From positions 70,902 through 134,901 of the IMG/VR virus record IMGVR_UViG_3300031998_000017: DNA of 64,000 bases. The stretch is one strand, 5' to 3'. Position 1 is the first letter of the stretch. Every line of letters begins with the position of its first letter. Of this stretch, positions 1-64,000 are shown one piece after another. Both the position numbers and the translations under genes were made by a program. This DNA is from a virus. Lineage: Duplodnaviria > Caudoviricetes. The notes beneath the pieces were generated by a model. That model was not told the DNA's origin and did not search any database. It saw only the letters and a list, made by a program, of their open reading frames with translations.

Positions 1-65
1 AAAATAATTAATTAAAGATAAAACTTTTTAAAGTATTATGAGAATATAAAATGAGTTAAAAGGAG

Positions 66-1727
66 ATGAATTATATGGCAATTATAAATTTATATCCACC
101 AGTGATTGATACTTATCAACCTGCGCAAATTAAGGGTTCTGCCTTAAGAATTTATTTTTCTATTTCAGATTATAATGTTTATAGTGAGATGAAAAATTTT
201 GCGCAAATTACTATATCTGACCAAGAGTCTAATTTATCAGTTTTAGATAAAACAAAATATCCTACTCAAATAATGTTAAAAACAATAAATATTGATAATA
301 CTAGAACTGTTGATAAATATTATGTAGATATAGCCACAACTGATGGAACCTTTGATATAGATAAATTTTATAAAGTTCAAATCAGATTTACTAGTTCAAC
401 AGCAACAGCAGTCAGTTTAACTACACCTCAAGCTATTGATGCTTGGCTTAGTTTAAATCTTGATAAATTTTCAGAATGGTCAAGAGTAACGTTAATTAAA
501 TGGATTGCGCAAAATTCTATTAGTATTAATGGAACTACTATTGGAATTAGCACTACAATTAATTTACCTGTGTCTGATGAAACTTTATTAGGTAAACTTA
601 CTTTTAATGAAAAAAGTGAAGAATATTTAAATAGTTATAGATTTAAACTATATGACGATGAAGAAAATTTACTTTTAGATAGTGATTTATTATATACAGA
701 TAAAAATTCTAATGATATAAATGAATTTTGATATAAATTAAAATATGGATTAACTGCTGGTGAAGATTATACACTTAATATTTATTATCAAACTAATAGT
801 TTATATAGTAGAGAATTAAATTGCACTATTTCAGCAACTGGTAGCACTGGTTCAGACCAAGGCTTTATATTTAGTGCTCATGAAAATATTGAAGATGGAG
901 AAATATTACTTCGTATAACAAGACCTCCACAAGCTACGTTTACAGGTAAAATAACAATTAAACGTTCTTGCGATAAAGATGCATTTACTATATGAGAAGA
1001 TATGCATACAGTAGATGTAAACGGGGTTACAAATTATTTATATGACTGAACAGACCAAACTGTTGAAAGTGGTGTGTTATATAAATATGCTTTATTAGAA
1101 ACTTATACTAGTAATAATAATGAAGTTAGTTATTGAAAAGATTATAATAAAATACTAATGATAGTATTGGATGATATGTATTTAGATGTGGCAGGACAAC
1201 AATTAAAAGTTCAATTTAATCCACAAGTTAGTTCATTCAAAAGAGTTATTAACGAAGGAAAAATTGAAACAATAGGTTCTCCATATCCTTACATAAGAAG
1301 AAATGCAGCAATCAATTATGCGCAATTTCCTATTTCAGGACTTATATCTTGTCAAATGGATGAAAATGAAAAATTTATTACAAAAGAAGCTTTATATGGC
1401 GGAAGAGAATTTTTAAGAAAATATGAACAATTTAATTCTTATGCTACTAATGAGCCTTTTGAAACTACTATTGGTAATGATTTTGTTTATGAAAAGAAAT
1501 TTAGAGATGCGGTTATGGCATTTTTAATGGATGGTAAAGTAAAATTATTTAGGTCAGCTTCTGAAGGTAATTACTTAGTTAGATTGACAGATGTATCATT
1601 TGCTCCTAATCAACAATTAGGTAGAATGGTATGGACATTTAGCGCAACCGCTAATGAAATTGCTGATAATACTATTGATAATTATTATAAATATAATATT
1701 TTAGAAGAGTATAAACCATCAGAGTAA
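66..1727 (+). CDS. Putative virion/tail-associated protein (553 aa with TGA=Trp)
   Basis: Track ORFs 66..731 and 1158..1727 are in frame; only 4 TGA (no TAA/TAG) lie between them, in Trp-like contexts (FTI*ED, YD*TDQTVESG); RBS AAGGAG. Function inferred from context only. Confidence 0.75.
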
Positions 1728-1738
1728 GGAGGTTGCCT

Positions 1739-3778
1739 ATGAAAAGAAATTATCCTTATTGAAATGATAAAGATTTTTTATATACAATAGATACTTTGCC
1801 AGTGTCAAATGAATATGTAAGAGTGATTGCACTAACTTGGGAAGATGAACCTATTCAAGAGATTCAAGGTTTAATTACAGATGGTAGTTTAACTATCAAT
1901 GGAGATTCTTCAATGCGTAGAGCAGTTAACTTTACTGCGGCCTTTCAAGATAATTCATTTGCGCAAATTACAGATGTAGATAATATATTTTCAATTAATA
2001 AAAGAATATATTTAGAAAAAGGAATTACCAATACAACAGGACAATACACTGACTATCCTATTATTTGACAACCTCTTGGCGAATATATCATTATAAATTG
2101 TAGTGTATCTCATGATGCGGGTAATGTTTCCGTTAGCGTGCAAGCGCAAGATAAAATGTGTTTACTTAATGGAACATGCGGAGGTACAATTCCTGCATCT
2201 ACACAATTAGACAGTTATGATACTCTTGATGAAAATGGAGATTGAATATTAACTAAACCAGTTGTTGCGCAAATTATTCGTGAAGTTGTAAATCACTTTG
2301 GCGGAGAGCAATTAAGTAAAATTATTATTAATGATATTGATAATCAAATAAAAGCGGTTATGCGTTGATTAGGAACAACTCCTATTTATTTAATTGAATC
2401 TCAAGGTCAAGCAACTTTAACAACTGTAACTCCTAGTAGTATGGTTGGTGTTAAAAAATATGAGTATGGGGATGACGTTGGATACATTTACACTGATTAT
2501 ATATATAATAAAGAATTAATTGCAAATCCTGGAGATAATGTTTGTTCTATATTAGACCAAATGGTTTCTTACCTAGGAGGTAATTATGAATATTTCTATG
2601 ATATATGAGGAAATTTTATATTTCAAGAGAAAAAGAATTATGTAAATATTTCTCATGCAGAAACAATACATATAAATACATTAATAAACGAAGATTATAA
2701 ATATGATATGTTAAGTGGTAAACGCGCTTTTGATTTTAGCAATTTACCAATATTTACTTCTTTTTCTAATAGTCCTCAATATAATAATATTAAAAATGAC
2801 TATGTAGTATGAGGGATGAGAAAAACTCCAGAAGGATTAAATATTCCTATTCGTTTCCATTTAGCTATTGACCAAAAACCAAAAACAGGAAATACATATA
2901 AAGTGTTTTTCTATACAGACCCAGATGATGGAATTGAAAAGGCACAAATGCCTGTTCAATATTCTAGTAAAAGTAATTTCCCTATGCAAGGAGCGGCTGG
3001 TGTATATTATGAAGATTCATCCAATGGTAAAATATATATATGAACATGGGTAGCTGCAGAGAATCCTGTAAATAGTAAATATGATTATAAAGAAATTGCG
3101 GATTATAGCAAATTTGAAAATATTACTACTACTGACTGACGTAGTGAATTATATTTACAAGGAGTAGCTGCAGAACCATTAGGTTTAAAATCTAATTTCT
3201 ATTATACAGAACTTGCAAATGAATGACCTAAATTATATAATTTACATACAGGAACTTGGAGACAAGAAGTAATAGATGACCCTAGGTCTGTTGATTATTT
3301 CTTAGATTTCATTGATGATAGCGCAGCAGTAGGTAAGTTTAGCATAAGCAATATAGGGCGTAGGTCTATGGTAGAAAGCAAAGATGATTTTAATTGTGTT
3401 TTTGAAAATGTTATTCCTGACTATGTTTTAATTGAAAACGGTCAAGATGATACTTATGCAAAGAGAGAAGATTGTATTAAACGTAATCAAGCATATATAC
3501 AAATAGATAGCAGTATATATAAAGGTTTAGGACTTGGAGGAATATATAATAGCTGTTTTAATGAAATTAAAATGTTATTATATGAAAAAACAGGGTATAA
3601 CGAATCTATTCAAATGAACTGTTTACCAATTTATCATCTTGAACCTAATATTCGTATAGGCGCTAAAGATATATCAAGTGATATCTATGGTGATTATATG
3701 TTAAAATCAATGACAATACCTCTACGTGCAGGTGGAACGATGTCCATTAGCGCAACTAGAGTTACTGAGAAATTATAA
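1739..3778 (+). CDS. Putative tail/baseplate-associated protein (679 aa with TGA=Trp)
   Basis: RBS AAGGAGG, ATG 1739; track ORFs 1796, 2816 and 3368 are all in this frame; 9 in-frame TGA, first TAA at 3776-3778. Confidence 0.75.
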
Positions 3779-3784
3779 CAATAA

Positions 3785-3825
3785 AAAAAAGAGATGCTTT
3801 TTTAAGGCATCTCTTCTTTTTTTTT
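3785..3825. terminator. Bidirectional intrinsic terminator between convergent blocks
   Basis: AAGAGATGC...GCATCTCTT hairpin flanked by A-tract and T-tract. Confidence 0.8.
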
Positions 3826-3909
3826 GCTTTAAATTTTAATCTATTTATTGCTTTATTTGTAAAATTATATAATCTTACGATAAAGTGTTATCGTATATTT
3901 AAAAAATTT

Positions 3910-4416
3910 TTATTCTCAATTTATCTCATTATTGTCTTGAGCTTGATATTGCGCTAATCCTATACATATAGCATCAGCTTCATCATCATTAACTTTAATG
4001 TAATATTTATTTTGAACAAATTCAACATCTGCTTCTTTTAATGTCATACGTTTGATACCACGTCCATTTTTAATTCCAAGAGAAGCGCGTCAAGAGCTAG
4101 GATAAATATAATCAATATCTACGCCAGGCATTTCATCATGAATTCAAAAAGCAACAGCAGCTTGTAATCACATTAGCGCACGATGGGTCTTAAGATTCCC
4201 TACCCCATATCCACCTTCAGGTCTTACTTCTTCCACTACTATTTTAGATGGAGTAAAATGTGTTGTTACAGTTTTTAATTCTTTAACTATTTTTTCTATT
4301 CTATTGATTAAGTCTGTTGAGGATGCAGTTATACACCCATGTGCAATTAATTGACCATCTTCAAAAAATGCTCAACCTGTTGATTTAGTTGATAAATCTA
4401 AACTTAGTATATTCAT
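3910..4416 (-). CDS. RuvC-like Holliday junction resolvase (168 aa, TGA=Trp)
   Basis: MNILSLDLSTKSTG*AFF N-terminal motif (TGW), VVEE, C-terminal DDEADAICIG; missed by the track because of TGA codons. Confidence 0.8.
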
Positions 4417-5570
4417 TATATTGTCATCTCCTGGCTACCATCTTCTGATGTTACTTTTATAAGTTCAACAAATTTCTTTTTATATTTATTTCCACCATTT
4501 AAGTAATCATATCTTCCTTTACTAATAGGGAATGGAAATTTCTCGCCTGAATCTGGTATCTTGTTTAAACTTATGTCTCTTAAATGGCATTTTTGATATT
4601 CATCTGTTGCTTTAACTCAGTATAATGCTTTTAATTCTTCTTGATATTTTGATTTACCAGGCGCTAATAATTTATCTCAACTATCTTCTTTAGGTTTATA
4701 TTCAAATTTAAATTCTTTGTTCGCAATTTTATCTACGACATCTCTTAAATTAGAACAATCAAATTCAAGAGTTATAGAATTAGTATCGTCTAAACCTATT
4801 TCTTTAAATACAGGGATAGGCGTTACAACAACAGGAACCCCTAAATTTAATGCCTCTACTATTGAATAACAATAGCCTTCATTATCAGATAATTGAACTA
4901 AGAAATCTGCTTGTGATATTTCGTTTATTATATCTAATTTTGGTTTTTTGATATGCATATGTGGACTTAATTTTTGATTTATAGTTCTATTTGAGTAGAC
5001 ATCTCAATCATAATCAACACCAAGTTTATCAAGAGCATCAGCTAATTGAGCCATGCGGTTTCCGCCTTTTTCCACAGATAGGCGAGTAGCGCTGATTAGT
5101 TTTAGCTTATGGTGAGGTTTATCTGGTGCAAATGGATTATAGCACAACTCTGCGTCTTTACCAGTTACTCTTTTTCAAGCATCACATACTTGTTTAGATA
5201 TCCCTATATATTTAGTAATTTTAGCATGTCCAGGGAAGTTTTCTCTTAATAGTTGATGACGATTAAGCATATCTTCGTAGTCACCATGCAATACTAAATA
5301 ATATCCATCAGTAGCTTCTACATTTTCTATAATATCTGTATTAAAATTAAAGAAGGCGCGAGTACATTTAAATTTCATACCAGGCATGTATTGAATACAT
5401 CTAACGTATTCACGTAATCTTTCTAATTGTTTTGGGTTACCTTGTTGATATACTATTGTTAAATCATAGTCTTTATATTTTTTAGCCAGATAATAAAAAA
5501 ATGTTTCAATTCCGCCAATCTCTAATATAGAGTGGAAGTAATATAAATTGGTTGTTTTTATTGTTTCCAT
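4416..5570 (-). CDS. Glycosyltransferase, GT-B/GT4-like (384 aa, TGA=Trp)
   Basis: Joins 5175..5570 and 4677..4958; GGIETF, RLSVEKG, EGYCYSIVEALNLGVPVV motifs; stop overlaps next start (TAATG). Confidence 0.85.
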
Positions 5571-6769
5571 TAGTTACCCCTTTCTTTTGATACCTCTCCT
5601 CTGTCGTATCTACGAGTCAAACTATCTTTTCTAATATTATAATAATATATAATGTTTTTACTAAATCCTATTGTAAGGTCTGGAATTTTAAATACTTTCT
5701 CTCAAAATTCATTTTCTTCTCCAACATTTAATTTATTATTAAATCTAATGTTTTCAAATATTCTTTTTTTAAATAAGCAACCTCATGGGGCTATATTAAT
5801 TTGTTTTGTTGAATTCACTATTGCTTGGCCATATGTACTATCTCAACTTAACCAAGTTAAATCATTGTGCTTTTTAGCTTCTTCTATAATTGTAAAAGCA
5901 TAATTTTCTAATATTTTATCATCACAATCTATAAAAACTATATAATCTCCTGTTGCGGCATCCAACCCTACGTTTCTAGACCCTGGGCCTCCAAGATTTT
6001 TTGGATTTTTAATATAGATGTCAACCATTTTAGAAAGTTTATCTCCATCTCTACTATCATCTACTAATATTAATTCAGTATTTGTTCCTTTTCTTTGTTT
6101 ATTTAATTCTTCTATAAGATTTTTAGTTAAATCATAAGTTTTATAATAAGGAATAATAATACTAATTTTTTCTTGAGGAGGTTGTAATTTTCTTATAAAT
6201 TCTTCATATTCATAAGGATAATCTATATCGTCTGTGCCATCTAAAATTTTTACATATCTATTTGTAATATGATGTTCTTCATAAGGAAGATTATTCATGC
6301 AACGATAAATTTCTCAACCAATACAACGATGAATTTGTTGTGTTAAATAAAGATTTTTAACTATCTTTTTACAATCATAGAAAAATTTTTTATTTACAAT
6401 TTTAATCGCAAATATTTCTCATTCATGACCAAAATATAATACATCATCTGTAGGAGTGTTTACTATTGTTTTAATTGCATTTTCAGTATAATAAACATCT
6501 CCATACAGATAACATATAGGTTCATTTGTGTTTATTTCTTCAAACCTATCAATTTCACAATCATGATAAGATTGTTCCATTGTTAAGCCGTATTGAGCAT
6601 AACAATTATTGGCGCATGTAATAATATAATCGGTTGCACCATTTTCTTTTAATAGTCTAGTTGTTCTACCTAATAAAGTTTCTCCATTTATTTCAATTAA
6701 ATGTTTTGGTATCCCGAGGTAATTATTCCAGCGGGTACCAGCTCCAGCCGCCATAATAATATATTTCAT
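5570..6769 (-). CDS. Nucleotidyltransferase-GT2 glycosyltransferase fusion (399 aa, TGA=Trp)
   Basis: IIMAAGAGTRW...PKHL NTP-transferase N-terminus in frame through TGAs with SIIIPYY...LVDDS...RNVGLDAATGDYIVFIDCDD GT2 domain. Confidence 0.85.
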
Positions 6770-6793
6770 TATGCTCCTTCTTTCTTAGCAATA

Positions 6794-7219
6794 TTATTTT
6801 AAAGTATTTCTATTAACGCAACGTTTATCATCAATTAGATATTCTTCTTTTCCGCCTCTCATATTTACATATAATTGGTGTAAGAAATCTTTTTTAATAT
6901 CTTGAGCTTTATCTAAATAAATGATAAATTGTCCTTTTGTTAAATCTAATAAATCTTTTCCTTCTTCATCTACCACAATGATTTCAGTTTCAGGATAATA
7001 GTTTTTCTTTTGGAATTCTAATTTTTCTAATAATCCCTTTGCGTCAACTACATCATTGTTTAATACAACAACAGATACAGCATTAACAATTTTCTTTTCA
7101 ATAACAGGTTTAACTTCTTCAACAACAGGTTCTTCAACTACTGAAACTATTTCTTCTACTTTTTCTTCTGTTGCTGGTTTAATTATTGTCTTATTAAAGA
7201 CAGATTTTTTCTTTTTCAT
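6794..7219 (-). CDS. Hypothetical protein with degenerate GT2-like segment
   Basis: EIIVVD and TKGQFIIYLD resemble GT2 strands; RBS present. Confidence 0.55.
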   Translation of the reverse strand: MKKKKSVFNKTIIKPATEEKVEEIVSVVEEPVVEEVKPVIEKKIVNAVSVVVLNNDVVDAKGLLEKLEFQKKNYYPETEIIVVDEEGKDLLDLTKGQFIIYLDKAQDIKKDFLHQLYVNMRGGKEEYLIDDKRCVNRNTLK

Positions 7220-7318
7220 AAATATCTATATCTCCTTCTCATATTTAGATTATATCACAAAAATCTAACTCTGTCAAACTTTTGTGCAAATAAAAAAGTG
7301 ATTTTCATCACTTATTTT

Positions 7319-7420
7319 TTAATCATCATGACGACTTGCTGCACTTAATATTATCGCAAATCCAAAGCCACACACAAATCAAATCATTCTTGATAATACA
7401 GCCCCTGCAACTTCTAACAT
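7319..7420 (-). CDS. Small membrane protein (33 aa, one TGA)
   Basis: MLEVAGAVLSRMI*FVCGFGFAIILSAASRHDD; starts immediately after the dut stop. Confidence 0.5.
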
Positions 7421-7421
7421 A

Positions 7422-7892
7422 TTACGCTCCTGTACTTCCGAAACCTCCGGCACCACGGCTAGTTTCATCTAAAGATTCAACCTCTTTAAATACCATTGGT
7501 ATATATGGTAGTAATACCATTTGCGCAATTCTGTCTCCAGGTTCTATTGTTTTATCTTCGTTTGTATCATTATGAAGAGCAACAATATATTCTCCACGAT
7601 AATCACTATCACAAACTCCTACACAATTGGCAGGACGTAAGCCTTGTTTAGTCGCTAATCCGCTTCTTGCGAATATAGCTGCGAATGTATTTTGTGGTAG
7701 GGCGAATGCTAATCCAGTTCCTACTTTAACTGTTTGATGAGCAGGAATTACTGTTGGTTCGCTTGTAGCTGCATATAAGTCGTATCCAGCTGCATATTCA
7801 CTACCTCTTGTTGGTTCATGAGCTAACTCATTTAGTTTAATATAATTAATAAATCTATCAGTATAATTACCAAATATATCTTGTGAAAACAT
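7422..7892 (-). CDS. dut: dUTPase
   Basis: AGYDL, RSGLA, GVCDSDYRGE, RIAQ, RGAGGFGSTG motifs. Confidence 0.97.
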   Translation of the reverse strand: MFSQDIFGNYTDRFINYIKLNELAHEPTRGSEYAAGYDLYAATSEPTVIPAHQTVKVGTGLAFALPQNTFAAIFARSGLATKQGLRPANCVGVCDSDYRGEYIVALHNDTNEDKTIEPGDRIAQMVLLPYIPMVFKEVESLDETSRGAGGFGSTGA

Positions 7893-8143
7893 TAATAAGC
7901 ACTCTCCTGTTCGTATGTTACTTTAGTTTGGAAATTAGGTTCTTTTTCTTCTGTGAATAATTTTACTAAAGTTACTTTATAATAACTATCTATTACTTCG
8001 CCTTTTTGCTTTCTTTCTTTATATTGAGAACCATATTTTTGAAGTATATAGCCGCTTTCTTTTTTAGCTTCTTCAATTAATTGAGTAGCTTCATCTTCAG
8101 TGCTAACTCTATATTCTTCTGTTGTTTTAAGTAAATATTTCAT
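7892..8143 (-). CDS. Hypothetical protein
   Basis: ORF with GGAGG RBS, coupled to dut. Confidence 0.7.
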   Translation of the reverse strand: MKYLLKTTEEYRVSTEDEATQLIEEAKKESGYILQKYGSQYKERKQKGEVIDSYYKVTLVKLFTEEKEPNFQTKVTYEQESAY

Positions 8144-8151
8144 ATATCCTC

Positions 8152-8418
8152 CTAGTTAGCTCTTACATCTATGTTTAATTTATTACAATTATATTTAGCC
8201 ATTTCAGTTGCTTTAATTTTATTTTTAATACCTGTAGAAAATCTTTTAGCGCCAACTAATGTAATATCAGTAATTTCATTTTGATTTGCCATTTCTACAA
8301 GGGCATCTTGCAATTCAGCCAATTTAATTTGACTTACTTCAAGAATTTCATCATTTTCATAAATATAAACATTTTGATTTAATGTAAAAGGTTTAATTAC
8401 AGTAACAATTTTCTTCAT
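8152..8418 (-). CDS. Hypothetical protein
   Basis: ORF with AGGAGG RBS in operon. Confidence 0.7.
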   Translation of the reverse strand: MKKIVTVIKPFTLNQNVYIYENDEILEVSQIKLAELQDALVEMANQNEITDITLVGAKRFSTGIKNKIKATEMAKYNCNKLNIDVRAN

Positions 8419-8432
8419 TGTTTTACCTCCTT

Positions 8433-8852
8433 TTAAAAATCATTTATTACACCATTATCATATGGGAAGAAATAATATACATATGCGTCATCGTCTATTA
8501 TCATCCATATTTCAATAGCATCTTTATCTCTTGTTAAATCTATTCCACGGATTTCTCCACGATTTGTTAAACATTCATCTATTAAACATTTTGCGCAATC
8601 TTCGCAAATTGGAGTATCCCAATCATAATTATCTCTATCTCTCTTAAAGTCAAAGACAGTATAATCTTTTCTTTCATTACAAAGTAGCATATAATAATTA
8701 TTGTTTTGATTATAGATAAAATCTCTAACTATTAATTTTTTGCTATTTAGCACAGCTTCACTTAGTTTAATTTCTTTTTGTTTAACTAAATTTTTATTTA
8801 CATCATATAGAGTTCCGAATTCAACTTCTTGTGTCTTTTTTTCTTCATCCAT
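8433..8852 (-). CDS. Hypothetical protein
   Basis: ORF with AAGGAG RBS in operon. Confidence 0.7.
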   Translation of the reverse strand: MDEEKKTQEVEFGTLYDVNKNLVKQKEIKLSEAVLNSKKLIVRDFIYNQNNNYYMLLCNERKDYTVFDFKRDRDNYDWDTPICEDCAKCLIDECLTNRGEIRGIDLTRDKDAIEIWMIIDDDAYVYYFFPYDNGVINDF

Positions 8853-9289
8853 TTTAATAAATCTCCTTTATTGATATGATAGTAATATTCATATTTTGTA
8901 TAGTTAAGAAAATATTTCCAATATTCAATCGAGAATATGCTTACTATATTTAATAAAATTGTTTGAAAAATATTTAATTTATAATGAAATCTATATTTAT
9001 ATGGATTTTTTTTATTTAAAATAGTAAATAGTTTATATATTTTATTAAAAAATAACCATTGTTTTATAAATGAATTTATATTACGCGCAGTTCTGTAATT
9101 ATCCATTCTTTCCAAAGTTTGATATATTATATCACACATTGTTTCTGCTTTTGTAATAGTATAGAAATTCATTATTTCAAAATTAAATCTATTATATACA
9201 ATTTTTAATCTATTAATTTTAGCATATCTTGTTTTATAATCTTTAGAATTATAATACTTACGTTTCATCATATAATAAACACTTTCCAT
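8798..9289 (-). CDS. Hypothetical basic protein
   Basis: ORF fills the gap between def and the next gene, overlapping both. Confidence 0.5.
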   Translation of the reverse strand: MESVYYMMKRKYYNSKDYKTRYAKINRLKIVYNRFNFEIMNFYTITKAETMCDIIYQTLERMDNYRTARNINSFIKQWLFFNKIYKLFTILNKKNPYKYRFHYKLNIFQTILLNIVSIFSIEYWKYFLNYTKYEYYYHINKGDLLKWMKKKRHKKLNSELYMM

Positions 9290-9710
9290 TCATATGGTCA
9301 ACTTCATGCTGAATAATATCACTCATGCGGCCGCCTTCAGCTATTTCCGCAGGATTTCCATTTTCATCTATATATGAACACCATACTTTTTGATACCTAG
9401 TAATTTTCTTAAATACACCGGGTACGCTTAAGCAACCTTCAACATAATCTTGACTACCTCTTACTCTTGTAAATGTTGGGTTAGCCATTACAACATACAT
9501 AGTTCCCCATTTACAAATGCATACTCTTAAAGGCACTCCAATTTGGATTGCAGATATTCCACGCGCATCTTGTATTACATCAAAAGTATCTTTTAAATCT
9601 TGGATAAGTTGTTTAAACTCTTCGCTATTGAAGTCTGTCACTTCAGCGCTAGTCTGTGATAATATTTGTCTGTCTTCTTCATTATTATAATTCAATATTC
9701 TTTTCATCAT
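9258..9710 (-). CDS. def: Peptide deformylase
   Basis: GISAIQIG, EGCLS, QHEVDH motifs. Confidence 0.93.
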   Translation of the reverse strand: MMKRILNYNNEEDRQILSQTSAEVTDFNSEEFKQLIQDLKDTFDVIQDARGISAIQIGVPLRVCICKWGTMYVVMANPTFTRVRGSQDYVEGCLSVPGVFKKITRYQKVWCSYIDENGNPAEIAEGGRMSDIIQHEVDHMNGKCLLYDET

Positions 9711-9771
9711 AAAATAATTCCTCTTTTCACTTATATAAATATTATATCATATATTTTATAAAAAGTCAAAA

Positions 9772-10191
9772 TTATAAAGGAATTCGATTATTTATAAATT
9801 CTTTCTTGATTAAGCGTTTACCATTATCATAGGTATCATCAGCATGTTTTTCTTCAAAAGATAAAAGAAGTTCGCGGATACGTAACAAAGACTCTCTAGT
9901 TATTTTTTTGTTTACGTTTTCTAATACCATTTGGTCAGTAATTCATAAGAAAGTTTCTCTATCTACTTCTTGAATGCGGTGCAAATAATCATGGGCGGTA
10001 TTGCGCACAAGTATGGCGCCATTCCACCAGACATAACCATCTCCAATGCCTTCTTTTTGACTATCTTTTCTTGGTATTATCAAATGATGAAAACTTAATT
10101 CTTTAGGATTTTTAAATGTATATCCCATAAAATCATAACCTAAAGCATCTAGGTTGTAAATTTGTATCATATCTTTTGTAAGTTCTTTCAT
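9772..10191 (-). CDS. HNH-like protein (139 aa, one TGA)
   Basis: SFHHLIIPR...NGAIL...HDYLH pattern; read-through of TGA at 9943 extends to TAA at 9772. Confidence 0.55.
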
Positions 10192-10192
10192 T

Positions 10193-11125
10193 CTATTTTC
10201 TCCTACTTAACTTTTTAGTTCCAAATTCTTCTAATTCAGGGGTTATCTTATGTATATTTCCTTTATCGTCAAAATCTACATCAACTCACCAGGCTGACTT
10301 ATCATTTGACAATCCCATACTTCTGCAATATGGAGTTTGGTCTTCTAAGCAACTAGTTTGGAAACAATGTGTTTTATCTTGTTTCATATAGAATGCTTGA
10401 TGTATATGACCTGTTTGTAGGATATCAGGTCTTTCTGCAACAGGAATCGTATCTAAATATTTTTGTAATTTATATGATTTAGCATATGCGCCTCCTCCAG
10501 AGCCATGAAACAATCTAATCTTAAGATTTCCAATACGCATATCCGCAATATCCGCACCAAGATAAACTATATCATCTCTTTGTTTGGCTATTGTCTTAAC
10601 TATTTCGCTACCAGCGCTTTTATACCACCAGTCATCATGGTTTCCTTGAATAACATAAGTTTTTCCACTAAATGTAGGATATTTACTTACGCAATAGTCA
10701 ACTTGACCTTCATATGATGGTTCACGCAATTCATATACTTGTTCAGGTCTTGTAGAGCGACCATCTGTAAAGTCACCAGAGTGAAGTATATGTTTTATAC
10801 CTTTTTCTTCTGCTTTATCATATAAATATCTTAATATATCCATTCTATCATATTTGCTACCTAGATGTGTATCACTAATAAGTAATAATTTTAAATGTTC
10901 TAAATTATTAGGTAATTGATATACATCTTCATGTTTAGGTGGTGTTTTGCGAACAACAACCTCATTGTTGACAAAATCTATGTTGTATCCTTCCTGCGTC
11001 ATAAGAACTATTAAACCGGCTACTTCATAATCATTTAATTCTAATTTTTCACAAATTTCTAAAAATGATTTTTTCTTTTTAGCCATATAATAAATCTTAT
11101 CACATATTTCTTTTCTATTTTCCAT
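10193..11125 (-). CDS. Calcineurin-like metallophosphoesterase (310 aa, one TGA)
   Basis: SDTH, GDFTDG, GNHD, FHG, GHIH motifs; TGA at 10286 read through to TAG at 10193. Confidence 0.88.
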
Positions 11126-11179
11126 ACCACGACCTCCTTATAGCAAAAAAAGGACTAAGTAAAAACTTAGTCCCCTTTC

Positions 11180-11338
11180 CTATTTATTTCTAAACAATAA
11201 TCCTGTATATAATAAAGATGCTCCAAGCCATTGTAAAGATACAGGCCAATCACCTTTAGTAACTATATTAACTATTAAACTTCCACCTGCGCCTATTACC
11301 ATCATAGCGGGGAAAGCAACTTTTAAAAATTCTATCAT
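11180..11338 (-). CDS. Small two-helix membrane protein (52 aa)
   Basis: MIEFLKVAFPAMMVIGAGGSLIVNIV...LQWLGASLLYTGLLFRNK; AGGAG RBS. Confidence 0.65.
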   Translation of the reverse strand: MIEFLKVAFPAMMVIGAGGSLIVNIVTKGDWPVSLQWLGASLLYTGLLFRNK

Positions 11339-11349
11339 TTTCTCTCCTA

Positions 11350-11826
11350 TTATCTTAAAATTCTAATACGTTGATTGCGGCTGCCGCGCCATTTCAAAGT
11401 TATGTCACGCTTGTCTTGCATATAAGGGCCATCAATTAAATAATTTATATTTTTTAATATATAAGTCATACTAGAATTAATTTTTAAATCTTTATATTCA
11501 TATCCAGTTCAAATTGCTATTTTAATATTTGGATACTTGTCTTTAACTTTATATATAAGTTGTTTTACAAATTCTATTTTTTCATCAGTATCAAGAGGTT
11601 CTCCTCCAAGAATACTTAAATTTCTTTGAATTCCATTATCTGCTATTGCGGAAATGATATATTCAATTAATTCATCTTCCACTCAAGCTTGACCTCCATT
11701 TGGGTCTCATGCTTCTGGATTATGACATCCAGGACAGCGAAAATGACAACCTTGAAGGAATAAACTTACGCTTACTCCTTCACCATTAATGACGTCATTT
11801 TTATTCAAACCAGCAACCCTAATCAT
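11350..11826 (-). CDS. nrdG: Anaerobic ribonucleotide reductase activase (158 aa, 3 TGA=Trp)
   Basis: NGEG, GCHFRCPGCHNPEA*D radical SAM motif, LGGEP, I*TGY, RGSRNQR; adjacent to nrdD. Confidence 0.93.
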
Positions 11827-14017
11827 TTCAATTCTCCAATAGTTTGCTGTGTTTGTACCTTTGTTCGGTTTCTTGAATTTTACCTTTATTAAAGGCAGTT
11901 TTATAATCTCCTGTTAGATATCCAGTTACTCTACGTAATTGTTGAATATGTTTACTATGACACATTGGACATTCATCATTAAATTCATCAGTATATCCGC
12001 AATCTAAGCAAGTGTCATTTGGAACATTAATTGCAAAGTAAGGGATATCTTTATCCATTGCATAGTTTACTATTGTTTCAAGAGCTTCAAGATTATTTTT
12101 AACTCCGCCCTCTAATTCAACATATGTAATACATCCTGCATTACTATATCCTGTTAGTTGACTTTCTATATCAATTTTTTCAAATGGGCTCATTTCTTTC
12201 CATACTGGTACGTGTATACTATTAGTGAAGTAATCTCTGTCAGATACATTAGGAATAATTCCATATTTATCTTTAAATTTTTTCATTGATGTATAACACA
12301 TATTTTCAGCAGGCGTATAATAAACACCAATATTTAAATGTAATTCTTTTTTAAATTGTGCGCATCTGTCTTTAAATAATTGTTCAATTCTTTTCGCTAA
12401 TTCCATCCCTCTTGGTTCGGTATGGTCACAACCCAACAAGATTTGTAATGTTTCCGCCAATCCAATTTGACCTATAACAAGAGTACCATGTTTCATTGCA
12501 CTTTCAACTGTTTTTCCATCATACCCAAGCATGATATTATTTTCATACATGAATTTTGCTGATTCAGGTGATTGACTAATTATCCATTGATATCTTTCTA
12601 ATAACATATCTCTTGCTTCATGGATTTTTTTGTCTAGTAATTCCATAAATTTTTCAACATCTTTATCTGCTTCCATAGCTAATGTTGGCATCACTATTGT
12701 TACTGGACATATATTTCCGCGACCATCTTTAGTTTGTGGATTAGTTCCAGATTCTGCATTTATATCGCTACCATTATATGTTCTACATCCCATTGTAGAT
12801 ACATAAGTTTTAGGGTCATTAACATCGTATCCAGCATTAACAGACCAGTCTACATTAACATAGTTAGGATATAATCTTTGAGCTGTTGATTTAAGGGCTA
12901 ACTTAAATAAATCATAGTTAGGGTCTCCAGGTTTACGATTGACACCTTTCATACATTGGAAGATACCGCATGGGAATATAGGAGTTTTTCTAACTTTACC
13001 AACACCTTCAATAGAACCTTCTAGTAATGCTTTTGTAACCATTCTACCTTCAGGTAAAATGCAAGTCCCATAATTAATTGATGTAAATGGTAATTGATTT
13101 CCGCTACGAGATTGTAATGTATTTAAATTATGATACATACCTTGAACTGCTTGCATTAATTCTTTTTCAGTCATATCCATTGCATATCTATATGCGTTTG
13201 GATGAGAAGTATAAACTTCATCATCAATAGATAAACCATCGACTAATTCTAAACCTACATGTTCAATATATCTCATTCCATCAATCCAATGTTTTTTGAA
13301 TGATAATCTTACATATGGAACCATAGTCCAATCTAAATGACTAGCGCTAACGCCTCCAAATTGTTGTAAAGATTGTAATTGGAATAATACAGCTACTAAT
13401 TGAAATGCTGTGTTAATTGAGCGCGCTGGTCTTACATCTGTTTGTCTAGTATTGAAACCTTTTGCTAATAACATATCAAAAGGAACAGTTAAACAGTTGT
13501 GCATACCAACTGCATATGCATCTAAATCATGAATATATACTTCATTATTTAAATGGTTCTCTCTAGCCATTGGTGAAACTAGATAATTAAGCGCATAGTC
13601 TTTCATAAGCGCTGACCTTGCTTCTCCCATACGGCCACCGAATGAATATTCATCAATGTTAGCATTTTGATTTTGAACATTTGATGCTTCAATCTTTTCT
13701 TTTATATCCTTCATTAAATGAGAGTTTTTATTTCTTATTTTACTTCTCTCTTCTCTATAAAGAATATATTCTTTTGCTACGTCTTTGCGCTTACAACTCA
13801 TTAAACCTTTTTCAACTAAATCTTGAATTTCCTCTATTTCAGGTGTCTCATCAACATCTAAATAGTATCCTTCAATATAGTCTGCTATGTTTTCTGCTTT
13901 TGCTTGCGCATAATCTGTAATCTCGCCATCTACTGCTTGAAACGCTTTCAAAATTGCGTTCTTGATTTTAAAAGAGTCAAATGGCACAACTCTCCCATCA
14001 CGTTTAATAACGTTCAT
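11819..14017 (-). CDS. nrdD: Anaerobic ribonucleoside-triphosphate reductase
   Basis: ATP-cone VIKRDG, YIHDLD, TPAEN, CxxC...CPxC, RRVTGY glycyl radical motif; ends at TGA 11828, or at TAG 11819 if read through. Confidence 0.96.
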
Positions 14018-14091
14018 ATAAGTTCCTCCTTAGTATTTAATTATTTCAAGGATTTAACCTTTATATCTATATGAAAAACAAAAGTAAATAA

Positions 14092-14631
14092 TTATTTACT
14101 TCTGCTTAATTTTAAGTCTTGCAAATCTAATTCGCGTTCATTATCAAAAACTTTATATTCAAAAGGAATATCTTGAAAATCTTCCTCATCTGTCATATAA
14201 CGTCTACATATCTCTGCACAATCTGGATTTTCTTCTCTTTTAAGTGCGCGGATAAGTCTAGTTTTGTCTGTCGCTTGAACATATACAGGATGCACATCTA
14301 ATCTATCATCTTTTAACATATTAACAATACCTGATATATTAAATACACCTACGTTAGTTTTATCTGGGTCTAATCCGTCAATAGGAGTACCATAAAACCA
14401 ATTGCGGAAGATAGTTGTTTCCAACATATCTCCACTAATTGTTTTTCTAGTAAATTCATCTTCGGTTAAGAAGAAATAGTCTACTCCTTCTTCTTCATAA
14501 TCTCTTTTAGGGCGTGTTGTGCAACTAACCACTTTATGATAATTAGTGTTTTGGTCTAACATCATTTTTTGTAGTGTATCTTTACCAGCGGCGCTTTTAC
14601 CGAATAGTGCAATTATTTTTATTTTATTCAT
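14092..14631 (-). CDS. gmk: Guanylate kinase-like protein
   Basis: GKSAAGKDT P-loop, SCTTRPKR, GVDYFF, YGT. Confidence 0.88.
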   Translation of the reverse strand: MNKIKIIALFGKSAAGKDTLQKMMLDQNTNYHKVVSCTTRPKRDYEEEGVDYFFLTEDEFTRKTISGDMLETTIFRNWFYGTPIDGLDPDKTNVGVFNISGIVNMLKDDRLDVHPVYVQATDKTRLIRALKREENPDCAEICRRYMTDEEDFQDIPFEYKVFDNERELDLQDLKLSRSK

Positions 14632-17600
14632 CTGACATAACCCCCTCTCTATCGTGAGTAAGTTCTACATTTCCTTTCTCATCAATAGATGTTATCTTAT
14701 ATAATTGATGGAAACCTGTATTCTTATAAGTTTTTGCTACAAATGTATCATCTCTGCGGAACCCCGCTACTAACAATTTGACACCTCTTGTAAACCAACC
14801 TTTTTCAGTTACATGCTTTGTTCCATCTTCTCCCATTTCACTTAATTGTCTATTATACATTGTAAAATAATCTTTTGTAAATTTAACATTTACTACACCT
14901 GTTGGAGTTAATAATGTTACAGATGAACGTGTATCATTCTTACCTATAACTGTTCCAACTATTTTATGTATTCTATAAATCGGTAGTTCGTGTCCATTTC
15001 TTTTAAAATATGTGTCAACAATAGGTTCACTAGGAAGTGAATCAAAATCTATAACACCATACTTACTTTTATTAATATGCGCTAATTCATGCTCATGATA
15101 ATAGAAACATAATGCTTCCATTTCATACGCGCTAATGTTACCTAACGCATATTTATCCCAACATTCTTTAAATAACAAGTCATTAAAATCTCTCAATATT
15201 TGACTTTGATTATCTCTAATCCAATCACGCGCACTATCCATTTGCGCCTGATAAATTTTTTCCCATCTGTCTTGTAAGATACAAGTTAATCCATTTATTA
15301 TTTCTAACTGGTCAGAGTCAAAATACTTATTATAAAATTCTTCACATTCGCTATCAAAGACATAATACTTTCCTGTCTTTTTATTTGCTTTTAAATACTT
15401 TGTGAACAAGAATGTTTTCTTTTGCAAATCTAATTCACTAGGAACTAAATTATGTTGTATTAAACCATTAAAGTTTTGTAAAGTTATTCTTTTCTTTGCT
15501 TCACACACTTTTGAGATATAATATGCCATAACCGCCATACGAGGTTCAATACCTAATTCTTTTCCTAAATCTATTTCTAACTTATCAAAAGCTCCTGCTT
15601 TAATCAAACTAAACATTGCGCTTTTGTTAAGTGGACATCTTGCCATAAAATCTTGTATACCGCTATATGGACGGTTCGCAATAATCTGGTCGATAATCGG
15701 ACCTCCAACATTATTTAATGCTTTCATACCAAATAAGATTTCATTATTTTCTACATCTGGTTCAAAACTATATGATGATTTATTTATATCAACTAAACTA
15801 ACTCTAATTCCTCTTGATATAATATCACCAATAGCTTTTGCTATTTTACCATAATCAGTTCCGCGCTCTTTCTTTTCTACATTTCCTTCTTCATCTTCTT
15901 CAAACTCATCACCATCTTCAAGACTACCACTATTAACTACTAAACACGCTGTGTTCCAATAGATAGGATTCCATCTTGTTGCAATATACATTGTTTGAAA
16001 ACCGATGAAACTATATGCTAATGCGTGGATGATACTAAATGAATATCCCATCTGAGGACCGATACCACATGTCCATACATAATTGCCTAAACATGGAGAT
16101 TTAGCTTGATTTAATACCTTTTGACGAAGTTCAGGTATCTTACTCATTTGTTTCTTACCAACAACTTTACGTGCTGCGTTCGCTTCTGCTAATGTAAATC
16201 CACATATATTCTCATCCATTAACATCTTCATTAATTGTTCCTGACTTGGCGGAACTCCATATGAAGTTTTAAAATATGGCTCTAATGTTTTTTGCTCCGC
16301 TTGAGTTAAACCATATTCGCGCATTTCTTTATACCACAATGAGATATCATTCTTAAATCTAATATATTTTTCCATTGGAGTTTCTTGACCTTTTTCTGCT
16401 GTCATTAATCTCATTAATCCATTTGCGTCTGCCATTTCTAACATTGACCCCGGCTTAATTTTCTTAGCCGCTTGTCCGCCAACATCACTATCAAACTGGA
16501 AGATATTTAATACACTATTCTCTTGAAGAACTTTCCATATATCTTCATCATCAATAGGCAATACACTTGGGTGAAAATACTTATCATAAATTTCTCTTAA
16601 TGTCAAGTCACTCTCAATTTCACCATAATCTTGCAACATTCTGATTGCTTCTGCTAATTTATCTTGAACTTCTGTTACTAAGAAATCATACTTTGTCATA
16701 CCACATGCTTCACACATATGTAGGTCATATGATGTGATTACTTCACCTCTTGGAGTTCTCATAAATGTTCCAAATTCATATGGGTCTTCATCAAATAAGA
16801 TAACTCCTGAAGCATGTGAACTTCTTTTATTTATCAATCCTTCAATTCCGTCCATTATATCTAATAGACCAGGATATAAATTTACTTCATTTATAAATGT
16901 TTTAATTGGCTTACGACCTTTATCTTCATTCCCATTTATAACATCTGCAAGAGGCCATAAGAATCCACGTTCACTTGGGATAAGTGAACTTAAATATTGC
17001 GCTGTATCAACATCTATTCCATCTGGATACTCTTCACTACGATAACCGCGGCATGCAGTTAAGATTGTTGAACGAGTTCCTTCTGTTCCAAATGTTGCTA
17101 TTAATGTACATCCTAAATTCTTACGACTTAATTCATCTATATCACTCTTGAAGTTTTGTCCTCTTTCTTTTTTAATTTCATTTAATATCTTAGGACGCTT
17201 ACTTGGACATAAATCTAAGTCAATATCACCTAATTCTACACGTTCTTTATTTAAATAACGCCAGAATGGAAGTTCCCATTTAATTGGGTCAAGCTGTGTA
17301 ATACCTAATAGATAGTGATTCAAACCTGAACAACTTGAACCACGTCCTGCTCCTACGATACTTCCGCAATTCCAAAACAAATCAACATAGTGCTGTAAAG
17401 TTACTGGATATGCAAACATATTTGTTCCTAACTTACCACTAATTGTTCTTTTAATATCTGCCTCTTCCTCAAGTCTACTCAAATATGTTTCATTATACAA
17501 ATCTTTTGTGATTAATTTATTAACACATTCATTAACCCAATATCTTTCAATTTTGTCATCAGACATATACATACTATTTAATATTGGATAATCTTTTAAC

Positions 17601-18583
17601 TGGTCTGTTTTACCATATTCTTTTACTTCAACTTGCGGAATAGTTTGCGCATGTGCTAAACTATACTTTTCTATTTTATTCCAAATTTCATAACTATTTT
17701 CAAACATTTGTTCAACGAACTCATTATCAAAACCAGATGCTGCCAAATGTTCTTTAATTTCATCATTTGTTTGAAGATATGCAAATTCATAGAACTCATC
17801 TACTTCACGCTCTCCAAACTTACTGTTAAGATATGCTTTATGAACATATCTATCTTCTTTTTTAAGATAATGCGCATCTGACCCTATTACCATTTTCAAA
17901 TCAAATGCTTTTGCAATAGCAGGAAATCTTTTATTAACTAAAACTTGTTCTCTTGATGTTCCTGGTGCACATTCTATATAAAAGTTACCTTCTCCAAACA
18001 CTTCTTTACCCCATAATAAGAAGTTTACTATATTATTATGTGCGATTGCCGCACCATTTGTATCCCCCGTTTGTTCTGCTGTAATAAGCGCCAATGTATT
18101 AACACTCAACTCTCCTCCTAAACATGCTGTTGTTGCTATCAAACTGTTAGGATACTTTTTCATTATTTCTTCAATATCACTTTTTAATGTTGGGACTCTT
18201 TCAAGACCTCTATCCCAATAACTATTCATCCACGCTCTTGATGATAATTCTCTCAATACTCTATGACCTTCTTTATTTTTTGCAATCAAAATAAAGTGAT
18301 AATATCTTTGCCCCATATCACGCGTGTCTGTTAAATATATTTCATTTCCTAATGCTATTTTAAAATCAGGATTCTCTTTCTCTACTTCAGATTGATAAAA
18401 GTTTATCTCTGGATGAGAGGATACACATTCATGGTCAGTTATTGCGATACCTGATAACCCTAATTCAATAGCTCTGTTGATTAAATCTTTAGGTCTATTG
18501 ATTGAGTCAAGCAAACGCAAATTACTATAATGTGTATGTGAGTGAACTTCAAATCTATTTCCCATTTTTTCCTCCTTTTCCAT
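14624..18583 (-). CDS. dnaE: DNA polymerase III alpha subunit
   Basis: PHP domain HSHTHYS, AITDH, SDAHY; GAGRGS, DIDLD, HASGV, KYDFL. Confidence 0.95.
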   Translation of the reverse strand: MEKEEKMGNRFEVHSHTHYSNLRLLDSINRPKDLINRAIELGLSGIAITDHECVSSHPEINFYQSEVEKENPDFKIALGNEIYLTDTRDMGQRYYHFILIAKNKEGHRVLRELSSRAWMNSYWDRGLERVPTLKSDIEEIMKKYPNSLIATTACLGGELSVNTLALITAEQTGDTNGAAIAHNNIVNFLLWGKEVFGEGNFYIECAPGTSREQVLVNKRFPAIAKAFDLKMVIGSDAHYLKKEDRYVHKAYLNSKFGEREVDEFYEFAYLQTNDEIKEHLAASGFDNEFVEQMFENSYEIWNKIEKYSLAHAQTIPQVEVKEYGKTDQLKDYPILNSMYMSDDKIERYWVNECVNKLITKDLYNETYLSRLEEEADIKRTISGKLGTNMFAYPVTLQHYVDLFWNCGSIVGAGRGSSCSGLNHYLLGITQLDPIKWELPFWRYLNKERVELGDIDLDLCPSKRPKILNEIKKERGQNFKSDIDELSRKNLGCTLIATFGTEGTRSTILTACRGYRSEEYPDGIDVDTAQYLSSLIPSERGFLWPLADVINGNEDKGRKPIKTFINEVNLYPGLLDIMDGIEGLINKRSSHASGVILFDEDPYEFGTFMRTPRGEVITSYDLHMCEACGMTKYDFLVTEVQDKLAEAIRMLQDYGEIESDLTLREIYDKYFHPSVLPIDDEDIWKVLQENSVLNIFQFDSDVGGQAAKKIKPGSMLEMADANGLMRLMTAEKGQETPMEKYIRFKNDISLWYKEMREYGLTQAEQKTLEPYFKTSYGVPPSQEQLMKMLMDENICGFTLAEANAARKVVGKKQMSKIPELRQKVLNQAKSPCLGNYVWTCGIGPQMGYSFSIIHALAYSFIGFQTMYIATRWNPIYWNTACLVVNSGSLEDGDEFEEDEEGNVEKKERGTDYGKIAKAIGDIISRGIRVSLVDINKSSYSFEPDVENNEILFGMKALNNVGGPIIDQIIANRPYSGIQDFMARCPLNKSAMFSLIKAGAFDKLEIDLGKELGIEPRMAVMAYYISKVCEAKKRITLQNFNGLIQHNLVPSELDLQKKTFLFTKYLKANKKTGKYYVFDSECEEFYNKYFDSDQLEIINGLTCILQDRWEKIYQAQMDSARDWIRDNQSQILRDFNDLLFKECWDKYALGNISAYEMEALCFYYHEHELAHINKSKYGVIDFDSLPSEPIVDTYFKRNGHELPIYRIHKIVGTVIGKNDTRSSVTLLTPTGVVNVKFTKDYFTMYNRQLSEMGEDGTKHVTEKGWFTRGVKLLVAGFRRDDTFVAKTYKNTGFHQLYKITSIDEKGNVELTHDREGVMSDE

Positions 18584-18612
18584 CTTATAATAATATTATA
18601 TCATTTTTTTAA

Positions 18613-19128
18613 TTAAAAGTCAAATGGTAAGTGTTTGATGGAGGCTAAGTTATTTATTGGATAATCCAGCTCTTTACATTCCCATCCATGTTTAGTAAAA
18701 TATTCTTGCAAAGGAATACGTTCACTACACATATTACCAGGTGCTTCATATACTATTAAAACTAAAATTATTTCTTCTTCAATATTATTATCTTTTGCAT
18801 ATTTATCGGCGAGATTGCGCATATCCGCAATCATCTCATCAAAATCTATTTTATCTAAATTCTTTCTATAATTACTTAAAAAAGAACAAATTGTAAAATT
18901 TTTTTCTTGGCAAGGGCATGGGACAGGTTCTTGTTCTCCACATTTCTTACCAGCTTGAATAATAGGATTAATTCTTACACCATTTAGAATTTTTCTTGCA
19001 TTATAAAAAATATGATTCTCTCCTTGGTTTGCGTGAAACCAAGTTGGGTCCCACAACGCTGTGGATATGGGAATCATATTACGATTAAAATTTCTAATTT
19101 GATAAAAGTAACTAGTCCTTATTTTCAT
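18613..19128 (-). CDS. Hypothetical protein (DUF488-like)
   Basis: MKIRTSYF start and VYEAPGNMCSER end resemble DUF488-type proteins. Confidence 0.55.
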   Translation of the reverse strand: MKIRTSYFYQIRNFNRNMIPISTALWDPTWFHANQGENHIFYNARKILNGVRINPIIQAGKKCGEQEPVPCPCQEKNFTICSFLSNYRKNLDKIDFDEMIADMRNLADKYAKDNNIEEEIILVLIVYEAPGNMCSERIPLQEYFTKHGWECKELDYPINNLASIKHLPFDF

Positions 19129-19345
19129 TATTTTCTTCCTTTAGCATAGTCTTTAAACATCTAATTAAATCTTTAATTTCTTTTTTCTTTTCAAATTGCA
19201 CAACTGCAACTGCACCTTTTTTGCTAATAGGGATATTTATTGTTAAAGCTTCATCAACAATAAAATGATTACCAATTCTTTTTGCTTTACAAGGGGCTAC
19301 TAATTGCAATTCCGCAAGTTCTTGACAATTATTTATATTTCTCAT
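19112..19345 (-). CDS. Hypothetical protein
   Basis: Translationally coupled ORF. Confidence 0.6.
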   Translation of the reverse strand: MRNINNCQELAELQLVAPCKAKRIGNHFIVDEALTINIPISKKGAVAVVQFEKKKEIKDLIRCLKTMLKEENNENKD

Positions 19346-19617
19346 TATGCAGATTCTTCTGTTGTTCTATGCTTAGGATGGAAACCACCATTATTTTTAT
19401 AAAAGTTTTTGATAGCATTGAAAATAATTTGACTATCTAGTTGTTCTTGACTTTTGCTTCCATTTACTTTCCATCTAAAAGCAAATTTAGCTGGTCTTGT
19501 TCCAGGGTATAAATCAATAATTTTATATACTCCTAATTTACCTTTGGCATTTATTTCTTGATACCATATTGCCCATCTGTCATCTACTACTCTGTCAATC
19601 TTATATAATTTACTCAT
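19345..19617 (-). CDS. Hypothetical protein
   Basis: GAGGAG RBS, operon position. Confidence 0.65.
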   Translation of the reverse strand: MSKLYKIDRVVDDRWAIWYQEINAKGKLGVYKIIDLYPGTRPAKFAFRWKVNGSKSQEQLDSQIIFNAIKNFYKNNGGFHPKHRTTEESA

Positions 19618-19629
19618 TCTATCTCTCCT

Positions 19630-20820
19630 CTATTTTCTTATTATTACCAATTTCTTTGCAGCTCTGGTACAAGCTGTATATAACCATCTCTTATGCTCTT
19701 CTAAAACATAAGGGAACCCCTCTTCTATAACCAAGACCTTATCCCATTCACTGCCTTGCGCTTTGTGGCAAGTGATAGCATATCCATAAGTAAACTGGTC
19801 AGGCACCATATTCATATAGCGCCAATTCCTACGCATCTTATATGTAGTCTTCCAATCTAATCCCGGCTCACCTGTTAAGATTAATTTCTTATCCATTTCT
19901 AATTCGCCATAGCTTTCACCTGTATCTGATATAAATTCCGCATGAATAATATCTAATTTCTTAGCTTTGCCATCGCTAGTTATTCTACCAGGTAGGTTAA
20001 TATAAGTACTGAAGCTATTGTTTAAATAACCAATAGTTCCATTAACTAATGGGTTATCATCGTTTGAAAAGACCTCCCAGTTATTCTTTAAACAAATAAC
20101 TTTGTCTCCATCTTCAGGGTCGCCTTCATGTCCTAACAAGTCACGCATTTGATTATTTAGTGCAACTCTTGTTGCATTAGTGGCGCATATTATTTGGTCA
20201 GCCCATTCTAACATTCCTGTTGATAATTCATCTTTATCTAATATCTGAACTTGTTGACCGATATAATGATTAAGTGGTTTTCCTTCACGAATATCCATTG
20301 TTAATTTAATAATCTCACTTTCCGCCTCTTGACGCATAATTTCATCTAGGAAGATATGCGGATTATCTAATAAATGGTTATCTTCACTTTTGTCAACTGG
20401 TGGCAACTGACCAGGGTCTCCTAAACATATAATATGCACAGGATAACTTGCTAATCGTTGCAATAAATCTTTTGGTACCATAGACACTTCATCTACTATT
20501 ACTACTTTATAAGGTACTATCTCCACAGGTTTACGAAAGAATGTCCCATCAGGACGAGGTATACTCTCAAACAAGAGTTTATGTAAAGTGCTTACATTTT
20601 TATTACCTTTCTTTTGTAAGACCTGTGTTGCTTTACCTGTGAACGATGTATATACCACATCTAATTCAGGGTCTATATCTGGGAGGGCCGATATGATAAA
20701 TTTAACTAGTGTTGATTTCCCTGTTCCTGCATATCCAGCTATGACTGTATATTTAGAACCATCGTTGTATCTATCAACAGCAATTTGCAAACCTTGCTTT
20801 TGCTTGTCGTTTAATTCCAT
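19630..20820 (-). CDS. SF1B (Dda/RecD-like) helicase
   Basis: GYAGTGKS, VDEVSM, GDPGQLPPV, YAITCHKAQGSEW, LYTACTRA. Confidence 0.92.
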   Translation of the reverse strand: MELNDKQKQGLQIAVDRYNDGSKYTVIAGYAGTGKSTLVKFIISALPDIDPELDVVYTSFTGKATQVLQKKGNKNVSTLHKLLFESIPRPDGTFFRKPVEIVPYKVVIVDEVSMVPKDLLQRLASYPVHIICLGDPGQLPPVDKSEDNHLLDNPHIFLDEIMRQEAESEIIKLTMDIREGKPLNHYIGQQVQILDKDELSTGMLEWADQIICATNATRVALNNQMRDLLGHEGDPEDGDKVICLKNNWEVFSNDDNPLVNGTIGYLNNSFSTYINLPGRITSDGKAKKLDIIHAEFISDTGESYGELEMDKKLILTGEPGLDWKTTYKMRRNWRYMNMVPDQFTYGYAITCHKAQGSEWDKVLVIEEGFPYVLEEHKRWLYTACTRAAKKLVIIRK

Positions 20821-20869
20821 AACTCCTCCTTTATATTATAATTATATCATATTTCTTTATAAAAATCAA

Positions 20870-22621
20870 TTAAAACAAATATTTACCTGAACCTACTACT
20901 TCATAATCTTCTACAAATAATTGTGGAGTTCTTATTCCATTTCATTCATTTATATTACATTTTCCTACTGCGTTGATTGATATATAAGCCGTATCAAATT
21001 CTTCAAATGTTTCACAATCTTTATCAGTAGCATTAAATATCATTAAACTTATTTTATTTTGTAATGTTATTTTTAATGTATTACTTGTTTTTCTATAAAC
21101 TGTTACCATATCTTTACTAACTTTTAAATTTTCTATTGCGATATATGGTTCATCCATATCTTTTCCCCATAAATCACTAAGACTAGCAATAGTAAGAATA
21201 TCATTAGCTTGAACGTCTGCTCCTGTGTAGATATAGTCTACATAATATACTGGCTCTGCGGAAATGCTTGCTAATGCTGCGTCAGTCTTGGTTAAGAACT
21301 CTTGAACCGCCTCTGCCGCCAAACACATACCAAATGCATTTTCATGTCCCTGGCACCATTCCGCCCCAGACTCTTCGCATATAGTCTTAAAATTAGTTAT
21401 ACCAGTCATTTCATATCCGCGCGCACTGCCTTGATATCCCTCTGGAGTATCAAATAATATGCAACATGGACGTTGATATTTATTAGCTAACTTATTTGCT
21501 ATAAGACCTGCTATATTTCTATCTATTGCTCCGCTATCAAGAGTAAACAATATAACTTTATGGTCAAGTAGATTGTCAGACTTCATCTGTCTTTCTAAAT
21601 CTTCCATAGCTTTATCTTGTTCTCTTGTCTGTCTATTCTTTACATTATTAGAAGTTCTAATTGCTTGGTCAACTATTCTTTCCATTTCACCAGGCGCATG
21701 TCCGCGCTTAGTAGATGGAACCATTTTAAAAGCTTCATACTTAAGCATTGACTTAAATAGCAATTCTTTTTCTTCTATTGTTCCACTACGTTGAACTGCA
21801 TTAACTAGGGGAACTATATAAAAGGCTGCTCCTATTGAAGTAAGGTGCTCACCTAATTTAAACTTATTTTTTTGCCATGACTCATATAGATATGGGTTAT
21901 GAATATTTTCAGGTTCAAAACCTTTTGTTATAATATGTTTTGTTTCTATTGATGTTAGGCTCATCATATCTCCGCAGTTACCTAAAGCTACTAGGTCTAT
22001 ATAATTATCTGCGTTGTTACCGCCTAATTGTTGGTCTAAGTATCTGCAAAATTGCCATACTATACCAACTCCTGAAAAATCTTTATTACTATAATCACTT
22101 AATTGATTATTTATAACTATTGCATATTCACTTACTTTATTAGCTAAGTGGTGGTCTAAGATAATAATATCTTTACCTTGACCTTTAAGTGTCAAATGCG
22201 CATCATAATCATTGGAACCAGCATCTGGAACTATAATTAATTCAAAATCTCTATAATTGATATAGTCCATACAATCATTAATTCCATGCTGTTTTCCTTC
22301 GTGCACCCATCACTTTAAGTTATTTTCAACCCAAGCAGGGAATAAATCATGAAGATAGTTAATTAATACTGCGGATGCGGTAAATCCATCGCAATCGCAA
22401 TCTACTATTACTAAAGCATTATCATTATTTTTAATGTGAGTAAGAAGCGTTCGAGCTGCTTTCACTAGACAATCTTGCCCAAGCGCCTCTGGTTTATTTA
22501 TATCTGCATCTGTTGTATTTAGATAATGCGCAACTTCTTCATAAGGGATATTTCTATTTGTTAATATTTGTTCTATTGTATTATATAATGGATTAATAGG
22601 TTTTATTAATTTGTATTGCAT
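20870..22621 (-). CDS. recJ: RecJ-like DHH ssDNA exonuclease (583 aa, 2 TGA=Trp)
   Basis: DCDCDG, LDHH, GSARG, GHENAFG; track ORFs 22310..22621 and 20942..22306 are joined by one TGA; C-terminal NE*NG..TPQ. Confidence 0.88.
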
Positions 22622-22633
22622 TATCTATTTCAC

Positions 22634-22840
22634 CTAATTCAAAATCATTGCAATTATTACAAAGATAATTAAGAATAATACGACTAATGCTGCTGGAATC
22701 CAAAGTGGTGCTAATACCCATAGCCAACCCCAATTAATAACTCCACACAATTTTAATACTACAAATGCTATTGTTAACAATCCACAAAATCCTATTCCTC
22801 CGCTACGAACTACTGTTGTATTCTTATCATTATAATTCAT
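22634..22840 (-). CDS. Small membrane protein
   Basis: GGIGFCGLLTIAFVVLKLCGVINWGWLWVLAPLW hydrophobic pattern common in phages. Confidence 0.75.
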   Translation of the reverse strand: MNYNDKNTTVVRSGGIGFCGLLTIAFVVLKLCGVINWGWLWVLAPLWIPAALVVLFLIIFVIIAMILN

Positions 22841-23931
22841 TATATTATTATTCTCCTTTCAAACAACTCTAAAAATGTATCTGGTCCTTTATCAATAGGA
22901 CTATCTTTATAGCCTAATAAATTCCATTTATCAAACATAAAGCTAATTTTAATTAAAGGACTATATTTCTTATTTATATCTTTTAATTTTTTTGTCCAAC
23001 CTTTAAATTCATTATCCCCTATTTCTTTAAATTGCTTATCAAAAGCAACAACAATTTCTTCTACATCTAGTGATTGTAGGAGCTGTACTTGATAGTTAGT
23101 TAAGTTACTTCCGCAAACTGCAACACTTATATCATTATCAAAACCAAAGTATGATTGATATAATAAGCAACTCTTTTCTCCTTCAAATACAATTACTTTT
23201 TTCATTCTTCTTATATTATGCTTACTATTATTCAAATTATATAAGTTGAAACCTAATGGGTGATTATACATTTGATAATTTAATATCGCAGGTTTATACT
23301 TACCATTAGCTTCTTCTTCTTTTATCATTGTTCTTTCTCTGATACCAATTAACTTACCATCAATATTATAATGCGGGATTACTATACCCCAGTTAACTGG
23401 GTCAAAAGCAATACCACTATGATTCATTGATTCCTGTGTGATTCCTTCATCTAACCATGCTGGAATCTTAGGACGCGGTAAATATCTTAATATCTTATCA
23501 TCATAATATTTAAATTCTACAATTCTCTCTTCTTTTGTTTCTTGTTTCTTCTCATAATTATTTAATATTTTCCAATCGTCAGTTTCTGCGCTGCTATATA
23601 CTTCATTATTAAAAGAAACATTTAATCCAAAGAAATTTATAATAAAATTAATTGATTGCATTAATGTATATTCAATATTTTTTAATTTTTTTACTTTTAT
23701 TATAAAGTCAAAAACATCAAAGGTATCTGAACACTCTGTATAACATCTAAATAACTTTGTGTTGTCATAATAATATAGCTTATGGCTACTTCCGCCATGA
23801 CACAAAGTCCTTGATATTATTAGCTCTCCTTTGATGACCGGGTCTCCGCCTAGGGCATATAACAATTCCTTTACTTGGTCTATTGTTAAACTATTTTTGA
23901 TGTTTTCTGACCACTCTTTAAGATTGTCCAT
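22840..23931 (-). CDS. DNA primase (Zn finger + TOPRIM)
   Basis: CH...CYTEC zinc-binding motif, VFEGEKS, AFDKQ; likely start MDNLKEW with GAGG RBS. Confidence 0.85.
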   Translation of the reverse strand: MDNLKEWSENIKNSLTIDQVKELLYALGGDPVIKGELIISRTLCHGGSSHKLYYYDNTKLFRCYTECSDTFDVFDFIIKVKKLKNIEYTLMQSINFIINFFGLNVSFNNEVYSSAETDDWKILNNYEKKQETKEERIVEFKYYDDKILRYLPRPKIPAWLDEGITQESMNHSGIAFDPVNWGIVIPHYNIDGKLIGIRERTMIKEEEANGKYKPAILNYQMYNHPLGFNLYNLNNSKHNIRRMKKVIVFEGEKSCLLYQSYFGFDNDISVAVCGSNLTNYQVQLLQSLDVEEIVVAFDKQFKEIGDNEFKGWTKKLKDINKKYSPLIKISFMFDKWNLLGYKDSPIDKGPDTFLELFERRIII

Positions 23932-23988
23932 ATGAACACCTCTTTTCCTATATATAATAATTATATAATAAATTATTAAAATAGTCAA

Positions 23989-25527
23989 TTAGAAAGCGGA
24001 AACCTGCATCTTTGGATTTACATTTATTTGTAAATCAGGTAAATCTATTAGCTGATAATTATAATCAGTAGCGAACATAGGTATTACTCTACATGTTCCT
24101 TGATTTGCCTTACATCATAATAATATATCTTTGTATTGTCCTCTACGATTTTTATATACTGAAATCTTTATTGCGGGCTCTTCAAATTTAAAGCGCGCTA
24201 TAACTTCTCTTAAGGCTTCTTTATCTTCTTTACTTGTCTTAAGCATAATCATACCTAAGTCAATTTTGTCGGCTATTGATTTAGCACCACGCAATAGGTT
24301 TTGGTCATATTGTTGAGCGGTAGTGTAATCAGCATTTAACTGTGTAGCAGTTAAGATAAACACACCATATTCATTACATAGGTCTTTAAGTTTAATAGAA
24401 ATCATAAATAATACATTATCTTCTCTTAAACCTTTTATTCCTGTTTTCGATGTAACCTCACTCAATATCTTCATTGACGTATGTAAGTAATCGAAAAAGA
24501 TATATCGTACATCCCATTCATGTATACCAAATTTAATAGTGTTTTCGATGTCCTTCATAGAAAAGTCAGGAAGTTTCTTAATGTAGATTGGACATTTTTT
24601 CAATAACTCTGCTGCATATAGAACTCTTTCTAGCTCTCCTTCTTCATAGTTGTTATAAATTATATGGCTTTCGTTTACATCAGATAAGAACGCAAGCATC
24701 ATTGTTTGTATCTCATCTACTTCTTGCTCTGTTGTGATAAACATAGTAGGTTCTTTCGTTCCATTGTCTATCCATTTTCCTTGTTCTGAATCATATATTC
24801 TATCGCATGCAATAGAGCATGAATCAGCTATCATACTACGAGTTTTACCAACACCTGTAGCCGCAGAACGTAAATAGAATTTCTTTAAACGAGCTCCACG
24901 CGTAACTGTGTTAATGTAAGGGCCATACATTGGGTAACCAATCTCAGGTCTTTTTTGTAAACTTTCGATAAGTTCGTTGACTTTATCTCCTGCTTGAATG
25001 AAATCCTCATTAGAATCATCTACATATTTCATTCTTATTTCAGTTATTTTTTTATCTATTAAATCCGCAATAGCGTCAAGAGATGAATTATCTAACCAAT
25101 CTTCTTGAGCTTGTTTCTTTTTTGCATCTAAAATATTATCTACATCATATAACCAAGATAAATCCATTCCCGCGTTGCTATACATTCTTAATAAAGTCAT
25201 TTTTTTCATCTTTTGATAATAATAATCAAAAGTAGAAAGTTGAATATTTTGTGATATTTTTTCTAAATATTCTGCACCTTTATAATTTTTATATACAGCT
25301 AAGCTCTTTGGTCTATCTTTTAAATAATCTTCTATTGTATTAACAGAGATTTCTTTTGCGCCAAGCGCGTGTAAGTTATATATAGAACCAAATAATATTT
25401 TATGGAATTCTTCAGTAAAATCATCTTCGTGAAAGAAGTAATTTTCATTATCTAATAGAGTAGGATTTTGATAGATACAACCGATAACTTGAATAATTGC
25501 TGAGACATCTACATATTTACTACTCAT
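23989..25527 (-). CDS. dnaB: DnaB-like replicative helicase (512 aa, one TGA=Trp)
   Basis: AATGVGKT, FFDYL, ATQLN, IADKID, KNRRG; read-through of TGA at 24115 adds 42 residues to TAA at 23989. Confidence 0.88.
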
Positions 25528-26044
25528 TTTTACCTTCCTCCTCTAATTCAAAAAGTCGTTTATTTTGCACATATACTCTAGGGGAGGCAATCTCCACCGT
25601 TGTAACTACAGGTTGATATGTTGTTTTAGTATCATTCGCTAATTTTGCAAGGTATATATTATAATAATATTTACATGCATCATCATAAACAAACGGCACT
25701 ATACCTATACCTTCATTTGCTAGTTCAGTCGTATTCCCTTTAATTTCATACCACCAATATAGAGTTTTTAACATACCTGAATATGTGTAATTATAATCTT
25801 CTCTATAATCCTTAATTTGTTTTCTTATTTTTGCGGATATGGTATCTAATTTAAATAAACGCTTTATATAAGTTTCAAGCGCTAAATAATCTTGTTCTTG
25901 TTGCGGAATTGATGCTTGGTACTTATCATAGCACTCTTTATGCGCATATCTTCTTCCGCCTACATCTACAAAGGGTTCTGCATTTCTATCAAATACCTGT
26001 TGACAATATTTACATTTAACGAGCTTTTTAGCCATGCTCATCAC
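25520..26044 (-). CDS. Zn-finger hypothetical protein (possible helicase loader/replication factor)
   Basis: CKYC...HKEC motif; coupled to the helicase gene. Confidence 0.6.
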   Translation of the reverse strand: MMSMAKKLVKCKYCQQVFDRNAEPFVDVGGRRYAHKECYDKYQASIPQQEQDYLALETYIKRLFKLDTISAKIRKQIKDYREDYNYTYSGMLKTLYWWYEIKGNTTELANEGIGIVPFVYDDACKYYYNIYLAKLANDTKTTYQPVVTTVEIASPRVYVQNKRLFELEEEGKNE

Positions 26045-26113
26045 CTCTGTCTTAAAAATAAATAAAAGAGAAGATAATATTTTGAACTTTATTATCTTCT
26101 CTCCTTTCTTTCA

Positions 26114-27118
26114 TTATTTAATCAAGTCTTCTAAATCTAACACAATAAGATTTAATTGTTCAACTTGGTCTCTAGTGCATTGACTAGCTTTTTTACCTTT
26201 ACCTAAATACTTTTCAGTAATTTGAACTATTTTAGGTGTCCAGTTATTTGTCATTTCTTCTTCAGTATGAGTACTTACTATTTTAGATACTATTTCATTG
26301 AACTTATTCATAACAGTATCGAAGTCTAATTCTTGTAAAGTTTTTGCAACTGCTTTTTCATCAGTAAACAATTCTGCTTTACCACTCATTTTTTCTTCTT
26401 TATCAATAGCATCATTAAGCGCTTTTACTAAAGATTGATAGTTGAACTCTATTTCAGGTTCAATATATTTAAATCTACTCTTTGCATCTACAGAATTATC
26501 TGCTGACCTTAGAGTAAGCATAACTTTAGATGTTCCATCTTCTAGAACTACATTATGCGCGTATCCAAATATATCTACCATATTTTTAATAATTTCATCA
26601 TAAGCAGTAGATAATGATGTTACTATTTGATTATATTCTGTTCCATCTTGTCTCTTGAATGTTTTGTCTTTAGCGTGAGAAATAAAGAATAGTGAATATC
26701 CTAGTTGTGAAATTGTTCTAAATGTTTCTTCAAATTCTTTCTTAACTTTTGCCCAGCCATTAACAGCCCATCCACCATCTCCGATATTTTCAATACCTAG
26801 AGTGTTACAGATGTATTTTTCACATAATGAAGCGGCTATATCTACTGTGTCTACTACTATACATTTAAAATTTTCTTTTACTTCAGGTTTCTTTAATTCT
26901 CTTACTACTTGTTTCATTTCACCCCAAGAAGAAATATCTTGAGCTATGATACCAGGAATTGCATTGTATCCTTTCTCAAATGCTAATAATAATGACTTAT
27001 CCATTTGAGATGCTAATGTTGTTTTACCAGTTCCAGCTGCACCATAGATATAGGTGATATATGTACTTAAATCTCTACTCACTTTGTGAGGTTTTATTTC
27101 TAATAAATTAATTGCCAT
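26114..27118 (-). CDS. Sak4-like AAA ATPase / ssDNA annealing protein
   Basis: YGAAGTGKTT, VVDTVD, FISH; adjacent to SSB-like gene. Confidence 0.8.
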   Translation of the reverse strand: MAINLLEIKPHKVSRDLSTYITYIYGAAGTGKTTLASQMDKSLLLAFEKGYNAIPGIIAQDISSWGEMKQVVRELKKPEVKENFKCIVVDTVDIAASLCEKYICNTLGIENIGDGGWAVNGWAKVKKEFEETFRTISQLGYSLFFISHAKDKTFKRQDGTEYNQIVTSLSTAYDEIIKNMVDIFGYAHNVVLEDGTSKVMLTLRSADNSVDAKSRFKYIEPEIEFNYQSLVKALNDAIDKEEKMSGKAELFTDEKAVAKTLQELDFDTVMNKFNEIVSKIVSTHTEEEMTNNWTPKIVQITEKYLGKGKKASQCTRDQVEQLNLIVLDLEDLIK

Positions 27119-27172
27119 ATAGTCCTCCTTTACTTAACTTATCAAATAAAAGGGGGAATAACCCCCTATCAA

Positions 27173-28144
27173 TTAGAAGTTAAAACTTTTTGTTGTTGTA
27201 GCTGCTACTGTTGCATTAGCTGTAGGTGCTATTGTAGCTCCTGATGTTGTAGTTGTTGTTGTTGCTTTACTTGCAGCATACTCGTCTCTACGTTTCTTAA
27301 TATCAGCTAAACGAACTTCTCTATCTTGTGCTGCTTTCTTAAGTTCTTCAACAGTTAAAACTCCTTCTTCACCAAATTCATATGGTACTTTAGAAGTTCC
27401 TGTGATAACCCATTCTTTAATTTTTCTTTCATAAGTTCTTACAGCTTCTTCACCAAATGCAGTTTCTTCCTTAACTTCTCTAACATCTGAGTTACAAGTT
27501 ATTTTACCCCATACTTTTGTGAATACAGGTTCATTTTGACTTGCGCCTAAATCTTCAAAGTAAGTCATTCCTTCATTTGTTCTAACTATGTAGTCAACAG
27601 GTAAAAGATTATTTCTAAAATCAAATACTGCTCCTTTAACTACTACATAATCATCTTTAATATTTTTTTCAGGGTCAGCTTCTATTCTATTAACTCCTGT
27701 GATTACCATATCAGTTGCGAAAGTATTTCTTTCTGCTTCTGGTGCTAATTCACCACTAAGAATAGTTACAAAACCACCTTCATTAACTTTTGTAGATACT
27801 AGTCTATCATCTTGTGTGTAGAAATCATTTAATGCTAATGCTGTATCAATTCTTACTTTCATAGCAGAATCTTTACCATCAGCTATCCAAGTTTTTCCAC
27901 CGTCAATGATTTTCTTTAGGTTAGTATAAGTTGCATTTGTGTTTCCGTTACTTGTAACTTCAACTACATAAGTAAAGTGAACAGGTACTATATTTAAACC
28001 AGCTTCATCTGTTGCTATTTCAAGGTTACCAGAGATAAACTCTTTACCATGATTAGGAGATGCTGGATTTTGAACTGTCTTTAATACTAAATTATGTTGA
28101 TATACTCTTCCTTCTACTCTCTCATTGTTAATCATTTTCTTCAT
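27173..28144 (-). CDS. Phage single-stranded DNA-binding protein-like
   Basis: Beta-rich protein with low-complexity tail ending in F, next to Sak4-like gene. Confidence 0.6.
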   Translation of the reverse strand: MKKMINNERVEGRVYQHNLVLKTVQNPASPNHGKEFISGNLEIATDEAGLNIVPVHFTYVVEVTSNGNTNATYTNLKKIIDGGKTWIADGKDSAMKVRIDTALALNDFYTQDDRLVSTKVNEGGFVTILSGELAPEAERNTFATDMVITGVNRIEADPEKNIKDDYVVVKGAVFDFRNNLLPVDYIVRTNEGMTYFEDLGASQNEPVFTKVWGKITCNSDVREVKEETAFGEEAVRTYERKIKEWVITGTSKVPYEFGEEGVLTVEELKKAAQDREVRLADIKKRRDEYAASKATTTTTTSGATIAPTANATVAATTTKSFNF

Positions 28145-28244
28145 AACTTTCTTTACTCCTTTTCTTTTTTATTTACTTTTTTTTATACACATATATTATA
28201 TCAAAAATTTATATATTTGTCAAAAAACCTGCACACATGCGAGG

Positions 28245-28895
28245 CTAGTTGAATAAATGGTGTTCTTTCAATATCTCGTTGCATATAAACTGGTCAGTTG
28301 CAGTTTGAGCTGAGAACCAGAAACCACTATCTATATGTTTGTTAAATTTACTTTCAGTTATTTTTGTTCTCTCTATGAATAAGTTCTTTATAATAGTAAA
28401 CTGCGCTTCCTCGACTGATGCTTTGTTAAAGCGAGGTGAGTCAGGTTCTTCAGAGTTCATACTTTCTATAATTGGATTTTGGTATCTATATGCAAAAGTT
28501 GCAGATGGATAACAATATCTTTTATGTCCGGCTAGATATACTAACATAGCGTTTCCTGCGCAGACATTAATATTAATTATATCTACTGGTGTTTTAGAAA
28601 GTTTAATTGAGTCCGCAATACATAATGCAGAATTTAAATCTCCATCTTGAGCATTAATAAATATTTTGATAGATTTTCTTGATGAGAATGCAGTAACATT
28701 ATATAAATCTACTTCATTCCAATGTCTAATAATGCTATCTATTTCCTCTGCTGTTTGAGGGTTAATTTCATTCAATATAATTTCTCTACTAGTGAATTTT
28801 GAATATTTAATTAGTTCTTCGCTTGATGTTAAATAAGTTTTTGTTCTTTGTAGACCTCTTTTTATTTTATTAAATATCATAAAATCTCCTTTCAA
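28245..28895 (-). CDS. ClpP-fold protein, apparently lacking catalytic residues
   Basis: REIIL..EI, IKIFINAQDGD, LAGHKRYCYPSATF, WFSAQTA resemble ClpP; Ser and His positions read as G and Y. Confidence 0.7.
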   Translation of the reverse strand: MKGDFMIFNKIKRGLQRTKTYLTSSEELIKYSKFTSREIILNEINPQTAEEIDSIIRHWNEVDLYNVTAFSSRKSIKIFINAQDGDLNSALCIADSIKLSKTPVDIININVCAGNAMLVYLAGHKRYCYPSATFAYRYQNPIIESMNSEEPDSPRFNKASVEEAQFTIIKNLFIERTKITESKFNKHIDSGFWFSAQTATDQFICNEILKEHHLFN

Positions 28896-28930
28896 TTATA
28901 TAATATCATTATTATTTAAAAAAGTCAATA

Positions 28931-29845
28931 TTACTTTCTATTTCCTCCTGTGCTATTATAACCATATTCTTTAGATTGATACAATTTTATATAGAAACTC
29001 TCTTTTTCATCTAATTGTTGAGTAGGGCATTTCTCTAATAATTCAAAAGTAAAATTGTCAATATCATCTTTTAACATATCTTGGTATAGTTTATTATTAG
29101 AAGGGGTATCAATTCCTAACCCGCATTTCATATGCTCTCTCCAACGTTCACGGATATTTTTTGCTTGACCAATATAACATAAATTAGATAATTTATTTGT
29201 AATTTTATATATACCACAAACATCTGCGCCAGTTCCTAATACACGAGCTGCTAAATCATTAGCGCGTTTAGAATAATAAGTTTGCCAGATAATCATTTTT
29301 ACGGGACGTGGGTCACGTAATTCAGATTCAATACTGCGTAATACTTTAGCTTCGTGCAAATCTACTTCATCAAGAGATAGAGAATAGAATTGTTCTTTTT
29401 CTCTTATCTCTTGTTCTTTCAATAGGGCATCCATTGCAGCTTTACGAGTTGCGGAAATACTTTCTAATGCTTTTTTCTGCTCTTGTATTGCTTGTAATAT
29501 TTCTTGTTGTTGATTATCATATATATCTTGCAATCTTTTAATTAATTCATCATATTCTTCATCAACTTCTTGATATTGATGTTCTAATTCATCATGATAA
29601 ACTTCAAAACTCTCTTTTGCAGTTTCTTGCATTTGATGAAGAATTAAGCGTTGATTTAAAGTCGTTGCATTATTCTGGTCTATTTCTGATTGAGTTTCTA
29701 TTTTCTTTAATTGGAGTTCTGTCAACTCCTTTTGGATGGTTTCGTTTTCATCTCTAGTAAGTTTGATTTGTTTACTAGCAACATATATTAAAATTATTCC
29801 CACTATTAGCGCAATCGCGCCTAATATTGCTATGAATAATTCCAT
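28931..29845 (-). CDS. Membrane-anchored coiled-coil protein with C-terminal GIY-YIG domain
   Basis: N-terminal hydrophobic helix, Q/E-rich coiled coil, GIYKITN...YIGQA...RWREH...GYN. Confidence 0.85.
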   Translation of the reverse strand: MELFIAILGAIALIVGIILIYVASKQIKLTRDENETIQKELTELQLKKIETQSEIDQNNATTLNQRLILHQMQETAKESFEVYHDELEHQYQEVDEEYDELIKRLQDIYDNQQQEILQAIQEQKKALESISATRKAAMDALLKEQEIREKEQFYSLSLDEVDLHEAKVLRSIESELRDPRPVKMIIWQTYYSKRANDLAARVLGTGADVCGIYKITNKLSNLCYIGQAKNIRERWREHMKCGLGIDTPSNNKLYQDMLKDDIDNFTFELLEKCPTQQLDEKESFYIKLYQSKEYGYNSTGGNRK

Positions 29846-29899
29846 AAAAACTCCTTCAAAATAAAAAACTAGGTATTAAACCTAGTTTTTATTATTTAA

Positions 29900-30163
29900 T
29901 TATTCAGCGTCTGTTGCGTTAGGGTCGAATGCTTTACCAGCGTCAGTTAATTTGATTAATTTGATAGGTTTATGTCCTTCTTCAGTTTCAATTTCAGCTG
30001 GAATTCTTTCCATTAATCCTTTTTTGCAGAATGCAGAAGTAACAACACCATTAACTTGTCTAACTCCTAATCCTGTTCCTTCAGCTATATCAGCTGCTGT
30101 AATATCTTTTCCATCATTTGCTTTTACGAATTCGTAAACTAATTTTGCGTTTTCACTTAACAT
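29900..30163 (-). CDS. Winged-HTH DNA-binding protein
   Basis: ITAADIAEGTGLGVRQVNGVV...KKGLMER...LTDAGK; start at MLSEN with GAGGAG RBS. Confidence 0.75.
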   Translation of the reverse strand: MLSENAKLVYEFVKANDGKDITAADIAEGTGLGVRQVNGVVTSAFCKKGLMERIPAEIETEEGHKPIKLIKLTDAGKAFDPNATDAE

Positions 30164-30328
30164 TGTATAATTTCTCCTCTTTTTCTTATATTTTTGATGT
30201 TTCTTCATCTTTTTATTACATATATATTATATCAAAAAATTTTATCTTTGTCAACACTTTTTATTATTTTTTATATGTATAAAAATCTTTCTTCATCTTT
30301 TATTTATTACATATATATTATATCAAAA

Positions 30329-32284
30329 TTATTTTTGTAAGTCAAATTTTTTTATAAAAGTTTCTTCATCTATAATATCAATATGTAATTCCTTAGCTTT
30401 TTTGTTTTTAGCGGAAGTGCTTTCAATATCATTATTGATTAGATAATTAACATTTGCGCTAACAGAGCCTACGCATTTTCCACCAAGGTCTTCAATATAC
30501 TTAACCAACTCATCTCTATTTTTCCAATTTGTTATTTTTCCAGTAATACAAAATGTTAGATTTTCTAATTTTTTATTATTTTCTTTTATTTCTATTTTAT
30601 TTTCAATTATTAAATAATTTTTAACTATATAATCTAATTCATTAAAATTATAATTTTTTAATGATTTGTTCATCTCATACCCGAAACCATCAAGACTAGA
30701 AAAATCATAATCGGGGTTTGTGCAATGTTCTTTAAAATTATCATATGTTTTAAATTCTTTTGCTAAGTCTTTTGCTACAGATGCACCAACTAATGGTATA
30801 CCGGCAGCGCATATAATTGCTTCTAAAGAACAATAACAACAATTTTTAATGGCGGTTAATATATTATCTACGGATTTAGCACCAAAACCGGGTTGCTTAA
30901 TCCACTCATTGCGATGCTCATATAATATGAAAATATCCTGAATTGAATTAATCCACCCTAAATCCATAAGTTTTTCAATTGTTGCTTTTGATAAACCTTT
31001 CGCATCTAAACCTTTTTTACCAAAGAAATGGTCTATACGGTTTAACAATTTTCCTTCACAATTAGGATTTGCACAATATAATACTTTACTTTCATTCTCT
31101 TGTTTAATTTCAGTTTCTTTATTACAGATAGGACAAGTAAATGGCATACCAAAATACTCTTTATTATCTGTTCTGTCTATATCTTTTTCTGCTTTTGATA
31201 TTTGTGGTATTATTTGATTTGCTTTATAAACATATACTTGCTGACCTTTCCAGCCATATCCATCTAATAAATCTTCCATAACACTAATATTGTGTAAACT
31301 AGCTCTAGATACTTCTGTTCCATCAATTTCAACAGGCTCTAATATAGCTACTGGAGTTAAAATTCCAGTTCTACCCATAGTCCATTCTATATCTTGAAGA
31401 GTTGTTTCATATTCTTCATCATAGAACTTATATGCTAATCCACCTTTTAAATGATGGTCTGTTCTACCTTCTGCTTCATATTCTGCGCAAATGTCTAACT
31501 TGAAGACTAAACCATCAATAGGGTAGCCTAATTTTTTGCACTCATCTTTAATAAAATTAGATTGTTGCTCTAAATCATCTAAGTTGCTGCCAACTCCGCC
31601 TATGAAAAATGGAACTGTTATAAAGTTAATTGTTTTTAAATAATCTAATTTAGAAGATAAGTATTCCCAATTAGGATGTCCAATAATGTCCCAAGCAACA
31701 AAAGTTAAATGTCTTTTAGCACATTCTGCATTATCTAGTAGTCTTATACTTCCACTAGCAAAATTACGCGGGTTCTTATATTCATCAGAGAATTCTTCAA
31801 AATCATTATAAGTGCAGATAACTTCTCCATCTATAATTAATTCATCTTGGTAAGGAATTCTCTTTGGAATACCATTTACAACATAAGCATTGTGAGTTAT
31901 ATCTTCTCCCTCAATACCATTACCACGCGTTTCCGCAGATACAAGTTTCCCATTAACATATCTTAATGAACAAGTTAAACCGTCCATTTTAGCCATGCCA
32001 ATAAAGCTTCTATCTTTCACGAAGCTCAATATTTCACTTATATCTTTGGTTTTATCAAGGGATAGCATAGGGTGATTATGTTGAACTTTATTTAATTGGC
32101 TAATTACTTGATAATCTACCTTTTGAGTAGGACTGTCTGGAAGGCATACACCAGTTTCTTTTTCTAACTCTTGAAGTTGAAAATACATATTATCCCACTC
32201 TTTGTCAGAAATAACCGGATGACCTTCATCATATAGTTTTGTATGATAATTTAATTTTTCAATTAATTCTTTCATTTTGTCCAT
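30329..32284 (-). CDS. ligA: NAD-dependent DNA ligase
   Basis: HPMLSLDK, KMDG, TRGNG, NPRNFASG, DGLVFK, GRTG, Zn finger, BRCT tail. Confidence 0.96.
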   Translation of the reverse strand: MDKMKELIEKLNYHTKLYDEGHPVISDKEWDNMYFQLQELEKETGVCLPDSPTQKVDYQVISQLNKVQHNHPMLSLDKTKDISEILSFVKDRSFIGMAKMDGLTCSLRYVNGKLVSAETRGNGIEGEDITHNAYVVNGIPKRIPYQDELIIDGEVICTYNDFEEFSDEYKNPRNFASGSIRLLDNAECAKRHLTFVAWDIIGHPNWEYLSSKLDYLKTINFITVPFFIGGVGSNLDDLEQQSNFIKDECKKLGYPIDGLVFKLDICAEYEAEGRTDHHLKGGLAYKFYDEEYETTLQDIEWTMGRTGILTPVAILEPVEIDGTEVSRASLHNISVMEDLLDGYGWKGQQVYVYKANQIIPQISKAEKDIDRTDNKEYFGMPFTCPICNKETEIKQENESKVLYCANPNCEGKLLNRIDHFFGKKGLDAKGLSKATIEKLMDLGWINSIQDIFILYEHRNEWIKQPGFGAKSVDNILTAIKNCCYCSLEAIICAAGIPLVGASVAKDLAKEFKTYDNFKEHCTNPDYDFSSLDGFGYEMNKSLKNYNFNELDYIVKNYLIIENKIEIKENNKKLENLTFCITGKITNWKNRDELVKYIEDLGGKCVGSVSANVNYLINNDIESTSAKNKKAKELHIDIIDEETFIKKFDLQK

Positions 32285-32350
32285 ATGCTATTTCTCCTTT
32301 TTATATAAATATTATATCATTATTTTTTATATAAATCAAAAAAGTAACTT

Positions 32351-32575
32351 TTAACAAGTTACTTTATATGGAGGAGTTAAATCAGTTTGTTTTTCATCTG
32401 GACCTGTATAGGTTATCTTTGTTGGATTGAAAGGTTGCACCACTGATTTTTGTGATTTTAATTCCTCATATTTTCCTTTTATAATTAATAATTGTTTATA
32501 TTCTTCTAATGAAATTGTAATTTTTTCTTCCGGCAATACTTGATAGTAATGTGCTGAAGTTATATTTTTTTCCAT
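32351..32575 (-). CDS. Hypothetical protein
   Basis: GGAGGA RBS. Confidence 0.6.
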   Translation of the reverse strand: MEKNITSAHYYQVLPEEKITISLEEYKQLLIIKGKYEELKSQKSVVQPFNPTKITYTGPDEKQTDLTPPYKVTC

Positions 32576-32584
32576 TAATTCCTC

Positions 32585-34924
32585 CTATAATTTTACTATT
32601 GAATTTATTTGTGCATTCTTAATCATTATATTACCAAGTGCAGTTCTACCTAATTTTGGTAGCTCAGTAGCTGATATGCAGATAGATGTTTTACCTAACA
32701 ATAGGATATTATCATCATCACTTATGGCTACTGCTCCAACGACAGCTCCAGTTTCTGGGCTTGTTTTATATATACAAACTCCCTTACCCGCTTTGCCTTG
32801 TAGAGGAAATTCACTTATCTCAACTTTTTTCCCATTTCCAATTGAGCTAAAAATTGCTATAGTTTGGTTAGTGTTTCTAATAGGAATTCCCGCAACTACT
32901 TCATCACCATCCGCAAGTTTAATTCCTTTTAGACCAGCAGTTACTCTTCCTATTGGGGCTATTGATTTTGTATCAAAGTGAATTGAATATCCGCCCTTAG
33001 TTATTAAGATTAAATCTTCTTCGTTCATCAATTCAATATTAGCAATACTATCTCCATCTTTAATATTAATAGCGGCTATACCTGAATTGCGCTTTGTTTT
33101 AATATATTCTTCTAATAAAGTTTTCTTTACTAAACCTTGTTTTGTCACAAAGACTACATATTGCGCATTATTTTCTCTTTCTAAATTAGTAATTGCTATT
33201 ACTTTTTCACTAGGTTCAAGAGCAATAAGTGTTGCTATATTTGCGCCTTTGCTTACATTTGTCCCTACTGGTAGTTTATCTACTAGTATTCTATACATCT
33301 TTCCTTTATCTGTGAATAGCATTAGTGTATCAGTTGTGTTAGTTTTAATTGTAGCCATTATAGCTTCGTCAGCAGTTTTAACTCCTTTTCCGCCTTTGCG
33401 TTGAGTTCTAAAACTTGCTTTAGGTATTCTTTTGATATCGCCTGTTTGTGAAAGTATTACTACTACATCTTCAGGGATAACTGCCGCAATCTCTTTTTCT
33501 TCTTTTGTTTCAACTATTTGCGCTAATTCTGTTTTTCTTGCATCTCCATATTTCTTTACTAAATTATCTAATCTTTCAAGAATTACTTCCTTTTGTAGTT
33601 TTGTTGAACCTAAAACTTTATTAAGTTCATCAATTTTACTTGTTAATTCGTTCTTTTCTTCATTTAATTCTATCTTTTCTAATTTAGCTAAGCTACCTAA
33701 TCTCATAGCAACTATTGATTTTGCTTGAGGTTCAGTAAATTTATATTCTTTTACAAGTCCATCCTTAGCTGCAGCACTAGATTCAGATTTCTTAATAAAG
33801 GCAATTATATTATCAATGTCTTCTAATGCTTTGATTAAACCGTTAACTATTTCTAGGCGGGCTTCAGCAGCTTTTAAATCATAGTCATATTCTTTAATTA
33901 AACAGTCAATATTATGTTGCATGTATATTTCAATACAATCTTTTAAATTTACTTCTGTTGGTGTTTTGTTTATAAGGGCAACTTGATTGTATGAAAAACT
34001 GCTTTGTAAATCAGTTAATTGGAATAGTTTATTAACAATAGCTTCAGGGTTAACTCCTTTTTCGCATTCAACAACTATTCTTAAACCTTTTTTATTACTT
34101 TCGTTGCGGATATTCTCTATATCAGGTATATCAGTTTCTGCTACTTTACCAATTTCCGCAATTAAAGCTTCTGTTGAAGTTCCATATGGTATTTCATAAA
34201 ATACTATATTTTGCTTTTCAATTTTATATTTTGCTCTAATTCTTACTGTCCCATGACCAGTTCTCATTATAGAAGGAATATCATCTTTATTAATTACTAC
34301 TCCTCCTGTTGGGAAATCAGGGCCTGGTAACATAGGTTCTTTACCGTCATTATAATCATGAATTGCTTGCGCAACTTCTTTTAAATTATGTGGGGCAAAA
34401 TTACAAGCCATAGCCACACCTATACCTGTGTTTGGATTACATAATAGGTTAGGGAATATAGCAGGCAATGTAACAGGTTCTTCAGCATCTTCTGAATAGT
34501 TAGGTATAAAATCAACATTTCTTTTCTTTATACCAAATAGCATACCATCTTCCGCAAGTTTTGATAATCTTGCTTCTGTGTAACGCATATGCGCAGGTCC
34601 ATCACCATCAATATTACCATTACTTCCATGCCAATCTATTAGAGGGTATCTCATAACCCAAGGTTGAGATAATCTAACAAGAGCGCCATAGATAGATGAG
34701 TCACCATGAGGGTGATATGTACCCATAACATCTCCAACTATTTTAGCTGATTTAACATGCGGTTTACTGAATGTATAACCTTTTTCAAAAGCTCCCCATA
34801 AAATTCTACGGGCAACTGGTTTTAAACCACAAGCTGAGTCAGGGATTGCACGGTCAGAGTTAACCGCAACTGCATATTCAATAAAGTTAGTGCTTAATTC
34901 ATTTAATAAATCATTATTCTGCAT
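32585..34924 (-). CDS. gyrA: Type IIA topoisomerase subunit A (gyrase-like)
   Basis: RAIPD, GLKPVARR, YHPHGD, MRYTEARL, GPDFPTGG, GyrA-box-like QRKGGKG. Confidence 0.93.
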   Translation of the reverse strand: MQNNDLLNELSTNFIEYAVAVNSDRAIPDSACGLKPVARRILWGAFEKGYTFSKPHVKSAKIVGDVMGTYHPHGDSSIYGALVRLSQPWVMRYPLIDWHGSNGNIDGDGPAHMRYTEARLSKLAEDGMLFGIKKRNVDFIPNYSEDAEEPVTLPAIFPNLLCNPNTGIGVAMACNFAPHNLKEVAQAIHDYNDGKEPMLPGPDFPTGGVVINKDDIPSIMRTGHGTVRIRAKYKIEKQNIVFYEIPYGTSTEALIAEIGKVAETDIPDIENIRNESNKKGLRIVVECEKGVNPEAIVNKLFQLTDLQSSFSYNQVALINKTPTEVNLKDCIEIYMQHNIDCLIKEYDYDLKAAEARLEIVNGLIKALEDIDNIIAFIKKSESSAAAKDGLVKEYKFTEPQAKSIVAMRLGSLAKLEKIELNEEKNELTSKIDELNKVLGSTKLQKEVILERLDNLVKKYGDARKTELAQIVETKEEKEIAAVIPEDVVVILSQTGDIKRIPKASFRTQRKGGKGVKTADEAIMATIKTNTTDTLMLFTDKGKMYRILVDKLPVGTNVSKGANIATLIALEPSEKVIAITNLERENNAQYVVFVTKQGLVKKTLLEEYIKTKRNSGIAAINIKDGDSIANIELMNEEDLILITKGGYSIHFDTKSIAPIGRVTAGLKGIKLADGDEVVAGIPIRNTNQTIAIFSSIGNGKKVEISEFPLQGKAGKGVCIYKTSPETGAVVGAVAISDDDNILLLGKTSICISATELPKLGRTALGNIMIKNAQINSIVKL

Positions 34925-36830
34925 TGTATAATCCCCCTTCTGCGCTATGTTCTCTAATGAATTCTTTTCTTGGAACTACTTTTGTTCCCATTAAATCATC
35001 AAATAATTCATCAGCAGCTTCTACATCTTCAACTGTAATTTGTTTTATAATTCTATTATTAGGGTCTGTAAGCGTTTCTTCAGTTTCGTCAACTGACATT
35101 TCACCAAGACCTTTCATACGATTTACTTGTATTTTTTTATCGCCTATTGTTTTCTTAAATGCTTCAAGTTCTTCATCATTTTTTATATATTTATATTCTT
35201 TTCCTATTGTTACTTTATATAGAGGTGGAACACCTGCATATATATATCCATCTTGAATTAATTGTGGACAGAAATTCCATATAAATGTATAGAATAAGTT
35301 CTTGATATGCGCACCGTCAACATCGGCATCTGATTCAATTATTATTTTACCATATCTTAAACTATTTTTGTCGTATGTAACTTTCATAGTTTTAGGGTCG
35401 ATATATAACCCAAAAGCATCAATCATTGTCATTATCTCAGCGTTCTTTTGGATTTGTGCCAATGTTGCTTTTTGACAGTTAAGTATCTTACCACGAACAG
35501 GCATTACCGCCTGGAATTCGTTATTACGAGCTGATTTTAAGTTTCCACTCGCAGAATCACCCTCTGTGATATAGATTTCACATTGACTTCTGTCTTTTGA
35601 ATAACAGTCTGCTAATTTACTATCAAATTTTAATGCTTTTTCTTTTTTCTTATTATTTTCTCTTACTCTTTCTCTTGCGTTTTTAGCTGCTTCGCGCGCT
35701 TTTCTAGCGGCTATTGCTTTATCAAATATAATTTTTATTTCTTTTTCATTATTAGTGAACCATACTTGTAGGGCATCTGCTAATGTTTGAGAGAAAGGAG
35801 TCATGTCTATTTTAGTTACGGTTGATTTAACTTGCGCATCATATCCAATATTAGGGGCTGTAATATTAAATACTATATACATTCCCTCTTGGATATCATC
35901 ACCAGTTAGATTTTCATCTTTATCTTTTAACCATTTTCTGTCTTTAAAGAATTTATTAAATTCACGAGTAATAACTGTTTTTACTTGTGTAATATGAGGG
36001 CCTTTCTCTGTAAGACCTGTGTTTACATATGGAACTAAACTTAAAGAATAATTAGATGTATATGTTAATACCATATCCATTTTATTTTTTCCTTCAGCAA
36101 AGTTCATATTAAATCTATTAGTTAATATTTCTTTATCTTTGACAGCAGTGTCAACTAAATCATTTAATCCATGCTCAGAAATATATGTGTCTGTTTTTCC
36201 ATTTATTACTAAGTTTATCTTTAATCCTGGACATAAGCATACAATAGTATTTAATAATTCTTTTATTTTTGGTTCTTCAATAGAGGTATGTGTAAAGAAT
36301 TCTTCACTTGGAGTCCATCTAACTTCAGTTCCTGTTGGGGCAGTAGAAGTTCCTGTTTCTCTCTTATCAAAAATACCTTCTTTAAAGTTGACAGTTTCAA
36401 ACTTTTTATCTCTAAATGTTGTTACTGATAATGTATGCGATAAGAAAGTTGTAATCTTCGAACCAATACCAAAAGAACCTAGTGATGTTCCTTCATATGT
36501 TCCATCTTCTCTATATTTACCAGATGTATTAAGAACACTGAATGCAGCTTCTAGGACTGTTTTACCATCTTCTCTTATTTCATTTACAAGGAAACCTTGA
36601 CCATAGTCACGAACTGATATGTTTGTATTTTTGTCTTCGTTGTTAATTACTATATCAATAGCATTACCATGACCTAGGCGGAATTCATCAACTGCATTGG
36701 AAATTATCTCTACTAGTAGCTGAGTACTGTAGGTTGTATCTCCAGCATAAACTCCTGGTCTAAGACGAGTAAACTCAAGAGGACTTAATGATTCAATCGA
36801 GTCTTTGTTATAAAGTTTTTTGTCGTCCAT
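34914..36830 (-). CDS. gyrB: Type IIA topoisomerase subunit B
   Basis: RLRPGVY, EIISNAVDE, EGDSA, PVRGKILN, DADVDGAHI, KGLGEM. Confidence 0.93.
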   Translation of the reverse strand: MDDKKLYNKDSIESLSPLEFTRLRPGVYAGDTTYSTQLLVEIISNAVDEFRLGHGNAIDIVINNEDKNTNISVRDYGQGFLVNEIREDGKTVLEAAFSVLNTSGKYREDGTYEGTSLGSFGIGSKITTFLSHTLSVTTFRDKKFETVNFKEGIFDKRETGTSTAPTGTEVRWTPSEEFFTHTSIEEPKIKELLNTIVCLCPGLKINLVINGKTDTYISEHGLNDLVDTAVKDKEILTNRFNMNFAEGKNKMDMVLTYTSNYSLSLVPYVNTGLTEKGPHITQVKTVITREFNKFFKDRKWLKDKDENLTGDDIQEGMYIVFNITAPNIGYDAQVKSTVTKIDMTPFSQTLADALQVWFTNNEKEIKIIFDKAIAARKAREAAKNARERVRENNKKKEKALKFDSKLADCYSKDRSQCEIYITEGDSASGNLKSARNNEFQAVMPVRGKILNCQKATLAQIQKNAEIMTMIDAFGLYIDPKTMKVTYDKNSLRYGKIIIESDADVDGAHIKNLFYTFIWNFCPQLIQDGYIYAGVPPLYKVTIGKEYKYIKNDEELEAFKKTIGDKKIQVNRMKGLGEMSVDETEETLTDPNNRIIKQITVEDVEAADELFDDLMGTKVVPRKEFIREHSAEGGLYNAE

Positions 36831-36878
36831 ATTTTTCTCCTTTCATAATTTTACTCTTATATTATAACACAATTTTTT

Positions 36879-37403
36879 CTATAAGTCAATATTTGTTATT
36901 TCTGTGGACTTCATATTGTTTTGCAATAAAATTTTTTCTAATTTTGCTCGGTCATTCGTTGCTAAAGCGTCCGCAATTTCATTTCCTATTATACCATTGT
37001 GTCCAGAAGTTTTTTCTACAATAAAATTTGGATAGTTAATAGTTTTATATCTCCATATTTGTAATACTAAATCTGCGTTTTCTATTGGTTTACCGCCTAC
37101 ACGAGTCCAATTGTTGCGGCTCCATTTCTCCATCCAATCATTATACATATTAACACAATAGGCAGAGTCACTTTTAATTCGACATATGTCATATGCATAT
37201 GTAGTTTGCGCTAATTCAAGAGCATATAATAATGCAGATAATTCCATTTGATTATTTGTTACTCCTCTTCCTCGTTTTGAATAAAACATTAGAGGGCGCA
37301 ATGTATTATCTTTTTCTATATTAAATACTGCTACACCAAATCCGCCTTGGCTATTTTCAGAGCCATTATTTTTTGCGCTACCATCAGTATATATTTCAAT
37401 CAT
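36879..37403 (-). CDS. rnhA: Ribonuclease HI
   Basis: IYTDGS, TNNQMEL, SDSAY, IENADL, GHNG..GNEIADALA. Confidence 0.92.
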   Translation of the reverse strand: MIEIYTDGSAKNNGSENSQGGFGVAVFNIEKDNTLRPLMFYSKRGRGVTNNQMELSALLYALELAQTTYAYDICRIKSDSAYCVNMYNDWMEKWSRNNWTRVGGKPIENADLVLQIWRYKTINYPNFIVEKTSGHNGIIGNEIADALATNDRAKLEKILLQNNMKSTEITNIDL

Positions 37404-37435
37404 TTTCGTCATCTCCAATCTAAAAAACAAAGTAA

Positions 37436-37876
37436 TTATTCATTACTTTGTTTCTTTTCTTCTCTTTCCTTTATAATTTTAGGTCTGTTTTCAAAATCAT
37501 CTAGTAATTTTTTAGTTAATGAAGAAACTACTTTCTTAAAATATTCCTTTTCATCTTCTAAAATATAAATATTCTTTTCTAATACTTTTATTCCAGAGTT
37601 ATTTTCTTTGTAATATTTTTTATTTTTTATTTCATAAGCAATATTCTTTAATACTTTTAATTGATTATTAATAACTTTAATTTTCATTTTAGCATACTTG
37701 ATTGTAGCTCTTTCTTCAGCATATCTACATCCTGCGTAACGAGAAGCAATTTCCGCATCTTCAGGGTGTAATCTTGCTTTGCCTTCAAAAGCGCCTAAAT
37801 CAGTAAGAATTGTTGCTTTAGAAACACCAGTATTTTCATCATATTCAGAACTAATTGTAGTTATTTGAACCTTCAT
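37436..37876 (-). CDS. Hypothetical protein
   Basis: Operon-embedded ORF. Confidence 0.65.
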   Translation of the reverse strand: MKVQITTISSEYDENTGVSKATILTDLGAFEGKARLHPEDAEIASRYAGCRYAEERATIKYAKMKIKVINNQLKVLKNIAYEIKNKKYYKENNSGIKVLEKNIYILEDEKEYFKKVVSSLTKKLLDDFENRPKIIKEREEKKQSNE

Positions 37877-38429
37877 TAGTAAGTTCCTCCTTTTTATTTC
37901 TTATATCATTTAATATGTCATCAAGAGCTACAGGTCTATTACCTTGAGCTTCAGGATTAACATTGTATATATATGGATTATTTGGGAATAAGAATTTATT
38001 TCCGCTATGTAGATGTCCATGTAAACATATTAAATGTTCAGATAGAGGTTTTCCATCTTCGCAAGCAGTTAAAGTTGGATAATGACATAACCAAAAGTAA
38101 TGTTTACCAACCTTTAATTCCTTAACTTGCGCAACCTCTACTACATTTGAGCATTGTTTAAATAGTTCTACTCTTGTTTTAGTATCATGATTACCAGTTA
38201 TTATATGTATTTTACCATTTAATTTAGATAATAAATCTAATCCGTGTTCATTGTCTAGCAAAAACACATCTCCTAAATGATATACTTCATCATCTGGCGC
38301 AATTAATTCATTCCATAATGAAAATAATAATTCATCATGGTCTTCTATATTAGTCAAACCGCGCGCTGTAAACATAAAATCTCTATCATGACCAAAATGT
38401 GTATCACTTGTAAACCATATTTTACTCAT
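37851..38429 (-). CDS. Metallophosphoesterase
   Basis: FTSDTHFGH, HLGD, GNHD, CHYP, LHGHLH; start at MSKIW. Confidence 0.9.
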   Translation of the reverse strand: MSKIWFTSDTHFGHDRDFMFTARGLTNIEDHDELLFSLWNELIAPDDEVYHLGDVFLLDNEHGLDLLSKLNGKIHIITGNHDTKTRVELFKQCSNVVEVAQVKELKVGKHYFWLCHYPTLTACEDGKPLSEHLICLHGHLHSGNKFLFPNNPYIYNVNPEAQGNRPVALDDILNDIRNKKEELTNEGSNNYN

Positions 38430-38784
38430 TATTATCAACTCCCTCTTGTCTTGGTCTATGTGGACAATCAAATGAATAATTTGAATTCCAACATCTACCA
38501 TCTCTATTAAATTTGCATTTCTCATTCGAGCACACAATTAAGTTATTGAGAGTATCCCTGTTGCCATCTTTAAATCTGCCTAAGTTAAATTCATCTAAGA
38601 AATCTTCATAAGTATATGTATCATTATCTTTAATTTCAACATGATTAACTTCTTCTTTACAATATATACAATATAATCTTTTGAGATGTCCTGATTCTCG
38701 CTCTTGTCCTTTTTTTCTTTGAACAGGGATACCTTCCTTTCCACATTGTGTGCAATAGAAATGGCTAGCCATATATTTAGCCAT
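38422..38784 (-). CDS. Cys-rich zinc-binding hypothetical protein
   Basis: CTQC...CIYC and further Cys cluster. Confidence 0.65.
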   Translation of the reverse strand: MAKYMASHFYCTQCGKEGIPVQRKKGQERESGHLKRLYCIYCKEEVNHVEIKDNDTYTYEDFLDEFNLGRFKDGNRDTLNNLIVCSNEKCKFNRDGRCWNSNYSFDCPHRPRQEGVDNNE

Positions 38785-38815
38785 CTTATCACCTCTTTCA
38801 CATTTTATATAATAA

Positions 38816-39418
38816 TTATAACAAATTTTTTAATTTTGTAAAACTATGAAATATAACATGTGTTCCTTTGACTCCTGCAGACTCGACTGTTGCTATTTTA
38901 TATTCTTTTAATTTATAAAACAAATTTCTGTAAGTTGTTCCAGAGATATCTGATTCTTGCCCTTCTTTATGAACACTTATATAGAAATCTGCGCAATTAT
39001 ATTTTTCAATTATATATTTTAATGCGGATAATTCGCTATCGCTTAATACCTCAAAGAATTCGGTTTCATTACCTCTTGATGTATCTATCGCCATTAAAAT
39101 TACTTCTTTGATTTTTTCTTTAATTTTTATTATTTTATTTTTATCATTTATAATTAAAGCAAAATTATTATTTAAGATTTCAAATACGCAATCATAATAT
39201 TTAGGGTTGATTTTAATTGATTGGTCGAAGAATAAACTTTTATCATTATTTTTACATATAGATACAAAATATCTAACATCTAGCGCAGTTAATCCACCAA
39301 ATTCTTCAAAAGTTAAATTATATAATTCATCTTCTGTGGGGATATAACATAGGAAACTATCTGTATACCATAATACTTCATGTCCATCATATAAGAAATT
39401 TTCTTTATCAAATAACAT
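38816..39418 (-). CDS. Protein with C-terminal CodY-like winged HTH
   Basis: LSDSELSALKYI...KLKEYKIATVESAGVKGTHVIF parallels CodY LSYSELEA...[20 protein letters not shown]. Confidence 0.65.
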   Translation of the reverse strand: MLFDKENFLYDGHEVLWYTDSFLCYIPTEDELYNLTFEEFGGLTALDVRYFVSICKNNDKSLFFDQSIKINPKYYDCVFEILNNNFALIINDKNKIIKIKEKIKEVILMAIDTSRGNETEFFEVLSDSELSALKYIIEKYNCADFYISVHKEGQESDISGTTYRNLFYKLKEYKIATVESAGVKGTHVIFHSFTKLKNLL

Positions 39419-39439
39419 ATTATCCCTCCTTTATACTAT

Positions 39440-39510
39440 TATTATATGATAATTTTTCTTAGAAGTCAAATAAAATTTGTTATTGATTTTTTATTAAAAT
39501 TATAATAAAA
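39440..39510. promoter_or_regulatory. Divergent sigma70-type promoters at the strand switch
   Basis: TTGACT-N17-TATAAT on - (39440-39469) and a TTGATT...TATAAT-type promoter on + (about 39483-39511). Confidence 0.7.
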
Positions 39511-39542
39511 TATAAATGTAAATAAAAAAGGAGTTGATAAAA

Positions 39543-40220
39543 ATGAACTATGATATAGAAAATCCAGATATAAAAGAAATATTAAATGCTTTAAGTTATT
39601 GTATTTTTGATGATGATTTAGATTATACTAATGATAGTTTTTATGATAATATAGTTAGTATATTTAAAGAGCATTATCATAAACCTTTTAAAGCAGATAA
39701 TGGTTGTTCAAAAGGGGTATTAATTTTTGAAAAATTAGGGTTTGTTATTAAAATACCTTTTAACTACTGTGATGGATATGAGTTATGCGCAGTTACTGAA
39801 GGAGACAGCGAATGGGACTATTGTAGTCAAGAAGCAAATAGATATAAGATGGCTGTTGATGCGGAGGTAGAAGAAGCATTCCTTCCTACATATTATCTTA
39901 CTTCTATTGATTGTTATCCTATTTATATTCAACCTTATGCAGAAATACTTGAAAATTTATCTTTTGAAAAATATAATGAAAAAAGTAATAATAGTTCAAA
40001 AGAGGATAGAGAAACATTAGAAGATTTTAATGATACTCAAGGTTTTTATCAACTTAATGTTGTTTGGGAAGGAGAGTTTTATACATTGCACGGAATTGAT
40101 TATTTTGTAAGGTTAAAAAATTTCTTTAAACAACATCATATAAGAGATTTAAGGACAGCTAATATAGGATATTATAATAATAAACCTGTATTGGTTGATT
40201 ATGCTAGTTTTGATGAATAG
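39543..40220 (+). CDS. Protein kinase-like fold protein
   Basis: GCSKGV, FVIKIP, DLRTANIG, VLVDYA match kinase subdomains I, II, VIb and VII. Confidence 0.65.
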   Translation: MNYDIENPDIKEILNALSYCIFDDDLDYTNDSFYDNIVSIFKEHYHKPFKADNGCSKGVLIFEKLGFVIKIPFNYCDGYELCAVTEGDSEWDYCSQEANRYKMAVDAEVEEAFLPTYYLTSIDCYPIYIQPYAEILENLSFEKYNEKSNNSSKEDRETLEDFNDTQGFYQLNVVWEGEFYTLHGIDYFVRLKNFFKQHHIRDLRTANIGYYNNKPVLVDYASFDE

Positions 40221-40232
40221 GAGGTAATACAA

Positions 40233-40472
40233 ATGTTCGGAGTTGGAGAAGTATTTAAAACAGGAAAATTAAGCACATTTGATTGTTTAATTCTTGACGA
40301 AATGGAAAGAAAACAAAAAGTGAATAAAATAATTAATGATTTAAAATATAAAATTAATACTAGTGGTATTATAAAAGGAAGTATTAATATATCTTTTGAT
40401 GACGAAGGATTGACAAAGGAAGATATAGATTACATAAAAAGAGAAATACAAAATTATTGTGCTAGATTATAA
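40233..40472 (+). CDS. Hypothetical protein
   Basis: GGAGG RBS. Confidence 0.6.
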   Translation: MFGVGEVFKTGKLSTFDCLILDEMERKQKVNKIINDLKYKINTSGIIKGSINISFDDEGLTKEDIDYIKREIQNYCARL

Positions 40473-40534
40473 CATGGTAATTTGACTTTTCTTCTTTTTT
40501 TTGATATAATAATATAAAAGGAGGAAAAGCGAAT

Positions 40535-41362
40535 ATGAAATATTGTTTACCTTATAATAAATATACTTATGATAATGATTTAATAAATGATGCAGATGAG
40601 TGGTCAATTGACTATAATCCAGAAGATAAAACATTATTGGCTTTTTTAGATAAATATAAAGATAAAAGAATTAATTTTCGTATATTAGATAAAATTGATA
40701 TAAAAGATACTTTAGGAATTAACTTTATAGTTGATTTACAAAAAGAATATCCAAATGTTTATATTCAAATTCCTTTATATAATAAGGAGATTGTTGAAAT
40801 ATTAAAAGAGCATGAAATTAAAAATTATTTCTTTAGTGATTATGTAAATAATATTGATTTATTTTATCTTTTAATAAATAGTGGTGTATCTGATATTTAT
40901 ATTGTAGAAGCGCTAGGATTTGAATTAGATAAATTATCATCAATAGCACACAAAAATAATGTAAGAATTAGAGTATTCCCAAACATTGCGCAAGCATTAA
41001 AAGCTGAAATACCTGATTTAAAGAAATTTTTTATTAGACCAGAAGATATTCAAGATTATGAAGATTTTGTTGATATATGTGAATTTTATTATGAAGATAA
41101 AAAATGCTTAAATTATTTTCATATATATAAAGATTTAAAAGAATGGTATGGTGACTTAGGAGAAATTATTAGCGGATTAAATATTAAGTTAGATAGTCGC
41201 TATATGTTACCAAGATTTGGTGAGATAAGAGCTAAATGTAGTAAAAAATGTTTCAAAGGTGGCAATTGCCATATATGTGAACTTATAGAAGAAACTGCAG
41301 GAACATTAGAAGAAAAAAGAATAATAATAGAAAAAATAAAGGAGGAAGAAAATAATGGCTAG
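40535..41362 (+). CDS. Hypothetical protein, possibly U32-family-related
   Basis: FFIRPEDI..YE motif and C-terminal Cys cluster; own promoter. Confidence 0.55.
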   Translation: MKYCLPYNKYTYDNDLINDADEWSIDYNPEDKTLLAFLDKYKDKRINFRILDKIDIKDTLGINFIVDLQKEYPNVYIQIPLYNKEIVEILKEHEIKNYFFSDYVNNIDLFYLLINSGVSDIYIVEALGFELDKLSSIAHKNNVRIRVFPNIAQALKAEIPDLKKFFIRPEDIQDYEDFVDICEFYYEDKKCLNYFHIYKDLKEWYGDLGEIISGLNIKLDSRYMLPRFGEIRAKCSKKCFKGGNCHICELIEETAGTLEEKRIIIEKIKEEENNG

Positions 41363-41657
41363 AGGCGCAATATCAAAAGAAGAAGCTACTAAAAGAATAT
41401 TAGAGGCATTTCCAGGTAGTTTTGTATACGACAAAGAAATTAGAATACCTTTTGTTGAAGAAGGAGAAAACATACAATTAAAATGTGCGCTTACTTGTGC
41501 TAAAGTAAATGTTGAAGTTGGAGGAGAGAATGCAATCCCTGGGGAAGAAGCTCCAGTAGCAAACATTTCCGCAACTGCGCAACCTGTTGCAAAAACAGAA
41601 GTAAGTGCTGAAGAAAAAGATAATTTAAAAAGAATGATGGAAGCACTAGGAATATAG
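41355..41657 (+). CDS. Hypothetical protein
   Basis: GGAGG RBS, coupled ORF. Confidence 0.7.
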   Translation: MARGAISKEEATKRILEAFPGSFVYDKEIRIPFVEEGENIQLKCALTCAKVNVEVGGENAIPGEEAPVANISATAQPVAKTEVSAEEKDNLKRMMEALGI

Positions 41658-41674
41658 TGAGATAGGAGGATTGA

Positions 41675-42357
41675 ATGAAAAATTTTTGTATTAAAGTTAG
41701 TTTATTGCTCATAATTATTTTACTTAGTTGCAACTTAGTATTTTATTTTTTTAAAGTTCCTGAATTAAGGGATAAAATATCAAAATCAAAGGCGGATTAT
41801 ACTGAATTATATCAAACTAATGAAGAATGCCAGTTTGGTTATACGCAGACATTACAAGAAAAACAAGAATTAGAGAATCAAATTGCAACTCATAAAGCAA
41901 CAATAGAAGAAAAAGATAAGGCTATTGCTGATAAAGATGCGCAGATTAAAAAACTTAATCAGGAGATAACTAACTTAAAAAAATAAAAGCTAGCTCTACA
42001 TCCAGCAGCGGGAACTATAGATTAACAAGTTTTTGGCCCGGGGAAGGAAATCCTTGCGTAGGAGCTAGCGGTTTATGTGCTGGTAATTTCCAACTTAATG
42101 ATAAAGGGTGGTATACATATAAAGGTAAATTAGTTGTTGCAACCGCCACGACATATTTATTAAATCAAGGTTGGAGTAAAGTCAATGGTATTATATACCA
42201 TAAATATTATGATGAAATACAAATAACTATTAATGGAACTACTTATGATGCTATTGTTTTAGACTCTTGCGGAGCTTGCATGAAGAAGAACATCATTGAT
42301 TTATATGTAAAAGATGGAGCTCATAGTATTACAACACAGATAACAGTAAAGCAATAA
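41675..42357 (+). CDS. Membrane-anchored coiled-coil protein extended by a -1 frameshift into a 3D-domain-like (cell-wall glycosidase) module
   Basis: 0-frame ends A AAA AAA TAA (41977-41986); -1 frame is open to TAA 42355-42357 with no early ATG and encodes YRLTSF...VLDSCGA...IDLYV. Confidence 0.7.
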
Positions 42358-42434
42358 TAGAGTTTTACTGTTTTTTGATTTTTAATAAAAAATATTATAT
42401 AATTATAATATAAATAAGAGGAGGGTATATTTAT

Positions 42435-42620
42435 ATGGAGAATAAGAAGAAAGATGGTCAAGGTGTTAAAAAACCTGATTTAAAAATCATAGATTATATT
42501 GATGATAGAGGGGATAGAAGAAGAACTTACACCACTAGCGAAATCGTTGAAAGATACATCAAAAATACTTATTCTATTGTAAAAAATAACCCTCAATCTG
42601 ACAATAATTTGACACCATAA
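42435..42620 (+). CDS. Hypothetical protein
   Basis: Promoter and GAGGAGG RBS. Confidence 0.6.
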   Translation: MENKKKDGQGVKKPDLKIIDYIDDRGDRRRTYTTSEIVERYIKNTYSIVKNNPQSDNNLTP

Positions 42621-42682
42621 AAAATTTATGGTATGATATAATGTGGAGATATATTAGATGATTTTTTAAAGGAGGTCTTAGT

Positions 42683-43078
42683 ATGTTAGATTTAGATACA
42701 ATTTTTGACAATAGTTTATTCCCTTTTGATTGGGATAAAAAAACTTATAAGTTTGATAGAGAAGAAAAAGATATGCACCCTTATTCTTCAATAGACAATG
42801 AAAAAGCAAGAATTCTTATTCACAATATCTTAGGTATTGATAAAGAGGATTTAAAAATGTCTACTGAAAGAGTTAATGGTATTGCGCGCATTACTATTAG
42901 TGGGACAACAAAAGATATGGTAGGTAAAGAACGTTCAATCAATTCTACTATTTCTTTAAATGATAATAACTTAGATTTAACTAAAATTAAAGCAGTTGCT
43001 AAAAATGGTTTGTTATATATAACAATTCCTAAAAAAACAGCAATTAAAGAAACTAAAAAGGATATTACAATAGAGTAA
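42683..43078 (+). CDS. Small heat shock protein (Hsp20 family)
   Basis: IKAVAKNGLLYITIPK and C-terminal ITIE alpha-crystallin motifs. Confidence 0.85.
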   Translation: MLDLDTIFDNSLFPFDWDKKTYKFDREEKDMHPYSSIDNEKARILIHNILGIDKEDLKMSTERVNGIARITISGTTKDMVGKERSINSTISLNDNNLDLTKIKAVAKNGLLYITIPKKTAIKETKKDITIE

Positions 43079-43126
43079 TCTAATAAACATATTGTTTATT
43101 AATCTAATATATCTCCATTATATATA

Positions 43127-43206
43127 GTTCCGGTGGTGAAGAGGCTCAACACGCTAGTCTGCAAAACTAGTATATATCGTCAGTTCAAATCTGACTCGGA
43201 ACTCCA
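43127..43206 (+). tRNA. tRNA-Cys(GCA)
   Basis: Cloverleaf, CTAGT-CTGCAAA-ACTAG, encoded CCA. Confidence 0.88.
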
Positions 43207-43209
43207 TAT

Positions 43210-43277
43210 GCCGACGAGAATAATAGTCCTAGGTTTTTAAAAACTAAGCAGGTGCAATTCCTGCCCGTTCGGCTCCA
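43210..43277 (+). ncRNA. Degenerate tRNA-like element, possible UUA anticodon
   Basis: Acceptor-like GCCGA/TCGGC + TCCA, T arm GCAGG-TGCAATT-CCTGC, poor D arm. Confidence 0.5.
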
Positions 43278-43346
43278 TGCTAGCACGAGTAAGCCTTCCC
43301 GTGGCGCTAGTGATTTCGACTAATTACTCAAAGTGTTTATATTTAA

Positions 43347-43404
43347 GAGAAGTAGACAGCAAAAAGACTGTATCTAATATAATCTAAATGTGAACCGCTT
43401 CTTG
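43347..43404 (+). ncRNA. CAGCAA stem element E1
   Basis: GAGAAGT/GCTTCTT stem with ACAGCAA at 43356. Confidence 0.55.
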
Positions 43405-43764
43405 TATCTTATAAAAAAGTAAGAGAAGTAAATGCTTATATTTTGATAGTTCGCTATTGAATTTTTGCATATATCTAATACAGTTAAGTGTTTCACACTT
43501 TCGATAGGTATAGCTTCCTCAATTAAGTTATATCCTAGAAAATGGTCTGTGGCAGGTATGTTAAATGTGGGGTTCGGGATTTTCCTATTATATAAACCTT
43601 TATTATCTTATGGTTATAAGAATAAATATATACGCGCGGACCGGTACCGGATGAAATACTCTCGGTATGGATTCTAGGGCCGGAAGCCGCAAAATCTTAT
43701 ATTGATTTTTTTAAAAAATTATTATATAATATAAGTGTAATAAATGAAAGAGGTGTAATTAAAT

Positions 43765-43965
43765 ATGGCAAAGAAAAGAAAAGGGAAGTCAGGTAATGGT
43801 GAAGGTCATTTCATAATTACACAAGCTAACCTAGACAAAAAAGGTAAAACTAATAAGAAATTAAAAAGAAATCCTCTAGCATTAAAATATCTATCTATTA
43901 AAGGTAGAGAATTAAAAGATGCTGGGGAAGCTTGGTATAAGGAGCATTGTAAAAAAGCCTCATAA
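43765..43965 (+). CDS. Small basic hypothetical protein
   Basis: Promoter and GAGG RBS. Confidence 0.6.
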   Translation: MAKKRKGKSGNGEGHFIITQANLDKKGKTNKKLKRNPLALKYLSIKGRELKDAGEAWYKEHCKKAS

Positions 43966-43980
43966 TAGGAGGTGAGCGCA

Positions 43981-44163
43981 ATGGCTCTAAATAAAGCAAT
44001 AGAACATGGGAAGGAACATAGAAAACCTTATAAAGGTGCTAAAGCCGTGGATAACTCATGTTGCAACCATGGCTCTTGTCCGTGGTGTTTAGGAAATAGA
44101 ACAAACAAAGAGAAAAATAAGGACAAGGTTGCCAAAAAAGAAATTAAAGATTTTTATAAATAA
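43981..44163 (+). CDS. Small Cys/His-containing hypothetical protein
   Basis: GGAGG RBS; GKEHRKPY...CCNHGSCPWC. Confidence 0.65.
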   Translation: MALNKAIEHGKEHRKPYKGAKAVDNSCCNHGSCPWCLGNRTNKEKNKDKVAKKEIKDFYK

Positions 44164-44239
44164 TTACAAGGAGTTTTTAATACTGATGCCAGTGCGGACG
44201 GTTCTCCTTTATCAAAAACTCATAAGCTGGCTTATATAT

Positions 44240-44312
44240 CGCGGTGTAGTGTAACAGCAGCATACCGGGCTCATAACCCGGAGGACTTGTGCAAATCAAG
44301 CGTCCGCAACCA
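44240..44312 (+). tRNA. tRNA-fMet(CAT)
   Basis: C1:A72 mismatch, three G-C pairs in anticodon stem, CTCATAA loop, CCA. Confidence 0.85.
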
Positions 44313-44423
44313 AGTTGATAATATTTTCATAATACTATTATATAAATGTTGGTGCTACTATGAGTAGGTAAATAAGCTGGGTTAAGGTATTCAGTTATCG
44401 CTCCAGACCAGCCAACAACATAT

Positions 44424-44498
44424 TCCAGAGTAGCCAAGCGGTAAGGCACGAGACTTTGACTCTCGCATGCGCTAGTTCGAATCTAGCTTCTGGAACCA
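44424..44498 (+). tRNA. tRNA-Gln(TTG)
   Basis: Cloverleaf, CTTTGAC loop, CCA. Confidence 0.92.
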
Positions 44499-44600
44499 TT
44501 TGTTAATATGGGGATACTGCGGTGGTGATGTTCTAACCCCTTTAAAAAAGTAACATAAAACCAGTCCATGGGCTCGGATGCATAATATGAGCCTCCATTT

Positions 44601-44676
44601 GGGGAATTAGTCCAGTTGGGAGAACGCCTCGTTTGCACCGAGGAGGTCAGGGGTTCGAGCCCCCTATTCTCCACCA
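44601..44676 (+). tRNA. tRNA-Ala(TGC)
   Basis: G3.U70 pair, TTTGCAC loop, CCA. Confidence 0.93.
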
Positions 44677-44679
44677 TGT

Positions 44680-44746
44680 GTCATAATAGTTTAATGCAAA
44701 ACACTAGAAATAGAGATGTAAGTTCAAATCTTGCTTATGGCTACCT
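44680..44746 (+). ncRNA. tRNA mimic lacking an anticodon loop
   Basis: Acceptor, D and T arms present; anticodon arm replaced by CTA-GAAA-TAG. Confidence 0.6.
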
Positions 44747-44918
44747 ATATCACAAAACCTTCCTATTATAATGTGATTGGGGGCTTTAAGCCCTCTGTGC
44801 GCGAATCGGGTGGCTGAGCCTTATGGCAGGTCGATGCACCTAGACCGGGTTCCCGCACAGAAGTTTTAAAGCTTCAATGTTCAGAACTGGCAAGTCACTT
44901 CGGTGCGTCAGTCTTTAT

Positions 44919-45327
44919 GGGGTCGACTTGGTTTCGACTGGAGAAGGAAAGCATTAGAATACAAGTAGTAGGCAGTTACTTAAAAGGCATTATCAAAAAT
45001 AAATGGAAACATTTTAACAAAAATTGCTAATAAAGTTAAATCTTTATTCTCTTTCAACAGAGTTTCATTCGCGTAATGTTAAGCAGCTTCTAAGTAAGTA
45101 TCAGTGCAATCAGAGAAAACTTAGTCGTATTAACTTCAAGGATTGCTATTGTGTGTCAGTTACTATGCCAACCGCCACAATATCTATTTTTGCATAGCCG
45201 GCTCTTAAGATTGATATTTGGTAGAGAGTTTGAGTTCCTATGAAATATACAAAACTTGTAAGGTAAGAATGAGATTTCTAATGAATACTTTTTTAGGACA
45301 TGGGTTCAATTCCCATCGGCTCCACCA
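44919..45327 (+). ncRNA. ssrA: tmRNA
   Basis: GGGGTCG...GGTTTCGAC 5' end, T arm and CGGCTCCACCA 3' end with G3.U; internal tag ORF GNILTKIANKVKSLFSFNRVSFA*. Confidence 0.92.
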
Positions 45328-45329
45328 AT

Positions 45330-45404
45330 GTTCCTATAGTCTAATGGAGAGAACACGTGGCTACGGACCACGAGGTCTGGGTTCAAATCCTAGTGGGAAC
45401 ACCA
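45330..45404 (+). tRNA. tRNA-Arg(ACG)
   Basis: CGTGG-CTACGGA-CCACG, CCA. Confidence 0.92.
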
Positions 45405-45413
45405 TATAGTTAT

Positions 45414-45488
45414 ACGCCTGTCGTCCAACGGTTAGGGCTTACGGCTTATATCCGTACTATCGGGGTTCAAATCCCTGCGGGCGTACCA
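45414..45488 (+). tRNA. tRNA-Ile(TAT)
   Basis: TACGG-CTTATAT-CCGTA, CCA. Confidence 0.82.
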
Positions 45489-45655
45489 AGAGATAATAAT
45501 TTATTTATTATACACAGAGTTTTTCATTTAATTCTCTATAAAAAATTAGATGCTTCCTTCCTTTATAGAGCAGGTTCTGGTGTAACTGCGCATAGCTCTT
45601 TATATACATTTTTATTGATTTTTTAATAAAAATATTATATAATATATATAAGGAA

Positions 45656-46042
45656 GTGATAAAAATGGTAAAATTTTTTGATAATACAAACAATATGCAA
45701 GATTATGATTATGCATTTGGGCATGATTTCTTAACATCAATATTTGGTGAAGATAAATATAAGCGCAAGTATTCAATGACTGGCGATGGTATATATAACT
45801 TGCTATTGATAGATGATAAAATATATGATTTAAAATTAAAAGAGGCTAAATCTATGCTTGTTGAAGACCATAAGAAAGCATATAGAGATACTACTAAAGA
45901 TTACATAGTAGAAGAAATTAGAAAAGCTTTAGCAAATCGTGGAATTGAAATGACAAGCAATAGTGGAAAATTGATTACTTTTAAAAATAATGATAAAATA
46001 TTTAATGTAGAAATAACAAAAAAGGTTTCAATGCCTGAATAA
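45656..46042 (+). CDS. Hypothetical protein
   Basis: Own promoter, RBS. Confidence 0.65.
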   Translation: MIKMVKFFDNTNNMQDYDYAFGHDFLTSIFGEDKYKRKYSMTGDGIYNLLLIDDKIYDLKLKEAKSMLVEDHKKAYRDTTKDYIVEEIRKALANRGIEMTSNSGKLITFKNNDKIFNVEITKKVSMPE

Positions 46043-46107
46043 AAAGCACATACAGCAACTTTGAATTAAAAACCCACGCTTTATTGGATATTTAATGTTG
46101 TGCTTTG
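46043..46107 (+). ncRNA. CAGCAA stem element E2
   Basis: AAAGCACA/TGTGCTTT stem, ACAGCAA at 46052. Confidence 0.65.
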
Positions 46108-46127
46108 TTTGTTATATGTATTATTGA

Positions 46128-46185
46128 AAAGCGCTTGCAGCAATATTAGCCCAAACTTGTAAATTGGATACTATATGGCGCTTTG
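46128..46185 (+). ncRNA. CAGCAA stem element E3
   Basis: AAAGCGCT/GGCGCTTT stem, GCAGCAA at 46137. Confidence 0.65.
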
Positions 46186-46197
46186 ACTTTTGATTAA

Positions 46198-46290
46198 AAG
46201 ACGCATTTCAGCAATTTATATTTTGGTTAAAAGAAAATTCTGCAAATATTTTCCGATAAGGTTCAATTCCTTAAAATAAAAAGCGTCTTG
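46198..46290 (+). ncRNA. CAGCAA stem element E4 with tRNA-like arms
   Basis: AAGACGC/GCGTCTT stem, TCAGCAA, internal CTGCAAA loop and T arm TAAGG-TTCAATT-CCTTA. Confidence 0.65.
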
Positions 46291-46310
46291 ATATATATGT
46301 TACTTAGAGA

Positions 46311-46438
46311 AAGACATCCACAGCAAAACGAACAATGGACTCTAAATCCCGTTTATTATTGGTTCGAATCCAATCTCCCCCACCATGTTTTATGGGGGAG
46401 TAGCCTAATGGTAAAGGCGCGTATATTATGATGTCTTG
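46311..46438 (+). ncRNA. CAGCAA stem element E5 enclosing a circularly permuted tRNA (CUA anticodon)
   Basis: AAGACATC/GATGTCTT stem; order anticodon arm, T arm, CTCCCCC-ACCA, linker, GGGGGAG, D arm. Confidence 0.75.
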
Positions 46439-46803
46439 AGTACAAATAAATGACTATGAAGACCCTGTGAATAGCAACAGATGGGGTAAGTGAGTGTACG
46501 GCACTGAAGGTAAATGGCTGTTGCGATAGTCCGCGTTAGTAAGTAGCATTGAATAAATATATAAAAGCTCCTACCCATAGGGTGAATCCGTAGGTCTGTT
46601 GGTCAGGTATCGGTGAGGGCGGGAGACCATCTGGGGAATAGGTCGCTACTATCCCAATCCCTTATATTTATTCAATGGTGCTTACTAGCACCTATAAATA
46701 ATTCTCTGTGATGATTTTTTATAAACATCACTTCCAATCAGGCGGGACCAGGGATGGAGAAGGCTGAATACCGCTATATAAATTAGGAAAGTTCTCCGCT
46801 TAT

Positions 46804-46879
46804 GCCGGCCTAGCGCAATAGGTAGAGCAACTGATTTGTAATCAGTAGGTTGGGGGTTCGATTCCCTCGGTCGGCACCA
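46804..46879 (+). tRNA. tRNA-Thr(TGT)
   Basis: Cloverleaf, TTTGTAA loop, CCA. Confidence 0.93.
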
Positions 46880-46901
46880 TTTTAGTAGGTGATGACATAA
46901 A

Positions 46902-47495
46902 ATGATAAAATTGAGTGTAGTTATTACTAATTATAATAAAGTTAAATGGTTACCAAGATTGTTAAAAACTTTACAAAAGCAAAAAAATGATGATGTAGAA
47001 TATATTATTATAGACGATGCTTCTACTGATAATAGTCAATTTTTATTAAATAATCTTGATAAAGACACTTTTAAAGTTATATATCATACTAAAAATACAG
47101 GGATAGGTTTAACAAGACAAGAAGGATTTAATATTTCTAAAGGAAAATATTTAGTATATATAGATGGTGATGATAATGTCGCAGAAAATTATATAACTAC
47201 CTTATTAAGTTATACCAATCAAAATTATGATATATTAGAATTTGCTTACCAATTTTATCCTAATGGAAAGATACAAACCGAAAGAGAATATACTTTTATT
47301 TGAAATAAAATGATTAAAAAAGAATTTATAATAAAAAACAATATTAAATTTGAAGATGTTATTATGGAAGAAGATGGTCTTTTTATTAAAGAAATAAATA
47401 AAAGAAATCCTATCTACAAAATAATAGACAATTCAGTTTTATATTATTATAATACTTTATCTATTTCTTTAACTAGACCAATAGGTCATTGTTAA
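46902..47495 (+). CDS. GT2 glycosyltransferase (197 aa, one TGA=Trp)
   Basis: SVVITNYN, IIDDASTD, GKYLVYIDGDD; TGA forms the usual GT2 'WNK' motif joining two track ORFs. Confidence 0.88.
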
Positions 47496-47508
47496 AAATT
47501 TTTATTGT

Positions 47509-47582
47509 GTGGATGTCGTTCAAGGGCAGGACTTCAGCCTTCCAAGCTGATAATGTGGGTTCGATTCCCATCATCCACTCCA
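47509..47582 (+). tRNA. tRNA-Gly(TCC)
   Basis: CTTCCAA loop, U73, CCA. Confidence 0.92.
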
Positions 47583-47583
47583 T

Positions 47584-47657
47584 GTAGATGTAGTTTAATG
47601 GTAGAATACCACCTTGCCAAGGTGGGGGTACGGGTCCGATTCCCGCCATCTGCTCCA
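47584..47657 (+). tRNA. tRNA-Gly(GCC)
   Basis: TTGCCAA loop, U73, CCA. Confidence 0.9.
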
Positions 47658-47853
47658 ATTGATTTTTAATAAAAATTATTATATAATATAAATGTAATAA
47701 AGAAAATGTCTAAGCAAGAATAAAGCGGATTAACTTCCTAACACATTTTCTTCCTGCAGGGTGCTTGACCGGGCCAAGAAGTGTGAACCGGGTCCCCAGT
47801 AGTGTAAAACTACTCAGCTCTTGGGGGTGCTAATAATACAAGAGGAAGATAAT

Positions 47854-47928
47854 GGCCTCATCGTCAAGCGGCTAAGACACCACCCTTTCACGGTGGTATC
47901 ATGGGTTCGAGTCCCATTGGGGTCACCA
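47854..47928 (+). tRNA. tRNA-Glu(TTC)
   Basis: CTTTCAC loop, CCA. Confidence 0.92.
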
Positions 47929-48061
47929 TTGTGGTATAAAGAATTTTATTTGCCATTCTTTTATATAAATAGTGCGCTACAACTTAAGAGTAGCTACAAA
48001 TAGGAAACAGAAAAAGATATGCCCTATTAAGAGATTACCTGGGAAGAACAGGTAAGCCTAT

Positions 48062-48139
48062 GCAGGTTTAGCTCAGTTTGGTTAGAGCAACCGTCTGATA
48101 CGCGGTAGGTCCTAGGTTCAAATCCTAGAACCTGCACCA
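48062..48139 (+). tRNA. tRNA-Ile(GAT)
   Basis: CTGATAC loop, CCA. Confidence 0.92.
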
Positions 48140-48158
48140 TTTTGAAAATAACATATTA

Positions 48159-48232
48159 AAGGCATATACAGCAAATCTTTTTAGGAATTATCACTTTTTT
48201 AGGGTAAAAGCAGGAGATTTTTAAGTGCCTTG
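48159..48232 (+). ncRNA. CAGCAA stem element E6
   Basis: AAGGCAT/GTGCCTT stem, ACAGCAA at 48168. Confidence 0.65.
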
Positions 48233-48243
48233 TTTTTATATAT

Positions 48244-48320
48244 GGTGCGTTAGTACAGTTGGTTAGTACGCCTGCCTGTCACGCAGGAGGTCACGGGTTC
48301 AAGTCCCGTACGCACCGCCA
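48244..48320 (+). tRNA. tRNA-Asp(GTC)
   Basis: CTGTCAC loop, G73, CCA. Confidence 0.94.
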
Positions 48321-48446
48321 TTTAGAATTCAACTATTTTTATATACATATGAGGCAAAAGGAGTTTTAAATATGGAGTTAAAGATATAATTTTATCTTTT
48401 TACTCACCTTAGAGGTAGATTGTTTTATTGAAAACAGGAGATTAAC

Positions 48447-49463
48447 ATGAAAGTTACAGATAAAATTAGTTTACCCTCCCCGTTGAGGGTATTAAGGGAT
48501 AATAAGAAAGTTATATTAATATGTTTAGTTATTTGTTTTGTTCCGTTCCTTTTAGGGTTTGTGGGCGCACAAGCAACAAGTGCTACAACTAATGTGACTT
48601 TAACGGAAGAAGAGAGACAAGAGTTCCTCGATGGAATAGTTAATAAAAGAATTCAAGAGATAGAAAAAGCTTATGGCTATGAAAATGTCAAAAGTAGATA
48701 TATCCCGCCTCTTGAAAATGCAAAATCTATTCCGCAAATATCGTATGGTGAAACTCTTGAGGAAATGATTTTAAAACATTATGTCTTTACTGCAGAATAT
48801 CACACTTTAACCAAAGATGACATTGTGTATTATTTTAAAACCCAAGAACTTGCTAATCAATTTTTGACAAATATAAATAAATATGGAAAAATAAACTATA
48901 CTGAAAATATTAAAAGAGATAGTTTAAACAAAGAAACTTCGCAAGAGGTTTTAGACAAAGCAATAGCTGAAAGAAAAGCGGCATATGAGAAAGCCCTTGC
49001 TGAACAAAGGGCGCGAGAGGCAGCTGCTAGAAAAGCGGCTGAGCAAAAGAAAAAAGCTGCTGCGCAATCTTCTAGCTATACATATAAAGCAACAGGAGTC
49101 CGTGGACAAGATGTTGTTAATTATGCTTTGCAGTTTAACGGTAATCCTTATGTTCATGGGGGTACTAGTTTAACTAATGGTGCTGATTGTAGTGGATTTA
49201 CTCAAAGTGTTTATAAACATTTTGGTATAAATATTCCGCGTAACGCGGCTTCACAAGCTACATTCGGTAAGGCGGTATCGTTCAGTGATAAACAGCCTGG
49301 AGACCTAATATTTTATAGCACTAATGGGGGAAAAAGTGTAACTCATGTTGCTATATATATAGGTAATAATAAAATAATTCACGCCAGAACACCTGCTAAG
49401 GGAATTGGTGTAACACCTGTTACCGGCGGTATGGTCGTAATGGGAGTTAGAAGAGTTATTTAA
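48447..49463 (+). CDS. NlpC/P60 peptidoglycan endopeptidase with N-terminal membrane anchor
   Basis: GNPYVHGG, ADCSGF, PGDLIF, HVAIYIG, IIHA. Confidence 0.92.
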   Translation: MKVTDKISLPSPLRVLRDNKKVILICLVICFVPFLLGFVGAQATSATTNVTLTEEERQEFLDGIVNKRIQEIEKAYGYENVKSRYIPPLENAKSIPQISYGETLEEMILKHYVFTAEYHTLTKDDIVYYFKTQELANQFLTNINKYGKINYTENIKRDSLNKETSQEVLDKAIAERKAAYEKALAEQRAREAAARKAAEQKKKAAAQSSSYTYKATGVRGQDVVNYALQFNGNPYVHGGTSLTNGADCSGFTQSVYKHFGINIPRNAASQATFGKAVSFSDKQPGDLIFYSTNGGKSVTHVAIYIGNNKIIHARTPAKGIGVTPVTGGMVVMGVRRVI

Positions 49464-49511
49464 TAAAAAAACAATCTGCCTTTAAGGGTAATATAATAGG
49501 AGGTTTAGGTT

Positions 49512-50192
49512 ATGAAAAAAATACTAATGCTATTAGTAGTTATTAGTATGTTCGTAACTAGTAGTGCTTTTGCAGATAGTCAACAATATCATTTTGTTGT
49601 AAAACACATTTTTGATAGCACTGAAATAACAACAGTAGATGAATATGGTGCTGCTGGTTCAGAATATACTATTCAACCACTAACTAATCAAGAGATAGAT
49701 GGATATGATGATGGAATTTGAGAAGTTGCATATACAAGTATAGATGGCGGAAATTCTCAAATAGAAGAAAATTATGATAGTGTAATACTTTGACCTACAC
49801 GCGCATCTACAATTACTTTAATACCAGATGATACTGTTGTAGAATATCACTATGTGTTTAGTAAAAATGTTCATGTAATATATGAATGAGAAGGAGCACC
49901 TGAAAGTGTATCTTTACCTATTGATGAATATGGTTATAAAGATGGCGCATACACCAAAGAAACAGTAAATATAGACGAAACTTATAAAGCAGGAGATGTA
50001 GTTGAAGAAGATAATTATCTATATACATTTTCCGGCTGGACAAAAAACAAAAAAAATAATAAAATAATTATAATAAATGGTAATTGGGATAGAATTGAAA
50101 AAGAAATTGAGGAGGAACCAATAGTAGAAGAACCTATTATAATTCCACCAAAAGAAGATTATGTCCCAGAGCCACCACATACAGGCATTTAG
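49512..50192 (+). CDS. Secreted surface-protein-like polypeptide (226 aa, 3 TGA=Trp)
   Basis: Signal peptide MKKILMLLVV...AFA; YTFSGW adhesin-repeat-like motif; Pro/Glu tail ending PPHTGI; TAG overlaps the tRNA start. Confidence 0.7.
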
Positions 50193-50286
50193 GGGCTTAG
50201 TGTAATGGTAGCACAGCGGTCTTCAAAACCGTAAAGACGGGTCTCCAAAACTCGGGGTGTGGGTTCGAATCCTACAGCCCCTGCCA
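50191..50286 (+). tRNA. tRNA-Trp(TCA), UGA-decoding, with a second CCA anticodon arm in the variable region
   Basis: AGGGGCT/AGCCCCT acceptor, G73, CCA; GCGGT-CTTCAAA-ACCGT followed by CGGGT-CTCCAAA-ACTCG. Confidence 0.88.
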
Positions 50287-50413
50287 TTTAAAAAATAAAG
50301 GTTAATTGGAAATAGTTATTAATATGAAGCAGCTCTTATGAGTGATTGCACGAAACTGAACCGCTTCCGACGGGGAACTGACAGCTGAAGTATGATATAA
50401 CTAGCCTTTTTAT

Positions 50414-50487
50414 AGGGATGTCGTTCAAAGGTAGGACTACGGTCTCCAAAACCGTGTATCTGGGTTCAAGTCCTAGCATCCCTGCCA
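50414..50487 (+). tRNA. tRNA-Trp(CCA)
   Basis: ACGGT-CTCCAAA-ACCGT, G73, CCA. Confidence 0.93.
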
Positions 50488-50508
50488 TTTTTATTGTGAG
50501 GTGAAAAT

Positions 50509-51129
50509 ATGAATACAACAGAAAGACTTAATCAACATAAAGAAATGATGCAAAAAATTTTAGATAAAGAAACTTTAATTGCCGAAGAAATAGTAATGCA
50601 AATTAATGATTTCTATAACCAAGAAGAACAAGATTGGGAAGAATTATATAATATAATTAAAGACTTAATATATATTTCTTTAAGACAAACATATAAAATG
50701 ACATTAAAAGAATTAAATGATATATATAATTTGCAATTAAGTAGTCCTAAAACAATTTCTGAAAAACAGATTAATGATTATGTTTATTCAAAAGATAAAA
50801 AAACCTTAATAGATAGAATAAAAGAACATATAAATAATGCTAAAAAAGAAGAAATAACACAAGAAACATTAAAATATAATTTAATAAGATTATTAGACAA
50901 TGAAACTAAAACTGTTAATCATAAACTAACAAAAGCACAATTAAAAAAGAAAAAATTTGAATATGGGATGATTTTTTCTGGGGGTGGATGTGATAGAGAA
51001 TGTTGCAATGTGAGTGTTGAAGAATGGATTCCAATAGAGGAAGTGGAAGAACCTCCATATCATCCTAATTGTAGTTGTGAAGTAATTTATATTGATGAAG
51101 AAGTAGACCTTAATGAAGAAGAAGAATAG
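50509..51129 (+). CDS. Phage Mu gpF-like (head morphogenesis) domain protein
   Basis: C-terminal CDREC...PPYHPNCSC motif. Confidence 0.6.
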   Translation: MNTTERLNQHKEMMQKILDKETLIAEEIVMQINDFYNQEEQDWEELYNIIKDLIYISLRQTYKMTLKELNDIYNLQLSSPKTISEKQINDYVYSKDKKTLIDRIKEHINNAKKEEITQETLKYNLIRLLDNETKTVNHKLTKAQLKKKKFEYGMIFSGGGCDRECCNVSVEEWIPIEEVEEPPYHPNCSCEVIYIDEEVDLNEEEE

Positions 51130-51173
51130 TTGATTTTCTAATAAAATTATTATATAATATATATGTAATAAAT

Positions 51174-51264
51174 GGAGATATACTCAAGTTGGTGAAGAGG
51201 CGAGTTTGCTAAACTTGTAGGTCGACTTGTCGGCGCAAAGGTTCGAGCCCTTTTATCTCCGCCA
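51174..51264 (+). tRNA. tRNA-Ser(GCT)
   Basis: TTGCTAA loop, long variable arm, G73, CCA. Confidence 0.92.
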
Positions 51265-51267
51265 TTT

Positions 51268-51342
51268 GTCCCTATCGTTCAATGGAGAGGACACGGACCT
51301 TCTAAGTCTGTAATCTAAGTTCGACTCTTAGTGGGGACACCA
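51268..51342 (+). tRNA. tRNA-Arg(TCT)
   Basis: CTTCTAA loop, CCA. Confidence 0.92.
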
Positions 51343-51354
51343 TTTAGATAATAA

Positions 51355-51596
51355 TTAAGTGTGGCGAAATAGGTAGCCGCTAAAAGAAGAATGATGCAGG
51401 AGTCCGTTAGCTTCAAAGGGTCTAATGGCTGGTGTTGCGTTATAGGGGATTGATGCCACGAAGTTTTTATAGTTTCATGATATATAAATGGAAACTTAAC
51501 CCTTAGACAGCCCAACGAAAAACCAGACAACGAGGCGTCCATGAAACGCCTACAATGTCTCGACTTCATGTAGGGTGCAAATCCTTACCACTTAAT
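51355..51596 (+). ncRNA. tRNA-ended large RNA (Leu-like D/T arms with about 180 nt insert)
   Basis: TTAAGTG/CACTTAA acceptor, GCG-AAATAGGTAGC-CGC D arm, GTAGG-GTGCAAAT-CCTTAC T-arm-like hairpin. Confidence 0.6.
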
Positions 51597-51606
51597 TTTT
51601 ATATAT

Positions 51607-51691
51607 GCCGACTGTCCGGGCGGTGAGGGAGCTGACTTGAAATCAGTTGGTCTTTCGGGACTTGCAGGTTCGAATCCTGTGGTCGGCGCCA
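51607..51691 (+). tRNA. tRNA-Ser(TGA)
   Basis: CTTGAAA loop, variable arm, G73, CCA. Confidence 0.9.
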
Positions 51692-51759
51692 GTTAATTAA
51701 TTGATTTTTTATAAAAATTAATTTATAATATAGATGTAAATAAAAAAGGAGAATTAACT

Positions 51760-52167
51760 ATGAGATTATGGCATAAAGATTTAATTAAAGTATTACCGCA
51801 AGCGCATTTGGTTGCTCAATGGAGAGAACTTTCTGCTATTGCAGGTGCTATTGAAAAGAATGGAACACCTAATCATGTATTAGTTAATTTCGTATTAGAT
51901 TATGATTATGACAATTTCATTAGTTATGCTTATTATATAAGAGAAGAGATGACTAGAAGAGGAATTAGAACTATGAACACAGTTTGGGATAAAATTGTTA
52001 GTTTAAAACCTGAATGGACACTTTTACCTCTTGAAAAAATTTATGAGCAAAAAATGGACAATTTATATCTTAAAATATGCTATTATAATTTATATGAAAA
52101 ATATTTATGTGGTATGTTTGATGATATAAGTGGAATTGATGAGGTTGTGCATAATATAAATTTATAA
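51760..52167 (+). CDS. Pyrimidine dimer DNA glycosylase (T4 DenV-like family)
   Basis: MRLWH..L...LP..HLVAQWRE N-terminus, EEMTRRG. Confidence 0.8.
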   Translation: MRLWHKDLIKVLPQAHLVAQWRELSAIAGAIEKNGTPNHVLVNFVLDYDYDNFISYAYYIREEMTRRGIRTMNTVWDKIVSLKPEWTLLPLEKIYEQKMDNLYLKICYYNLYEKYLCGMFDDISGIDEVVHNINL

Positions 52168-52169
52168 AT

Positions 52170-52245
52170 GGTGAGCATAGCCCAATGGTCAAGGCGCTAG
52201 GTTGTGGCCCTAGATATCTGAGTTCGATTCTCAGTGTTCACACCA
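52170..52245 (+). tRNA. tRNA-His(GTG)
   Basis: TTGTGGC loop, G-1, CCA (discriminator is A rather than the usual C). Confidence 0.88.
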
Positions 52246-52246
52246 T

Positions 52247-52323
52247 GCCTGTCTGCGCGAATTGGCATAGCGGCTTGACTCAAAATCAAGTGTTTCAGAG
52301 TTCGAGTCTCTGGGCGGGCACCA
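52247..52323 (+). tRNA. tRNA-Leu(CAA), short variable region
   Basis: CTTGA-CTCAAAA-TCAAG, CCA. Confidence 0.85.
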
Positions 52324-52332
52324 ATAATTTAT

Positions 52333-52408
52333 GGTTCTCTAGCTCAGTTGGTAGAGCGTTAGGCTGAAGACCTAAGCGTGCGGGGTTCGATTCCCTGGGG
52401 GACCACCA
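52333..52408 (+). tRNA. tRNA-Phe(GAA)
   Basis: CTGAAGA loop, CCA. Confidence 0.92.
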
Positions 52409-52446
52409 TATACCGGTGTGGCGGAATTGGCAGACGCAACGGACTT

Positions 52447-53198
52447 AGTTAATTTGAGCACCTAGATAGGAAACTTCTAGTGTGAATGATGGCTAATTCG
52501 GTGAAAGTCTTATTAAAGATAACGCCGAGCTAAAAATTTTGGGTAGACCTTTAAAAAAAGGTAGACGCGATTCTCATATTTATATGAGAGGAGAGATGTA
52601 TATGTTACAAAAATATACAAAAGAGTGACTTGAAGAATTATGCGCAGAAAGTTATTCACTTGCCGAAGTATTAAAAAAAGCAGGTAGAAAACCTGGAGGC
52701 GGTAATCAAGAAACTTTAAAAAAGAAAATTGCAGAATTTGGAATTGATATATCACATTTTACAGGACAACTTTGAAACAAAGGAAAGACAAAAGAAACTG
52801 ATAATAGAATTGCTAGTAAAGAACAATATCAATTAGAAGAAGTATTTTGTAAAGATAGCCTTGTTACACAAAAAATATTAAGAGGTTATGTTAAAAGACA
52901 TAATATAATAGAATATAAATGTCAATTTTGTGGATGTGATGGACATTGATTAGATACTGAAATTGCATTAGAGTTAGACCATATCAATGGAAATAATAAT
53001 GATAATAGAGTAGAAAATCTTAGATATTTATGTCCAAATTGTCATGCAACTACTGAAACATATAGAGGAAAAAATATTAAACCCAAAATAAATGTGTAGA
53101 GACTATATACCATCGACCTAAGGTTGTTAAAACTATGGTCAAGACATAGTCCAGACTACAACGCGGTTTCCGCGGCTATAGTAATATAGAGTAGTAAG
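52447..53198 (+). mobile_element. Group I self-splicing intron
   Basis: Follows exon U, ends in G; core-like segments AATTCGGTGAAA, AACGCCGAGC, GTAGAGACTA, AAGACATAGTCC. Confidence 0.88.
52602..53099 (+). CDS. Intron-encoded HNH homing endonuclease (165 aa, 3 TGA=Trp)
   Basis: SHFTGQL*NKG, CQFC, LELDHINGNNNDNRVENLRYLCPNCH. Confidence 0.88.
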
Positions 53199-53255
53199 AA
53201 AATCCGTCGAGCAGCGATGTTCATATGGGTTCAAGTCCCATCACCGGTACCATTT

Positions 53256-53340
53256 GCATTCGTGGCGTAATTGGTAGCCGCAACAGTCTTAGAAACTGTC
53301 GTCGAGAGGCGTGTAGGTTCGAGTCCTACCGGATGCACCA
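53256..53340 (+). tRNA. tRNA-Leu(TAG)
   Basis: CTTAGAA loop, long variable arm, CCA. Confidence 0.93.
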
Positions 53341-53343
53341 TAT

Positions 53344-53420
53344 AGCGGTATAGCTCAGATGGCTAGAGCAATGGATTCATACCCCATAGGTCGTAGGTTC
53401 GAGCCCTACTTCCGCTACCA
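53344..53420 (+). tRNA. tRNA-Met(CAT), elongator type
   Basis: TTCATAC loop, paired 1-72, CCA. Confidence 0.85.
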
Positions 53421-53464
53421 ATTTGTTTATTGATAATTTTAAAAAATTATTATATAATATATAT

Positions 53465-53537
53465 GTAAATATAGTTTAAGAGTAAAACAACTGCTTGATA
53501 CACAGTTATACAAGTTCAAATCTTGTTATTTGCGCTA
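53465..53537 (+). pseudogene. Degenerate tRNA-like element
   Basis: GTAAATA/TATTTGC acceptor, D arm, AACTG-CTTGATACA-CAGTT, ACAAG-TTCAAAT-CTTGT; no CCA. Confidence 0.5.
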
Positions 53538-53811
53538 TTCAAATTCTATCCTGATTGTATCTATGTGTTGCGGGATGTAGCATGTTCGTTACCTAAGGGA
53601 AACTATGGTAATATAGAGTAAAGTGTTAAGTGAAAGTCTTAAATGGAATGTGGCTAATTTAGAAATAAATTAGCGATGGTTGAAGGTGTGAAAGAGAAAG
53701 ATATTTAATTCTACAAGGGTGATGGAGGGAACGCCGGATACTACAAGTGCGGTGAGGCGCAGACAGATATACAACCCAGGTGGTAGAAAATATCTGTTTA
53801 GAATTATTTAT

Positions 53812-53889
53812 CCGGGCTTAGCTCAGTTTGGTTAGAGCACTTGCCTTACAAGCAAGGGGTCATTGGTTCGAGTCCATTAGCCCGGACCA
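53812..53889 (+). tRNA. tRNA-Val(TAC)
   Basis: CTTACAA loop, CCA. Confidence 0.92.
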
Positions 53890-53912
53890 TTAGTTAAAAA
53901 AGGAAGTCGATT

Positions 53913-54059
53913 ATGAAAAGGTCTTATAATGAGTTAGAACTATATGCTTATAGAAGATATGTTGTGTATAATTATTATAAACATAAAATAAGAGGACTTT
54001 ACTGGTATTATAAATATCAATATTATAAGAAAAAAGCATTGGCTTCCTTTTTAAAATAA
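53913..54059 (+). CDS. Small Tyr/Lys-rich hypothetical protein (48 aa)
   Basis: AAGGA RBS; open ATG to TAA between tRNAs. Confidence 0.4.
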   Translation: MKRSYNELELYAYRRYVVYNYYKHKIRGLYWYYKYQYYKKKALASFLK

Positions 54060-54065
54060 ATTTAT

Positions 54066-54142
54066 TGGGGCGTAGCGTAGTTTGGTAGCGCGCGTGGTTT
54101 GGGACCATGAGGTCGCAGGTTCAAATCCTGTCGCCCCAACCA
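54066..54142 (+). tRNA. tRNA-Pro(TGG)
   Basis: TTTGGGA loop, CCA. Confidence 0.93.
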
Positions 54143-54269
54143 GTGTTAATTAAGGTTTAGAAATTAGTAAGCATACTTGTATTCGCTTGAGTATGTGTAA
54201 ACTAAACGCTTGTAAAAAGTCAGTGCGGGAATAGTGCACCTGTGCTAAGTCTTACCTTTATATATATAT

Positions 54270-54345
54270 GCCCCGCTAGCTCAGCAGGTAGAGCATTTGA
54301 CTTTTAATCAAAGGGTCTGGAGTTCGAATCTCCAGCGGAGCACCA
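54270..54345 (+). tRNA. tRNA-Lys(TTT)
   Basis: CTTTTAA loop, CCA. Confidence 0.93.
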
Positions 54346-54352
54346 TAAGTTT

Positions 54353-54428
54353 GGGAGTTTAGCTCAGTCGGTAGAGCAATCGGCTGTTAACCGATGTGTC
54401 GCAGGTTCGAGCCCTGCATCTCCCGCCA
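54353..54428 (+). tRNA. tRNA-Asn(GTT)
   Basis: CTGTTAA loop, G73, CCA. Confidence 0.93.
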
Positions 54429-54461
54429 TTTTAGTAGAGCAGAGAATTTGGGGGTAAAATT

Positions 54462-54683
54462 ATGACACTAGAACAATTAAAAACTGCATCACTAGTTGAT
54501 TTAATGACATATGTAGATAAAGCTAACGATAAAGCTGAAATTAACTGTATTATATTTGAATTGGCATGCAGAACATATGTTCCTTTCTCAGGAGTTAACT
54601 TTGATGATTTACTATTATCATATGGTTACCAAAAACCTGTAAAAGAAAATAATAAAGGAACAGCAAGAAAAATTAATAAATAG
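54462..54683 (+). CDS. Hypothetical protein
   Basis: ORF between tRNAs with G-rich RBS. Confidence 0.6.
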   Translation: MTLEQLKTASLVDLMTYVDKANDKAEINCIIFELACRTYVPFSGVNFDDLLLSYGYQKPVKENNKGTARKINK

Positions 54684-54712
54684 AGCAATATAAGCGAATT
54701 GAATGATATTAT

Positions 54713-54797
54713 GGGAGTGTAATCCGTTAAGGAGACGGGGCAGACTGTAAATCTGTTGTTAGCGCTCGAGTGGGTTCGATTCCCTCAACTCCCACCA
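54713..54797 (+). tRNA. tRNA-Tyr(GTA)
   Basis: GCAGA-CTGTAAA-TCTGT, CCA. Confidence 0.88.
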
Positions 54798-54827
54798 TAA
54801 GTTATTCAAAAATAAGATGGCGCGTTA

Positions 54828-54869
54828 TCCTAGTTTACAGCAAATTATTGCTATTGAAAAAATCTAGGG
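54828..54869 (+). ncRNA. CAGCAA stem element E7 (minimal)
   Basis: TCCTAG/CTAGGG stem, ACAGCAA at 54837. Confidence 0.5.
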
Positions 54870-55096
54870 CGTATTTAATAAAAACTTAAAGTGTAGACTA
54901 AGTGGCAATCAAGTCGCGGGAGGCGGATTAGCCGACCACCGCCGCAAGGTTAAAACGAAAGTGCAACTCTGGTAACGGAATGTCCCTTGTGAGGAAATCT
55001 AACTTGACCTAAGCTGCAAGATTATTTTTATTAAAGCCATCTAATTTTTTTGACAAAAAGGAAAAATTTTGATATAATAAATATATAAAAATGAAA

Positions 55097-55274
55097 TAGA
55101 CAAGAGAACAGCAAAATATCTGATACTTAAGCAGAGATGAAAATGGAAATTTAGTAAAAATTACAATTTTCGAGGCAGGGCTAACGCCGTTTAACTGTTA
55201 GCGTAGACTCTTGTATATGTTTGGAATATTGGTATGCAAGTCAACGAAAGATTGAACATATTCTTCTTGTCTAG
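55097..55274 (+). ncRNA. CAGCAA stem element E8
   Basis: TAGACAAGA/TCTTGTCTA stem, ACAGCAA at 55108; own promoter TTGACA-N17-TATAAT at about 55050-55078. Confidence 0.65.
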
Positions 55275-55414
55275 ATTTTTCATTCAATTCCCTTTCCGGG
55301 CTCTACTATGCTTTAGTAGAGCTCTATTTTTATTTGTTGACTTTTTTTAAAAATTATTATATAATATATATGTATTAAAAATAAATCTTGAAAAAGATTA
55401 AAGGAGGAATTACA

Positions 55415-56974
55415 ATGGGAAATACATTATTACAATCTTTAATAGAAGATAATAACTACAAGCGCACAGAAAATGGTGCAGTAGCTCAAAAATCTACATT
55501 AAACGCAATATATGACTTATTTGCATTAGGCGGAGCATATAGAACTCGTTCAGATGATGACTGTATCTTCTTATTTAAAAAAGCATTTGAAGCTGATAGA
55601 ACATTAGCTATGAAATGTTTATTCTATCTTCGTGATATTCGCGGTGGTCAAGGTGAAAGAAGATTCTTTAGAGTTTGCTTTGATTGGCTAGCTAAAGAAT
55701 ATCCAGAAGTAGCATTTAAAAATATCGACAATGTACCAGAATATGGTAGATGGGACGATTTGTATACACTAGTTGGTTCACCTCTTGAAGCAGATGTATT
55801 TGACTTTATGAAAGCACAACTTATGAAAGATATACATTCATATGATAGAGGAGAAAAAGAGGGAGTATCACTTTTAGCTAAATGGTTAAAATCTGAAAAT
55901 ACTTCATCTGTTGAATCTAAGAAACTAGGTAATTTAACTAGAAAATGGTTCCGTCTAAGCCACAAATCATATAGACAAATCTTATCTAGATTGAGAAATA
56001 GAATCAACATTGTTGAAACACTAATGTCTCAAAATAGATGGGACGAAATAGAGTTTGAAAAGTTGCCATCAAAAGCTGGTTTAATATACAGAAACGCATT
56101 CGCGCATAATGATGTTACAGCTGAAAGATATGCAAACTTCATGACAGATAAAGATACTAAGGTTAATGCCGGAACTCTTTATCCATATGATATTGTTAAC
56201 AAAGTAACTAACAAACTAAGCTGGAGAAGCCTAAATCTTGATGCTGTTGAAAGAGCAACAATCAACAAATATTGGGAAAATCAAATTGATTATTTCAATG
56301 GCGCTGATTGCAAAATGCTAGCAGTAGTAGATACATCAGGTTCAATGGATAGCTCTTATGGAACTTCTGTTAAACCTATTGATGTAGCTATCTCTCTAGG
56401 TATGTATTGCGCTGAACGCATTCAAGGTGCTTTCCATGGTTATTACATTAGCTTCGCTAGCAGACCACAACTAGTTGCTGTAAACGGAGTAGATTTCTGT
56501 GATAAGGTTAAAAGAATTTACGAAACGAATCTTTGCGACAACACTAACTTAATTGCAGTATTCGACTTACTTTACAATAAAGTAACTAGCGGACAAGCTA
56601 GAGTTGAAGACTTACCAGACAAACTTGTAATCATTTCCGATATGGAAATTGACCAAGGATGTGGTTACTACTGGAATAACAACGGTAGCGCAATTACTGA
56701 TATGGAACGCGTTAGAGCTAAATGGGAAAGAGCAGGATTAAAAATGCCACAACTTGTTTATTGGAATGTAGCAGCAAGACATGACACAATCTTAGAAGAT
56801 GCTAATAATCAAGATATAACATTTGTATCTGGATGCTCACCAGTTATCTTCAAATCTGTTCTAACAGGTAAAACATCTATCGACTTAATGCTAGATATAT
56901 TAAACAGCGAAAGATATTCAAGAGTCGAAGGTGAAGCTGAAGGCGGATATCCATCAATGTATATACATAAATAA
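55415..56974 (+). CDS. Ro60/TROVE-related protein with C-terminal vWA domain (DUF2828-like)
   Basis: RTENGA, LFYLRDIRGGQGERR, YGRWDDL, AKWL, vWA MIDAS VVDTSGSM, ISDME, VYWNV, VSG.SP. Confidence 0.85.
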   Translation: MGNTLLQSLIEDNNYKRTENGAVAQKSTLNAIYDLFALGGAYRTRSDDDCIFLFKKAFEADRTLAMKCLFYLRDIRGGQGERRFFRVCFDWLAKEYPEVAFKNIDNVPEYGRWDDLYTLVGSPLEADVFDFMKAQLMKDIHSYDRGEKEGVSLLAKWLKSENTSSVESKKLGNLTRKWFRLSHKSYRQILSRLRNRINIVETLMSQNRWDEIEFEKLPSKAGLIYRNAFAHNDVTAERYANFMTDKDTKVNAGTLYPYDIVNKVTNKLSWRSLNLDAVERATINKYWENQIDYFNGADCKMLAVVDTSGSMDSSYGTSVKPIDVAISLGMYCAERIQGAFHGYYISFASRPQLVAVNGVDFCDKVKRIYETNLCDNTNLIAVFDLLYNKVTSGQARVEDLPDKLVIISDMEIDQGCGYYWNNNGSAITDMERVRAKWERAGLKMPQLVYWNVAARHDTILEDANNQDITFVSGCSPVIFKSVLTGKTSIDLMLDILNSERYSRVEGEAEGGYPSMYIHK

Positions 56975-56982
56975 TAAATAAT

Positions 56983-57009
56983 TAAGAGGCGGGAAACCGC
57001 CTCTTTTTT
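56983..57009 (+). terminator. Intrinsic terminator
   Basis: AAGAGGCGG-GAAA-CCGCCTCTT followed by T-tract. Confidence 0.9.
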
Positions 57010-57062
57010 GATTTTAAATAAAAATAATGATATAATTATTATATAAAAGAAAGGGTGATAAT

Positions 57063-57299
57063 ATGAAAGATTTTGAATTAGAACAAATGGAATTGGATTT
57101 AAAAGAACTAGAAAAAGAGATTTTAGAAAAAAAGTATGAATTAATTTTTGACAAAACAGGACTTCAACCTAGCGAGATAAAAATTAGTAACTTTTGGGAT
57201 TGTGATAAATCTCCTATTGGATATTGCGTTTATGATAAAATAGAAGACCCTGCATGTGATTGCTGCGTTTTCTGTGGTGCGCCAGATGAAAGAAAATAG
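57063..57299 (+). CDS. Small Cys-rich hypothetical protein
   Basis: CDKSPIGYC...CDCCVFCGAPDERK. Confidence 0.7.
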   Translation: MKDFELEQMELDLKELEKEILEKKYELIFDKTGLQPSEIKISNFWDCDKSPIGYCVYDKIEDPACDCCVFCGAPDERK

Positions 57300-57307
57300 G
57301 AGGAAAT

Positions 57308-57559
57308 ATGAAAAAGATTTGTCAAACAATTAAGTTAAGAAAATTAAAAACTGAATTAACAAAAGATAGCTTAAAAAATTGGGAAGGGCATGAATTCTAT
57401 ATTCTTTATGACAACCAAACTTGGGAACATGCTTTATGTAAAGAAGAAGTATTAAGAGCTATTGAAAAAGACCATATTAAGTCTATTCATTATATATTTG
57501 ATGCAACCGATAGAATAATTTTAAATAGAGATATAAAAATAGATATAAGTAAAATATAG
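57308..57559 (+). CDS. Hypothetical protein
   Basis: GGAGG RBS. Confidence 0.65.
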   Translation: MKKICQTIKLRKLKTELTKDSLKNWEGHEFYILYDNQTWEHALCKEEVLRAIEKDHIKSIHYIFDATDRIILNRDIKIDISKI

Positions 57560-57572
57560 GAGGGGGATTAAA

Positions 57573-57821
57573 ATGTTGAAAATAATTTATAAAAGGGAAC
57601 CGTTTTATACTGATAATGGTATCAATGACCCAACTACAACTAATTTGGAAATTGAATTTGAACAAGATTGCACTTATACCGAAATGATTGCAAAGTTTAT
57701 GCAAGTGCTAGAATTTATGACTTTTCCTAAACCTTCAAAGACAAGTTGGGAGCATATGATGGATGCTCTAATATGGGAAGGGAAAATAGAAGATGATACA
57801 AAAGAGGAAGGGGAAGAATAA
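57573..57821 (+). CDS. Hypothetical protein
   Basis: GGAGG RBS. Confidence 0.65.
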   Translation: MLKIIYKREPFYTDNGINDPTTTNLEIEFEQDCTYTEMIAKFMQVLEFMTFPKPSKTSWEHMMDALIWEGKIEDDTKEEGEE

Positions 57822-57822
57822 T

Positions 57823-58065
57823 ATGACAGAGGAATTAATAAGAAATATTCAAGAACATATAGAAGATAGTTACAAGATTAAAGAAGAAATAATTGCTCAT
57901 ATGGATTATCATATGTTTGTTGCAAAAATAAATGAAAAAGAAAGTGCAACTGATATATTAGATAGTATATTGTTTGCTATTGGTAAAACAGCAGATGATT
58001 TAATTATTAAAGATGAGCATGAATTAATAGATTTAATATATAGCAAAATGGATTGGCTAGGTTAG
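57823..58065 (+). CDS. Hypothetical protein
   Basis: Coupled ORF. Confidence 0.6.
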   Translation: MTEELIRNIQEHIEDSYKIKEEIIAHMDYHMFVAKINEKESATDILDSILFAIGKTADDLIIKDEHELIDLIYSKMDWLG

Positions 58066-58075
58066 GAGGTTTTTT

Positions 58076-58324
58076 ATGGACATAGAAGATATATTTGTTG
58101 GGGTTGCCGCAACAATGATATTATTGCTAGGAATAGTAGGAATATATGTTATAATATTTGGAAGCCCTTGCGCATCAATTTATGAATATACAGATTTAGA
58201 TAATAATATAGCTCAAGCAGAAAGTTGTTGGAGTGGAAGAGGTGGACTAGTTTGTGAAACTTTTGATGGAACAACTGTTCAAGTTAAGAATTATAAAATT
58301 GTAGGTTCAAAATGTAACAAATAA
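58076..58324 (+). CDS. Small membrane-anchored protein
   Basis: N-terminal hydrophobic helix, GGAGG RBS. Confidence 0.65.
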   Translation: MDIEDIFVGVAATMILLLGIVGIYVIIFGSPCASIYEYTDLDNNIAQAESCWSGRGGLVCETFDGTTVQVKNYKIVGSKCNK

Positions 58325-58399
58325 GCACTTTAAGTGCTTTTTTGATTTTTAATAAAATAAATGATATAATTTATATATAAATGAAAGGAGGACAATAAA

Positions 58400-59104
58400 A
58401 TGGAAAGATGGTTCGTTACAGGAGATTGCCATGGAAATTTTAATCGAGTTATTCAATTTATACAAAAGTTCGATTTAGGAGAAGGCGATAATATAATTGT
58501 TTGCGGCGATATGGGGCTATATTGGCTTAAAAGTCAAGCAGACGCAAAAGAACATATCAAGACATATGAAGCAATGTGTCATGGAGTTAATTTATATTGG
58601 ATAGATGGAAACCACGAAAATTTTGATATAATCAAGACATTTGGTAAAGAACCATATAATTGTTCTCCACATATTATTTATATGCCAAGAGGTAGCGTGT
58701 TAAAAACATCTATTGGTAAAATGTTATTTATGGGTGGCGCTGATAGTGTTGATAAATATTGGAGAGAAGAACATATTAGTTGGTGGAAAGAAGAAAGAAT
58801 TACTGAAGATGACATAAAAGGTATTACAGGGCATTATAATTATGTATTTAGTCACTGTTGTCCTTATGACATTTTTGTAAATAATAAAGCGCACTTATGC
58901 ACATTAAATAATATCAATGAAAAAGTTGCTATTCACGATAGTGAAAAAGTATTAGAGCAATTAAAGAATAACATTACATATGGCTATTGGTTTTTTGGTC
59001 ACTACCATGTAGATGCACATATGTGGCCTACTAATAGTGAACCAACTCAAGAAAGATGCGTATATAATGATTTTGTTGAAATCAGTATGGGAAATCCTGA
59101 ATAA
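58400..59104 (+). CDS. Metallophosphoesterase
   Basis: GDCHG, CGDMG, DGNHEN, GGADSVD, FGHYH. Confidence 0.9.
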   Translation: MERWFVTGDCHGNFNRVIQFIQKFDLGEGDNIIVCGDMGLYWLKSQADAKEHIKTYEAMCHGVNLYWIDGNHENFDIIKTFGKEPYNCSPHIIYMPRGSVLKTSIGKMLFMGGADSVDKYWREEHISWWKEERITEDDIKGITGHYNYVFSHCCPYDIFVNNKAHLCTLNNINEKVAIHDSEKVLEQLKNNITYGYWFFGHYHVDAHMWPTNSEPTQERCVYNDFVEISMGNPE

Positions 59105-59116
59105 GAGGAGGAAGAA

Positions 59117-59554
59117 ATGGAATTAAAAATTGGAGATTTTGTAAGAGATAAATGGGGGCATATAGGTCAAATTAAATCATTTGAAACTGCGTATGACTTT
59201 ACTGCATATACAGACGGAACACTTAGCGACCCAGAGGAAGAACCCATAGTTTTTCTTACAACATATAATCATTACGGGGATGAGCCTGATGAAATGGTTA
59301 TTGACAACATAGTTGAAAAAGCTGATAATATATTAGATTTACTTAAACCAAATGATTTAATTCTTATAGATATAGATAATGGATTTGCAGGTGGGCTTGT
59401 AGTTCCACGCATTCCTGAAACACAAGCAGAATTAGATAAAATAGTAAACAGTTTTAGAACTGGGTATAATACATTTGCAGGTGTTATTGGTTGTGAGAGT
59501 TGGATGCATGATATTGAGTGGACTCCCGAGTATCATAATTATTGGGGCGATTAA
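59117..59554 (+). CDS. Hypothetical protein
   Basis: GAGGAGG RBS. Confidence 0.65.
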   Translation: MELKIGDFVRDKWGHIGQIKSFETAYDFTAYTDGTLSDPEEEPIVFLTTYNHYGDEPDEMVIDNIVEKADNILDLLKPNDLILIDIDNGFAGGLVVPRIPETQAELDKIVNSFRTGYNTFAGVIGCESWMHDIEWTPEYHNYWGD

Positions 59555-59793
59555 AGCCTCTTTTTTGATTTTTAATAAAATAAATGATATAATATATATG
59601 TAATAAATAAAGGAAGGGATTGATAAATATGAAAAAAATAATGTTAATATTAAAGGAAAAACATGCAAATGGGCATTGGAGTAAGTTTTTATTACCAAGA
59701 GCAATTGTTAATAATAAAGAAGTAAAAATAGTTAGATGGTTAAATTTTTATCCAGTATCTAAACAGAAATAATTGGAAAGGGAAGTGATTATT

Positions 59794-61581
59794 ATGTTAA
59801 GAATTCAAACTTTAGTAGATAAATTAGGTAAAGAATATGAACCTATGATAAATCAAATTAAAATAGCAGAGTTTACAAAAACTATTGCGCAACTATCTAA
59901 TATGCAAGTAGATAGAGTTCCTGACCAAGTAATAGAAGAATATTTAACACATTGGGCTATTAACAAGTTTCGTTTCTTTAAAATGCTTGGAAATAAAACT
60001 CGTGTAGATATACCTTTTATTTATGAAGATGAAACAAAAGATACTTGGCAAGAGATGAGAGAATTAATCCCAGATTATCCAGCATATGCGCCTTGGATAT
60101 ATGAAATGTCTAATTTTAAGACTAATAAAATAGATGCTAGTAAATGGGATTGGCGCGATAAGATAATGGAATATTTAGAGGAGATAATTAAAGACGGTCC
60201 AGTTAGAAGAGTATTATCTGATATGTCTATTACTACATTTTTTAAAAGACAATTAAAAGCACCAGATGACCTAGTTACTAAAATAGGGCGTATATATGAA
60301 AATGAAGAAATTAATGCTACATTCACTATTTCTATTGACCCTGTTGATATGATGATGGCTAGTGAAAATCCATATAAATGGACTTCTTGTTATAGACTTG
60401 AATTAATGAGTGATTCACATGCTGATGGTTGCTTAGCCGCAGTATTAGATTCTAGCTCTTTAATAACTTATGTATGGAATAATAAGGGTAAATATAACCT
60501 ATATGGAAATTTTGATATGAAGGAAATCCGCTATTATAGAATGCGTGAATGGATTTGTATAAGTGATAATTTTGCTACTATTCACTTTAACGCAATCTAT
60601 CCGGGTAAGTCTAATTATAGCCAAGACCTAGAAAAGAAATATAGAAATGTTGTTGAAACATTTGTTGCTAAAGCAATGTTCCCAGATGTAGAAAATATAT
60701 GGGCTAAAACTGATGATGCCTATTGTGAGAGAGAAAATCCATATGGTTATGGAGAATTTAGCGAGTCATATATGTGGACATTAAAGGGACAAAAATCTCA
60801 AAGTATTAGAGCATATGATAGAGATATTACATGTCCTTGTGGATGTGGATGCACAGTTCCAGGAACTGATGATGGTGACGATGGATTAGAATATAATGGA
60901 GACGGATACACATATGAAAATATGGTAGAGCGCTATTGGTGTGATAGAATTGATGACTATTGTGACGACCAAGACTGCGAATATTGTTCAGCATGGCGTA
61001 GAGATAATGCAGTATGTGAATTAGATGAAAATGAATATTGCGAAGATACATATGAAGCAGAAGCAGAGGGATGTTTTGATGCTGATGAAAGTAGAATAGT
61101 TAGTTGTGGAAGCCATTGTGAAGGATGTCCATTATATAAATTACATCATTCAGATGAAGACGAGGAAGAGGACGAGGAAGAATCTACGGCTCATCCTCAA
61201 GAAACTGTCAATACAACAAATGAATTGAGAGTAACAGACTCTGATATATCAACAGTAGGACAAAATCTACTTCAACCAAGTCCTTCTGTTGTTGGGATAG
61301 ATGCAATTAGAGATATGTTAGGAATAATTAGTTATTCATCAAATTATAAACTTGCAATGAGTACCGTCACTAAGCAAAAACTTATAGAAAGTTTTAATGT
61401 AAATGTTACTTCTATTCCGCTTAGTACTTGGTATGGAATTCCAGTTCAAATAGATGAATCTATTCTTGATGATTATATATATCTTTATAAAGAAATTAGT
61501 TATAATAATTATTCAAGTTGGAACACTTTTGGCATTAGTTTTACAAATGTTCTAACTCTTGATAGAGTAATGAAACTTTAA
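59794..61581 (+). CDS. Hypothetical protein with acidic Cys-rich central region
   Basis: ISIDPVDMMMAS...WTSC, CPCGC and multiple CxxC within a D/E-rich tract. Confidence 0.7.
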   Translation: MLRIQTLVDKLGKEYEPMINQIKIAEFTKTIAQLSNMQVDRVPDQVIEEYLTHWAINKFRFFKMLGNKTRVDIPFIYEDETKDTWQEMRELIPDYPAYAPWIYEMSNFKTNKIDASKWDWRDKIMEYLEEIIKDGPVRRVLSDMSITTFFKRQLKAPDDLVTKIGRIYENEEINATFTISIDPVDMMMASENPYKWTSCYRLELMSDSHADGCLAAVLDSSSLITYVWNNKGKYNLYGNFDMKEIRYYRMREWICISDNFATIHFNAIYPGKSNYSQDLEKKYRNVVETFVAKAMFPDVENIWAKTDDAYCERENPYGYGEFSESYMWTLKGQKSQSIRAYDRDITCPCGCGCTVPGTDDGDDGLEYNGDGYTYENMVERYWCDRIDDYCDDQDCEYCSAWRRDNAVCELDENEYCEDTYEAEAEGCFDADESRIVSCGSHCEGCPLYKLHHSDEDEEEDEEESTAHPQETVNTTNELRVTDSDISTVGQNLLQPSPSVVGIDAIRDMLGIISYSSNYKLAMSTVTKQKLIESFNVNVTSIPLSTWYGIPVQIDESILDDYIYLYKEISYNNYSSWNTFGISFTNVLTLDRVMKL

Positions 61582-62112
61582 TTGATAATTTAAAAAAATT
61601 ATTATATAATATATATGTAAATAAAAAAAAGAAAGTTAAAAAGATTGCCGGTCATAAGAACCCTGTCAAAGAACGCTTATAAACGACGGGGTTGTGCGAA
61701 CCGTGGCGAGATTGGATATTCGCAATCCAATTGATTTAGAAAGTTTAACAGCGCCTGCTGGGGGCGAGAGGATAGCAATGGTGGTAATACTCAGTAATGG
61801 ACTAAACGGCAGTGTTCTTTTATTAGACTTTCCTATTAGAATACAACATATGGTTGTATCTTAATAGGTGAGCCTAATAGTAAACTTATCGTGTTATGCG
61901 GCGGGTGGTGTATGCCTCCGTATGAGTCTACTAATCGCGATGGCGAGGCTGTATAAAGAAGTATGCGTGATATAGGAACAACTCACCAACAGACAGAATA
62001 AGGGGCGCGGGACTTGAATTATAGTTTAGTTTTAAAATACCTATTCACAGGGAGTCCTCGGTGGAAGTCCGAGTAATCGAGTTTCCGCAAACCATATCTA
62101 AAAGGAGGATAT

Positions 62113-62268
62113 ATGTTTAGTCCAGCAGCTATTTTTCTTTTATTAGACCAACAAAGGCGTCTTCAAGAAGAAGAAGAAAAGAAAAAAAGGGAAGAAAGAA
62201 AAGAAGAAGAAAAACAACAAAAGAAAGACCAAGAAGTATTATATCAAGACGAAGAAAAATCTCTCTAG
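62113..62268 (+). CDS. Small E/K-rich protein (51 aa)
   Basis: AAGGAGG RBS, ATG to TAG. Confidence 0.55.
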   Translation: MFSPAAIFLLLDQQRRLQEEEEKKKREERKEEEKQQKKDQEVLYQDEEKSL

Positions 62269-62341
62269 TTTTATTGATTTGCTATTGATTTTTTATAAAA
62301 ATTATTATATAATATAATTGTAAAAGAAAAGGAGAATTAAA

Positions 62342-62641
62342 ATGTTAAATCAATGCATCTTGGTTGGTAGATTAAAACAATGAAAAGATGATAGCACTTT
62401 AGTTCTAACAATTCCTAGAAGTTATAAGAACAAGGAAACAGGTGAATATGATAACGACTATGTCGAAGTTGTTCTTGATGGGATTGTTCAAGAAAATACT
62501 AAAGAATATTGCAACAAAGGCGCTGTCATTGGAGTGAAAGGTAGAATTGAGTCTACTGATAATGGAATTATTATTCGTGGAGAAAAGGTAACTTTTTTAA
62601 GCTCAAGCAAAAAAGAAGATACTGAAGATGAAGAAGAATAA
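62342..62641 (+). CDS. ssb: Bacterial-type single-stranded DNA-binding protein (99 aa, TGA at codon 14)
   Basis: MLNQCILVGRL...PRSYKN...EYCNKGAVIGVKGRI...EKVTFL, acidic tail. Confidence 0.85.
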
Positions 62642-63585
62642 TTGATAATTTCAAAAATTTATTATATAATATATATATAAATAAAAAAAGAAATTAAAAA
62701 AGAACCAGTGATGCGAACACTGCTTATAACTTAATGAAATGCGAGATAGTAAGCACGGCATAGCCGGTGGCGAGAAGCTCTGACGGGAGCCAATAGCATT
62801 AAGTCATCGTGAATACAAAAAACACTTGTTATAACTGGAGTTAGAAACCCACTGAGTGAACAGGGTAATGCTTAATCAGACTCTCCATTATCAAAAGTCG
62901 GCAATAAGTCCACTTGTTATAGAGTTTCGGATAGCTGGGCTACTAGCAAGTCCCCTTCTCTTCAAAAAGCGATAGACTTAAAAAGCAAACTATTTAATCC
63001 TTTTGGTTATAAGGACCACCAAGGAAACCTCGCCGTGATAGGTGTAAAGGGCGGGCAGCGCACCGTAGAGATGAGTTTGGGTGTGCAAGGAAAACTAAAT
63101 TGATTTTTTAAAAAATTTATTATATAATATATATATAAGAAAGGAAAAGAAATTGAGAAAATACGGAGATAGCTGTGGAAGCCAGCAGTAAAAGAAAGTA
63201 GCGCTATCAGAGAGGTTGAAAGTCCTAGAGAGTAAACAATATGAGGTGGCGGTGTTAGTAATAACATTCGTAACGTAATTACCGTATGGTAAGCCTGTAT
63301 ATTGGTATAGTTGCCCACATATGTCTGGATAAAACCGTTGAGAACCAGAGGCTATACTCTTTCTTATGTATATATGATATAATAAATAATACAGTGCGGC
63401 TGTGTAAATCAGGGTAAACATTAAAATCGTATTAAGGTTGAAAAGTCCTTTATATCAAAAATTAGGCTACAATCTCGCATATAAGCTACTTAGTAGCATT
63501 GCGGGGTAGCATATAATTATGATTTAATCAGGGTGCTTCGGCAGAATGAGGATAAAAAGATTGTCCTGAGCCTCAAAAATCATAC

Positions 63586-63745
63586 TTGATAATTTTAAAA
63601 AATTATTATATAATATATATGTAAATAAGAAAAGAAATAAAAAAGTTTTGGCTGGTAGACCTTGAGTCGAAGCCATAAGAGAAAAATCCAAAACTTGAAA
63701 ATAACTTGAAAAAATTAAAAAATTATTATATAATATATATGTAAA
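63586..63745 (+). promoter_or_regulatory. Tandem copies of the recurring phage promoter motif
   Basis: TTGA-N..-AAAAATTATTATATAATATATATGTAAA, repeated at many sites across the window. Confidence 0.7.
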
Positions 63746-63936
63746 GAAAAGAAAAAAAGAATAAAAAGTTTAAATAAAAATGGTTGTTAGGATGAACGGT
63801 TGTAGTTTACCAAATAATTCTCCATTCAAAAGGAATTGTGAATAAAAACTACTCCTTATTACAGGTATAACGCAAAAGGGTGCGTTTATATAAAATCCAT
63901 ATTAAATATGAAAGAAAGGGTAAGAGGTGATTTAAA

Positions 63937-64000
63937 ATGGAAAGAACAAAAGACACAATGACTAAGAAAGAGAGATTCGAAATGCTAAAGAAAGTAGCTA
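63937..64000 (+). CDS. Partial hypothetical protein (runs off the window)
   Basis: GAGGTG RBS, MERTKDTMTKKERFEMLKKVA. Confidence 0.55.
   Translation, partial: MERTKDTMTKKERFEMLKKVA

What the first reader, a model, noticed from the sequence alone, without database searches (positions are those of the whole stretch)
46311..46438. Circularly permuted tRNA with amber (CUA) anticodon nested inside CAGCAA element E5
Seen: inside the E5 stem the order is anticodon hairpin GGA-CTCTAAA-TCC (46337-46349), T arm ATTGG-TTCGAAT-CCAAT (46358-46374), 3' acceptor CTCCCCC+ACCA (46375-46385), 8 nt linker, 5' acceptor GGGGGAG (46394-46400), TA, and a Gln-like D arm GCCT-AATGGTAA-AGGC. The 3' half precedes the 5' half. 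Established: permuted tRNAs are known from some algae and archaea, and YrlA RNAs have a permuted T/acceptor/D arrangement but no anticodon arm. Inference: either a YrlA-like mimic that retains anticodon and CCA, or a precursor that is end-joined and reopened to give a conditional UAG suppressor. TAG is a real stop in many genes here, so constitutive suppression would be costly.
Basis: partly seen in the sequence, partly recalled or inferred. Interest (0 to 1): 0.88.

Follow-up and report, generated by a model that had tools for sequence, protein, structure and literature searches.

The report
Scrambled tRNA mimic beside phage Ro60-like gene
The "permuted amber tRNA" is real DNA, but it is best read as a phage relative of bacterial Y RNAs (tRNA look-alikes that partner the RNA-surveillance protein Ro60) that unusually keeps a whole anticodon arm and a CCA tail, and its CUA triplet is not conserved, so it is very unlikely to be a dedicated stop-codon suppressor.

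Summary
At 46311-46438 a complete tRNA is encoded in permuted order inside an 8-bp closing stem that carries an ACAGCAA motif. De-permuting it in silico gives a perfect 77-nt cloverleaf, tRNA(CUA); the break lies inside the anticodon stem (nt 28|29).

The element is not unique. Dozens of related viral and metagenomic contigs carry it, with strong covariation. It sits on the same strand as, and usually upstream of, a DUF2828/DUF7788 gene whose predicted fold matches Ro60 over its full length. The layout is that of YrlA Y RNAs; M. smegmatis YrlA is already known to be cut by RNase P and given CCA.

E5 belongs to a minority subclass that encodes NCCA and keeps a split 5-bp anticodon-like arm. The triplet differs in every homologue. 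A 97%-identical relative differs from E5 only at anticodon positions 34 and 35 (CUA versus UAA). TAG is an ordinary stop here; TGA is the recoded codon. No RNA ligase was found.

The scan has found this RNA-protein family before on other DNA.

The parts
46311..46318 (+). 5' strand of the closing stem ('handle'), AAGACATC. The base AGAC is conserved across the family.
   Evidence: Pairs with 46430-46437. Closing stem is 88.6% paired with compensatory changes in 4 pairs across 11 homologues.
46320..46326 (+). ACAGCAA handle motif, directly 3' of the closing stem's 5' strand.
   Evidence: A, C, G, C, A are invariant in alignment A2. The motif is present in 44 of the 58 parsed family members (33+11 handle-bearing versus 7+7 without), with 16 more left unparsed. 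Variants are ACTGCAA, ACAGCTA and ACAGTAA.
46327..46336 (+). Single-stranded linker between the handle motif and the hairpin.
   Evidence: Not conserved in homologues.
46337..46349 (+). Anticodon-like hairpin GGA-CTCTAAA-TCC (tRNA positions 29-41). The triplet CTA lies at 46342-46344.
   Evidence: L115 differs only at 46342 and 46343, giving TAA. The loop frame N-U-NNN-A-A recurs in homologues with different triplets.
46350..46351 (+). CG (tRNA positions 42-43) that pairs with CG at 46420-46421 to complete a 5-bp anticodon stem.
   Evidence: The same split CG:CG is seen in L006 (two elements), L033, L060, L085, L008 and Gardann.
46352..46357 (+). Variable-loop equivalent (6 nt).
46358..46374 (+). 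T arm ATTGG-TTCGAAT-CCAAT.
   Evidence: 100% paired, with 4 of 5 pairs covarying.
46375..46385 (+). 3' acceptor strand CTCCCCC, discriminator A, and encoded CCA.
   Evidence: Matched by the permuted-tmRNA and cyanobacterial tmRNA models below threshold. All 7 acceptor pairs covary.
46386..46393 (+). 8-nt linker closing the acceptor stem. It is predicted to be removed if RNase P cuts at 46393|46394.
   Evidence: Linker length is 1-22 nt in the CCA-type homologues listed.
46394..46402 (+). 5' acceptor strand GGGGGAG plus U8 and A9.
46403..46419 (+). D arm GCCT-AATGGTAA-AGGC (with G18 G19) and G26.
   Evidence: Aligns to the D arm of the YrlA model.
46420..46421 (+). CG (tRNA positions 27-28), the partner of 46350-46351.
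46422..46429 (+). Single-stranded linker back to the closing stem.
46430..46438 (+). 3' strand of the closing stem, GATGTCTT, plus the conserved G (family consensus GTCT-T/A-G).
55388..56974 (+). Gene for the DUF2828 + DUF7788 (vWA) protein with a predicted Ro60 fold. It is the inferred protein partner and lies 9 kb downstream on the same strand.
   Evidence: Pfam hits. Foldseek top 12 PDB hits are all Ro60/TROVE over full length, E 6e-7 to 7e-6. Family-level linkage to the RNA.

Best explanation
E5 is a Y-RNA-like tRNA mimic of the YrlA type. It has a stem-closed 'handle' (AGAC.../...GUCUUG stem plus ACAGCAA) that carries a circularly permuted tRNA body. It is most likely the RNA partner of the phage's Ro60-like DUF2828/vWA protein. 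E5 belongs to a minority 'full tRNA' subclass that keeps a 7-bp acceptor stem, discriminator and CCA, plus a complete anticodon arm assembled as a three-way junction. In that junction a 3-bp hairpin stacks on a 2-bp CG:CG helix, and the handle emerges between nt 28 and 29. It is probably co-transcribed with the tRNA array. Like M. smegmatis YrlA, it is then likely cut by RNase P at 46393|46394 and trimmed to CCA at 46385. That would give a two-piece RNA held together by the acceptor stem, the tertiary core and the handle. The 5' piece would be about 75 nt, ending in CCA, and the 3' piece about 45 nt. The CUA triplet is one state of a fast-changing loop rather than a dedicated amber-suppressor anticodon. 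Shown here: the anatomy, family membership, covariation, genomic linkage, the Ro60 fold prediction, non-conservation of CUA, and the absence of TAG recoding. Inferred: binding to the Ro60-like protein, RNase P and 3' processing, and whatever the displayed anticodon loop does.
For: Anatomy and the de-permuted cloverleaf. The YrlA model aligns to the T arm, closed acceptor stem and D arm over its full length. The pattern search and my architecture scanner find the same order with unrelated acceptor sequences in many contigs. Covariation is 92.4% paired, with 18 of 24 pairs showing compensatory change and 0 of 500 shuffles reaching it. The CM finds 76 hits in 1.44 Mb. In gene-anchored loci, 65 of 65 are on the gene's strand and 63 of 65 are upstream, and 41 of 78 loci have at least one hit. 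In L003 and L006 the element lies directly downstream of the DUF2828 gene. In L008 it lies 46 nt upstream of a canonical TROVE gene. RNA-first test: 22 of 30 contigs found by the RNA pattern encode DUF2828, against 0 of 14 control genomes. The protein fold matches Ro60, including a phage Ro60. Mycobacteriophage homologues are annotated 'Ro-like RNA binding protein' and have the same element next to the gene. Precedent: M. smegmatis YrlA has a 7-bp acceptor stem, is cut by RNase P and carries CCA (PMC4201824; bioRxiv 10.1101/312249). Encoded CCA and an anticodon-like arm co-occur (8/11 versus 5/33, Fisher p = 0.0008). Arms are far above chance (18/45 versus 3.4 +/- 1.6 in shuffles).
Against: The Rfam YrlA score is 22.7 bits against a gathering score of 69. 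The published Ro60-binding motif GNCGAAN0-1G is absent and ACAGCAA stands in its place. The protein gives no Pfam TROVE hit, so the Ro60 link rests on a medium-confidence model (pLDDT 67.6, TM 0.38-0.49). In this phage E5 lies 9 kb from the gene, so linkage here is operon-scale only. Low-scoring CM hits may include tandem tRNAs. The retained CCA, 7-bp acceptor stem and well-formed anticodon loop fit a charged, decoding-competent RNA just as well.
Confidence: 0.72

Rival explanations
1. Anticodon-loop display or decoy. This refines rather than excludes the best explanation. The full-tRNA subclass presents a genuine anticodon stem-loop on a tRNA body so that host anticodon nucleases, or other anticodon-reading proteins, bind or cut it instead of (or as a signal for) real tRNAs. 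The triplet changes quickly to track those host factors.
For: The loop frame N-U-NNN-A-A is kept while the triplet differs in every homologue. The only two differences between E5 and its 97% relative are at positions 34 and 35 (P about 4e-4 for two independent hits, about 0.016 for one doublet). Triplets obey anticodon usage, with A34 in 1 of 17 (P = 0.007). The neighbouring tRNA-Arg shows anticodon-loop changes between the same two phages, as described for nuclease evasion by phage tRNAs (PMC10264068). A permuted Tyr-like subfamily keeps GUA and the long variable arm across diverged copies.
Against: It rests on one close pair and about 17 loops, some of them homologous. CUA matches no ordinary cellular tRNA, so it is an odd decoy. 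No nuclease or defence gene is tied to the locus. Most family members lack an anticodon-like loop altogether.
Confidence: 0.15
2. Functional amber suppressor. E5 is matured, either as a two-piece tRNA or after circularisation and reopening, then aminoacylated, and reads UAG on the ribosome.
For: A perfect cloverleaf after de-permutation, with canonical U8, A14, G18 G19, T-loop, U33, A37, a 7-bp acceptor stem and encoded ACCA. The phage already recodes another stop codon (TGA) and carries a tRNA for it.
Against: CUA is replaced by UAA in a 97%-identical relative. Only 1 of 17 homologous loops reads a stop, as expected by chance. TAG-split same-frame ORF pairs are at background level (5, against 32 for TGA), and three of them are followed by an RBS and ATG. 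No RtcB or Rnl ligase was found, and there is no BHB motif. In a two-piece form, an 8-bp helix with 10-nt and 8-nt tethers would protrude from the anticodon stem at nt 28|29, which would probably clash with the ribosome (inference).
Confidence: 0.05
3. The handle elements are processing or insulating modules of the tRNA operon, for example RNase III or RNase E substrates that separate mRNAs and tRNAs. They would be independent of the Ro60-like protein, and E5 would simply be one that captured a tRNA.
For: All elements sit in tRNA arrays on the transcribed strand. No terminator or strong internal promoter lies around E5. Handle elements carry unrelated cargos, including an OLE-like domain.
Against: This does not explain the RNA-first co-occurrence with DUF2828 (22/30 versus 0/14). 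It does not explain adjacency to the gene in small contigs and in mycobacteriophage, or the parallel with TROVE-linked permuted elements.
Confidence: 0.06
4. Assembly artefact or decaying rearranged tRNA pseudogene.
For: tRNA finders do not call it in its native order.
Against: An independent assembly is identical outside two loop bases. Compensatory changes occur in all four helices across many phages. The body is only 67% identical to any tRNA of the same phage, so it is not a recent duplicate.
Confidence: 0.02

Closest known systems
YrlA Y RNAs of bacteria and phages (Rfam RF02553; Chen et al. 2014, PMC4201824; structure in bioRxiv 10.1101/312249), especially M. smegmatis YrlA
   Same: A closing stem encloses the T arm, a loop-closed acceptor stem and the D arm, so both are circularly permuted tRNA mimics with tRNA tertiary nucleotides. 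The gene is linked to a Ro60-type ring protein. M. smegmatis YrlA has a 7-bp acceptor stem, is cut by RNase P and ends in CCA, giving two pieces that stay bound to Rsr.
   Different: E5 scores 22.7 bits against the 69-bit threshold. Its handle motif is ACAGCAA rather than GNCGAAN0-1G. Its inferred partner is DUF2828/DUF7788, which has a Ro60 fold but gives no TROVE hit. CCA is genomically encoded rather than added. A complete anticodon stem-loop is present, whereas YrlA is described as lacking an anticodon loop.
Circularly permuted tRNA genes of Cyanidioschyzon merolae and other algae/archaea
   Same: The 3' half precedes the 5' half, the acceptor ends are joined by a short linker after CCA, and de-permutation gives a normal cloverleaf.
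   Different: Those genes carry a bulge-helix-bulge motif at the junction. They are circularised by the splicing endonuclease and ligase, and they have fixed anticodons that serve translation. E5 has no BHB, no ligase was found, the junction lies inside the anticodon stem, and the triplet is not conserved. (The algal pathway is stated from general knowledge, not tested here.)
Two-piece (circularly permuted) tmRNA (Rfam RF04321, RF01851)
   Same: The gene order is T arm, 3' acceptor-CCA, intervening loop, then 5' acceptor. The loop is excised to leave a two-piece RNA with a chargeable CCA end. These models hit 46358-46402 below threshold.
   Different: E5 has no tag reading frame or pseudoknots, and it has a true D arm and anticodon loop. 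A standard one-piece tmRNA lies at 44919-45327.
Phage suppressor tRNAs of stop-codon-recoding phages
   Same: E5 has a CUA anticodon in a well-formed loop, in a phage that recodes a stop codon.
   Different: The recoded codon here is TGA, served by its own tRNA(UCA) at 50191-50286. TAG is a normal stop. CUA is absent from the closest relative.

Membership tests
YrlA (RF02553) | Permuted tRNA-like domain: closing stem, T arm, loop-closed acceptor stem, D arm, in that order, with tRNA tertiary nucleotides | tested here: met
YrlA (RF02553) | Reaches Rfam's curated gathering score (69 bits) | tested here: not met
   22.7 bits, E 0.007 on a 181-nt search. Homologues in L003, L006, L007, L008, L013 and Gardann also give no YrlA hit.
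YrlA (RF02553) | Ro60-binding motif GNCGAAN0-1G on the 5' strand of the closing stem (Chen et al. 2014) | tested here: not met
   The conserved motif is ACAGCAA. E5's ACGAAC at 46328-46333 lacks the flanking G residues and is not conserved in homologues.
YrlA (RF02553) | Genomic linkage to a Ro60/Rsr (TROVE + vWA) gene | tested here: inconclusive
   No Pfam TROVE hit in this phage. A DUF2828/DUF7788 protein with a predicted Ro60 fold lies 9 kb downstream on the same strand. Family-level linkage is strong. A TROVE-linked relative exists in L008.
YrlA (RF02553) | Bound by Ro60 in vivo | not testable with these tools
   Needs immunoprecipitation.
Circularly permuted tRNA genes (algal/archaeal type) | 3' half upstream of 5' half, with de-permutation giving a canonical cloverleaf | tested here: met
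Circularly permuted tRNA genes (algal/archaeal type) | Bulge-helix-bulge motif at the junction, and a ligase to make a circular intermediate | tested here: not met
   The junction is flanked by 10-nt and 8-nt single strands and an 8-bp stem. No RtcB or Rnl2 was found. The Rnl1 search was uninformative because its control rang nowhere.
Circularly permuted tRNA genes (algal/archaeal type) | Anticodon conserved among orthologues, because it serves decoding | tested here: not met
   CUA versus UAA in the 97% relative. Triplets are diverse in homologues.
Phage suppressor tRNA | The cognate stop codon is used as a sense codon in phage genes | tested here: not met
   TAG-split same-frame ORF pairs number 5, against 32 for TGA. 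TAG is followed by an RBS and ATG in 3 cases.
Permuted tmRNA (RF04321) | Tag ORF, pseudoknots, and the Rfam gathering score | tested here: not met
   23.6 bits against 47, and only the T arm and acceptor part aligns.

The most novel reading that the evidence does not exclude
The 'full tRNA' subclass to which E5 belongs is matured by RNase P and 3' trimming into two-piece tRNAs with a free, possibly aminoacylated CCA end. These stay tethered through the ACAGCAA handle to a Ro60-like ring. Their rapidly changing anticodon triplets are the working part: a programmable display that baits or senses host anticodon-targeting defences, or in rare states such as CUA reads a codon. That would be a phage RNP that weaponises tRNA mimicry.
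Probability: 0.15. Interest if true: 0.85.

Novelty: new variant of a known kind. Interest (0 to 1): 0.58.

Why it matters
Y RNAs and Ro60 are conserved from bacteria to humans, yet what the tRNA-like module of bacterial Y RNAs does is still unknown. This phage family extends the Ro60/Y-RNA pairing to a very large protein family: more than 8000 homologues and 710 cultured-phage records, including phages of Listeria, Staphylococcus, Mycobacterium, Bacillus, E. coli and Salmonella. Neither Pfam nor Rfam currently connects that family to Ro60 or YrlA. The E5 subclass is the most tRNA-like mimic so far, with a 7-bp acceptor stem, encoded CCA and a true anticodon loop whose triplet varies. That makes concrete experiments possible on whether such mimics are charged, and whether they meet anticodon nucleases or the ribosome. 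It also matters for annotation: the same element in mycobacteriophage Gardann is annotated as 'tRNA-Asn', so phage tRNA counts and codon-usage arguments may include such mimics.

Tried and rejected
(1) Searched for canonical Ro60 (Pfam TROVE), RtcB, Rnl1 and Rnl2 in the phage record and found none. The Rnl1 control rang in no genome, so that result is uninformative.

(2) A megablast of the tRNA region against cultured phages gave only trivial tRNA hits.

(3) A single-protein locus search found only 2 relatives. The alignment-based search was needed.

(4) My first closing-stem finder, which took the longest complement, picked wrong helices. It was replaced by motif-anchored boundaries.

(5) The first structure string had the closing stem one base out of register (37.5% paired). 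This was corrected. Model R1 was built with the shifted register, which lowers scores slightly but did not stop it recovering the family.

(6) Considered a tRNA-Pyl reading from ARAGORN's label. Rejected, because E5 has a normal 8-nt D loop with GG, a TTCGAAT T loop and two nucleotides between the acceptor and D stems.

(7) Considered recent duplication of one of the phage's own tRNAs. Rejected, with a best identity of 67%.

(8) Considered a group I permuted intron-exon arrangement. No group I hit appeared in a permissive Rfam scan of 45300-47000.

(9) The look-up of encoding contigs and the look-up of sequencing runs were closed, so read laying could not be used. I could therefore get no expression or end evidence and no further near-identical relatives.

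(10) The supplementary tables of Chen et al. 2014 are not held. I could not check which phages they had already listed.

Full report
WHAT IS THERE. The window is the 3' 64 kb of a 134.9-kb IMG/VR virus record with 31% G+C. It holds a 12-kb array of 27 tRNA genes and a tmRNA.

Read 5' to 3', its parts are:
- closing-stem strand AAGACATC (46311-46318)
- the motif ACAGCAA (46320-46326)
- a 10-nt linker
- the hairpin GGA-CTCTAAA-TCC (46337-46349)
- CG (46350-46351)
- a 6-nt variable region
- the T arm (46358-46374)
- the 3' acceptor strand plus ACCA (46375-46385)
- an 8-nt linker
- the 5' acceptor strand (46394-46400)
- TA
- the D arm (46403-46418)
- G, then CG (46420-46421)
- an 8-nt linker
- closing-stem strand GATGTCTT (46430-46437), followed by G

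The two CG dinucleotides pair. Joining 46421 to 46337 therefore restores a perfect 5-bp anticodon stem, and the 77-nt de-permuted sequence is called tRNA(CUA) by ARAGORN. The only amendment is that the break lies inside the anticodon stem (28|29).

IT IS A FAMILY, NOT AN ACCIDENT. I searched for the acceptor hairpin (3' strand-ACCA, 3-30 nt, 5' strand-TAG). This found the same permuted order in independent viral contigs and metagenome contigs.

A scanner that assumes nothing about sequence found further elements with unrelated acceptor stems. It requires a T arm, 7 nt, NCCA, a linker, and a complementary 7 nt. Nearly all of these elements are nested in the same handle: an AGAC.../...GTCT(T/A)G stem plus ACAGCAA.

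In an alignment of 11 such elements:
- the acceptor stem is 100% paired, with compensatory changes in all 7 pairs
- the T stem is 100% paired, with changes in 4 of 5 pairs
- the D stem shows changes in 3 of 4 pairs
- the closing stem shows changes in 4 of 8 pairs, with its base conserved
- overall 92.4% of cells are paired, against 66.5% in shuffles, and 0 of 500 shuffles reach the observed value; slid controls give 35-47%

A covariance model recovers 76 matches in 1.44 Mb of related loci. E5 is the only match in the window.

THE PROTEIN PARTNER. Pfam calls it DUF2828 + DUF7788, and neither a TROVE profile search nor a PDB sequence search hits it. An AlphaFold model built from 17 homologues has pLDDT 67.6. 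Its 12 best PDB matches are all Ro60/TROVE proteins aligned over 520-590 columns, with E from 6e-7 to 7e-6. They include D. radiodurans Rsr and the Ro60 of Thermus phage phiLo. vWA/MIDAS domains follow.

Linkage to the RNA holds in both directions.
- Starting from the protein: in 78 loci anchored on homologues, 65 of 65 model hits lie on the gene's strand and 63 lie upstream (median 4.8 kb, minimum 66 nt). 41 loci have at least one hit.
- Starting from the RNA: of 30 contigs found only by a handle + T-loop + CCA pattern, 22 encode DUF2828 (16 of 20 near-complete genomes). None of 14 control genomes does.

In L003 and L006 the element lies directly downstream of the gene. In L008, a phage with a canonical TROVE gene, two permuted tRNA-like elements lie just upstream of that gene, the nearer one 46 nt away.

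Homologues of the protein occur in 710 cultured-phage records. In mycobacteriophages they are annotated 'Ro-like RNA binding protein', yet they are DUF2828/DUF7788 by Pfam. In phage Gardann the model finds a handle-bearing permuted element right after that gene. GenBank annotates part of it as tRNA-Asn, and Rfam finds nothing there.

COMPARISON WITH YrlA. YrlA RNAs are described as circularly permuted tRNAs with loop-closed acceptor stems that lack a free CCA and an anticodon loop. The exception is M. smegmatis YrlA. It has a 7-bp acceptor stem, is cut by RNase P in vivo and in vitro, and acquires CCA. That yields 82-nt and 65-nt halves, and both are recovered with Rsr.

The Rfam YrlA model aligns to E5's T arm, acceptor hairpin and D arm, but scores only 22.7 bits against a threshold of 69. 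The published Ro60-binding motif GNCGAAN0-1G is replaced by ACAGCAA. E5 therefore works like a YrlA but fails two curated membership criteria. I file it as a new variant of that kind.

WHAT IS SPECIAL ABOUT E5. Among parsed handle-bearing elements, 33 have an acceptor-like stem closed by a short loop without CCA, and 11 encode NCCA.

A 5-bp anticodon-like arm with a 7-nt loop, U33 and R37 occurs in 18 of 45 CCA-type elements. Shuffles give 3.4 +/- 1.6. The arm is associated with encoded CCA: 8 of 11 against 5 of 33, Fisher p = 0.0008. E5 thus belongs to a distinct 'full tRNA' subclass.

In the convincing cases a 2-3-bp hairpin is completed by 2-3 pairs to the strand that follows the D arm, very often CG:CG. 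The loop frame is N-U-NNN-A-A. The triplet differs from element to element: CUA, UAA, GAA, GAU, UUU, GUA, GUC, UGA, AGG, GUU, UCU, UGU, UCC and UUC.

Only one of 17 triplets reads a stop codon, which is what chance predicts. A34 is avoided (1 of 17, P = 0.007), as in real anticodons.

The closest relative is metagenome contig L115, which is 97.3% identical over 45326-46561. It differs from E5 at exactly two positions, 46342 and 46343, which are anticodon positions 34 and 35. This turns CUA into UAA. The whole 400-nt array of handle elements has only five differences.

Between the same two phages, tRNA-Arg(ACG) keeps its anticodon but changes loop positions 33, 37 and 38. That is the pattern reported for evasion of anticodon nucleases by phage tRNAs (PMC10264068).

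A separate permuted subfamily resembles type-II tRNA-Tyr. It keeps GUA and the long variable arm across diverged copies. It also retains a duplicate of the 5' strand of the anticodon stem, which is the footprint expected of origin by tandem duplication.

IS IT AN AMBER SUPPRESSOR? The evidence says no.
- Same-frame ORF pairs split by one stop codon number 32 for TGA, but only 5 for TAG and 2 for TAA.
- Three of the TAG cases are followed at once by GGAGG-type ribosome-binding sites and ATG.
- A tRNA(UCA) at 50191-50286 serves the TGA recoding.
- CUA is not conserved.
- No ligase was found, and there is no bulge-helix-bulge motif.
- In a two-piece form, the handle would protrude from the anticodon stem at 28|29, which should hinder ribosome entry. 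This last point is my inference.

I cannot exclude weak or incidental suppression.

MOST LIKELY MECHANISM. E5 is probably transcribed with the array. There is a promoter-like site at 45615-45643 and no terminator nearby. It folds into an L-shaped tRNA body on a handle. RNase P probably cuts 5' of G46394, and the 3' end is probably trimmed to CCA46385, by analogy with M. smegmatis YrlA. The handle probably docks on the Ro60-like ring.

What the displayed, variable anticodon loop does is open. A bait or sensor for anticodon-directed host factors is the most interesting reading consistent with the data.

LIMITS. The Ro60 assignment rests on a medium-confidence model. The hypervariability argument rests on one close pair. 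Low-scoring model hits may include tandem tRNAs.

The scan has reported this RNA-protein family before on other genomes. My conclusions on the family agree with those notes, but they rest on the tests made here.

Noticed in passing
window 54816-55047 (OLE match 54818-55036): Another ACAGCAA handle element (stem AAGATGGC / GCCATCTT-like) has as its cargo a strong match to the conserved 3' half of OLE RNA (Rfam RF01071, model 285-595, 82 bits against a gathering score of 50). It lies directly upstream of the Ro60-like gene. An OLE-like domain in a phage, on a Y-RNA-like handle, is unexpected.
   Followed up: partly
window 45330-45404 versus L115: tRNA-Arg(ACG) keeps its anticodon between two 97%-identical phages, but loop positions 33, 37 and 38 differ (CTACGGA versus CGACGAT, losing U33). 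This resembles the anticodon-loop variation proposed to evade host nucleases.
   Followed up: partly
window 46440-46800: A G+C-richer, apparently structured stretch lies between E5 and tRNA-Thr and has no Rfam match. Against L115 it is the least conserved part of the block: there is no alignment over 46562-46662 and only 84% identity over 46663-46861, while the flanks are about 97% identical.
   Followed up: no
L097, L113, L114, L121, L126 (metagenome contigs): A subfamily of handle-bearing permuted tRNAs resembles bacterial type-II tRNA-Tyr. It has the loop CTGTAAA, a long covarying variable arm, the T loop TGCAAAT and ACCA. The 5' strand of the anticodon stem is present twice (GGA before the loop and GCGGA after the D arm), which looks like a footprint of tandem duplication.
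   Followed up: partly
L247 4027-4154 (Mycobacterium phage Gardann, KX507361 about 42085-42212): A handle-bearing permuted tRNA mimic (stem GGACUCC/GGAGUCC, motif ACAGUAA, hairpin CCA-CUGUUAA-UGG, split CG) lies right after the 'Ro-like RNA binding protein' gene. Part of it is annotated in GenBank as tRNA-Asn.
   Followed up: partly
genome G000 about 16-66 kb, + strand (mostly outside the window): TGA is used in frame in a block of + strand genes: 32 same-frame ORF pairs are split by a single TGA.
   Followed up: partly
L026 532-658, L030 649-780, L082 4586-4719: These composite handle elements have a GGTCTGAAAAACC hairpin, a T arm and a 3' acceptor strand. What follows looks like the 5' half of a Gln-type tRNA, including its own anticodon arm (CTTTGAC), whose 3' strand pairs with the handle. 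The acceptor strands are not complementary. The architecture is unclear.
   Followed up: no
L008 2700-2972 (minus strand): A phage with a canonical TROVE gene has two or three permuted tRNA-like elements in a row upstream of that gene. They share a GTTACTTC(G/A)(A/C)AT motif instead of ACAGCAA, which may be the handle counterpart for a true Ro60.
   Followed up: no

Follow-up and report, generated by a model that had tools for sequence, protein, structure and literature searches.

The 64,000-nucleotide stretch of DNA analyzed here, hereafter called the window, is the final 64 kb of a 134.9-kb IMG/VR virus record that is estimated to be 89% complete and has a G+C content of 31%. The virus is a phage of ~135 kb that recodes TGA to Trp, its source is the cattle gut or rumen, and it resembles the 'Agate' phages. 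Between 43.1 and 54.8 kb of the window, ARAGORN identifies 27 tRNA genes and one tmRNA. A single tca gene is present among these 28, in agreement with the initial annotation of this DNA, which had described it as the only full-length UCA tRNA in the window. ARAGORN labels this 96-nt gene 'tRNA-SeC(tca)'.

Direct reading of the sequence confirms the layout and the coordinates given in that annotation: two complete anticodon stem-loops, referred to below as arm 1 and arm 2, stand in tandem between the D arm and the T arm (Table 1). The wobble base is the sole difference between the two loops, and both stems are paired, with a G-U pair that is terminal in arm 1 and internal in arm 2. An ordinary tRNA-Trp(CCA) had been placed about 130 nt downstream, and the spacer is in fact 127 nt long. 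In most related loci a normal tRNA-Trp(CCA) likewise adjoins the double-arm tRNA.

Table 1 Coordinates in the window of the double-arm tRNA, its parts, the neighboring tRNA-Trp and protein-coding genes scored for in-frame TGA codons
Feature	Position	Strand	Evidence or remark
Five-arm tRNA-Trp(UCA) opal suppressor, 96 nt, CCA end encoded	50191-50286	+	ARAGORN, Rfam, five-arm fold, identity to tRNA-UCA-3
Acceptor stem, 7 bp	50191-50197 with 50276-50282	+	sequence
D arm, 4-bp stem and 7-nt loop	50200-50214	+	sequence
Arm 1 (decoding anticodon arm), GCGGT-CTTCAAA-ACCGT	50216-50232	+	anticodon arm according to ARAGORN and the Rfam model
Arm 1 anticodon TCA (UCA)	50223-50225	+	sequence
5' linker AAAGA, arm 1 to arm 2	50233-50237	+	sequence
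Arm 2 (variable-arm position), CGGGT-CTCCAAA-ACTCG, copy of the tRNA-Trp anticodon loop	50238-50254	+	covarying helix
Arm 2 CCA triplet	50245-50247	+	sequence
3' linker GGGT (GGGU)	50255-50258	+	sequence; G and U nearly invariant in the 14-sequence alignment
T arm, 5-bp stem	50259-50275	+	sequence
Discriminator G73	50283	+	sequence
Encoded CCA end	50284-50286	+	sequence
Ordinary tRNA-Trp(CCA), short variable loop	50414-50487	+	ARAGORN and Rfam
Tail-like protein	1715-3775		9 in-frame TGA
RuvC-like resolvase	3913-4434	minus	5 in-frame TGA; PHROG families 827 and 159
Glycosyltransferase-like protein	4419-5573	minus	4 in-frame TGA
DNA polymerase	14627-18595		0 in-frame TGA
RecJ-like exonuclease	20873-22624	minus	2 in-frame TGA
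RNA-binding protein (PHROG 850)	55388-56971		0 in-frame TGA

The window contains 96 open reading frames of at least 100 codons under genetic code 4 (22,384 codons), versus 68 under code 11 (16,485 codons). The recoded codons cluster in a subset of genes, including those for the tail-like protein, the resolvase and the glycosyltransferase, and such codons are few or absent in the DNA polymerase and RecJ genes. When the resolvase is aligned with 14 full-length homologues, its TGA codons 21, 89, 115 and 173 align with columns in which Trp is invariant or nearly so, and the fifth aligns with a variable column. The position of in-frame TGA codons on conserved Trp columns indicates that TGA is read as Trp, and with four of the five resolvase codons so placed, the annotation's statement that the genes of the window need UGA to mean Trp stands. 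The genome thus combines a UCA anticodon with in-frame TGA codons that align to Trp, as is characteristic of an opal suppressor.

Fold and class of the double-arm tRNA

The 96-nt tRNA scores 61.6 bits against the Rfam tRNA model RF00005 (threshold 29), matching model positions 1-71, and the model accommodates arm 2 as 23 inserted nucleotides in the variable region. The five-arm cloverleaf is the minimum-energy fold of the molecule. Its folding-energy z-score of -0.84 is unremarkable and uninformative, as is usual for a lone tRNA; the above-chance evidence for the fold is comparative. From standard tRNA architecture, the final U of the 3' linker would be expected to pair with A15 in the tRNA core.

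A long variable arm and a UCA anticodon suggest two familiar classes of tRNA, and neither describes this molecule. Hallmarks of tRNA-Sec are a D stem of 6 bp and an acceptor/T branch totalling 13 bp, split 8/5 in bacteria; the 7-bp acceptor, 5-bp T stem and 4-bp D stem of the window tRNA rule out this identity, and the group of tRNA-Sec-like sequences recovered in one of the scans described below differs from it in appearance. Class II tRNAs, of the Ser, Leu and Tyr type, combine a long variable arm with a D arm that has a 3-bp stem and a long loop. The window tRNA has the long arm, yet its D arm is of class I, with 4 bp and a 7-nt loop.

Tryptophan identity in bacteria resides in the C34-C35-A36 anticodon, G73 and the A1-U72 pair (PMC9976931). 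The window tRNA keeps a full set of acceptor-end elements for Trp, namely G73, A1-U72 (50191 with 50282) and G5-C68. The Trp anticodon is missing from the decoding arm, which has U34-C35-A36, and an intact CCA is found only in arm 2.

Conservation of the second anticodon loop

A first scan of viral contigs, using an exact pattern in which both loops and the T loop were fixed, identified at least 15 more contigs, drawn from many metagenomes. In each of the five stems (acceptor, D, arm 1, arm 2 and T) these differ in sequence from the window tRNA, and pairing is kept throughout. In an alignment of 14 distinct relatives to the five-arm fold, 98.6% of the cells form standard pairs, and 14 of the 26 pairs have changed on both sides in a compensatory manner. 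None of 500 shuffles matched the observed values, and control helices slid along the alignment pair in only 35-49% of cells. Compensatory changes are seen in every helix of the fold, across independent phage contigs. In arm 1, three of the five pairs have changed on both sides; in arm 2, the outer pair is CG in five sequences, GC in five, AU in three and UA in one, and the next pair is GC in six, CG in three, GU in three and AU in two. The A1-U72 pair is invariant (14 of 14), and RNAalifold independently returns the same five arms.

With so many independent, covarying copies, a collapsed assembly and a fresh duplication are excluded. The initial annotation had argued as much from the window alone, where the two stems differ and both still pair, and it had proposed as a check a double arm and covariation in related phages, both of which are present in the 14 relatives. 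An origin of arm 2 by duplication of the anticodon arm is possible. A BLAST search of the tRNA against 50,697 records of cultured phages returned only half-molecules of ordinary tRNA-Trp and, at such sensitivity, no double arm.

To cover a wider family, the variable region was left free in a second scan (TCTTCAAAA, then 28-40 nt, then the T loop). The scans demanded fixed anticodon-loop and T-loop words, and the counts that follow refer to the matches listed. At least 61 distinct long-arm tRNA(UCA) were identified by ARAGORN in the second-scan loci. The motif TCCAW is present in the variable-arm loop of 47 of these 61 among the matches listed, and these 47 have a 7/5 structure, G73 and, in most cases, A1-U72. 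The other 14 are tRNA-Sec-like: they begin with GGAAG, GGGAG or the like, the D stem has 6 bp, and the variable-arm loops bear no relation to CCA. One Trp-like long-arm tRNA(UCA) without CCA was found (locus L090), the lone exception of this kind among the matches listed.

A separate hairpin search, independent of ARAGORN and with the second loop unspecified, yielded at least 51 distinct hairpins that mimic the tRNA-Trp anticodon loop, in at least 62 loci. In the 7-nt stretch compared, the first position is N, the next four are U, C, C and A in all 51, the sixth is A in 49 and U in 2, and the seventh is A in 47 and C in 4. The stems range from 3 to 7 bp, most commonly 5 bp, and all differ in sequence; the linkers are most commonly 4-5 nt long on each side. 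These variable arms sit on quite different tRNA bodies, whose D arms vary and are class-II-like in three loci (L021, L036 and L108). The loop stays constant while stems and D arms vary, and therefore the conserved part is the anticodon-loop look-alike, including its U33-like and A37-like positions, and not a particular stem. Judged from this sequence comparison, the CCA loop of arm 2 is under strong selection, and its stem need only pair. As a control, TCCAW and its glutamine counterpart TYTGA (see below) were sought in the variable regions of 136 distinct ordinary class II tRNAs (Ser, Leu, Tyr) from the same phage loci and were present in none.

Roughly a dozen matches to tRNAs with the Trp-type mimic also occur in bacterial assemblies from the gut. 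One lies on a 1.48-Mb contig of the isolate Bacteroides neonati MS4, where it probably belongs to a prophage, and others are in bins assigned to Coriobacteriia, Oscillospiraceae, Treponema and Bacilli. Most matches of the biased pattern in bacterial genomes were discarded as genuine tRNA-Sec with a chance UCCAA, mainly from Caulobacteraceae and Bryobacterales.

Suppressors of the amber codon were scanned for in the same way, with the variable loop free (TCTCTAAAA, then 24-40 nt, then the T loop). Among the matches listed, 57 of 69 distinct long-arm tRNA(CUA) have T-Y-T-G-A in a variable-arm hairpin, and near variants are found in five more. This motif is the anticodon loop of tRNA-Gln (CUG or UUG), as in CACGG-CUCUGAC-CCGUG of L140 and the CUUUGAC loop of L181, and its stems are in some cases as short as 2-3 bp. 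One further tRNA(CUA) of the 69, that of L226, combines its CUA anticodon with a Trp-like body and the loop GUCCAAA. The mimic thus tracks the expected amino acid, with CCA accompanying UCA (TGA to Trp) and YUG accompanying CUA (TAG to Gln), which argues against readings that are specific to CCA, such as pairing with the GG of the D loop or imitation of the 3' end. Since cognate-anticodon copies occur for two class I enzymes that read the anticodon, the pattern points to aminoacylation. The remaining six of the 69 have class II bodies (Ser-, Leu- or Tyr-like) and no mimic. SerRS and LeuRS ignore the anticodon and TyrRS reads it; these mimic-less suppressors therefore fit the idea of a synthetase handle for SerRS and LeuRS and do not fit it for TyrRS.

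Suppressor activity and synthetase genes

The window tRNA is identical in sequence to tRNA-UCA-3 in the 2025 preprint of Seki et al., which was taken from Cattle_ERR2019356_scaffold_1348925 (10.1101/2025.10.30.685624). In that study it was the strongest UGA suppressor of the library in E. coli extract and served as the UGA positive control. In the UGA reporter it gave a signal of 58,947, compared with 5,403 without tRNA and 69,124 for wild-type sfGFP. The corresponding values were 2,486, 2,182 and 65,658 in the UAG reporter, and 735, 625 and 67,159 in the UAA reporter (10.1101/2025.10.30.685624). Mass spectrometry showed insertion of Trp by all 13 of the tRNA(UCA) tested, whose members are not named in the text (10.1101/2025.10.30.685624).

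We sorted the tRNA(UCA) entries in the supplementary table of Seki et al. by architecture. All 13 with a CCA arm are active (26,699-58,947, median 48,745). The 12 credible short-loop tRNA(UCA) have a median of 8,653 (Mann-Whitney p = 2.4e-4 versus the CCA-arm group), a comparison that is confounded by relatedness and by other identity elements. Only two of the 12 exceed a quarter of the wild-type signal (28,797 and 50,795), and their activity in E. coli extract means that TrpRS does not strictly require the extra arm in order to accept U34. The second arm is mentioned neither by Seki et al. (10.1101/2025.10.30.685624) nor by Borges et al. (10.1101/2021.08.26.457843).

The TrpRS/TyrRS Pfam family has no match in the 134.9-kb record of the window, and trpS has none in 15 other whole mimic-bearing records, 10 of them at least 90% complete. 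For a phage without its own TrpRS, it must be the host enzyme that charges tRNA-Trp(UCA). In tblastn searches with three bacterial TrpRS queries, no match was found in 119 long-arm loci (1.08 Mb) and three were found in 119 short-loop loci (1.11 Mb). The TrpRS gene lies 84 nt from the short-loop tRNA(UCA) in L318 and 2.6 kb from it in L353 and L370; in addition, the short-loop tRNA of L322 shares a single 23-kb contig with a TrpRS (L286). A TrpRS gene is thus nearby or on the same contig in four of 48 short-loop tRNA(UCA) loci, versus none of 62 mimic loci (Fisher p = 0.034). In the two tRNAs closest to a TrpRS, position 73 is A, as it is in the HF2 pair of Seki et al. Starting instead from TrpRS, with the three bacterial sequences as queries, gave 18 viral loci, most of them in records of 400-600 kb; none had a tRNA(UCA) within 10 kb, and this search was uninformative. 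In the two published 'code-change operon' pairs, the partner of the TrpRS is a short-loop tRNA that E. coli leaves uncharged (10.1101/2025.10.30.685624). Phages therefore appear to follow one of two strategies: they encode a synthetase along with a private tRNA, or they rely on the host's enzyme and equip the tRNA with an additional copy of the cognate anticodon loop.

Of the two readings offered in the initial annotation, that of an opal decoder of Trp identity with the CCA arm retained as a variable arm is the one that agrees with these data: TGA codons lie on conserved Trp columns, the identical RNA suppresses UGA, and the CCA loop bears the marks of selection. The other, a switchable or processed RNA, is taken up below.

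A possible role in aminoacylation

We propose, with moderate confidence and from sequence comparison, that arm 2 serves as an identity handle for the host TrpRS. In this mechanism, arm 1 (UCA), in the anticodon position, would read UGA on the ribosome. Arm 2, which would replace the variable arm as a copy of the normal tRNA-Trp anticodon stem-loop (N-U-C-C-A-A-N), could offer the anticodon-binding domain of the dimeric host enzyme a CCA loop that is still intact. The loop would make good the affinity or identity lost through the C34-to-U change, while G73 and A1-U72 would supply the acceptor-end signals. Geometry is the main difficulty for this proposal, as the variable arm leaves the tRNA core far from the anticodon loop. 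Because some Gln-type stems comprise only 2-3 bp, the loop cannot reach the normal anticodon position and a different mode of docking is required. Docking would then be non-canonical, possibly through the anticodon-binding domain left free in the TrpRS dimer or by way of an initial step of capture, and the long linkers of arm 2 may permit such freedom. The handle leads the other readings because of the Gln mimic in amber suppressors, the absence of a phage TrpRS match and the published pattern of activity.

On a fine balance, we also favor a broader statement: that phage suppressors make use of a general, previously undescribed device, in which a hairpin in the variable region displays the sense anticodon loop of the amino acid carried (CCA for Trp on tRNAs with UCA; CUG or UUG for Gln on tRNAs with CUA), so that host synthetases that read the anticodon would still charge tRNAs that read stop codons.

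The spare loop might instead be read by a factor other than a synthetase, such as an anticodon-loop modification enzyme, an anticodon nuclease or defense sensor for which it would act as a decoy, or a regulator that senses tRNA-Trp. The whole anticodon-loop look-alike is conserved, so any loop-recognizing protein could bind it, and phages under tRNA attack often carry large tRNA arrays and a tmRNA, as this phage does. A decoy or modification role, however, predicts no link between the mimic and the expected amino acid of the suppressor, and the two always match. The mimic is, moreover, confined to suppressors, being missing from the neighboring normal tRNA-Trp and from the 136 class II tRNAs, and MiaA-type recognition requires A36-A37-A38, which the Gln-type loops lack. 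We therefore regard a non-synthetase reader as rather unlikely. Less likely again is a switch between two conformations, in which either arm could stack under the D stem, so that the tRNA would be charged through its CCA arm and decode through its UCA arm, or would read both UGG and UGA. In the subfamily of the window, arm 2 has exactly the geometry of an anticodon arm (5 bp and 7 nt), and the linkers of 4-5 nt that flank it could serve as hinges. Across the family, though, the extra stem varies from 3 to 7 bp (2-3 bp in Gln-type tRNAs) against a fixed 5 bp for anticodon stems, there is no known precedent for an arm between the D and anticodon stems, and the anticodon arm is arm 1 according to ARAGORN, the Rfam model and RNAalifold alike. 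Through wobble, a UCA anticodon is in any case able to read UGG, and the phage encodes a normal tRNA-Trp(CCA) close by.

The processed RNA of the initial annotation would have ~22 nt excised, or a hybrid arm formed, to give a tRNA of normal length that times read-through. The two units (A, arm and 4 nt) do resemble a tandem repeat of 22 nt in which 12 positions agree. The helix expected of a hybrid between the arm-1 5' strand and the arm-2 3' strand nevertheless pairs in only 65.7% of cells, with its two outer pairs broken in 11 of 14 sequences, and the two arms covary separately; in addition, an in-vitro transcript is active in E. coli extract, which is not known to contain any splicing activity of this type. 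Since this inter-arm helix is not conserved, the switchable or processed RNA finds no support, and processing in particular seems very improbable. Least credible of all are the readings as a neutral duplication relic, as an artefact of assembly or as a true tRNA-Sec. The ARAGORN label, the long variable arm, the UCA anticodon and G73 would all suit tRNA-Sec, but the 7/5 acceptor/T arrangement and 4-bp D stem do not and are unlike the tRNA-Sec-like group of the same scan; independent covarying contigs from many metagenomes speak against a relic or artefact, TGA falls on conserved Trp, and tRNAs of the same class insert Trp according to mass spectrometry.

By a long-standing rule, anticodon-reading synthetases couple each amino acid to its own codons, and codon reassignment is difficult as a result. 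If the identity-handle proposal is correct, a tRNA that presents two anticodons, one for the synthetase and a second for the ribosome, would be a natural way round this rule, its 'charging anticodon' and 'decoding anticodon' being separate parts of the same molecule. The near-restriction of phage recoding to TGA-to-Trp and TAG-to-Gln changes would then be accounted for, as would the switch of a standard-code host to code 4 or code 15 by a single small gene and no phage synthetase. In the hairpin, synthetic biology would also gain a portable module from which to build efficient tRNAs for suppression or reassignment with anticodon-dependent enzymes. For annotation, genes with a double arm are routinely mislabeled as tRNA-Sec or tRNA-Pyl, or dropped as low-confidence.

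In the literature searched, a scope that left most subscription journals outside, we found no published description of a second anticodon-like arm. The present analysis contributes an exact sequence match between the window tRNA and one already assayed, a control with class II tRNAs, a scan that extends the pattern to Gln suppressors, a test of TrpRS co-occurrence and the rejection of the hybrid arm. Several known systems share features with the double-arm tRNA. In Mycoplasma and Spiroplasma (genetic code 4), UGA encodes Trp and a tRNA-Trp(UCA) stands in tandem with tRNA-Trp(CCA). The phage gene likewise adjoins a CCA tRNA-Trp; the bacterial tRNA, however, has a short variable loop and a TrpRS of its own with which it has co-evolved, whereas the phage would rely on an unadapted host enzyme and a spare CCA loop. 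The phage tRNA(UCA) suppressors already described do the same job, reading UGA as Trp in a standard-code host (Borges et al., 10.1101/2021.08.26.457843; Seki et al., 10.1101/2025.10.30.685624). Borges et al. suppose that the host TrpRS is 'intrinsically susceptible' (10.1101/2021.08.26.457843); here, by contrast, a conserved structural element is proposed as the reason for its acceptance of these tRNAs.

The allo-tRNAs and selC* tRNAs of Mukai et al. (PMC5389517) are also unusual tRNAs with long variable arms, some with UCA, in phages and metagenomes. They have 8/4 or 9/3 branches and Ser or Cys identity, unlike the 7/5 branch and Trp identity of the window tRNA, and PMC5389517 is silent on Trp. 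In class II tRNAs and tRNA-Sec, the long variable arm is used in synthetase recognition (PMC9976931), a role that is here proposed for the phage tRNA. What matters in class II arms is size and orientation, not loop sequence, whereas in the phage tRNA the loop is invariant and the stem free, with linkers of 4-5 nt on a class I, Trp-like body. A parallel to the proposed recognition lies outside tRNA, in the E. coli thrS operator and yeast synthetase mRNAs (PMC6542539), where a hairpin that copies an anticodon loop is bound by the anticodon-binding domain of a synthetase (PMC9976931). Those mimics sit in mRNAs and control translation, whereas the phage mimic sits in a working tRNA and is proposed to aid its charging.

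The spacer between the Trp tRNAs and the tRNA(CUA) of close relatives

The 127-nt spacer that separates the double-arm tRNA(UCA), the 96-nt opal suppressor with an extra CCA-loop arm, from the ordinary tRNA-Trp(CCA) is kept in two close relatives of the window's phage (IMG/VR loci L012 and L014). One of its hairpins carries a compensatory change (CTCTTATGAG versus CCATATGG), and no Rfam match was found for the spacer. The spacer may be a small structured RNA. Both relatives encode a normal-length tRNA(CUA) in addition to the double-arm tRNA(UCA); no tRNA(CUA) of this type is present in the window's own tRNA array.

Features of the window and of related IMG/VR loci
Feature	Location	Strand	Details
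Phage-encoded tmRNA	window 44919-45327	+	Rfam, 84.8 bits
Spacer, 127 nt	window 50287-50413	+	
OLE (ornate large extremophilic RNA) match	window 54664-55056	+	Rfam, 85.1 bits (threshold 50)
tRNA-Tyr	window 54713-54797		
528-aa protein	window 55388-56971	+	PHROG 850 'RNA-binding protein', E = 1.5e-124
tRNA(CUA), normal length	L012:138-214		ARAGORN label 'Pyl'
tRNA(CUA), normal length	L014:3898-3974		ARAGORN label 'Pyl'
L226 tRNA	L226		93 nt, anticodon cta
L090 tRNA(UCA)	L090		98 nt, Trp-like
TrpRS/short-variable-loop tRNA(UCA) region	L318:4432-5524		

The tmRNA and the end of the tRNA array

The tag of the window's tmRNA is ANKVKSLFSFNRVSFA, and the tags in three related loci (L004, L007 and L008) are identical to it or close variants. 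At the end of the tRNA array, the Rfam match to OLE aligns well over the conserved 3' half (~54830 to 55056); its 5' portion consists mostly of gaps and overlaps tRNA-Tyr. An OLE-like RNA would be unusual in a phage. Immediately downstream of this RNA and the array lies the gene for the PHROG 850 protein, which contains no in-frame TGA.

Atypical long-arm tRNAs and short-loop tRNA(UCA) beside TrpRS

The L226 tRNA combines a CUA anticodon with a Trp-like body (G73) and a variable-arm loop of GUCCAAA. The near-identical tRNA-CUA-44 gave strong UAG suppression (56,217) in the assay of Seki et al. (10.1101/2025.10.30.685624). The sole exception among the sampled Trp-type long-arm tRNAs is the L090 tRNA(UCA), whose 29-nt variable region is without any CCA loop.

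In L318, L353 and L370, the gene for a short-variable-loop tRNA(UCA) and a phage TrpRS gene are separated by 84 nt to 2.6 kb. The discriminator is A73 in the L318 tRNA and G73 in the tRNA common to L353 and L370. This arrangement of tRNA(UCA) and TrpRS is similar to that of the 'code-change operons' reported in Jade phages.
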